From positions 1 through 29,069 of the forward strand of contig JAHQWL010000065.1 in the NCBI GenBank assembly GCA_029856155.1: a stretch of DNA of 29,069 nt. Direction: 5' to 3'. The notes under the pieces are model-generated. The model saw nothing but the letters and a program-made list of their open reading frames with translations, was not told the origin of the DNA and searched no databases. Shown here one piece after another: positions 1 through 29,069 of this stretch; within the stretch, counting starts at the first letter, position 1; the number at the start of each line of letters is the position of its first letter. A program made the translations under genes and the position numbers. Source of the stretch: Promethearchaeia archaeon (GTDB taxonomy: Archaea > Asgardarchaeota > Lokiarchaeia > Sigyniarchaeales > SOKP01).

Positions 1-1
1 G

Positions 2-241
2 GATTGATTCGCTTGACATACCAGCTTGTATAATGATATCACATTTTTCTCTAATTCTTTTAACAGTCTCGACTTCTTCTCCGCGGGGAAGATGAACATG
101 CGCAACTGCAGCACCAGCTTCATAACATTGTACAATATCTTCAATTAATGCTTCAGTAGTTTGAGCCCAATTCTTAACTTCAGGATAAATCCAAGAATTT
201 GCAGTGGTAGCTGTAATTATTAATTTATCTGATTCTCTCAT
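2..241 (-). CDS. Beta-keto acid cleavage enzyme (BKACE/DUF849, Kce-like), N-terminal part; runs off window
   Basis: Not in ORF track. Manual translation from ATG 241: MRESDKLIITATTANSWIYPEVKNWAQTTEALIEDIVQCYEAGAAVAHVHLPRGEEVETVKRIREKCDIIIQAGMSSESI; has the family's KLIIT start and CYEAGAAxxHxH motif; AAGGAG SD upstream. Confidence 0.85.
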   Translation of the reverse strand, partial: MRESDKLIITATTANSWIYPEVKNWAQTTEALIEDIVQCYEAGAAVAHVHLPRGEEVETVKRIREKCDIIIQAGMSSESI

Positions 242-329
242 CTATTTTATTCTCCTTAATAATGATATATAATTAAATAATGATATACTTGATATTAAAT
301 AATTACATCATTTTTACAAACAATCTTAC

Positions 330-2657
330 TTAAGATGTAATTTTTAACTTAGTCTTCTTTTTATAAAATAGAATTGAATAAATAAATATAATCCCAATTA
401 TTACTAAAAGGTAATATTCATAACCAATTGTTCCCTCAGATCTTAAAACTGGGCTTGGTTTGTTCGGATTATAAATTTCAAAAAAATTACTTACATCATA
501 TACATTGTTAGCATCTGAATCTACAATTTTAATTTGATATTTTTTAGAACTATACAAATCTGAAGATATATACCAACTATAGAATTCATTATTAAGAATT
601 TTACTAGCTATTTTTTGCATAAATTCTCCATTTTTGTATAACATTATATCAACATAGGTAATCTGACCAGTGGACGACCAGCTTATAGACATAGATTCAT
701 TTACGTTTAATGTTTCATATTGATTAGGATTAGATAATTTGATAGAATTTCGTAATAAAATATTAAAACCAGAACTTCCTTGAGCAACATAAATATAAGA
801 ATCGGTGGGAAAAACAGACTGAATACCGCTGGAATTATATTGTCCTGCTTTATAAGGTGAAGAAGAATTAGAAATGTCAACAACATAAAATCCATTATAT
901 GAACTTGCCATATACGCATATTGATCTAAGATTACTACATCATGAATTCTAAGATAATGCTCATAATATTCTCCTATAAGTGAAGGTGCGGATAGATTAG
1001 ACATATCAAGAATTTTTAGTCCACTATAAAAATCTGCAATGTAAGTATATAATCCAGAAACAGAGATACCTCTTAAAACTAGACCAGGATACATATGTCC
1101 GATCTTAACTGGAGCATAAGGATTAGTAACATTTATAATCCATATACCATCAAATTTTTTTGTTATATAAGCAATAGAATCTAAGACTACTATATCATAT
1201 GCACCTTCAATAAAAGCTTTATCAAGTTGCCCTATTTTAGTTGGAGAAAATGGATCAGAAATATTTAGGATCTCCAAACCATCTCTTTCGTCTAAAATAA
1301 ACGCATACGAATCAAGAATAAACATTTTATCGGTGTTCCCCCCATCATTATAATGTCCAATCTTAAGGGGACTAGCGGGATTTGAAATATTATAAATTTC
1401 AAATCCATCATCTCCATCTGCTATATATGCAAATGTTCCTATAACATCTATTTCTTTAGCACAACCACCATCTCTATACTGTGCAATTTCAGTTGGTGCA
1501 AATGGATTGGAGATGTCAATAATTTCTAACCCATCTTCTCCATCCGCCACATAGGCATATGATCCTAAAGTATATACATCATGTGCAAAACCACTGTTTT
1601 TATATTGCCCAATTTCTATAGGCAATGATGGATTAGACACATTTATAATTTCTAAACCATCATTACAATCTGCTATATAAGCATTTGCATCAATAACCTT
1701 TAAATCAAGAGCATGTCCCCCATCATAGAATTCTCCAATCTTAACAGGAGTAGATGGATCAGAAATGTTAATGATTAATAAACCCTCTTCAGCATCTGCT
1801 AAATAAGCATAATGGTCAACAACACAGACTTTATGTAAATATCTTTCATCTCTATATACTCCCACTTTCTTCGGTGCGAATGGATTTGAGATATCTATAA
1901 TTTCTAATCCTTCATAAACGTCTATTAAATAGGCATATAACCCAGAAATATAAATATCGACTACACCCCCTCCATCATTAAATTGTCCAATCTTTATTGG
2001 ATTTGATGGGTTAGAAACATTAAAGATCTCTAAACCATGATCTGCATCTGCAACGTATGCGAAAGAGCCTAAAACTTGAATATCAAATACAGATCCACCA
2101 TCATCATATTTCCCTATGCAAGAAGGGTGAAATGGATCTGAGATATCAATTATAAAAATTCCATTATAGTAATCTGCAACGTAAGCATAAGACCCTAATA
2201 CATAAACTCCATGAGCATAACTACCACTCCAATCACAATGTGCTACAAATGTAGGTTCATGTGGATTTGATACATTTAATATTGATAGTCCATCATCATT
2301 AGGAATATAAGCAAATGAATCGTAAATGAAGATATCTAGTCCATATAAATTAAAATGACTTACTTCTTCGGGTTGAGAAAGATTTGATATATTTATAATC
2401 TCTAACCCATAATCTTCCATAACATATGCAAAAGATCCTGAAACATCTATATACCAAGCATCCCCCCCATCAAAATATTGTGATATTTTTTTAAAACTTA
2501 CGGATGACTGTGATGATTTTAACGTCTCAAGATTTTTATTTAAAAATTCCTTAGTTTCAAAATTAGGTAAAAAAATTGCTGTATTCAACACTCCATTAAT
2601 TATGAAAAACGAAATACAGAGAACTAGAAAACTTCTCTTAAGCGGCTTCATCTTCAT
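330..2657 (-). CDS. Membrane-anchored LVIVD-repeat beta-propeller surface protein with Ig-like domain and C-terminal TM anchor
   Basis: N-terminal signal/TM; ~14 repeats of YAYxAD..GLEIxxISxPxxP; domain ISWSSTG..VDIMLY..YSWYI..YQIKI; ends GY-hydrophobic helix-KKK. Confidence 0.88.
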   Translation of the reverse strand: MKMKPLKRSFLVLCISFFIINGVLNTAIFLPNFETKEFLNKNLETLKSSQSSVSFKKISQYFDGGDAWYIDVSGSFAYVMEDYGLEIINISNLSQPEEVSHFNLYGLDIFIYDSFAYIPNDDGLSILNVSNPHEPTFVAHCDWSGSYAHGVYVLGSYAYVADYYNGIFIIDISDPFHPSCIGKYDDGGSVFDIQVLGSFAYVADADHGLEIFNVSNPSNPIKIGQFNDGGGVVDIYISGLYAYLIDVYEGLEIIDISNPFAPKKVGVYRDERYLHKVCVVDHYAYLADAEEGLLIINISDPSTPVKIGEFYDGGHALDLKVIDANAYIADCNDGLEIINVSNPSLPIEIGQYKNSGFAHDVYTLGSYAYVADGEDGLEIIDISNPFAPTEIAQYRDGGCAKEIDVIGTFAYIADGDDGFEIYNISNPASPLKIGHYNDGGNTDKMFILDSYAFILDERDGLEILNISDPFSPTKIGQLDKAFIEGAYDIVVLDSIAYITKKFDGIWIINVTNPYAPVKIGHMYPGLVLRGISVSGLYTYIADFYSGLKILDMSNLSAPSLIGEYYEHYLRIHDVVILDQYAYMASSYNGFYVVDISNSSSPYKAGQYNSSGIQSVFPTDSYIYVAQGSSGFNILLRNSIKLSNPNQYETLNVNESMSISWSSTGQITYVDIMLYKNGEFMQKIASKILNNEFYSWYISSDLYSSKKYQIKIVDSDANNVYDVSNFFEIYNPNKPSPVLRSEGTIGYEYYLLVIIGIIFIYSILFYKKKTKLKITS

Positions 2658-2795
2658 TAAAAGTATTTTACTATTTTTGAATTAAATTCTAATTAGACTT
2701 CTTTAAGCTAACTAGGAATTATGTTGTAATAAATGTATTTATGATGATTACATTGGATATCGTATAAAGATAGAGAAACCGTAAAAATTGGATCA

Positions 2796-3833
2796 CTATC
2801 GAGATACTCGCCCAGAGGTATCTCCACCCATTAACTTAAAAACTTCATCAACGGAAACTAGGTTAAAATCACCTAATATAGTGTGTTTTAGACAAGAAGC
2901 AGCTACAGCAAAATTTAAGGCATTTTGCAGATTATCTTTATATGTGATTAGACCATAGATTAATCCTCCCATAAAGGAGTCTCCTCCGCCCACTCTATCC
3001 ACGATTGGGTTGATTTCATATTGAGGACCAATATACATATTAGTTCCGTCATAAAGAACCGCTGACCATGTATTATAGCTAGCAGAAATTGATCCTCTTA
3101 AAGTAATTGCAACTTTTTTTAGGTTTGGATATTGTTTAAATATTTCTTCGACTACATATTTATAATTCTCAGCATTAAGTTTTCCCGAAGTCACATCTGT
3201 ATCCGGAGCCTTAATACCTAGAACTTTGTCAGCATCTTCTTCATTGCCAATTGCTATATCGGAATATTTTAGTAAGTTGGGTATTACTTCATTTGGGGTT
3301 TTTCCATAATTCCACAGTTGACTACGATAATTTAAATCGCATGATATTGTAATATTTTTCTCTTTTGCAACTTTTACAGCTTCAAGACAAATTTTTGCCA
3401 GATTCTGTGAAATTGCAGGTGTAATACCAGTCCAATGAAACCAAGAAGCACCTTCAAAAATTTTATTCCAATTAAAATCGTCGGGGCTAGCTTCAGATAT
3501 AGCTGAATGTGCTCTATCATAAATAACTTTACTTGGACGAACAGAGGATCCCATCTCGAGAAAATAGATTCCTATTCTGTTCCCTCCTCTCACGATATTA
3601 TTTGTATTTACGCCAAACTGTCTTAGAAATTGAATACAAGCGTTACCAATTTCATTATTTGGTAATTTCGTTATAAAGTCAACAGGAATTCCATAATTAG
3701 CTAATGAAACCGCAACATTAGCTTCCCCACCGCCATATATTAAGTCAAAAGAGCGAGTCTGGATAAAGCGTTTAAAATTAGGAGGTGAAAGTCTTAACAT
3801 TATTTCTCCAAAAGTAACAACCTTACTGTCCAT
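2796..3833 (-). CDS. kdgK: 2-keto-3-deoxygluconate kinase (PfkB family)
   Basis: FGEIMLRLS, GGGEANVA, WFHWTGITPA, DLNYR, DRVGGGDSF, C-terminal GRVSR. Confidence 0.88.
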   Translation of the reverse strand: MDSKVVTFGEIMLRLSPPNFKRFIQTRSFDLIYGGGEANVAVSLANYGIPVDFITKLPNNEIGNACIQFLRQFGVNTNNIVRGGNRIGIYFLEMGSSVRPSKVIYDRAHSAISEASPDDFNWNKIFEGASWFHWTGITPAISQNLAKICLEAVKVAKEKNITISCDLNYRSQLWNYGKTPNEVIPNLLKYSDIAIGNEEDADKVLGIKAPDTDVTSGKLNAENYKYVVEEIFKQYPNLKKVAITLRGSISASYNTWSAVLYDGTNMYIGPQYEINPIVDRVGGGDSFMGGLIYGLITYKDNLQNALNFAVAASCLKHTILGDFNLVSVDEVFKLMGGDTSGRVSR

Positions 3834-3966
3834 TAGAACCCTTCTTTAAAGAATTTATTCTTAAATTAATGAGTTTTTTCAAATTTTATTTTATAATTCT
3901 ATGATATTTTGAATTATTTATACTTTTTATTTAAATTTATATAGAATTTAAATTTAAAAAAGGATT

Positions 3967-5892
3967 TTAGAGGGTTTTAGTAATATTAATAGTATGATCA
4001 CCATCTTTCTTAGTTCTTATAAAAACTAATTGTTCAGCATCTTTCTTTTCAACATCTCCTTCAGAAACTTTAATCTCATATCCCTTTGGATATTGAATAT
4101 GAGGCACATAAATGATTGTGGGTGCTTCTATTGAAGAGTCAGCATCAAATTCGAAGTTAAAAGTTTTTACTTTATAATTAAAATCCATTTTTAAGGGTAT
4201 ACCAGAGCAGTGAATAAAATGTGGACGGCACAATCCTTCAATTGCTCTACCACCACTATTAATATCATCGGGATTTAATTGTTGATCTCTACTAAAAATC
4301 GAAAGATCTTCAAGATTCCATAGATCACCCCACTCATTAGTGTTGCCAGCAGTATAATTCCATTGAGTTGAATGAAGTAGATTGGCATCTAGAGCATCAT
4401 AATACATTGTTAGCAATTTAATATGTTTTTTCCAAGCTAATTCAGGTTCATTTCTGAATTTTTGATAAGCCTCTTTTTTATTAAGATCATATGGTAGACC
4501 AAATTCCCCTATTAAAGTGGGTATTACCCCATGTATGGCTTTAGCGATACTTTTAATATTACTTAATTGCCGTGTAAACATTTCTTGTACGTTATTTTTT
4601 CCAATGACTACTTTATTCGTTGAGATGTCGTAATTTACTTTTATCATGGAACGTTTAGTGCCAAGCGTGACTCCATCATACCAGTGTCCTGCGTGCACCA
4701 CATTTTTTGGGACGTTAAATGTTAATTCTTCGCCTTTCAATATTCTTATGGGATGTGACTCAAAGAATATTATAGCTTCTGGAATTACTTCTCTAATCCT
4801 TTTGGTATATCTGATAATAAAAGGTGATAAATAATCTTGATAGAAGTCAACTCTTTTATTTTTTCTAACTACAAAATAACCATTTTTTTGAATAATGGGC
4901 TTACCTTCTTCATCTAGTCCCCATACACCTTCTTTTTTCCAAATGTCTTCTTTATTTTCAAGCCAGCATGAAATTTTTCCTTTATTCATTTCATCTCTTC
5001 TTGTCTCTCTGATTCCAAGCCTTTTTATTTCTTTATACCCAACTTCTCTAGTAAAACCCGACCCTGTCAATATGGCGTCTATTGGAGTGAAATCATACCC
5101 CAAACCTTCAGTAAATTTTTCAGTACCAGTTCCATCTACTTTTTTTTCAATCCAACCTTGTTCAGGTTCATTCAATGAATCGAAACCAACAATATAAGGA
5201 TTATTTTTAACTCTTAAAGCAACTTCTCTAATAGAATTAATGTAATGTTGCTGAAAATAATCTTGTGCCTTCATCCCATCAATTATGCAAGAAGGAGCAA
5301 AGTCCTTACCCCCAAAAAATAAAGTCCACATCGTTCCATTAGCAAATCTTAGAGCATTGCTCGACCAATGCATGGCAGGATATGAATCTGAATTATTAGG
5401 GTCATAGCTATATTGCATTACTAAAGCTGCTTCTGCTTCATCAAACTTTGTAAAATCTAAACCAACCTTTTCAAAAGTCCAACCAGGTGCACCATCTCCT
5501 CCCGACATCCTGCTCCAAACATCTTGATGAGGATCTATGAATGTATAAAATTTATAGCTTTCAGCGATCTTTAGGACTTCTTCGAGATAATCTAAGTATT
5601 CTCTATCGTATTCTCCTGGACCACTATGTTCAATTGCTTCCCAGGTTACCAAAAACCTGAGACAATTAAATCCCCAATGCTTCAATCGTGAAAAATGTTC
5701 ATCTGCCTCTTTTAGAGGAAATGGACGACCAACAAAAGAAACATTCTTATGATCACTAAAATTAGTTTTTATATGGGTTGCCCCATTGGGAGAAAAAGGG
5801 ACTTTTGTGCTGCCACCCAAATTCACACCCCTAAGTAAAACAGATCTCCCTTCTTCATCAATGAATCTTTCCTTTTTGATTTTTAGTTTCAT
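3967..5892 (-). CDS. GH5 glycoside hydrolase, endoglycoceramidase/steryl-glucosidase-like
   Basis: LRGVNLGG, WEAIEH..PG.YD, DPHQDVWSR..GGDGAP.W, acid/base NEP, nucleophile IGEFG, WNY; no signal peptide. Confidence 0.88.
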   Translation of the reverse strand: MKLKIKKERFIDEEGRSVLLRGVNLGGSTKVPFSPNGATHIKTNFSDHKNVSFVGRPFPLKEADEHFSRLKHWGFNCLRFLVTWEAIEHSGPGEYDREYLDYLEEVLKIAESYKFYTFIDPHQDVWSRMSGGDGAPGWTFEKVGLDFTKFDEAEAALVMQYSYDPNNSDSYPAMHWSSNALRFANGTMWTLFFGGKDFAPSCIIDGMKAQDYFQQHYINSIREVALRVKNNPYIVGFDSLNEPEQGWIEKKVDGTGTEKFTEGLGYDFTPIDAILTGSGFTREVGYKEIKRLGIRETRRDEMNKGKISCWLENKEDIWKKEGVWGLDEEGKPIIQKNGYFVVRKNKRVDFYQDYLSPFIIRYTKRIREVIPEAIIFFESHPIRILKGEELTFNVPKNVVHAGHWYDGVTLGTKRSMIKVNYDISTNKVVIGKNNVQEMFTRQLSNIKSIAKAIHGVIPTLIGEFGLPYDLNKKEAYQKFRNEPELAWKKHIKLLTMYYDALDANLLHSTQWNYTAGNTNEWGDLWNLEDLSIFSRDQQLNPDDINSGGRAIEGLCRPHFIHCSGIPLKMDFNYKVKTFNFEFDADSSIEAPTIIYVPHIQYPKGYEIKVSEGDVEKKDAEQLVFIRTKKDGDHTINITKTL

Positions 5893-5995
5893 TATATTTA
5901 CAAAAAAGTCCTTCTATAAATAGTATCTCTTTCTAATTAATTTTAATAATCATTTTTATTTTTTAATTTTAAAGGATTTAATATTAACCAAAAGA

Positions 5996-7600
5996 ATGAG
6001 TAGTATTCAAAATACTAACATTATACCTGGACCTGTATTATTAAAAATTTCTACAGGTAAGTTTATATTAACAGAAGGAACCAGAATATATTCAGATAAA
6101 GAGTTACTAAAAGTAAGTGAATATTTAAAGAATTTTCTTCTCCCCGCTACAGGAAATAATTTAATTATAAAAGAAAGAAAAGAAAAAATTGGTAATGATT
6201 CATCAATAAACCTAAAACTAACTGATAACGAAGGAAAATTAGGTTTTGAGGGCTATACCATTGAAATAAGTCCCAAAGAGATCAATATTACTGCACCTTA
6301 CCCGGTTGGTATTTTTTACGGCATTCAAACTCTACGACTGCTTCTTCCTCCCGAAATTGAGAATAATGTTAAAGTAGAAGGCATAGAATGGCAGATTGCA
6401 TGTCTAAAATTAGAAGACTTTCCACGATTTTCTTGGCGTGGATATATGCTTGATGAGGCTCGACACTTTCATGGGAAAGATGTTGTTAAAAAAATGCTTG
6501 ATTTAATGGCTTTATTAAAACTGAATAAGTTTCATTGGCACTTAACAGATGATCAAGGGTGGAGGATTGAGATAAAAAAATATCCTAAACTTATTGAAAT
6601 TGGCTCTAAGAGGGAAGAAACTCAAGAGGGGAGTCGTTTTAGTAAAAAGCGGGACGGACTTTCTCATTCAGGATATTATACGCAAGAGGATATTCAGGAA
6701 ATTATTGAGTATGCTAAAGATAGATTTATTCAAATAATACCAGAAATAGACATACCTGGGCACACCAGGGCTGCTTTAGCTTCTTATCCAGATTTAAGTT
6801 GTAAAGGTTACCCGTTTAGAGTCTCTACACATTGGGGTTTCCATAAGGATGTCATGTGTGTTGGAAAAGAGGAAGTATTTGAATTTCTTCAAAATGTTTT
6901 AAAAGAAATAATAGATTTATTTCCTGCTAATATTATACATATAGGAGGTGATGAAGTACTTAAGGAAAGGTGGAAGTCGTGCCCAGATTGTCAATTACGT
7001 TTAAAAAATGAAGGATTAAAAAATGAAAAGGAATTGCAGCTCTATTTTACGAATAGAATTATAGCTTTTTTAACCAATCTTAAACAGAAAACAGTAATAT
7101 GGAATGATGCTTTAAAGAAGAATTTAGGTGGCCGACCAATTTGTCAGTATTGGTTTAGAGGAAAGAAAGAGGTTCTTGAATATTTAAAGAATGGAGGAGA
7201 TGTGATAATTTCAGATTTTAAATACACTTATCTTGATCATTCATATTCTTTTACTCCACTCAAATTGGCATATAAATTTGACCCCATTCCAAAAAAATTA
7301 GAAGAAAAGTACCATAAGCATGTTTTAGGGTTAGAAGCTCCTATGTGGGGGGAATATACTCCAAACATCAAACGTTTAGAATGGCAGACCTTTCCACGTT
7401 TGATTGTATTTGCTGAAATTGGATGGACACCACAACTTAAAAAGAATTTTAACTCTTTTAAAGAAAGGTTGGACACTTTTCTTAAGAGATTTGATTTATT
7501 AGGAATAAATTATGCAAATTCAAGAGAAGTTAAAGGTAATGTTCTAAAAAGACTTTTTAAAGTATTTACTTTATTAACAGAAGAAAAAGGAGGAACTTAA
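5996..7600 (+). CDS. Beta-N-acetylhexosaminidase (GH20)
   Basis: D.PRFSWRGYMLDEARHF, HWHLTDDQGWR, PEIDIPGH, catalytic HIGGDE, WGE; no signal peptide. Confidence 0.93.
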   Translation: MSSIQNTNIIPGPVLLKISTGKFILTEGTRIYSDKELLKVSEYLKNFLLPATGNNLIIKERKEKIGNDSSINLKLTDNEGKLGFEGYTIEISPKEINITAPYPVGIFYGIQTLRLLLPPEIENNVKVEGIEWQIACLKLEDFPRFSWRGYMLDEARHFHGKDVVKKMLDLMALLKLNKFHWHLTDDQGWRIEIKKYPKLIEIGSKREETQEGSRFSKKRDGLSHSGYYTQEDIQEIIEYAKDRFIQIIPEIDIPGHTRAALASYPDLSCKGYPFRVSTHWGFHKDVMCVGKEEVFEFLQNVLKEIIDLFPANIIHIGGDEVLKERWKSCPDCQLRLKNEGLKNEKELQLYFTNRIIAFLTNLKQKTVIWNDALKKNLGGRPICQYWFRGKKEVLEYLKNGGDVIISDFKYTYLDHSYSFTPLKLAYKFDPIPKKLEEKYHKHVLGLEAPMWGEYTPNIKRLEWQTFPRLIVFAEIGWTPQLKKNFNSFKERLDTFLKRFDLLGINYANSREVKGNVLKRLFKVFTLLTEEKGGT

Positions 7601-7620
7601 ATTAATAATATCAAGTTAAT

Positions 7621-8808
7621 TCATACATATTCTATAGTTGCAGGTGGTTTTGGTGTTACATCAAAATAAACATTTTTTGTTAAGGTGAATTTAAGTAATT
7701 TTTGTGTCAATTCTTTTAACAATTCTATAGGTAATTCAGTAACCGTCGCTGTTCTTGCATCTTTACTGTTAATAGATCTAATAAGAACATCATATTTTCC
7801 TTCAGCTTTACTTCCTAATTCGTATAAAATTCTAGCATATCCTTCTAACTCGGAAGCCTTTTTGATTAGTTCTTTAAAGTCCCAATCTCCTTTTTCACAT
7901 AGAGGTTTCTCATAAGTTCTTTTTCCATCAACAAGTCCCGTAACCTTCTTATTTAGAACATCTTCGCTTATAGCAGCAAAGACTTGAAATGGTTCTTGTT
8001 CGCCATCCTTATTTATAATCATCATTTTACCATACGTTTCTTGGTAATATTTTTCAACTGAAGATTCTATAAGATCATGAAATTTTTTCTCAAAAACAAG
8101 GTTTTCCTCAGTGACTGGTCCTATAATTCTAGCTGAAAGTGCTGGTCCAGGAAATGCTTTTCTATAAATAAGCTCTTGTGGCATATTAAAATATTCAAGG
8201 ATTTTACGGACTTCATGTTTAGTAAGGCTAGCAACAGGTTGGATAGTTGCTTCCACATCATACTCAATTTCAACATTATGTTGACTTTTAACAAACCCTT
8301 CAATATTTTTTTCCATCAATTCTTTTTCGTCCTCAAGACTCATCGTCTCCTTCAAATCAGTAATTTTAACTCCAAAACTTTCTTCAATATCCGGAAGGAT
8401 GGTTCCATCTGCTAATAGATCACAACTTTCTTCGCGAATTATTTTGCTTATGATTTCAGAATAAGCTGCTTTAAAGAGTTTTCGCTTATTTTCAGCATCC
8501 CCCTCACCATATATTTTTGGAAGAAATTCCTTTCTAATATCAATTATTCTTACATCAGGAAAAAGTTTTTGTATATATTCTCGTTCTTCGATACCCTTGA
8601 TAATTCTCATTAAACCATGGTCAATAAATACAGGAATTGTGTTGACTTTTGCTTCTTTTAATAAAAGATATGCCGCAGAACTATCTATACCTCCAGATAG
8701 AGCACAGAAAACTTTTTTATCCTTCGCATGCCTGTTTAAAAATTTAATTGCTGCTTGTACAAACTTTTTAGGTTTTTTGGGGGCATTTATTAGTCTATGA
8801 TTTAACAT
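7621..8808 (-). CDS. guaAB: GMP synthase ATP-pyrophosphatase (B) subunit, divergent
   Basis: PP-loop SGGIDS, FIDHGLMR, KSQHNV, FPGPALSARI, C-terminal DVTPKPPATIEY; no glutaminase domain. Confidence 0.8.
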   Translation of the reverse strand: MLNHRLINAPKKPKKFVQAAIKFLNRHAKDKKVFCALSGGIDSSAAYLLLKEAKVNTIPVFIDHGLMRIIKGIEEREYIQKLFPDVRIIDIRKEFLPKIYGEGDAENKRKLFKAAYSEIISKIIREESCDLLADGTILPDIEESFGVKITDLKETMSLEDEKELMEKNIEGFVKSQHNVEIEYDVEATIQPVASLTKHEVRKILEYFNMPQELIYRKAFPGPALSARIIGPVTEENLVFEKKFHDLIESSVEKYYQETYGKMMIINKDGEQEPFQVFAAISEDVLNKKVTGLVDGKRTYEKPLCEKGDWDFKELIKKASELEGYARILYELGSKAEGKYDVLIRSINSKDARTATVTELPIELLKELTQKLLKFTLTKNVYFDVTPKPPATIEYV

Positions 8809-8943
8809 AGAATAGATAAATTTATACCATAAATTAAGTACTTTTATTAAACGGTTATGATTTATGATTTATTTACATATTTCTGAATGAATTTAATTTT
8901 TAAAAGGCAAAGAAATAATTACGTGACTGAAGTGTTAAATATT

Positions 8944-9807
8944 ATGAATAAAATCAGAAAAATTAGAGTTGCATTAAAGAGTAGACCAACCTTTGAAGGT
9001 GCTGGTGTTCGATTAAAACGCGCATTTGGTTATGCTGATGATTCACTTGATCCCTTTTTACTTCTTGATGATTTTCATTCAGATGATCCCAGAGATTATA
9101 TGGCAGGGTTTCCTTGGCATCCACATCGTGGTATAGAAACAATTACATATATGTTACATGGTAAAATTGAACATGGTGATAGTCTAGGTAATGGTGGTGT
9201 TATAGAAGCAGGTGATGTGCAGTGGATGACGGCTTCATCTGGCATTATACATCAAGAAATGCCTAAAAAAGATAAATATGATACATTACTCTGGGGATTC
9301 CAGCTTTGGGCAAATCTTCCTGCCTCACATAAAATGATGAATCCTAGGTATCGAGAAATTAAAAGTTCTCAAATTCCAGAAATCTCTTTAAATGAAGATA
9401 AAATCAAAATTAAGATTATCTCTGGAGTATTTAACGGAGTCAAAGGTCCTGTGGAAGACATTATTACTGATCCTGAATATCTAGATGTCATGATAAGTCC
9501 ACATTCGGAATTCAACCATCCAATAAGAGAGGGCTATAATGCTATTGCATATATAATTGAAGACGAGGGATATTTCGATGATAAAAAAGAAGAACTAGTC
9601 GGGAAAGAAACCCTAGTAATCTACAGAGATGGAGATACAGTAAATATAAGTACACTTGAAGATGGAGTCCGTTTCTTACTAATTTCTGGAAAACCAATAA
9701 AAGAAAATGTTGCTTGGCGTGGACCAATTGTAATGAATACAGAAGAAGAATTACGTATTGCCTTTAATGAATATCAAAATGGTACATTTACAAAATATCA
9801 TCCATGA
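8944..9807 (+). CDS. Pirin family protein
   Basis: DPFLLLD, GFPWHPHRGIETITY, QWMTA.SGIIHQE, FQLWANLP, GPIVMN; ATG 8944 preferred over 8887. Confidence 0.93.
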   Translation: MNKIRKIRVALKSRPTFEGAGVRLKRAFGYADDSLDPFLLLDDFHSDDPRDYMAGFPWHPHRGIETITYMLHGKIEHGDSLGNGGVIEAGDVQWMTASSGIIHQEMPKKDKYDTLLWGFQLWANLPASHKMMNPRYREIKSSQIPEISLNEDKIKIKIISGVFNGVKGPVEDIITDPEYLDVMISPHSEFNHPIREGYNAIAYIIEDEGYFDDKKEELVGKETLVIYRDGDTVNISTLEDGVRFLLISGKPIKENVAWRGPIVMNTEEELRIAFNEYQNGTFTKYHP

Positions 9808-9906
9808 TTTTAGAATTTAAAAAGATCTTTCCTTTTCTCTCTAATTGTATAATTTTAAATGATTAAGTTATTATCATTTATATAACATTTTAAGAGTTAG
9901 ATAATA

Positions 9907-10176
9907 ATGGAAGAAGAGATCCCTTCAGAAATAAGAGAGAAAATTCATAAGAATGTAGATAAAATATTTGATAAATGGCTTGAAAAGGCTTCTAAAGGTG
10001 AGTCTATAGAGGGAATTGTTAAAAATCTAATGGTTGAAAAAGTTATGAATGTTCTCGGAGCAGCAATGAGGAGAACGGTTGTAAAAAAAATTGCTAAAAG
10101 GGCGATAAAGAAGGCTGTTGATAAATTTTGGGAAAAAAATCGTGAATCAATCCAAGAAAAAATTAAAAATTTATAA
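9907..10176 (+). CDS. Small Lys/Glu-rich helical hypothetical protein (89 aa)
   Basis: A paralogous C-terminal half at 13589-13711 is conserved at protein level, supporting coding status. Confidence 0.8.
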   Translation: MEEEIPSEIREKIHKNVDKIFDKWLEKASKGESIEGIVKNLMVEKVMNVLGAAMRRTVVKKIAKRAIKKAVDKFWEKNRESIQEKIKNL

Positions 10177-10266
10177 ATTTTTTATTCTTTTTCTAAGAAA
10201 ATCTTTCAATATTTTTGATCGAAATAAAATCTAAATTTGAATAATACATAATTTTATAGGTGTTTT

Positions 10267-10299
10267 ATAATCTATAGAAATGATTTTAAGATTTTTGAT
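10267..10299 (+). pseudogene. 5' stub of amidohydrolase copy 1 (IIYRNDFKIFD), separated from the rest of the gene by an insertion
   Basis: aggtgttttataatctatagaaatgattttaagatttttgat aligns ungapped with 13783-13824 (aggtgtattataatatccagaaaagattttaagatttttgat); similarity ends at 10299. Confidence 0.8.
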
Positions 10300-10466
10300 A
10301 TCTTATTGACTACAGAAGTACTATTTCTGAAAAGATTATTCCGCATTTATTATTCTGAACTTAGTAATTTGTAAAAATTATTAATGACTACCACTAATCT
10401 AATAGGCGATTTGCATTTAAATTCCTTTTGAAGCATAGGGGTTGAAAAAAACACAAACTTCACATC

Positions 10467-11540
10467 TTAAACTATCGAAATTTTATCCTTTAGCAGAAGT
10501 ATGATTAATATATAACAAAATATCATAAACCCTAAAGAAATCCAAAAGAAAATAAAAACCCCATTTGATATCCAGACTAACAGGAATATAAAAAAAAAAG
10601 GCAATAAAATAATTTGAACAATTAAAGTTTCAAAGATAAGTGTTTTAAAATCTTTTTTGCTCTCCTTCTTTTGGTCTTTTTTTTCTTTACTTTTGATCTC
10701 GCTCTTTTCCTTATCCGATAGAATAAAATTATTTCTTTCACTCAAATTTTTATCTCCATTAAAATAGAATAATAAATTTATACCAGAAAGAATAAATATT
10801 TCCACCGTCAAAACCCAAAGATAATTTTTTTTTGTAAAATCCTTTAAGAATTCGATACTTACGAAGTTTCCATCTACCTTGACCTCTATAAATAAACGAT
10901 CTCCTATGTAAAGAACTGCCCAAAAAATTACTAATAAAATCATTAAGCAAATGAAAACACTTGAGGCTTTTAAAACAAATCTTTTCAAACGGTTTGAATA
11001 TTCTTTTATTTGAAGGAATCTACCTGCAAACCAATACATAGATGTCCATATGGCGATAAAAGATAGAATTATAATTATGGTAATTAATACTGTCTCAAGG
11101 AACGTCGGTTGATAATAAGAAATAAATCTCTTATTCAATTCATGTTCATATATAAAATTTAATGCCCCTAAAAATTGGGAAAATATAAGAATAATAAAAT
11201 TAACAAAAAATACAACTATGGTCTCAATGAACGATTGTTTCATCTTTATATTCAAAATCACGGGTCTTTTTTCCGGATCTTTCCAATATAAGATAGTTTC
11301 TGCTTTATCGAATACAATATTTATAAGTAAAAATGAGATTCCAATCATAGTTAACGTCTTAACATAAGTTGGAATGGCAAAAAAGAGATTTGAATATGCC
11401 CAATAAGAAATTACTAAAGAAAGAAAAATTGTAATCACTATTGCAAATGCAAACTTTAAAATTATACCTTTTTTATTGATATGAATGTTATTTTTTATTT
11501 GGTTATAATAATCTTGAGTTTTTTTAGAATTTCTGTTTAT
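10467..11540 (-). CDS. Multi-pass membrane protein (~8 TM), candidate immunity/accessory protein
   Basis: Many hydrophobic helices; frame stays open upstream of GTG 11438 to AAGGAG SD (11550-11555) followed by ATA-ATT-ATA; start uncertain. Confidence 0.7.
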   Translation of the reverse strand: MNRNSKKTQDYYNQIKNNIHINKKGIILKFAFAIVITIFLSLVISYWAYSNLFFAIPTYVKTLTMIGISFLLINIVFDKAETILYWKDPEKRPVILNIKMKQSFIETIVVFFVNFIILIFSQFLGALNFIYEHELNKRFISYYQPTFLETVLITIIIILSFIAIWTSMYWFAGRFLQIKEYSNRLKRFVLKASSVFICLMILLVIFWAVLYIGDRLFIEVKVDGNFVSIEFLKDFTKKNYLWVLTVEIFILSGINLLFYFNGDKNLSERNNFILSDKEKSEIKSKEKKDQKKESKKDFKTLIFETLIVQIILLPFFFIFLLVWISNGVFIFFWISLGFMIFCYILIILLLKDKISIV

Positions 11541-11616
11541 AATTATCGGCTCCTTTAGTATTATTTTAAAATATATTCGTAATAAAATTTTTGAAAGAAA
11601 AAGTTAGAGTATTATT

Positions 11617-12828
11617 TTAACCTACAATCCCATCAGAATCCATTATATCAAAATAACAAGCTATTCCTAATGCAACAAATGCCACAGCCATAAGACCATA
11701 TTTTAAAGCTGCAGTAGAACCTGCTGAATATATCAACTCTAATAATGTGAGTAAAAATCCTACCCCAAATGTTATTATCATTAAAATTTGCTGCCATATG
11801 TCTACCGCCCAGTAAACAGCGATTATTTGGCTTAGTATTAGACTGAAAAATTCCACTAAAGCAGCTAACATTGCTCCTTCACTAATATAACCCGCTGCAT
11901 AATAGGCGAAAAGAAAAATATACTCCATAGCACCGAATGCCATAAGTTGGATAAACAGTTTTTGTGCCCAAGGCATGCTTGCAGGTATATATACATTTAT
12001 CAACGTTGCCAAAATTAAAATTACAAATTCAGCAACGTAAAATCCCAATTCAACATCGCTAAAGTACGGATCTGGAGGAGGAGGGGGAGGAGGAGGAGGA
12101 GGATCATCAATGATAACGTACAAAATTTGAGTAGATTTAGGATTAATATTGATATACATATAACGCTTAAGTGCATTATTAAGACAATTTTTCATTAAAG
12201 TTGTCTCTTTCAACATTTTAAAAAGTATTGCTGAAACAATGTTAGCTGCAACAATTCCATCTATGATATTCGGAAAACCAATAGCATTCGGAAGATCTTT
12301 TGTTGCTCTTTCACTAAAACAGGATGCAATTATCGAATATTTCGCAGAATTATCTGTAATTATTTTCTCAACATCGTCCCAAAGTATTTTATCATTTTCA
12401 CCTTTGAGACCTTCTTCACTTCCATGCCCTATTAATATTAGTACTTGAGTCTTATAACTCTCCAGAATTCCATTTTCAAGACTTTCAACGGATATTTGAA
12501 TCACATTGATATCGAGAATACGGGACCCAATAATATTTAGTTGACCAAAATTAATTTCAGAAGTTGTACCAATCATTCCGTATAATTTTTTAACATATTC
12601 TTCCTTCTCCTGTTTTTCAAGTTCTTGTAACAAACGTTCGTTTCTGTCATTTAGATTATTCATTATTATTTGAGTAGTTTCTTCAATTATTGAATCATCC
12701 CCTACTTGTACAAGTAAAACGTCAGAATAAGATGTTGTTGGAACGCCCGCGTTTGCAATAGAAACAATATTTGTGCCTAATAATAAACTTATTATTATTA
12801 CTGAGATTCTTAATTTTTTATTATTCAT
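11617..12828 (-). CDS. Secreted protein: caspase/CHAT-like (clan CD) His-Cys protease domain, Pro10 linker, hydrophobic C-terminal helical domain
   Basis: Signal peptide ending IANA-G; ILIGHG (H135) and IIASCFS (C170); P243-P252; ~150 aa of 4-5 hydrophobic helices. Confidence 0.7.
   Translation of the reverse strand: MNNKKLRISVIIISLLLGTNIVSIANAGVPTTSYSDVLLVQVGDDSIIEETTQIIMNNLNDRNERLLQELEKQEKEEYVKKLYGMIGTTSEINFGQLNIIGSRILDINVIQISVESLENGILESYKTQVLILIGHGSEEGLKGENDKILWDDVEKIITDNSAKYSIIASCFSERATKDLPNAIGFPNIIDGIVAANIVSAILFKMLKETTLMKNCLNNALKRYMYININPKSTQILYVIIDDPPPPPPPPPPDPYFSDVELGFYVAEFVILILATLINVYIPASMPWAQKLFIQLMAFGAMEYIFLFAYYAAGYISEGAMLAALVEFFSLILSQIIAVYWAVDIWQQILMIITFGVGFLLTLLELIYSAGSTAALKYGLMAVAFVALGIACYFDIMDSDGIVG
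12073..12102 (-). repeat. (CCT)n-rich tract encoding ten prolines
   Basis: tggaggaggagggggaggaggaggaggagg on + strand. Confidence 0.95.
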
Positions 12829-13053
12829 TCTTCCCTCATTTCATTTTTTATCTTTTTCTCTCTATTATTTATATGTTTTTTTTACATTTTTGTCTGCCTG
12901 GGTGCTGTAAATTTCATCATATAAAAAGTTTTGCATTTTATTGCATATATTCATTTTTACTTTAATTTTATCTTCTTTTGCTATTTCTGTAAGTTTTCCA
13001 GTATAACTTTTGAATATTCATTATATTCGTTAGAAATCTTTCCATAGTGAGTT

Positions 13054-13586
13054 GATATAATCAACTATATGGATCGGTACAATGTAGAAAAAGCAATCAT
13101 TACAACAATAAATAGAACTAAATATTATGGGAAACAAAAAGAAGCGGCTACTAAGAAGAGTGAAAGAGATAAAATGTCAAAATTCTTAGATGACTTTAAA
13201 AAAATGTTACCAAAAGGACAATTATCACATTCTGATGTAATAGACATTGCAAATAAAGCACCCGAGAGGTTTTACAAATTTTTTTGGTTTAATCCAAAAT
13301 TATCCCCCAACGAAGAGGAAAATAGCTACAAAATACTGGAAGACCATTTTAAGAAAGGATTTTGTGGAGTAAAAATTCATCCCGGTTTTAATTTATTAAA
13401 AATTCCTAAAGACATCTTAAAATTGCTTTCCTTCATGCTAGGTTTTGATAAAGAACTCATATTTTTCTTCCATTCAATGCCTAAAACTGGTTTTTTTTCA
13501 GTTGTTTTACCTAAAGATATTGCTAGTATGGCAAAAGAATTTCCACATTTAAGAATAATTGTTGGACATGCTGCTTATTGTATGGA
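13054..13586 (+). pseudogene. Amidohydrolase copy 1, internal fragment
   Basis: Paralogue of 13792-14655 from DIINYMDRY to GHAAYCM; lacks the HxH motif and ~85 C-terminal residues; the tail of ORF 13069-13632 is out-of-frame read-through. Confidence 0.85.
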
Positions 13587-13588
13587 TT

Positions 13589-13711
13589 CTCGGAGCAATT
13601 ATAAAAAGAACAGTTGTAAGAAAGGTAGCTAAAAGAGCCGTGAATAAAGCAGTTGATCGATACTGGGAAAAAAACCATGAATTAATACTCGAAAAAATTA
13701 AAAATTTATAA
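13589..13711 (+). pseudogene. 5'-truncated second copy of the 89-aa gene
   Basis: LGAIIKRTVVRKVAKRAVNKAVDRYWEKNHELILEKIKNL* vs LGAAMRRTVVKKIAKRAIKKAVDKFWEKNRESIQEKIKNL*. Confidence 0.9.
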
Positions 13712-13791
13712 GTTTTTTATTCTTTTTTTAAGAAAATCAATCTAATATTTAGAATTCTTTTTCAAAATTCTCATAATTTAATAGGTGTATT

Positions 13792-14655
13792 ATAATATCC
13801 AGAAAAGATTTTAAGATTTTTGATGCACATCTTCATACATACGGCATTTTCCTTGATCCTCATGAAGATATCATAAGTTATATGGACCAATATAATGTTG
13901 AGAAAGCAATTTTAACTACTATAAATAGGGCAAAAATACATAAAAGCCAGAAGGATATTGCTTCAGATTCAGGAGAAAAAGATAAAATGACTAAACTTCT
14001 AGAAAATTTTAAAAATATACAACCTAAAGGTCAACTTTCTCATCAAGATGTCATAGATATCTCAAAAAAAGCGCCAGAAAGAATTTATAAATTTTTTTGG
14101 TTTAATCCAGTATTAAAACCCGAGGAAGAAGAAACTAGTTATAAAATTTTAGAAGAACATTTTAAAAAAGGATTTTGTGGCGTTAAAATTCATTCTGCGT
14201 TTAATTTAATAAATTTTCCACGTGATATTTTAAAATTGTTAACCTTTATGCAAGATTATAATAAAAATATATTATTTTATATTCATTCACTTCCAAAAAC
14301 TTCTCTTTTTCGCGGTATATCTCCCAAAGATATAGCAAAAGTTGCTAAAAAATTTCCAGAATTACGTTTAATCGTAGGACATGCTGCCTATAGTATGGAA
14401 TATGCTATTGAAATCGGTGTTGCATTAAAGAATTATAATAATATTTATTTTGAGACTTCATTATCGGCTTCATTAGGCATTTATAATTTGATCAAAACAG
14501 TTGGGCATAAGAAAATTATTTTTGGTTCAGACAGTCCAACTACCAGCCAATTGGGAGTCGAAATTGATAAAATCCTTAAATTACCTAGAATTTCAAAAGA
14601 AATAAAACAAGATATCTTTTATAATAATGTGAATAATTTACTAATAAAATTCTGA
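13792..14655 (+). CDS. Amidohydrolase_2 family TIM-barrel metal-dependent hydrolase (intact copy)
   Basis: In-frame KIFDAHLH upstream of ATG 13882; GVKIH, IVGHAA, IYFETS, IIFGSDSP; start must be ATT/ATA at 13789-13795 (in-frame TAA at 13774). Confidence 0.85.
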   Translation: MISRKDFKIFDAHLHTYGIFLDPHEDIISYMDQYNVEKAILTTINRAKIHKSQKDIASDSGEKDKMTKLLENFKNIQPKGQLSHQDVIDISKKAPERIYKFFWFNPVLKPEEEETSYKILEEHFKKGFCGVKIHSAFNLINFPRDILKLLTFMQDYNKNILFYIHSLPKTSLFRGISPKDIAKVAKKFPELRLIVGHAAYSMEYAIEIGVALKNYNNIYFETSLSASLGIYNLIKTVGHKKIIFGSDSPTTSQLGVEIDKILKLPRISKEIKQDIFYNNVNNLLIKF

Positions 14656-15012
14656 GTTTTTTTTATTTATAATTCCTTAGCATTATTGATTTATAATATT
14701 TTATACAATAATGTTTAAATTTGATAGAATAGTAAATTAATTTTATAAACTAGCGACAAATATAAGTAAGAATCGAGGAATTAGAAATTTTTTCACTTAT
14801 TTGCAATTAGATTAACCTTTAATATTGATCCTTATAAAAATTTTCCGTAATATGGTACTATATTAACCAATTAATTTTTTATTTACTTATAATTAAAAAC
14901 TAAGATAAGTTAATAAAAAACTCCAGTTTATTTTTGTTTTAATAATAAATCAATTAAAAGACAAATCCTATTTTTTTTTAATAACAAAAATTAAAAATCT
15001 AAAGATGATTTA

Positions 15013-15585
15013 GTGAGTTATTTAAGGGATAATAAAACCTGGGAGGAAGAAGACGACATAAATTGGGATGTTATAAAAATTTCGAAAGTTGACGACAAAA
15101 TTATTATGAGATTGATTGATAATCTTAGGTTAGAAACATCTGATTTATCAGATAACTTCTTTATATCTTTTGAAAGTCTTTTAAAACTTGGAAAGAAGAT
15201 AGAACCCGTTTTAAATTTATTTATCGAAGAAACTAATGAAATACACAATAGTAAAGTTGATACTTTCAATTTTATTTTGGATTTTGTTAAAAATAATACC
15301 TTAAAGTTTGTTCTAGTGCCTCAATTATATCATCCTGACTTTATTACCAGAGCTAGGACCATACTGAAACTTGCGCATTCAGGTGATTTAAGTTATTTAA
15401 ATTTTATTTTACCATTATTGAATGACCCCGACGACTCTGTTCGTTGGGCAGTAATACGATTTTTGAATATGCATAAGCAACTTCTGAAGAATCCCCTTGT
15501 TTATAGGGAACTAAAATGCTACATAGGAAAAGAATTAAATTCAGTGATCAAGAAAAAAATGAAGGACCTCTTTAAAGAGACATGA
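15013..15585 (+). CDS. HEAT-repeat protein
   Basis: LYHPDFITRARTILKL and LLNDPDDSVRWAVIRFL HEAT-like repeats. Confidence 0.75.
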   Translation: MSYLRDNKTWEEEDDINWDVIKISKVDDKIIMRLIDNLRLETSDLSDNFFISFESLLKLGKKIEPVLNLFIEETNEIHNSKVDTFNFILDFVKNNTLKFVLVPQLYHPDFITRARTILKLAHSGDLSYLNFILPLLNDPDDSVRWAVIRFLNMHKQLLKNPLVYRELKCYIGKELNSVIKKKMKDLFKET

Positions 15586-15617
15586 AGTAAACCTTTTTTT
15601 AATTCTATTTTTTTATT

Positions 15618-16649
15618 TTATAAATTACTGATAAATTTGATGATAAATTCTTTAAGAAAAGATATTAAATCACTTTTCCAGGCCATTCCATCAAGCTTTT
15701 TTGATTTAATAGTTTTGCTAAAGATTGTTATAACGTTTAAAACCAAATATTTGATATTTTCTAGAGTATTAGTTTGTTTAAGCTTTTCTGTTAATCCCGT
15801 ATAAATATCATCTGCTAAATTATAGACTAACAAATCTTTAAAACCGTCAAAATCATAAAGAGTTCCAAATTTAAAATATGAGGATAAAGATTGTGATACA
15901 GCGTTTTCGATCTCTTTATCACTAATTTCTTTTTTGCTAATACAAATAGTTTTAATCATCCTTTCAAGTAATAAGCCTTTAAAGCCAGTATCTGGCTTCA
16001 TTTCATACGTAGTTTTTTTCTTAAATTTAATTTCTCTCTTAGATTTTTCTTCTTTTCTAGCATATAGGACGTTCTCATAGTCTTTTGCAATAATATTCGA
16101 TAATCCCGAACGTAAAATTATTATATTTGTATTTATTTTTTGCACTCCATCAAAATGAGTAGGAACATTATCAATATGTCTTTCTAAAATGTCTTTAATA
16201 TTAAGATTCTTCGATTCATAAGGACTGAAAAAAATCTCGTAGAGTGCACTAAAATTATGTTCCTTAGTATCCATTCTCAGTATGCTCCTAATGTAATTAT
16301 CATACTCAAGAAAGAATTGGAAAATACAATCATCAACAGCCAAACTTATATAGTTTTGTGGATATTGAGCTCTAATTAGGTACTTCTTATACTCCAATCG
16401 AATTTTATGAGCTCTGATCCATTCAAAAGCTAAATCTAAAAGTTCTTTTCCTTCAGCTAACAAGCTTTTGAAGTAAAGCAATGTTTCATAAACTTCATCG
16501 TTGTTCGAGCCGATAGATTGATTTACTAAAAATTTTGTAATGATTTGAGTTGGCCCTGAATTTTTAAGTTGATTTTGAATTCGTTCATAATATCATAGTA
16601 ATTTTTGTTTATCAATTTTATATATTTCTTGAACACTTAATTTTTCCAT
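15618..16649 (-). CDS. Hypothetical helical protein; extended frame with an in-frame TGA at codon 19 (possible pseudogene or read-through)
   Basis: ATG 16649 MEKLSVQEIYKIDKQKLL*YYERIQNQLKNSGPTQIITKFLVNQSIGSNNDEVYET continues in frame into ORF 15618-16481. Confidence 0.65.
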
Positions 16650-16719
16650 TTTTTCTGTTTACTCTTCTAATTATAATTAGTATCTTTTATCAAGTATTAA
16701 TCCTATTTTATCAAGATCT

Positions 16720-17715
16720 TCATTTGAAATTGCAACCCCATCGTTCAAATTTAAGATGCGGATTTATTAATTTAAGAACATCTTTAAGATTTCTATTTCC
16801 ATCCAACAAAAGTCTTAAATTTTTTTTATAAAATGATAAATTTTTATTCTCATTAGTTTCTTCATTTTGTTGGATTAATATAACTCCATAACTTTTTGTA
16901 ACCTCATTTTCTATGATGTATTCTTCCAAATATACTACGTTCTTATCTCCAAAGTTTAACTTTATCCTCTTAATGTTAGGATGAATGCCTTTTTTATTAT
17001 ATATTTCTAATGTTTCACTTATTAAGTGTTCATAGTAATCTGGTAAAATTGCCATAACATAATAGGATGGTATATAATCTAAGAAAGATTTTCTTAGAGG
17101 ATCATCTTTATTAAATGTATAGAGATTTGATATTCTTAGGTTTTCACCTGTTTTTCTTTCAATTAATCCAACACAATAATAATATCTTTGCTCTTCTTCC
17201 CAATGCGCCTTTCTAGAAGCTCCGAGCGAATATTCAATTAAGTTGATCCCTCTCTCTAATTCGCTATCGATAAACCTAGTAAAATCGAAACGGTCTCCTA
17301 ATAGATTTTCATTTACAATTTTTCCTTGAATGATACTAGGATGTATATATTTTGAAATTTCATCAGAAATTAATTTTGTATCTTCTGTATATGGAGTGCT
17401 AATTAATGCAAATAGATTTGTTGTCCCATCTTCTGTTTCAATTGAGGAATTCAGGGTAAAAAATGATTGAAGAACATCTAGATCTTCAACATTTGCATCA
17501 TGTAAAGAAAGTGAAGCTTCAATAGACTCAATTACCCAATTGTGTCCAATATCCGCCGCTGCTGTTAAAAAAACTGGACCGAGAAATCTATAAGAAAGCA
17601 TCTTTATATCATTAATTTTCATATCATTAAATTTCTCTGAAAATTTGATGAGGTCAAAAACTAAATTATCTTCATCAGCATAAAACAATCCTAAAATTAT
17701 ATCTTCTGCTTTCAT
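16720..17715 (-). CDS. Hypothetical protein, possibly two longin/uDENN-like alpha/beta domains
   Basis: 331-aa ORF; fold guess comes only from hydrophobicity pattern and adjacency to a GTPase. Confidence 0.6.
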   Translation of the reverse strand: MKAEDIILGLFYADEDNLVFDLIKFSEKFNDMKINDIKMLSYRFLGPVFLTAAADIGHNWVIESIEASLSLHDANVEDLDVLQSFFTLNSSIETEDGTTNLFALISTPYTEDTKLISDEISKYIHPSIIQGKIVNENLLGDRFDFTRFIDSELERGINLIEYSLGASRKAHWEEEQRYYYCVGLIERKTGENLRISNLYTFNKDDPLRKSFLDYIPSYYVMAILPDYYEHLISETLEIYNKKGIHPNIKRIKLNFGDKNVVYLEEYIIENEVTKSYGVILIQQNEETNENKNLSFYKKNLRLLLDGNRNLKDVLKLINPHLKFERWGCNFK

Positions 17716-18041
17716 TAAGTTTCTTTAATCACTTATTCGATTTTTAACTCCTAATAAATAATAGCCCATCAAGTTTTAAGTTTAATCATTTCGAAAATAA
17801 CTCTTTTAATTCGAAGAAAGACGAGAAGAGGCATTTATATGAAGTACTAGAAAATGTATGTTATTAAAACCAAAACAAAAGAAAATTCAAACTATATTTA
17901 AAAAGAATGAAATTCATTTAAGTAATATTAAAGAGGTATAATAATATAAATACTAAAATTGATTTATTTACCTAATTACTATAAGGTTTAATGAAAATGG
18001 CGAGTTATATGACATATCTAAGAAGGAGGTTATGATAAATC

Positions 18042-18572
18042 GTGGTTTCATATGACTATACATTCAAAATTCTTTTACTCGGAGATGCATCTGTTGGAAA
18101 AACTTCTTTCACAAAACGCTATTGCTATAACATATTCAATCCAAGTGAAAGATTAACAATTGGTGTAGATTTTCATGTCAAAACGATTGAACTAAATAAC
18201 AAAAAAATAAAATTACAGTTATGGGATGTTGGAGGTGAAGAAAGGTTCAGATTTCTCTTACCAACATATTGTTTAGGAGCAAACGCTGCATTTTTACTAT
18301 ATGATATAACTAGACCTTCTACTTTAGATAACATTTCAGAATGGATTACTATTGTTAGACAAAAAGGTGGACCTATCCCAATTATGCTTGTTGGTTCAAA
18401 ATTAGATCTTGAAAAAACCCAACGTCAAGTTCAAAGAGAATATGGCATACAAATTGCTGAAAAAAATGATATGGCCAGCTTTGCAGAAATGTCAGCTAAA
18501 GATAATATCAATGTAGATGATGCGTTTAAAGTTCTTACTGAACTCACATTAGACCGAACTGGTAATAGGTGA
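18042..18572 (+). CDS. Rab-like small GTPase
   Basis: GDASVGKT, TIGVDF, KLQLWDVGGEERF, LLYDIT, SKLD, SAK; SD AGGAGGT; no C-terminal Cys. Confidence 0.95.
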   Translation: MVSYDYTFKILLLGDASVGKTSFTKRYCYNIFNPSERLTIGVDFHVKTIELNNKKIKLQLWDVGGEERFRFLLPTYCLGANAAFLLYDITRPSTLDNISEWITIVRQKGGPIPIMLVGSKLDLEKTQRQVQREYGIQIAEKNDMASFAEMSAKDNINVDDAFKVLTELTLDRTGNR

Positions 18573-18576
18573 TGTA

Positions 18577-19542
18577 ATGGAAGATACTGAATTTTTACCT
18601 CTCAATCAATTATTTGATTCAATTGGCATTATAGAAAAAGGTATTGAAAGGATATACCATTATCTTCTATTAAATAAAAGAATAGATAATTTAAAAGAAG
18701 TATGCAACCAATTTAATCTCTCATTAAAAAGAGGCTATAAAGTCTGCTCTGTATTAAGTGAGCTAGAGCTTGTTCAAATTTTCGACAGACCAATGAAAAT
18801 ACACTTAGCTCCAACTCCAATACTAAATCTGTGGCAAGATTTAATCCAAAAAAGAATTGAAAACCTTAGAAATGAATTCAATGAAAAAAGAGAGAAATGT
18901 GAATCTGCTATTGATGAATTTATTAGAAAATACAAACTGGAAGAGCAGATAGTCCAAGAACCCGTTGAATTTATTAACTATAGCATTAAAAATTTTGACG
19001 AATCATATCACCATTTCTTAGCTCAAAGTGAATGTAAAATTGCAATAGGGATTAGATATGACAATCCATTAAATAAAATGATTCAGGAAGAACAGTTTAA
19101 AAATATCCCTGATGATATAAAAACGTCTATGAGTGCTGGAATGAATAGAATTAAAGATAATCTCATAAATATAAATGTTCAAGTTATCTTTAATTCAGAA
19201 GTTGCCAAAGATCTTCTAACGAGTAAAGAATTTAAACTTTTCACTAGTCATGTAGAACCATATAATATGGAGTTTAAAAAAATAGAAATCCATGTTACTG
19301 ATGAAGCATTTAGTAATTTCAGTCTAACTGACAATGAATTGATCCAACCTAGTTTTGATCCAACCAATATCTTAATAGGGTCTTACATTTCCCGGAATAA
19401 AAACATATATCAGATATTTCATGATAAGTTTATTGAGATTTTTGATAAGGGTATATCAATAACAAAATTCATAACGGAACAACAAGAACTTAAGATTAAT
19501 TCGCTTTCAGAAACGCAAATGTTTGTTTTGTGTGTAATGTAA
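18577..19542 (+). CDS. TrmB-like transcriptional regulator (wHTH, coiled coil, effector domain)
   Basis: IYHYLL..LKEVCNQFNLSLKRGYKVCSVLSELELV..RP pattern, then a long helix; C-terminal FSLTDN..FHDKFIEIF. Confidence 0.7.
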   Translation: MEDTEFLPLNQLFDSIGIIEKGIERIYHYLLLNKRIDNLKEVCNQFNLSLKRGYKVCSVLSELELVQIFDRPMKIHLAPTPILNLWQDLIQKRIENLRNEFNEKREKCESAIDEFIRKYKLEEQIVQEPVEFINYSIKNFDESYHHFLAQSECKIAIGIRYDNPLNKMIQEEQFKNIPDDIKTSMSAGMNRIKDNLININVQVIFNSEVAKDLLTSKEFKLFTSHVEPYNMEFKKIEIHVTDEAFSNFSLTDNELIQPSFDPTNILIGSYISRNKNIYQIFHDKFIEIFDKGISITKFITEQQELKINSLSETQMFVLCVM

Positions 19543-19578
19543 AAAAATCAAGATAAAATAAAAAATAAAAAAGTAATA

Positions 19579-21117
19579 TTATTCATTCTTTTTCTTTTCC
19601 ATAGATTTTCTAAATCTCTCCAAGAGTTTCCTCGGTGTAACAGTCGGTCTTTCATATCTTTTTAGTTTCGACTTAATACCAAAAAGATATTTTGCTATGT
19701 CTTTCAATTTTTCTAAATCATAGCGCATCATCATCGTAATAGTTTCCATCTGGGGAGAACCACCTCCATGTAATCCTGCTACTTGCATCACTCCTGCTAA
19801 ATCAGAAACTGCTAAATTCTCTATCCCCTTAAAACATCTAAGCATGTATTCTGGTTTAACTCGAGGATTTCGTTTTAAATATTTCATTGCCAACTCACCA
19901 ACCTCTTCATTATAAAAAGTCTCTTCATATGGTAAAGTTGCAATTAATCCTCCAGAAAGATCTGCTAATATTTTATATTCCTCATAAATCATCTCTCCTG
20001 CCAGTCTTCTCCCTGCATTTGTAAGTATCTCATCAGGTACTTGAGTACCGGAAGGTGCCTTTTCTGAATGTTTTGCACTTGACTCTCCAGCAGCGAACAC
20101 GAGTTCAGCAGTACCTATTATATGGGACAATTTATCTCTTGCATGAGAAGTCTTATCAATCCCATTATACTCTGCTACTAATGCAGCAGCACTCGCAATC
20201 ACTTCTGATACTGCTGGTTTACAACCTGTATAGCTATGTCTGTGATAATGAGCAAACATCAGTGCTAAAAATCCAGCATAGGGAGTTTGTCTAGGATCTG
20301 CATGCCCATTTAAGAATACTCGCTCATTTGGTACAAAAACATCGTCAAAAACGATGAAAGTTTCAACATCTCCCACTTCTAATCCTGGTGCGTCATAAAC
20401 TTTACTCTTTCTAAAATTAGCAGGTCGACAAAGTAATTTTACACCATCCCAATCAGTTGGTAATGCAAAAGCTACAGCATAATCTTTATCTTCAGGTCCC
20501 ATATAACGAACTGGAACAGCAATCATCTCATCAGCATATGCTGTATTTGTAATATTAAGTTTACAACCTCTCACAACAATACCATCATCTCTGGTTTCAA
20601 TTACTCTCAGATATTGATCGGGATCCTCCTGTTCATGAGGTCTCTTTAAACGATCTCCTTTTGCATCAGTTTGAGCACAACTAGCCACTAAATCGTTTTC
20701 TTGAAAAAATTCCATATATTTTTTAAATCGCTCATAATAGTCGGTTCCAAGTGATTGGTCCATTTCATAGGTTATTACTGAGAGCGCATTAAGTGAATCG
20801 ATACCCATACAACGTTGAATACAGCCACCCACACGATGACACAGAAGTCTTGTCATTAACTGTTTTTTGAGTAAATCATCCTTGCTTTGATGAATATGAG
20901 TAAATCGATTAATTTTCTTGCCGGTAAGATGGCTTGTTGCTGTACAGAGATCTTCCCATTCGGGCTCATGAACATGGTCAAAAGTTTCTTTTATGATTCT
21001 CATTCCTCCTCTTATACGCGGGTCATCTCTTCCAACCTTTTGATCGCCAATCCAAATGTTTGGCTTCAACTTTTTTAAATCTTCAACATATTGTTCATAT
21101 GTGCGAATTTTAATCAA
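19579..21117 (-). CDS. abfD: 4-hydroxybutyryl-CoA dehydratase / vinylacetyl-CoA isomerase
   Basis: Fe-S ligand motifs CIQRCMGID and HRHSYTGCK; QTDAKGDR; LHGGGSP. Confidence 0.85.
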   Translation of the reverse strand: MIKIRTYEQYVEDLKKLKPNIWIGDQKVGRDDPRIRGGMRIIKETFDHVHEPEWEDLCTATSHLTGKKINRFTHIHQSKDDLLKKQLMTRLLCHRVGGCIQRCMGIDSLNALSVITYEMDQSLGTDYYERFKKYMEFFQENDLVASCAQTDAKGDRLKRPHEQEDPDQYLRVIETRDDGIVVRGCKLNITNTAYADEMIAVPVRYMGPEDKDYAVAFALPTDWDGVKLLCRPANFRKSKVYDAPGLEVGDVETFIVFDDVFVPNERVFLNGHADPRQTPYAGFLALMFAHYHRHSYTGCKPAVSEVIASAAALVAEYNGIDKTSHARDKLSHIIGTAELVFAAGESSAKHSEKAPSGTQVPDEILTNAGRRLAGEMIYEEYKILADLSGGLIATLPYEETFYNEEVGELAMKYLKRNPRVKPEYMLRCFKGIENLAVSDLAGVMQVAGLHGGGSPQMETITMMMRYDLEKLKDIAKYLFGIKSKLKRYERPTVTPRKLLERFRKSMEKKKNE

Positions 21118-21369
21118 CTCTTAATAAACACTTTATATTTAAATTTAATACAATATACATAATCGAAAATTCGTTATAAATTAAACGACTAATTGAATAA
21201 ATTCTAGATTTTATAATTAATTACGCTGTTTCTGGACTTTTATTAATTTTAGATATCATAATCTTTAGTAAATTTTTAGATATTTTTAAAATGTATTATA
21301 ATTTGATATGTTTCGTTTAAATTATTGAAAAAAAGTAATATTATATTACATATTCAATACTCAGCTTTC

Positions 21370-21400
21370 AAAAAAAAAAAAAAATAAAAAAAAATAAAAA
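21370..21400 (-). terminator. Oligo-U tract, probable archaeal terminator
   Basis: ~31-nt near-pure A run on + strand, downstream of the putative ncRNA. Confidence 0.55.
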
Positions 21401-21510
21401 TCTTAATTGCTTTAGAAAACTCCATGATTCCTAAAAACTCAATAAACAGCCTATTTCCTGAACTTCTTCTATCACCTCTTTATTATTATTTTAAGGTGTC
21501 GACTTTCTTC

Positions 21511-21607
21511 AGGAGAAACGAATATATATAAGATGGAGAGCTCAACGGTCGAACTTCCGCCCGGATCGTCTCATTACTCTCCCGGGTGGATTCCCCTCAT
21601 TCCTCCC
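21511..21607 (-). ncRNA. Putative structured RNA with kink-turn and GNRA tetraloop, family unknown
   Basis: About 60% GC in 21535-21607; 12-bp terminal stem, 7-bp stem, AAU bulge with tandem GA/AG, GGAA loop; G-U pairs valid on minus strand only; starts ~30 nt after a TATA box. Confidence 0.7.
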
Positions 21608-21633
21608 TAATAATTAAATGGAACTTATTGCAA

Positions 21634-21686
21634 ATATAGTTTTTACTATGAAACTTTTTACAAAGTTCGAACAAAAAGAAAAGTTG
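21634..21686 (-). promoter_or_regulatory. BRE/TATA promoter with two abutting GAAC-N10-GTTC-like operators (copy 1)
   Basis: AAAAACTATAT (minus, 21644-21634); AAAC-N10-GTTC 21651-21668; GAAC-N10-GTTG 21669-21686; 34/39 identical to 28930-28968. Confidence 0.75.
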
Positions 21687-21716
21687 TAGAAGAAGTATTA
21701 TTTTGCAATATATTTT

Positions 21717-21750
21717 AAAAGGGTCATTATGCTTTTTGGAATGACCTTTT
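21717..21750 (-). terminator. Hairpin immediately after GTPase stop
   Basis: GGTCATT (21722-21728)/AATGACC (21740-21746) inverted repeat flanked by A and T runs. Confidence 0.4.
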
Positions 21751-21752
21751 TA

Positions 21753-22307
21753 TTATTCTGCAGATACTGTCTTGTGTTTATTATATATTTCATCAATAAT
21801 GGCATTAAACGCATCAATAACTCCATGACCCGTTTTAGCTGATGTTATAGAATACCCTAGGAAATTTCGTTTCCTCACTATTTCTTGAATTTTAAATTTA
21901 TCCAGTTTATATTCATCCACTAAATCAACTTTATTAGCAAAAACAACGATAGGGATATCTCCACAGAACTGTTTGATATCCTCATGCCAATATGAGATGT
22001 GGTTGAAACTTTCAGCACCAAGATCGTTTTCTTCGAGACTATACACAATTATAGCAGCGTTACTATTTTTAAAAAAAGAGGGTCGTGCAAAATTGAAATC
22101 ATCTTGCCCTGCGATATCCCAGAACATTAATCTGATTTTATCACCATCAATTTCTTTATCGTATATTGAGAATTGAGCTCCAATTGTTTTAATATAATCC
22201 TCAACAAATTCATTTTGAGTAAATTTTTGAATTAAAGAGGTTTTACCTACTCTTCCATCGCCTACTAATGTTATTTTAAATCTGAATTTTGACCTTGAAT
22301 CATTCAT
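21753..22307 (-). CDS. Ras-superfamily (Rab-like) small GTPase
   Basis: GDGRVGKT, TIGAQF, WDIAGQ, NKVD, SAK. Confidence 0.95.
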   Translation of the reverse strand: MNDSRSKFRFKITLVGDGRVGKTSLIQKFTQNEFVEDYIKTIGAQFSIYDKEIDGDKIRLMFWDIAGQDDFNFARPSFFKNSNAAIIVYSLEENDLGAESFNHISYWHEDIKQFCGDIPIVVFANKVDLVDEYKLDKFKIQEIVRKRNFLGYSITSAKTGHGVIDAFNAIIDEIYNKHKTVSAE

Positions 22308-22594
22308 TTAATTATCTCTTAGAACTAAGAATAGAAATGGTTATTTAAATTAAGATTAGTTTTATATAATTATAAAAGTTAGTTTTAGGTTTATTAAAGT
22401 TTTTCACCATTATTAAAGTGATATTCTTAGAACTTGAAACAAATTATAGGCCAATAAGATCATTATTGATAATTGTGTTATTACCTTTCAGACCGTTCGA
22501 TTTTTTAAAGTCCAGATGAAGTCTTGGATCATAAAGCATAAATAGATTTTAAGAACATATTCATTTAAAGATCATTTTACAAGGAGTATCAATT

Positions 22595-24517
22595 GTGGTC
22601 ACTAAATGTAATTATCCCCCTGAAGAGATTATAAAACCTGTTTTTGGAAAGCCCAACTATGAATTTATTATTTTATGGATTTTAAATAATAATGAGGTAT
22701 GTACTTGGGCCAATCTGAAAGCAAAAGTTAAACATTCAACGTTATCAATCTACCTAAACAAACTTAATGAGAAAGGATTCATTGAGAAAAGCGTATTCAA
22801 TCAGTATAAAATAACATCGAAAGGTAGAGATAGGTATTATGAACTATCTGAAGCAAGGCAGAAGAAGCGTAAATTAAGTTATCCCCCAAAAGCGATACTT
22901 AGAAGGAGAACTTATGACCATTGGATTCTTTGGATGGTATATAATAATAATTATTGTAAATGGTCGGATTTTCTTGAACCCCCTCTCGCAATCAATCAAT
23001 CTTCTTTATCTAAAAGCCTAAATTTATTATTAGATAAGGGATTTGTGAGAAAAGAAGAAAAGGAATACAGAATTACTCGATTAGGTAAGACAGAATATTC
23101 GAATATGCTAAGGCTATATGATCTAGACAGGCAATCAATCTTAGAGGAAGAAGGCAAACGGATTAAAGATATAACTAAAAGAACAATTAATTTCTTTGAA
23201 AAATACAAAATAAAAGACAGCGACATTAAATTTCGGTTTTTAAATAATAAATTAAAGCTGCCATATGAAAAAGTCAAATCCACTTTAGACAGTGAAGAAG
23301 AATATGATAAAGTTTTACTTTATCTTTCTATAAACCATCCAAACCGATTTCCTCTTTGCATATCTCCAGATGAGTTTTCAGAAAAGTATAACATCAATCT
23401 TGTTAAACTTAATTTCATTATTCTTCGAATCGTTGAAGAAAATATCTTTCCAATAAAATTTTTTACATTAGAGTCTTCTGATGAAAAAATCTTTTATTTT
23501 CAAGTAAATGAAAAATTAGAAAGAATGCTTAATGCGATTGTTGAGGACTATATCACTAAATTCTCATATTTAAACAATTTATACGAGGAAATCCCGAAGG
23601 AGACGTCACCTTTAACAATGGAAAGCACAGTAACAGCTATTTTAGATGAAATTTGTGATATTCTTTTCGATAATGGACTAAGGGAACCACTAAAGAATTT
23701 TTTGCCGAGTTATATTAATTATCTTGCTTACAAAATTGAGAGAGAGAGAAAATTATTAGATAGATATGATAAACTAGAAGGATTGATTTGGCAAGAGATC
23801 CAAATGAAATTTTTTGATCTAGTTGAAATTAATTATCCACTAGAATCAAATGAAGTGAACAATGCTCTTAGGGAGATTGAAAAAGCTATTAAATTGAACC
23901 CGAAAAAACCCGATCTATACTATTCAAAAAGTAAAATTTTAATTGATATAGGTGAATATAAGAAGGTATTAGCAATTTTAGATAAGATGCTTAAGGATTT
24001 TCCTAAAGAAGAAAAGAACATTCAAATTAAAATAGCGTATGTTCTTAAAGAAATGAAAGATATTGAATCAGGATTAGAAATTATCGATACATTACTTGAA
24101 AAATATTCAGATGATAATAATCTTCTTAACTATAAAGCCTCCTGGTTACAATATCTTAATCGTAAAGAAGATTGTTTAGAAACTATTCAAAATCTTATAG
24201 AGAGTGAGCCGGATAACGCTACTTTTCATGATACACATGGTGAAATTCTTATGTACTTTAATAATCATGAACAAGCTATTGAGGAATTTCAAAAAGCCAT
24301 TGAAATAAGCAGTGGTAATTGGTATGTATACCAAACTTACATTAAATTAGGGATCTGTTATAAGGAACTAGAAAATTATGATTTGGCAACTGAATATCTT
24401 CAAAAAGGAATAAAGTCTGCAGAACAATCAGCAGGTGATCCAGAAACAAAAACAAAATGGATTCCATTTGCGAATCTATTCCTCAGAGAGATAGAACTAC
24501 TAGAAGCTGAATTTTAA
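22595..24517 (+). CDS. Tandem winged-helix plus TPR protein
   Basis: Two similar MarR-like wHTH units (ILW..NN..C.W....S.LS..L..L..KGF....Y.IT..G); C-terminal TPRs. Confidence 0.85.
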   Translation: MVTKCNYPPEEIIKPVFGKPNYEFIILWILNNNEVCTWANLKAKVKHSTLSIYLNKLNEKGFIEKSVFNQYKITSKGRDRYYELSEARQKKRKLSYPPKAILRRRTYDHWILWMVYNNNYCKWSDFLEPPLAINQSSLSKSLNLLLDKGFVRKEEKEYRITRLGKTEYSNMLRLYDLDRQSILEEEGKRIKDITKRTINFFEKYKIKDSDIKFRFLNNKLKLPYEKVKSTLDSEEEYDKVLLYLSINHPNRFPLCISPDEFSEKYNINLVKLNFIILRIVEENIFPIKFFTLESSDEKIFYFQVNEKLERMLNAIVEDYITKFSYLNNLYEEIPKETSPLTMESTVTAILDEICDILFDNGLREPLKNFLPSYINYLAYKIERERKLLDRYDKLEGLIWQEIQMKFFDLVEINYPLESNEVNNALREIEKAIKLNPKKPDLYYSKSKILIDIGEYKKVLAILDKMLKDFPKEEKNIQIKIAYVLKEMKDIESGLEIIDTLLEKYSDDNNLLNYKASWLQYLNRKEDCLETIQNLIESEPDNATFHDTHGEILMYFNNHEQAIEEFQKAIEISSGNWYVYQTYIKLGICYKELENYDLATEYLQKGIKSAEQSAGDPETKTKWIPFANLFLREIELLEAEF

Positions 24518-24535
24518 TCAAAAAAAAGAAAAAAT

Positions 24536-26329
24536 TTAATTATTTTCTACTAGTTTTTCCAATTCATCTATTTTATCTGAGAGATATTTAACCCCTTTTT
24601 CCCAGAAGGTAGGATCATTTAAATCGATGCCAATTTCAGCTAGCATCTCTTCAGGAGAAAGTGAAGATCCAAGCGAAAGTAACTTTAGATATTTAGGAAC
24701 AAATTCCTCTTTTTGATCGAGATACATTTGATAAATTGAAATTACTAGAAGGTTGGACATGTTGTATGCATAAACATAGAATGGAACGTTTAGGAAGTGC
24801 GGAACTACAAAAATATAGTTTGCATATTCTTCACGGATATTAGTCATAGAATTACCGAACATTAATTCCATTTCTTTTACAAAAGCACCTTTGATTTCTT
24901 CTGTTGTAGGTAATTTTTTTTCTAATAATCCATGAATGGCTTTTTCAAATCTATAAAATGCGTTTTGTCTATGTGAAGTTCCAAACTTGGATTCAATAGT
25001 ATTACATAATAACGCAATTTTTTCATCCTTAGACAAATCTGTATTCATTAAATAATCAGTTATTAACATTTCATTGAATACAGATGCTATTTCAGCGACC
25101 ACGAGAGAAGTTTCTATATTTACAAAATTTTGTTCTCTTTGGATATAATATGCATGGAACGCATGACCAAGTTCATGAGCTAAAGCACGTATTGAATCAA
25201 CTGTTTCTACAAAATTAACAAAAACGAATCCATAATGTTTTTGTTTTCCATGTGAACAAAAGGCACCTCTATTTTTTCCTTTTCTTGGAGTTGCATCAAT
25301 ATGATTTATTTCAACCATCTTCTCTATGATGTCTTTAAATTCAGGACTAAATTTTTCATCAGAATCCATTATTAAATCTAAAGCTTCTTGGTAGGAATAT
25401 TTTCTAGTTATTTGTCCAATAGGAGCGTATAAGTCTGACATATGTAATTCGGGAAGGTTCAGGAGTTTTTTCTTTATGTTATAATATTTTTCAACGATAG
25501 TATAACTCTTTGTGGTAACTTTTCCACATACTTCAACACTCTCATCACTTACTTCATTTTCTAAGTTTCTTCTTGATATAGGTTGTTTGAAATTTCTTTT
25601 AGCGCATTCTAAATCCCAATCTCTTAAGATATTGTTATAAATATGGGTAAAAATCATCTCATTTTTCTTATATTCTGCCACAATTTTTTGTAGAGATTTG
25701 TATCGAAGATCCTTGTTCTCCTGATACATATAAGCAAAAAGTTCTGCTTCAGTCAGTTTCTTCATTTCGCCATCTACTTCAAAATCAAATGTAAAATTGC
25801 TTTTAAATTCACTATAAAGTTTGAGAAAACCTTTTACACCAGTCATATCTTTCATTAAGATAATTTGTTCTTCACTTTCCGAAAGTTGATGCATTTGTTT
25901 CATCCTATTAAATTTGAGAGCATGAGTATAACTTTTTAATTCTGGAGCTTTTGTTAATTCTTCAAATTTGCTATCAGAGATTTTATTCAACTCCAAATTA
26001 AAAAATAAGAGCTTTTGTTGAATTTTCACTTTAAACTCATCAATTTTTGAATAGAACGCTTTTACATCATCATTAAGATTATTTGTTCTTAATAATAATT
26101 CAGCAAACGAATCAAAGTAGAATGTTTTTTCAGACACTTTCTCATACTCCTTAAACCATTCTAGAAGGAGTTTTGGTGTGAGTGAAGGATCCTCTAACTT
26201 ACCCTTGACATTGTGATGAAAGTCTTTTGCTAATTTTTCTATCTCTTGGATATCTGTTTCAATTAATGGATCATTGATATCTTTATAGAAATCACTTAAA
26301 TCCCATTTAATAATATCTTGTTGCATCAT
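24536..26329 (-). CDS. pepF: Oligoendopeptidase F (M3B)
   Basis: WDLSDFY, PRKGKNRGAFC, HELGH, AEIASVFNE, HF..PFYVYAY; ATG 26329/26326 preferred over TTG 26347. Confidence 0.92.
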   Translation of the reverse strand: MMQQDIIKWDLSDFYKDINDPLIETDIQEIEKLAKDFHHNVKGKLEDPSLTPKLLLEWFKEYEKVSEKTFYFDSFAELLLRTNNLNDDVKAFYSKIDEFKVKIQQKLLFFNLELNKISDSKFEELTKAPELKSYTHALKFNRMKQMHQLSESEEQIILMKDMTGVKGFLKLYSEFKSNFTFDFEVDGEMKKLTEAELFAYMYQENKDLRYKSLQKIVAEYKKNEMIFTHIYNNILRDWDLECAKRNFKQPISRRNLENEVSDESVEVCGKVTTKSYTIVEKYYNIKKKLLNLPELHMSDLYAPIGQITRKYSYQEALDLIMDSDEKFSPEFKDIIEKMVEINHIDATPRKGKNRGAFCSHGKQKHYGFVFVNFVETVDSIRALAHELGHAFHAYYIQREQNFVNIETSLVVAEIASVFNEMLITDYLMNTDLSKDEKIALLCNTIESKFGTSHRQNAFYRFEKAIHGLLEKKLPTTEEIKGAFVKEMELMFGNSMTNIREEYANYIFVVPHFLNVPFYVYAYNMSNLLVISIYQMYLDQKEEFVPKYLKLLSLGSSLSPEEMLAEIGIDLNDPTFWEKGVKYLSDKIDELEKLVENN

Positions 26330-26465
26330 AAGAGAGAAAGTAAACAAATATTATTTGAATTTTACTAAGATTTATCATTGGATTTGGAATTTTTAGTCTT
26401 CGAACTAAAAAATTTTTGTTATTAATTTAAAAATACAAATAGGTTCATTACTTTTAATATAATTA

Positions 26466-26942
26466 ATGAAGGATAGAAAAATACCATATAATCCCAACCC
26501 AACTAATCCCATTGATGAGTATGCAGAAGTAAAGTTCAGTGATATTCATGGTTTAGGATTGTTTGTTAAAAAATTTATTCCAAAAGGTACGATATGGTGG
26601 CATGCACGCCCACAAGATGTATTAATTATTTTAAAAGATCAATTTTTAACTCTCAGTTCATCGCATGGCACATCTCAAATGAAAGATTTTTTACATAATT
26701 TACTCACGTATTCCTATTATGAAAGAGACACCGATTCTCTAATTTTTTGTCTGGATAACTCAAGATTTGTAAATCATTCTTTCAATGCTAATTCCGGCGC
26801 TTCCGAAGATGAAAATGGATTTTGTTCTGTAGCGTTAAGAGATATCCAACCAGGAGAAGAAATTACTGAAGACTATTCTAAATATACCTTTTGCAAATGG
26901 TTACAAAAATACAGAGACTACTTTGATCCATGCTGTTGGTGA
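26466..26942 (+). CDS. SET-domain methyltransferase
   Basis: SDIHGLGLF..I.KG, RFVNHS..AN, ALRDIQPGEEITEDY. Confidence 0.92.
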   Translation: MKDRKIPYNPNPTNPIDEYAEVKFSDIHGLGLFVKKFIPKGTIWWHARPQDVLIILKDQFLTLSSSHGTSQMKDFLHNLLTYSYYERDTDSLIFCLDNSRFVNHSFNANSGASEDENGFCSVALRDIQPGEEITEDYSKYTFCKWLQKYRDYFDPCCW

Positions 26943-26980
26943 GGTAATTATTCTTATAAATCAAATTTTTTTTAATTTAA

Positions 26981-28498
26981 TTACTTCTTTCCTTTATTAT
27001 CAACATTTATTTCTTCTTCTTCCGTATATGGTTTAACTGGCTTTAAGTAATCAATTGGATTATCACACACCCAACACACGTTTTCCAAATTGGTTAACGC
27101 TCTCGCACAGTTGTCACAATAAATCGCACCACACTCACAAATATATGAGAATCTTAATACTTCACCCCTACATACTAAGCAAATTTTCTTCTCTTTATGA
27201 ATTGCTACTTTTTCTTCAGTTATGAATGCAGGAAGCATAGCACGTTTCTCAATGATTTCCTCAATATGTTCGTTTAAATGAGCCAATTTTATACGCTCAT
27301 CCATAGGTGCTCCCATTTCCTTTAATTTTTCCCATATATCTGATTGCTTAAGTAATTTGGATTGTTCATTTGTAATCCTCTCTTTTAATTCTTTATACCC
27401 AAATCTTTCAGAAATTTTTTGAGCTTGAGTTATAAAACGTTTAGCTTTCTTAATATCAGAAGTTAATAAAGAAAATTTCGCTTGTAAAAGATAAGTCTCA
27501 GCTAAAATTACATACAAATGATGATGTTCAGCTAAATATAATAACTCTTGTATAAATGGTTGTATCTCATCTAGTATTTCGGGATCATTAGTTATCCGAA
27601 GTTCAATTAAAAATAAATCACATAAGTTTATAATCGCATCATAACGTTGTTCAATAGGTAAAGTATTATCCATAGCGATTTCTTTAAATATATCTTCTGA
27701 TTTGATCCGGTTTCTTGCTCGTAGACTTGATTTTAATAACAAAGCATTGTTATACCGATATAAGATGCTTGTCCTTTTGGTATCATATTCCTCTTTAATT
27801 TCATGCAACTTATCAAGGTAAACTTTTGCCTCTTTAATATCTCCCTTCTTAATATAGGTTTCGATTAGAATAGATAAAGGGAATCTCAGAATTGGCTTAT
27901 AATTAACCTTAACAACTTCCTTAGCATACATTATTGCTTTATCATATTCTTTCATCAACTTATATTTGTCAGCAATATTACTAAGGCTAGCAGAAATCAA
28001 TTCTTTATTAGATGTATCTTTTGCAAGTTCATATGCTTTTTTATTAAGCTCAAGAGAAGGTTGAATTTCTCCTTTAAAATAATGAATATTAGCTTTTATC
28101 CTTACCAAAAAAGATTCTCTTTCTCTTAGGTCTATTGTAAATGTTTCTTTAACAATTTTAAATAGATCCTCTGCTTGTTTAATTATATCTTCACTTTGAC
28201 TTACATTTCCCATAATACCATGGGCATATGCTTGAATAATTAAAGTATCAAAGGATGAAAGTAAATTTCCTTGTTTTTGAAATTCTTGGAAAATATCCTC
28301 TGCATAGTTAATGGCACCCAATAAGTCTCCTAATTTATATAAAAGATTAGCTTTAAAAAGTTTAATTGAGAGTAGTTCTTGATGAGTAAAATCATCTCTT
28401 TTTTCTAATTCTAAAATTATCTGTAGTGCTTCGTTAATCTTGCCTTCTCTCATTAAATGGTCTGCTTGCTTTAATTCCTTAGATTCAGAATGAGACAT
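26981..28498 (-). CDS. TPR-like solenoid with C-terminal Cys8 (RING-like) zinc finger
   Basis: Helical repeats; CLVC-x10-CEC-x4-CDNC-x10-CWVC. Confidence 0.8.
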   Translation of the reverse strand: MSHSESKELKQADHLMREGKINEALQIILELEKRDDFTHQELLSIKLFKANLLYKLGDLLGAINYAEDIFQEFQKQGNLLSSFDTLIIQAYAHGIMGNVSQSEDIIKQAEDLFKIVKETFTIDLRERESFLVRIKANIHYFKGEIQPSLELNKKAYELAKDTSNKELISASLSNIADKYKLMKEYDKAIMYAKEVVKVNYKPILRFPLSILIETYIKKGDIKEAKVYLDKLHEIKEEYDTKRTSILYRYNNALLLKSSLRARNRIKSEDIFKEIAMDNTLPIEQRYDAIINLCDLFLIELRITNDPEILDEIQPFIQELLYLAEHHHLYVILAETYLLQAKFSLLTSDIKKAKRFITQAQKISERFGYKELKERITNEQSKLLKQSDIWEKLKEMGAPMDERIKLAHLNEHIEEIIEKRAMLPAFITEEKVAIHKEKKICLVCRGEVLRFSYICECGAIYCDNCARALTNLENVCWVCDNPIDYLKPVKPYTEEEEINVDNKGKK

Positions 28499-28670
28499 TT
28501 AATTGATAAATTTAATAGCGTTTTACAATATTGGATCTATTTACTATTATAAGCTAATAGCTATTTTAAATCTAATGCAAAAAGCCTTATTTATGTTTGA
28601 AATTAATAAAAAATACTTATATCATGTTAAAGAAAATTTAAAAAAAAGAATAAGAAAAAAAATAGAATAA

Positions 28671-28757
28671 TTATAAGTCCTTAAATGTAAAGGAATATTT
28701 CTTTCGATTTAGGACATAATCAGAAAGGGTTGCTTCCATATCTTTTTTATTTGACAT
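28671..28757 (-). CDS. Putative 28-aa micro-protein MSNKKDMEATLSDYVLNRKKYSFTFKDL
   Basis: GGAGG SD 9 nt before ATG; followed by U-rich tract. Confidence 0.55.
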   Translation of the reverse strand: MSNKKDMEATLSDYVLNRKKYSFTFKDL

Positions 28758-28802
28758 TTTTATAATCCTCCAAAAAGTTTTTTTTTAAAATAATTAAAAT
28801 GA

Positions 28803-28880
28803 CTAATCTCGAATGACATCATGAGAAACTATGACATCATTCCTTATCTTGATAATTCGAGTCTGATTTATTTTTTTCAT
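28803..28880 (-). CDS. Putative 25-aa micro-protein MKKINQTRIIKIRNDVIVSHDVIRD
   Basis: GAGGT SD 8 nt before ATG; just downstream of promoter copy 2. Confidence 0.5.
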   Translation of the reverse strand: MKKINQTRIIKIRNDVIVSHDVIRD

Positions 28881-28929
28881 TTTTTTTTACCTCTTTGTTT
28901 TCTTAATTTTAATATGGATATGATTCAAT

Positions 28930-28982
28930 ATATAGTTTTTATTGCGGAACTTTATACAAAGTTCGAACTAAGAAGGAAGTTA
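28930..28982 (-). promoter_or_regulatory. BRE/TATA promoter with two abutting GAAC-N10-GTTC-like operators (copy 2)
   Basis: AAAAACTATAT (minus, 28940-28930); palindrome GAACTTT-ATAC-AAAGTTC 28947-28964; GAAC-N10-GTTA 28965-28982. Confidence 0.75.
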
Positions 28983-29069
28983 TGAAATAAAATTAAATAG
29001 TTATTGTTCTATTAAATCAGGTTTAGGATTAATACAGAATAAAGAATTCATGTATTAAAGGTTCAAGAG

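Follow-up and report, generated by a model that had tools for sequence, protein, structure and literature searches.

A polymorphic Asgard archaeal gene family joining a predicted exported CHAT/caspase-like peptidase domain to exchangeable membrane modules and co-varying partner genes

Results and Discussion

The gene pair at positions 10467-12828 of the window (the whole analysed stretch of 29,069 nucleotides, contig JAHQWL010000065.1 of a Promethearchaeia archaeon) is best explained as a cassette belonging to a polymorphic membrane system, driven by recombination and widespread among Asgard archaea. One undescribed clan-CD-like peptidase family, present in about one third of the sampled Asgard genomes (91/251; 36 of 63 genera), carries the evolutionary hallmarks of polymorphic toxin-immunity systems, combined here with membrane-embedded modules. 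Copies are often multiple, with at least eight matches in several genomes. We put the chance that the pair is a polymorphic toxin-immunity-like conflict system at about even.

Architecture of the gene pair

Gene 1 (11617-12828; both genes and all their parts lie on the reverse strand) encodes a protein of 403 amino acids, P0001, which consists of a signal peptide, an alpha/beta domain, a Pro10 linker, a hydrophobic multi-helix C-terminus and an acidic tail, in this order. The co-oriented partner gene (10467-11438) follows at a spacing of 178 nt and codes for P0002, a 323-aa multi-TM protein with a K/E-rich loop and a candidate immunity protein. ORF calls and TM counts in this analysis were obtained with simple purpose-written scripts. 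The intergenic region (11439-11616) is 83-99% conserved in close relatives and contains an in-frame open extension of the partner gene that has no start codon. A scan for bacterial-type promoters and terminators, which is ill-suited to archaea, returned 19 sites versus 18.9 expected.

Residues 1-27 (12748-12828) read as a signal peptide or an N-terminal signal anchor, with a hydrophobic segment at residues 5-29. In the N-terminus, MNNKKLRISVIIISLLLGTNIVSIANA followed by G, a positive n-region precedes a hydrophobic core, and the end reads A-x-A. Most of the listed homologues have a hydrophobic N-terminal segment as well; some entries, partly fragments, are without one. The Pro10 stretch comprises residues 243-252 (12073-12102). 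An earlier, sequence-only reading of this DNA had described a Sec signal, a Pro10 spacer, hydrophobic Ala/Gly-rich helices with an acidic end and a co-oriented multi-TM gene downstream, and each of these elements was recovered here.

Fold and conserved dyad of the peptidase domain

Residues 33-236 (12121-12732) were assigned by AF2, VIA-align, Foldseek and hhalign to a clan-CD-like (CHAT/caspase-like) cysteine peptidase domain that is predicted to be exported. The AF2 model of P0001 has a mean pLDDT of 82, with values mostly above 90 in the peptidase domain. The predicted catalytic histidine, H135 (LILIGHG; codon 12424-12426), stands at the end of strand 125-136, and the predicted catalytic cysteine, C170 (IIASC; codon 12319-12321), two residues past strand 164-168. 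In an alignment of 56 sequences with 17-96% identity to the query, these two positions are the only invariant columns (56/56 each), and G136, G140, D190 and L236 are conserved in at least 90%.

The five best Foldseek matches were chains of the SAVED-CHAT structure 8tl0 (E 2e-3), followed by PIGK (7wld_K, rank 9), caspases and legumain. VIA-align superimposed the domain on 8tl0 CHAT with Z 11.6-11.7 (rmsd 3.6-3.8 Å, 156-160 residues aligned), some 2 Z higher than unrelated alpha/beta folds. For caspase-3/7 and legumain, Z was 8.0-8.4 over 150-155 residues, and for the group of legumain, asparaginyl ligases and PIGK 8.1-8.3; generic alpha/beta folds attain Z 8-9.7, so that the caspase and legumain scores overlap those of unrelated flavodoxin-like folds. 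In profile alignments (hhalign) with 16 Asgard CHAT domains, the GHG motif fell on the CHAT His and the SC motif on the CHAT Cys with a score of 24.4 (E 0.0085, at a probability of just 4.7%), compared to 10.1±1.7 for column shuffles (0/60 reaching 24.4) and 14.9 for the reversed alignment.

At the level of sequence comparison, the links of the family to clan CD are weak. The CHAT model PF12770 matched neither P0001, even at E up to 10, nor any of the 56 homologues, and a search of the window's own genome with it gave 0 matches. Searches of P0001 and P0002 against Pfam, NCBIfam and PADLOC returned nothing above cut-off, and neither P0001 nor the family profile had a significant match in sequence searches of the PDB. 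Peptidase_C25 matched four of the 56 homologues weakly (E 0.008 or worse). A weak DUF5056 match in six of the 56 homologues and a TMEM127 match were treated as noise. In the ESM Atlas, the N-domain was closest to a CHAT-labelled cluster (0.91 with just 133 shared features), which is a lead only. Because no Pfam, NCBIfam or PADLOC model matches, the P0001 peptidase is an undescribed clan-CD-like family.

Taken at the level of the models, a caspase/CHAT-like fold is supported. The predicted clan CD fold carries a conserved His and a conserved Cys, in this order and after hydrophobic strands, and peptidase activity is predicted on these grounds. The sequence-only reading had recognised a clan CD dyad pattern in H135 and C170 and named structure prediction as a check; the invariance of both residues, their alignment with the CHAT His and Cys and 8tl0 as the best structural match bear it out.

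Linker and membrane module

The variable linker (residues 237-256, 12061-12120, including Pro10) marks the start of a recombination and divergence breakpoint. It is not conserved, being Pro-rich, Gly-rich or missing across homologues, and no conserved cleavage motif was found in it among them. From the sequence, D190 hints at a basic P1 specificity, though the linker contains neither Lys nor Arg. Both points weigh against the toxin-immunity-like reading.

The exchangeable multi-TM C-terminal module spans residues 257-403 (11620-12060; 14% Ala, 14% Leu, 12% Ile, and 7.5% Gly). Its helices in the AF2 model comprise residues 258-277, 286-311, 317-341, 344-367, and 371-396 (pLDDT ~75-94). E260, ahead of helix 1, is conserved, and the C-terminal tail DIMDSDGIVG forms the acidic pattern D394-x-x-D397-x-D-GIVG (11620-11649), in which D397 is invariant in homologues. 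At least two TM segments were counted in 68 of 70 C-terminal modules. None of the modules matched a known toxin family in Pfam, NCBIfam or PADLOC; Pfam searches of the 56 homologues gave stray sub-threshold matches, for example to Bacteriocin_IIc (1/56) and a holin family (1/56). All module types are hydrophobic and multi-TM, unlike the mix of enzymatic toxins in classical systems, an observation that counts against a toxin reading. In the sequence-only reading, the protease would cut near QILY/VIIDD after export and free a pore-forming domain. With about five strongly hydrophobic helices following a Sec signal, the module should end up in the membrane of the producing cell itself, and for this reason its release as a diffusible toxin is mechanistically doubtful.

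Module types co-vary with partner types

For the comparison of loci, the best-scoring matches of the Asgard genome search were used. Clustering placed 68 N-domains in one cluster, 72 C-terminal modules in 16 clusters and 42 partners in 19 clusters. Module and partner types were paired consistently (T4-P1 in 5/5, T5-P2 in 4/4, and T6-P3 in 3/3 cases). Among 40 modules, 48 of 780 pairs were similar in both module and partner, compared to 5.6 on average and at most 16 under permutation (0/2000 permutations reached 48), where related loci are not independent of each other. Partner similarity correlated with module similarity (Spearman 0.73) more than with N-domain similarity (0.27). The sequence-only reading had proposed as its comparative test a search for a conserved protease with variable C-termini and co-varying TM genes, which is the pattern obtained.

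The window illustrates this pattern. Its N-domain is closest to those of L003 and L002 (143 and 106 bits), the partners of which are unrelated to P0002; compared directly, P0002 showed no similarity to the partner at L003. Among the loci compared, the only matches to its TM module are L069 and three loci with partners of the P0002 type (L052, L058, and L064); P0002-like partners thus adjoin the TM modules most similar to that of the window. At fine scale the co-variation is imperfect: part of P0002 is nearer to L033 (92-98%) than to L031 (77-82%), whereas the TM module is nearer to L031.

A co-oriented partner with at least two TM segments within 260 nt was present for 46 of the 63 informative full-length genes and for six of seven truncated copies. 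No TM partner was detectable for the remaining 17 of the 63 full-length genes, and none was found in any member of the subtype with the tail NQYY.AWF, which weighs against the toxin-immunity-like reading.

P0002 is located next to gene 1 in 3/3 informative close relatives. Its family has a mean column identity of 66% and many invariant polar residues, a conservation that would equally suit an enzyme or a transporter. Family members stand alone at six of 11 informative loci and in tandem at two (L129 and L126). The AF2 model of P0002 has a mean pLDDT of 63.6, which is too low to support a fold search, and its best ESM Atlas score (0.81) was uninformative. Complex prediction of P0001 (residues 28-403) with P0002 gave a score of 0.00, the fold of the partner itself being uncertain, and counts neither for nor against an interaction.

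Cassette arrays and mosaic divergence

In four genomes (G113, G074, G285, and G114) arrays were found in which a family gene, a partner, a 5'-truncated family copy and a further multi-TM ORF alternate. Truncated copies in G113, G074, and G114 (L070, L071, L072, and L074) keep stretches resembling a family copy of the same array (51-334 nt, 71-90% identity) and then diverge; the stretch in L070 is placed at the 3' end of the sequence that codes for the N-domain. Two family-partner units in G285 (L073) align across 1,904 nt at 75% identity, and the upstream copy starts 36 nt from the contig end, which leaves its truncation uncertain.

The window gene is itself a mosaic relative to its closest counterparts. 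Comparison with L033 or L036 gave a dS of 0.02-0.08 for residues 1-236 and of 0.5-0.6 for residues 257-403, with dN/dS of 0.64-0.79. DNA identity to L033 is 97% and falls to 56-74% from the linker on, with a sharp drop at position 12135. Stronger purifying selection was rejected as the sole cause of the low N-domain divergence, as synonymous divergence differs more than tenfold too.

A conserved N-terminal part with diverse, recombined C-terminal modules, and orphan cassettes with their own partners besides orphan partner genes, are features of polymorphic toxin systems in the sense of Zhang et al. (2012), and both are found in this family. A co-varying downstream gene, a further feature of such systems, is likewise present, and by this comparison would be the candidate immunity gene.

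Insertion and mobility

The pair is missing from the same site in 13/13 syntenic loci of other genomes of the genus examined, where GMP-synthase-like, pirin, small gene, amidohydrolase and HEAT genes follow each other with no pair between them. That the pair is an insertion, as the sequence-only reading had stated, agrees with this. The inserted segment (10300-13824, defined against the conserved genus synteny) comprises the pair, a 5' amidohydrolase copy and a 3' small-gene copy. It is bordered by a left direct-repeat copy on the forward strand (10052-10299; the 3' part of the small gene and downstream DNA), which is 78-89% identical to the diverged right copy (13587-13824, forward strand); at the protein level, 13577-13708 matches residues 46-89 of the small gene. 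The truncated, diverged amidohydrolase copy inside the insertion (13069-13632, forward strand; Amidohydro_2, E 4e-5) continues in frame into the 3' small-gene copy as a fusion. It is 75% identical to 13975-14274 and shares 82% of its amino acids with the G207 orthologue, compared to 65% for the full copy. A simple tandem duplication was rejected as the origin of the flanking repeats, as the internal amidohydrolase copy is nearer to the orthologue of another lineage (G207) than to the adjacent full copy.

The family is absent from most genomes of the window's genus, and pseudogenes occur among the copies in other genomes. Loki_b31 harbours the same pair in other genomic contexts. In genome G001 the pair adjoins a transposase-like ORF, with gene 1 reduced to a 54-aa remnant and the partner intact at 93%. 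A scan of viral contigs revealed no relatives.

Proposed function and alternative explanations

In the toxin-immunity-like reading, in which the conflict takes place between cells, the gene 1 product would be exported by its Sec-type signal, which would place the peptidase domain with the putative dyad H135/C170 outside the cell. A variable stalk would connect this domain with the exchangeable module and its roughly five hydrophobic helices, and gene 2 would supply a multi-TM protein specific to the given module type. The membrane module would act as an effector that perturbs membranes devoid of the cognate partner, and the partner would counteract this effector inside the membrane. The role of the peptidase domain may be to process or activate the protein, possibly by a cut behind L236, a near-invariant residue at the boundary of the domain; for delivery, cells would have to be in contact, exchange membrane or use vesicles. 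We infer the peptidase activity and self-cleavage, as well as membrane damage, immunity and the route of delivery. No genes for a delivery apparatus or a secretion system were seen near the pair in the window, where only the Sec-type signal is present. More tentatively, and short of what we would call probable, these may be widespread conflict or kin-discrimination cassettes of the Asgard archaea's own, with a membrane "warhead" on an exported CHAT/caspase-like peptidase, a cognate membrane immunity protein for each module type, and delivery by contact, membrane exchange or vesicle fusion that needs no secretion machine.

A membrane-anchored surface protease, which the sequence-only reading had named as its alternative, in a stable, non-toxic heteromeric complex with its neighbour is possible, but on the unlikely side in our estimate. 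The TM module and the partner would then co-evolve through contact in the membrane, the substrates would be external or located at the surface (e.g., in kin or partner recognition, adhesion, surface remodelling, or the release of nutrient peptides), and cassette diversity would reflect self/non-self recognition or escape from viruses. The layout of signal peptide, peptidase, stalk and multi-TM anchor is kept family-wide and suits such a protein, as do the Pro- or Gly-rich spacers of variable length, which resemble stalks rather than cleavage sites, a hydrophobic module that has to remain in the membrane, and the well conserved partner family with its invariant polar residues; co-variation is equally expected from an obligatory membrane interface. 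Obligate subunits, however, would not be expected to occur as lone or tandem partner genes (lone at six of 11 informative loci) or as an intact partner beside a decayed gene 1, as in G001. Arrays of 5'-truncated, signal-less cassettes with a stretch of homology fit cassette switching better than a housekeeping complex, and 16 unrelated module types on one N-domain family exceed the needs of an anchor.

Two further explanations take up the structural matches of the peptidase domain. An antiviral or abortive-infection module, in which a protease-controlled membrane effector would kill or depolarise the infected cell and the neighbour would serve as regulator or inhibitor, appears improbable. It would parallel gasdermins activated by CHAT proteases or caspases, along with other effectors that a protease triggers. 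In its favour, the protein nearest in structure is a CHAT protease associated with defence, the family is patchily distributed, present in multiple copies and horizontally mobile, and a membrane-active C-terminus is plausible. Nevertheless, the peptidase stands behind a signal peptide and is predicted to reside outside the cell, far from cytoplasmic infection signals, a PADLOC match is absent, no adjacent sensor or nucleotide-signalling genes occur within the window, and orphan cassette arrays are untypical of such systems. From a housekeeping sorting enzyme, single-copy, syntenic and conserved genes would be expected. The present family is instead missing from most genomes of the genus, inserted at the window locus, and multi-copy with pseudogenes and hypervariable C-terminal modules, and CHAT clearly outscores legumain and PIGK. 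We accordingly give very little credence to a protein-sorting transpeptidase complex, that is, a legumain- or GPI8-like exported clan-CD enzyme that would attach surface proteins to lipids or the envelope together with a multi-TM subunit, even though PIGK (7wld_K), legumain and asparaginyl ligases are among the structural matches. In the GPI transamidase, an outside-facing catalytic domain is combined with a membrane anchor and a multi-TM partner, and the predicted layout of the Asgard pair may recall this arrangement.

Asgard archaea are the closest prokaryotic relatives of eukaryotes, and to our knowledge little is known about competition and mutual recognition among them. If the toxin-immunity-like reading is true, the family would represent a new effector class and imply contact or membrane exchange between cells, in organisms whose membrane dynamics bear on models of eukaryogenesis. 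If it is false, an exported caspase/CHAT-like protease would still be added to the surface repertoire of Asgard archaea, and cognate versus non-cognate pairs offer a clear, testable case of domain-partner co-evolution.

Comparison with known systems

CHAT proteases (PF12770; SAVED-CHAT of type III CRISPR, 8tl0) share with the family the order of His before Cys, each at or just past the end of a hydrophobic strand. They are known as cytoplasmic proteins with fused sensor or repeat domains, whereas the Asgard domain is much smaller (~200 aa), predicted to be exported and fused to a membrane module. The fold class of clan CD and the His-then-Cys order are also common to the MEROPS families C80 (cysteine protease domains of large clostridial and MARTX toxins), C14 caspases, C13 legumain/GPI8 and C25 gingipain, but none of their family models reached cut-off on the Asgard family, and C80 structures were absent from the structural match lists inspected. 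C80 domains perform Leu-specific autoprocessing, which the near-invariant L236 at the domain boundary may recall.

Membrane toxins with dedicated immunity proteins include pore-forming colicins with Cai/Cei-type immunity, CdiA-CT EC93 with CdiI, and some T6SS effectors. These toxins travel as soluble proteins or via dedicated machinery, in contrast to the Asgard module, predicted as an ordinary multi-pass membrane domain, and Pfam and PDB sequence searches found no similarity of the family to them. By analogy, a specific multi-TM protein from the adjacent gene would likewise neutralise the proposed hydrophobic effector in the membrane.

The literature search found no paper describing an Asgard family of caspase/CHAT-like membrane cassettes, and the portions of PMC6393860 and PMC12988326 covered by it make no mention of one; the survey of Makarova et al. 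2019 (mBio), outside this search, may bear on the matter. In the survey by Zhang et al. 2012 (PMC3482391), a general paucity of polymorphic toxin systems is reported for archaea, and caspase-like peptidases are described as common just upstream of the variable C-terminal toxin domain. Compared to the systems described there, the Asgard family differs in its archaeal host, in having only a Sec signal and no long N-terminal filament, RHS or secretion-system domains, in C-terminal modules that are predicted integral-membrane helices rather than soluble enzymes, and in multi-TM partners that match no known immunity family. What it has in common with them is a predicted caspase-like H/C peptidase directly before a variable C-terminal module, a cognate gene next downstream, cassettes that stand alone as material for recombination, and a distribution that is sporadic and laterally mobile.

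Gene pair and predicted peptidase domain

Both genes of the pair lie on the minus strand of the window. Gene 1 (11617-12828) encodes P0001, a protein of 403 aa, and the partner gene (10467-11438), 178 nt downstream, encodes P0002 with 323 aa. All elements that the sequence-only reading had described for the pair were found in the sequence: an N-terminal signal (MNNKKLRISVIIISLLLGTNIVSIANA, followed by G), the motifs LILIGHG (H135) and IIASC (C170), thereafter ten prolines at residues 243-252, a C-terminal part of ~147 hydrophobic residues rich in Ala, Leu, Ile, and Gly with the terminus DIMDSDGIVG, and a multi-TM neighbor. The latter, P0002, shows around eight stretches of hydrophobic residues and a loop rich in Lys and Glu. 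Upstream of its GTG start, 55 in-frame open codons (11439-11606, minus strand) contain the stretch LKEPIIINRNSKKTQDYYNQIKNNIHINKKGIILKFAFAI, which resembles the N-terminal extension of some P0002 homologues, e.g., P0093, beginning MKERIIINNNSKK. At the position of the homologues' ATG the window has CTA, and a long form of P0002 therefore lacks a canonical start here.

Neither P0001 nor P0002 matched Pfam, NCBIfam, or PADLOC entries above the cut-off, and PDB sequence searches with P0001 and with the profile of a diverse family alignment (A2) gave no match. Relatives of P0001 were retrieved by an exhaustive HMMER search (76 cluster representatives at E ≤1e-3); a word-indexed search returned 11 close proteins including the query. 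In an alignment of 56 of the retrieved sequences, which are 17-96% identical to P0001, H135 and C170 are the sole invariant columns, and G136, G140, D190, and L236 are conserved to at least 90%; D190 might be an S1 residue. An AlphaFold2 model of P0001 based on this alignment reached a mean pLDDT of 82, with residues 33-240 mostly above 90. In the model, H135 ends the strand 125-136 and C170 lies two residues past the strand 164-168.

The five best Foldseek matches of the model were chains of the SAVED-CHAT filament structure 8tl0 (with E values from 2e-3 to 7e-3, all above 1e-3), followed by PIGK, caspases, and legumain. 8tl0 was also the top match in VIA-align, which is independent of Foldseek (Z 11.6 over 160 residues at an rmsd of 3.8 Å); the runner-up, an unrelated structure, reached 9.7. 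A second pass gave Z 11.7 for 8tl0 and Z 8.0-8.4 for caspase-3/7 and legumain across about 150-155 residues; because generic flavodoxin-like folds also score Z ~8, the CHAT match alone stands out. When the family was compared by hhalign with a profile of 16 CHAT domains from Asgard genomes, the alignment spanned 109 columns, in which GHG coincided with the His of CHAT and SC with its Cys. At 24.4 (E 0.0085; the tool's own probability was just 4.7%), its score exceeded those of 60 column shuffles (10.1 ± 1.7, maximum 14.3) and of the reversed alignment (14.9). Sub-threshold matches to Peptidase_C25 were found for 4 of the 56 family members. The N-terminal domain (N-domain) is thus predicted to have a clan-CD-like fold with a putative His-Cys dyad and CHAT as its nearest relative, in agreement with the dyad pattern of clan CD proteases recognized earlier from the two motifs. 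It lies outside every curated family, and the family is undescribed.

Distribution and architecture of the family

A profile search found the family in 91 of 251 genomes of the phylum and in 36 of 63 genera. Several Asgard genomes carry at least eight matches each, and stop codons break some of the copies. To the loci retrieved automatically we added five array regions and 40 other places with high scores, and applied to all of them an ORF caller of our own, HMMs of the domains, and a TM count by the Kyte-Doolittle scale. One duplicate locus was dropped, which left 76 ORFs with an N-domain, 70 of which were informative, i.e., not cut by a contig end and followed by sufficient DNA. At least two hydrophobic helices follow the N-domain in 68 of these 70. 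As a partner we counted any ORF in the same orientation that had 90 aa or more and two or more TM segments and started between -40 and +260 nt from the stop codon; such an ORF was present for 46 of 63 full-length genes and for 6 of 7 5'-truncated ones. It was absent after the remaining 17 full-length genes, among them the entire subtype with the tail NQYY.AWF.

The N-domain is also found close to the beginning of some very long open frames (G060:C3:1040902-1041513, 13,746 aa; G128:C17, 2,120 aa; G096:C146, 1,602 aa; G055:C1:3697876-3698307, 1,492 aa) and in the 1,926-aa protein P0071 with bacterial TSP3 repeats, a distribution that points to a role in processing within giant surface proteins. 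A separate class of C-terminal module is represented by a 442-aa paralogue from the genus (L004, G002:C24, 745-2073), which has a signal peptide and the H/C domain followed by a Tyr/Gly-rich, apparently beta-rich C-terminus devoid of TM helices.

Co-variation of module and partner

Single-linkage clustering (phmmer, E ≤1e-3) left 68 N-domains in a single cluster and divided 72 C-terminal modules among 16 clusters and 42 partners among 19. A conserved, predicted protease with variable C-termini, for which the sequence-only reading had proposed to look, is hence present, and so are the co-varying downstream TM genes it expected. Module (T) and partner (P) types were paired strictly for T4-P1 (5/5), T5-P2 (4/4), T6-P3 (3/3), and T8-P8 (2/2), and more loosely for T2-P4 (3/4) and T0-P0 (9/17). 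Among the 780 pairs of 40 modules, similarity was detectable for module and partner together in 48, for the module only in 28, and for the partner only in 9. Shuffled partners gave 5.6 coincidences on average and 16 at most, and none of 2000 shuffles reached 48. The Spearman correlation between module and partner was 0.73, and that of the N-domain was 0.27 with the partner and 0.25 with the module. As related loci are not independent, the gap between these correlations carries more weight than the permutation count.

The pair in the window follows this pattern. Its N-domain is nearest to that of L003 (143 bits), then L002 (106 bits), and the partners at these two loci show no similarity to P0002. 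Its TM module matches solely L052, L058, L064, and L069; the partners of the first three are P0002 homologues (E 1e-11 to 1e-19).

Close relatives from metagenomes have P0002 after gene 1 in all three informative contigs. Compared to two of them, L033 and L036, codons 1-236 of gene 1 have a Nei-Gojobori dS of 0.02-0.08, and codons 257-403 a dS of 0.5-0.6 with dN/dS of 0.64-0.79. DNA identity drops, for L033 from 94-100% to 56-74%, at about window position 12135 and recovers to 83-89% over the intergenic region, for L033 already from the last codons of gene 1. P0002 is itself a mosaic: its first ~30 codons are 61-76% identical to L033, and farther on a block matches L033 at 92-98% but L031 at only 77-82%, although the TM module of the window is ~99% identical to that of L031. 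Linkage is therefore strong for module types and imperfect at fine scale.

Incomplete copies were found in arrays. In G113 (L070), a full gene with its partner precedes a 221-aa copy that lacks both the signal peptide and the His region, and then a further multi-TM ORF. The 221-aa copy has 178 nt at 86.5% identity in common with the 3' part of the N-domain coding region of the full gene and diverges thereafter; retained stretches were assigned to gene parts for this array only. Short retained DNA was likewise seen in a second G113 region (51-334 nt, 76-90%), in G074 (267 nt, 88%), and in G114 (252 nt, 71%). In G285, two family-partner units can be aligned along 1,904 nt with 75% identity; as only 36 nt separate the start of the upstream copy from the end of the contig, its truncation is uncertain.

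Genes of the P0002 family were present in 11 of 251 genomes. Besides that of the window there are 15 such loci: five lie behind a family gene, contig ends cut off four, and the other six have no family gene within ~1.0-1.4 kb upstream. Tandem or fused copies were found at two loci. L129 (G285:C22) has two P0002-family genes in tandem after a single family gene, and L126 (G180:C71) has a 452-aa frame with two P0002-like halves; these arrangements resemble poly-immunity.

Insertion of the pair

That the pair is an insertion, as had been read from the sequence, was borne out by the 13 genus loci examined. All of them have the gene order GMP-synthase-like, pirin, small gene, amidohydrolase, HEAT protein, all lack P0001 and P0002, and the amidohydrolase starts ~110-185 nt past the small gene. 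The small gene (9907-10176) is present in 33 of 41 genus genomes, the window's own included. In the window it is separated from the amidohydrolase by a segment of ~3.5 kb (10300-13824). Diverged direct repeats (10052-10299 and 13587-13824, 78-89% identical) bound the insertion, which contains a chimeric ORF of 187 aa (within 13069-13824) made of the first ~173 codons of a diverged amidohydrolase and the last ~44 codons of a small-gene copy. This 3' copy is followed by a copy of the DNA downstream of the 9907-10176 gene. The internal amidohydrolase copy shares 82% identity with its G207 orthologue, which is from another species, and the adjacent full copy ~90% with those of G001 and G005. Such a layout would be expected if a circular intermediate from a divergent relative had integrated by a single crossover.

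The pair is mobile as a unit. It is also found in a Loki_b31 contig in a different context, with homology confined to window positions 12889-10574. The genome of the window has one copy; within the genus, matches were weak or remnant (3 of 36 genomes in one search, 0 of 18 at E ≤1e-5 in another). In the genus relative G001 (L014, C162), gene 1 is reduced to its final 54 codons (1155-1319), next to an intact partner of 93% identity (1501-2472). A transposase-like ORF with a helix-turn-helix-like N-terminus (3020-3580) lies ~550 nt downstream of this P0002 homologue.

Among the other genes of the window are two small GTPases of the Ras/Roc family (18042-18572, E 1e-45; 21753-22307, E 9e-40), typical of Asgard archaea, the former followed by an unannotated ORF of 321 aa. 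The product of 330-2657 (775 aa), probably located at the surface, combines 11 LVIVD repeats with an Ig domain resembling Kre9/KNH. The minus-strand ORFs 15618-16481 (287 aa) and 16720-17715 (331 aa) had no Pfam match.

Interpretation

Zhang et al. (2012, PMC3482391) describe polymorphic toxin systems as acquiring diverse C-terminal modules via recombination with stand-alone cassettes; the toxin domain often has a caspase-like peptidase directly before it, and the immunity gene follows downstream. Since the features of the family correspond to this definition, we rank a toxin-immunity-like conflict system first and give it about an even chance. The chief point against it is that the putative toxin would be an ordinary multi-pass membrane domain behind a Sec signal, which should insert in the membrane of the producer; no delivery apparatus was visible, and the module matched no known toxin family. 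A second is that no cleavage site is conserved in the linker; the best candidate for processing would be L236, a near-invariant residue where the domain ends.

The main rival is a surface protease that is anchored in the membrane, is not toxic, and co-evolves with a membrane partner, perhaps for recognition. It accounts for the architecture and for the co-variation as well, but explains the orphan cassettes and the stand-alone partners less readily, and we consider it rather unlikely, at a chance of somewhat better than one in four. An antiviral abortive module appears improbable and a GPI8-like sorting enzyme more improbable still, as both fit the topology or the distribution poorly.

Polymorphic toxin systems are generally scarce in archaea according to Zhang et al. 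(PMC3482391). The literature covered contained no paper on an Asgard family of caspase/CHAT-like membrane cassettes, and the archaeal surveys, in the portions available, did not mention one; a 2019 mBio survey of archaeal polymorphic toxins lay outside this coverage. The cassettes would thus combine the known logic of polymorphic toxins and their immunity genes with a peptidase family that is new, with modules embedded in the membrane, and with an Asgard host.

Follow-up and report, generated by a model that had tools for sequence, protein, structure and literature searches.

The window, the whole 29,069-nucleotide stretch of DNA that we analyzed, contains a minus-strand unit between two protein-coding genes. 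The upstream gene lies on the same strand (22307-21753) and encodes a complete Ras-family small GTPase, with no in-frame TGA and a TAA stop; the downstream gene (21117-19579) encodes an HpaB/AbfD-type (abfD-like) enzyme. After the GTPase stop codon come a terminator-like hairpin and T-run, followed by a complete promoter module. An earlier note, made from the sequence alone, had proposed an unannotated minus-strand RNA with a consensus kink-turn hairpin at this position and had attributed the DNA to an Asgard host. Our analysis supports the RNA; the minus-strand letters from 21607 to 21511 read as the note quoted them, and related contigs are labeled Promethearchaeota MAGs, in line with the attribution. 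The unit comprises the following features:

21650 to 21672, minus strand: palindromic operator (GTTCGAAC TTTG TAAA AAGTTTC) of a shared promoter module, from comparison of module copies
21632 to 21644, minus strand: BRE/TATA (AAAAAC TATATTT), conserved in all variants, ending 23 nt before A21608
21583 to 21608, minus strand: 5' segment AGGGAGGAAUGAGGG(G/C)A(A/G)UCCACCCG, invariant in the alignment except at two positions
21535 to 21582, minus strand: 48-nt kink-turn hairpin, from the MFE fold, with 16 of 16 modeled pairs kept in four variants
21511 to 21522, minus strand: 3' strand of the P1 helix (partner 21607-21596), 12 contiguous pairs, inside the window-specific insertion
about 21431 to 21525, minus strand: 95-nt insertion unique to this genome's version of the RNA, from the alignment, covered by contigs from RNA runs
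21402 to 21430, minus strand: conserved 3' module GAAUCAUGGAGUUUUCUAAAGCAAUUAAG, aligning with the relatives' GAACCGUGGAGAUCUUUAAAGCAAUCAA
21370 to 21400, minus strand: oligo-T terminator (T5 A T9 A T15), read directly, with a T-run at the same place in all relatives

The conserved core of ~75 nt, a purine-rich 5' segment followed by the hairpin, runs from UUAGGGAGG to CUCUCCAUAUUAUAU with a mean column identity of 96%. Its computed GC content is 0.587, against 0.22-0.25 in the flanks and 0.515 for the 97-mer from 21607 to 21511, which bears out the earlier description of a GC-rich core in AT-rich surroundings. The 5' segment also carries a second GGGAG..AAUGAG half-site and could possibly form a 3-bp mini-hairpin. 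Within the 95-nt insertion we found a CACCU/AGGUG hairpin and a Shine-Dalgarno (SD)-like GAGGUGAU; the genome holds no second copy of the insertion, and our searches returned no recognizable source for it. The consensus of the 3' module across variants is GAAYCRUGGAG...UAAAGCAAUYAA. Its UGGAG is able to pair with CUCCA of the kink-turn stem, an alternative that is present in the MFE fold of the version from one sister genome (G027). As a separate observation, the relatives' 3' module (aligned to 21402-21430, minus strand; L009:483-511) contains the palindromes AGAUCU and UUUAAA. An 18-24-codon frame (ME.FKAI..) that starts from the 3' module was not taken as coding because it runs into the terminator.

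A shared promoter module and the predicted start site

The operator and promoter of the unit (21672-21634) are identical at 34 of 39 positions to a second site in the window (28968-28930) and to a third copy on contig C102. The module consists of the palindrome GAACTTyG..CrAAGTTC followed by AAAAAC-TATATAT, and it occurs in 39 of the 54 genomes of the genus, a single genome having as many as nine copies. From copy to copy, the two half-sites change together (TTTG..AAAG, TTCG..CGAA). What the module drives is varied: 23-26-aa micro-ORFs behind a conserved AU-rich leader, ~90-aa leaderless ORFs, and a histidine-kinase-like ORF. The module resembles a regulon, or a family of cassettes, of micro-peptide genes that spans the genus. 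We rejected the other module copies as diverged relatives of the RNA; their payloads are protein.

Leaderless members of the family have their ATG exactly 23 nt after the TATA core, and from this distance we infer that transcription of the RNA starts at A21608. The earlier note had given the unit a TATA promoter of its own and a 5' end near 21608. Both proposals agree with our results, since the BRE/TATA is conserved in all variants and the homology-based start falls on the same nucleotide.

We note two features of the wider cassette family. At 28640-28968 of the window (minus strand) and at loci L075-L084 and L115-L127, the module usually drives an AU-rich leader and a 23-26-aa ORF ending in a T-run; the micro-peptides fall into types such as ..KxAGFxFQ.., ..GYWN.. 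and ..KVYNxGY.., and the ~90-aa leaderless type reads MSFKS...FSEFGESK.... Promoter/micro-ORF cassettes also often lie directly upstream of co-oriented Ras-like GTPase paralogues, within GTPase arrays (for example G071:C33:11936-12804, G031:C312:663-1508, G009:C38:2681-3639 and G065:C30:28668-32497).

The kink-turn hairpin and the outer helix

The hairpin has a 7-bp C stem toward its base (GGAGAGU/GCUCUCC; 21582-21576 with 21541-21535), an AAU bulge on the 5' strand (21575-21573), tandem G.A/A.G pairs (21572-21571 with 21543-21542), and a long NC stem toward the apex (21570-21559 with 21554-21544) capped by a GGAA loop (21558-21555). The C stem, the bulge and the GA/GA pairs, continued by G.U, A-U, C-G and G-C pairs, correspond to the kink-turn motif. 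Outside it, the 12 contiguous P1 pairs, 4 of them G-U, join GGGAGGAAUGAG to UUCGUUUCUCCU. All elements that had been drawn earlier (a 12-bp P1 with 4 G-U pairs, inner stem, AAU bulge, tandem GA and GGAA loop) are present, and the MFE structure gives this exact layout.

The minus strand of the 97-mer folds with an MFE of -35.5 kcal/mol (ViennaRNA; z -1.79; 10 of 200 shuffles fold equally well), and the 48-nt hairpin alone has a z-score of -1.76. These values, near -1.8, are modest. The plus strand folds worse than its own shuffles (z = +0.96); the fold is therefore strand-specific, as had been proposed. The bare kink-turn pattern is common in this 30%-GC genome: the strict form (7-bp stem, 3-nt bulge, GA/GA, 4 further pairs) has 71 matches, and a looser form has 450, compared with ~265 in shuffled sequence. 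Since the pattern is not rare in an AT-rich genome, the kink-turn carries weight only through its GC-rich, conserved and expressed context.

The outer helix is a different matter. Twelve contiguous P1 pairs were found in 0.6% of 5,000 shuffles of the downstream 137 nt, but the 3' strand lies inside the 95-nt insertion that is missing from all relatives. P1 is therefore specific to this genome and is not a conserved part of the RNA. The 5' end of the relatives' versions can pair instead with UCA-A-UCUUUCC beside the T-run, in a helix of at most 7 contiguous pairs, which is the chance expectation.

This result bears on the proposal that the RNA has an H/ACA-like layout. An H/ACA-like pseudouridylation guide would use P1 as its lower stem, two 13-nt pocket strands, and the kink-turn stem on top. 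Such a stem-pocket-stem-kink-turn outline can be drawn in this genome, and its P1 is unlikely to arise by chance; yet P1 is absent from all relatives. H/ACA RNAs require an ACA ~14-15 nt from the pocket, and no variant has one at that spacing: the first ACA lies well downstream of P1 here, the relatives have none there either, and in neither the window nor the relatives are the stems followed by an ACA. Pf9-type H/ACA RNAs carry the bulged strand as the 3' strand, with the NC stem facing the pocket, which is the reverse of the polarity here. The RNA also has no match to an Rfam H/ACA family and no complementarity to the genome's own LSU rRNA. With its lower stem not conserved, we rejected this layout; an H/ACA guide is exceedingly improbable, and the sequence evidence refutes the reading as far as such evidence can.

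Conservation and distribution

We searched for the RNA with BLAST and with a core covariance model (R1), the latter run over 54 genomes of the genus and 151 of the class. The RNA was found in 3 of the 54 genus genomes (this one and those of two further, closely related species, G005 and G027) and was absent from the other 51 and from the ~150 other class genomes searched. Weak covariance-model hits were chance look-alikes of the 5' segment, combining an SD with an AUG, and we discarded them as homologues. A pattern scan of metagenomes added one further variant (Ga0307444), one duplicate and one chance match. The suggestion of a new Asgard RNA class was too broad for this distribution.

In G005, G027 and the metagenome contig, conservation of the core and promoter stands at 92-96%, and the downstream sequence diverges; the parts conserved in the alignment are the promoter, core, 3' module and T-run. 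The Watson-Crick or G-U character of all 16 modeled pairs holds in each of the four variants. Four one-sided changes keep their pairs (G.U to A-U twice, C-G to U.G, and U.G to U-A), and none of the four hairpin variants shows a two-sided compensatory change. Shuffle controls were uninformative because no pair changed on both sides, and with no compensatory change among only four shallow variants, covariation lends no statistical support. Of the homologues and covariation that the earlier note had called for, the former exist and the latter amounts to zero two-sided changes. The pair-preserving changes fit the hairpin structure and are not statistical proof of it.

The AAU bulge and both GA dinucleotides are invariant in the four variants. 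The loop varies (GGAA, GGAUA, GAAAA), as does one unpaired hairpin position (U/A/G), so the GNRA loop described earlier stands for this genome, where it is GGAA, and not as a conserved feature. Two tiny overlapping ORFs that had been pointed out in the unit are likewise not conserved, and we rejected them as coding: two non-synonymous changes turn MRGIHPGE into MRAVHPGE, and the loop indel disrupts the second frame.

Expression

A search of public sequencing runs with a 501-base query listed 24 runs, 20 of which contain part or all of it; two of these 20 are salt-marsh metatranscriptomes. Contigs from these two match the window without differences over 21409-21596 (X13) and 21425-21594 (X15). 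Across 21100-22000, the RNA contigs show zero cover of the flanking GTPase and abfD genes, which we take as a hint. A DNA contig (X1) spans 21409 to 22000, past 21596.

An Illumina adapter directly follows 21596 in X13, which indicates that cDNA molecules ended at this position. A cDNA end 12 nt inside the predicted start is the usual product of standard second-strand synthesis. On the T-tract side, X13 has 7 unaligned letters beyond 21409; this limit is uninformative on the 3' end because it coincides with the low-complexity break at the T-tract and is shared by the DNA contig. The contigs give neither strand nor exact ends, and the two RNA runs may stem from one sampling campaign. Minus-strand transcription, to which assembled contigs are blind, is what we infer. 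We regard the evidence for a discrete transcript, with the 95-nt insertion inside it and extending to the T-tract, as good but not conclusive.

Because the RNA contigs cover 21596-21409 and the T-tract lies at 21400-21370, the RNA should be ~210-240 nt long in this genome and not 97 nt; in the relatives it would be ~125 nt. The ~97-nt length with a terminator beside 21511 that had been proposed earlier does not agree with contigs that pass through 21511, and the nearest strong oligo-T lies ~110 nt beyond it.

The same data speak to whether the RNA could instead have been processed from the 3' UTR of the Ras-like GTPase mRNA or be a cis-regulatory leader. In favor, every carrier of the RNA retains synteny with the GTPase gene. 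A terminator-like hairpin and T-run followed by a complete promoter module separate the unit from the GTPase stop, however, and the RNA contigs stop short of the GTPase gene. On the other side, the T-tract terminator closes the unit and the downstream gene differs between carriers. We regard both versions as highly improbable.

Comparison with known RNA families

No Rfam 15 family matched in the window at gathering thresholds, so the Rfam scan suggested in the earlier note placed the RNA in no known family. A permissive scan of 21200-21900 returned only the Pyrococcus C/D sRNA sR16, with a score of 18.5 bits (E 0.52) where the cut-off is 70. ARAGORN predicted no tRNA gene within the window. 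We also set aside both SRP RNA and RNase P RNA as candidates: RNase P RNA is on contig C47, and SRP RNA lies at other loci in the relatives. SSU rRNA, SRP RNA and an L7Ae gene were undetected in the assembly of this genome (G000), and SRP RNA and L7Ae are present in sister genomes. As a side observation, ARAGORN reported only 15 tRNAs in the 4.1 Mb of G000, where many GC-rich islands end in the T-arm-like GGGTTCRAATCCC; most of its tRNA genes are probably intron-interrupted.

Comparison with rRNA covered the LSU only, as SSU rRNA is absent from this assembly and from those of close relatives. Against its own LSU rRNA the RNA showed no similarity and no Watson-Crick complementarity of at least 9 nt, a length that shuffles usually reach (9-10 nt), so the rRNA complementarity that the earlier note had proposed looking for in the loop strands did not appear there. 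The searches run identified no RNA targets; a genome-wide duplexfold scan gave only unrealistic full-length duplexes and was dropped as uninformative. Searches of the genome with canonical C/D sRNA patterns found none for comparison.

The sR16 match raises the possibility of a degenerate box C/D-like guide, with AAUGAGG and UAAUGAGA as C and C', UUGA as D, and UCCACCC as a methylation guide acting with Nop5 and fibrillarin. Weak as it is, that match aligns the two AAUGAG motifs and UCCACCCG, and the kink-turn has the orientation of a C/D kink-turn. Its score is nonetheless far under the 70-bit gathering threshold. The candidate boxes AAUGAGG and UAAUGAGA lack a second UGA, no CUGA or D' lies at a 12-nt spacing, and the 23-nt spacer that would hold the second guide is itself a hairpin. 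Two of the ~12 "guide" positions differ between close relatives, at least 9 nt of Watson-Crick complementarity to the own LSU rRNA is missing, and the length is 125-240 nt instead of 50-70. Having rejected the box assignment on these grounds, we consider a C/D guide very unlikely.

Selenocysteine (Sec) decoding offers another comparison. The genome decodes Sec: it has a tRNA-Sec, four frhD/vhuD-type genes with 2 in-frame TGA each, and selD with 1. The Sec loci (C21:29673-30041, C98:54542-54910, C30:571-936, C11:27940-28305, C63:7561-8400 and C44:~153194) are of interest in themselves, as each Sec gene has an AUGA...GA/AA SECIS-like hairpin downstream. The four frhD elements begin at or next to the stop codon and have an AU-rich 9-bp upper stem and an 11-12-nt A-rich loop; that of selD has an AU-rich 7-bp upper stem and a 19-nt loop. 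The published model of Asgard eSECIS-like elements specifies an AUGA_GA core, an upper stem of 7-15 bp, and either a loop of 8-20 nt (type I) or a 4-12-nt bulge plus ministem (type II), with adenines in the apical loop (PMC11227280).

Our RNA could thus be a SECIS-like element, as a stray or trans-acting copy in Sec decoding. It comes from a Sec-using organism and combines the AUGA...GA core with loop adenines, as in the Asgard elements of PMC11227280, and its upper stem has ~11 pairs with one mismatch and one bulge. The loop is only 4-5 nt, with no type II bulge, whereas the genome's own elements have loops of 11-12 nt (19 nt in selD) on AU-rich stems and the stem here is GC-rich and bulged. 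Nor does the location fit: no selenoprotein gene lies upstream, where the GTPase gene is, the HpaB/AbfD-like gene lies downstream, and the unit has its own promoter. We rejected the RNA as an eSECIS-like element on both loop and location, and a role in Sec decoding is extremely unlikely.

The sister genomes G005, G027 and G006 encode L7Ae (121-125 bits). The gene was not found in this 97%-complete assembly, in which only L30e was detected. A precedent for L7Ae-bound RNAs of this kind comes from L7Ae RIP-seq in Sulfolobus acidocaldarius, where 6 sRNAs of unknown function were among 107 enriched RNAs (Daume et al. 2017, PMC5539422). We base the reading of the RNA as an L7Ae-stabilized RNP on this precedent, on the match of the kink-turn to the L7Ae consensus, and on the L7Ae genes of the sister genomes.

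Discussion

We think it most likely that the minus-strand unit encodes a real small non-coding RNA, which is expressed, contains a kink-turn hairpin and has its own promoter. More fully, we read it as an independently transcribed, lineage-specific ncRNA of Promethearchaeota (Loki-type Asgard), with an operator promoter, a start near A21608, an end in the T-tract, and a putative L7Ae-bound kink-turn, and we give this full reading a probability of roughly 55%. The observations behind it are the sequence and the way it folds, its conservation in four variants, the homology of the promoter, and contigs from RNA libraries that are limited to the unit. The RNA is probably an orphan sRNA that is operator-regulated and L7Ae-bound.

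The relatives show how the unit may have arisen. In a relative's DNA contig (X3), 26 other letters stand between 21217 and 21750 where the window has 532 bp, and in three further genomes (G064, whose GTPase is 90% identical, G065 and G008) the abfD-like gene begins ~110-130 nt after the GTPase gene. Judged from these loci, the ancestral order is a GTPase gene directly followed by abfD. Since X3, G064, G065 and G008 are without the unit, the RNA unit sits in a ~530-bp insertion or replacement confined to a small clade. We note that the interval of ~530 bp at 21217-21750 is replaced by 26-49 nt in the relatives (X3 contig, G064). The unit appears to be a recent gain, in which a structured RNA became the payload of a regulated promoter module in wide use.

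This narrow distribution and the insertion site may also fit a young element without function. On such an account, a copy of the promoter module came to lie between the GTPase and abfD genes, where it produces a stable GC-rich transcript as a functionless by-product, the kink-turn being coincidental. The account draws strength from the RNA's presence in only 3 of ~200 genomes searched, the absence of the ~530-bp insertion from the closest other relatives, the multi-copy module with its varied payloads, the chance occurrence of kink-turn patterns, and the free rearrangement of the 3' half. It sits less well with sequence change that avoids breaking pairs within the unit, with a bulge and GA pairs that stay invariant while the loop and position 46 vary, or with a 58% GC island retained in three species in 22-25% GC surroundings; moreover, the RNA is abundant enough for metatranscriptome assembly, whereas the neighboring genes are not. 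We consider a functionless by-product unlikely, though we take it seriously.

If the full reading of an operator-regulated, L7Ae-bound ncRNA is correct, a working model for its function can be proposed. Transcription would begin near A21608 under the control of the palindromic operator and end in the T-tract at 21400-21370. L7Ae would then bind and fix the kink-turn, yielding a stable small RNP, and the RNA would act in trans as a regulator or scaffold, made whenever the operator regulon is switched on. A single CUCUCC strand could be contested by three GGAG-type strands (at the 5' end, in the kink-turn stem and in the 3' module), and L7Ae binding could select among the resulting conformers. 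In their MFE folds the G027 and G005 versions differ in pairing partners, and a protein-set conformational switch may be possible. Binding of L7Ae, action in trans and conformer switching are all predicted steps. Taken as a whole, the proposal would make the RNA an L7Ae-dependent riboregulator within a genus-wide operator regulon of micro-peptide and small-protein genes, recently evolved from a promoter cassette, in which L7Ae sets the conformer and the single-stranded segment that is exposed. We offer it as speculation that is, in all its parts together, quite unlikely to be right.

Non-coding RNAs of Asgard archaea are little known, and the locus adds an uncatalogued, apparently expressed kink-turn RNA that is neither C/D nor H/ACA. 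Its reach is limited to three species and to a structure without covariation support; it is not a pan-Asgard RNA class and has no direct bearing on eukaryogenesis. Within these bounds it provides a small and tractable case of (i) the birth of an RNA gene, and (ii) a predicted role of L7Ae outside the classical guide RNPs.

Set beside known systems, the RNA shares with archaeal H/ACA sRNAs an L7Ae-type kink-turn in its upper part and, in this genome, an outer closing stem; it differs in lacking an ACA box, a conserved lower stem and an Rfam match, and in its opposite polarity. With the kink-turns of box C/D RNAs and the U4 snRNA 5' stem-loop it shares polarity (basal C stem, bulge on the 5' strand, apical NC stem), and the AAU-GA bulged strand matches that of the U4 5' stem-loop. 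Unlike a box C/D sRNA, it has no RUGAUGA/CUGA boxes, 12-nt guide spacing or C'/D' and showed no target in its own LSU rRNA, and unlike the U4 and C/D kink-turns its NC stem is a long closed hairpin with no link to splicing. The AUGA_GA core, apical-loop adenines and Sec-using host are common to it and Asgard eSECIS-like elements (Mariotti et al. 2016, PMC4989117; PMC11227280), whereas its loop is too short, its stem GC-rich and its promoter its own, unlike the genome's five SECIS elements. The L7Ae-bound sRNAs of Sulfolobus (PMC5539422) belong to another phylum and have no sequence relation to our RNA, which is confined to three species and whose L7Ae binding is predicted from sequence. In both cases, however, we see a small ncRNA with a consensus kink-turn (3-nt bulge, tandem G.A) that is neither C/D nor H/ACA, and the RNA described here adds an uncatalogued variant, restricted to one lineage, to a known kind of archaeal RNA.
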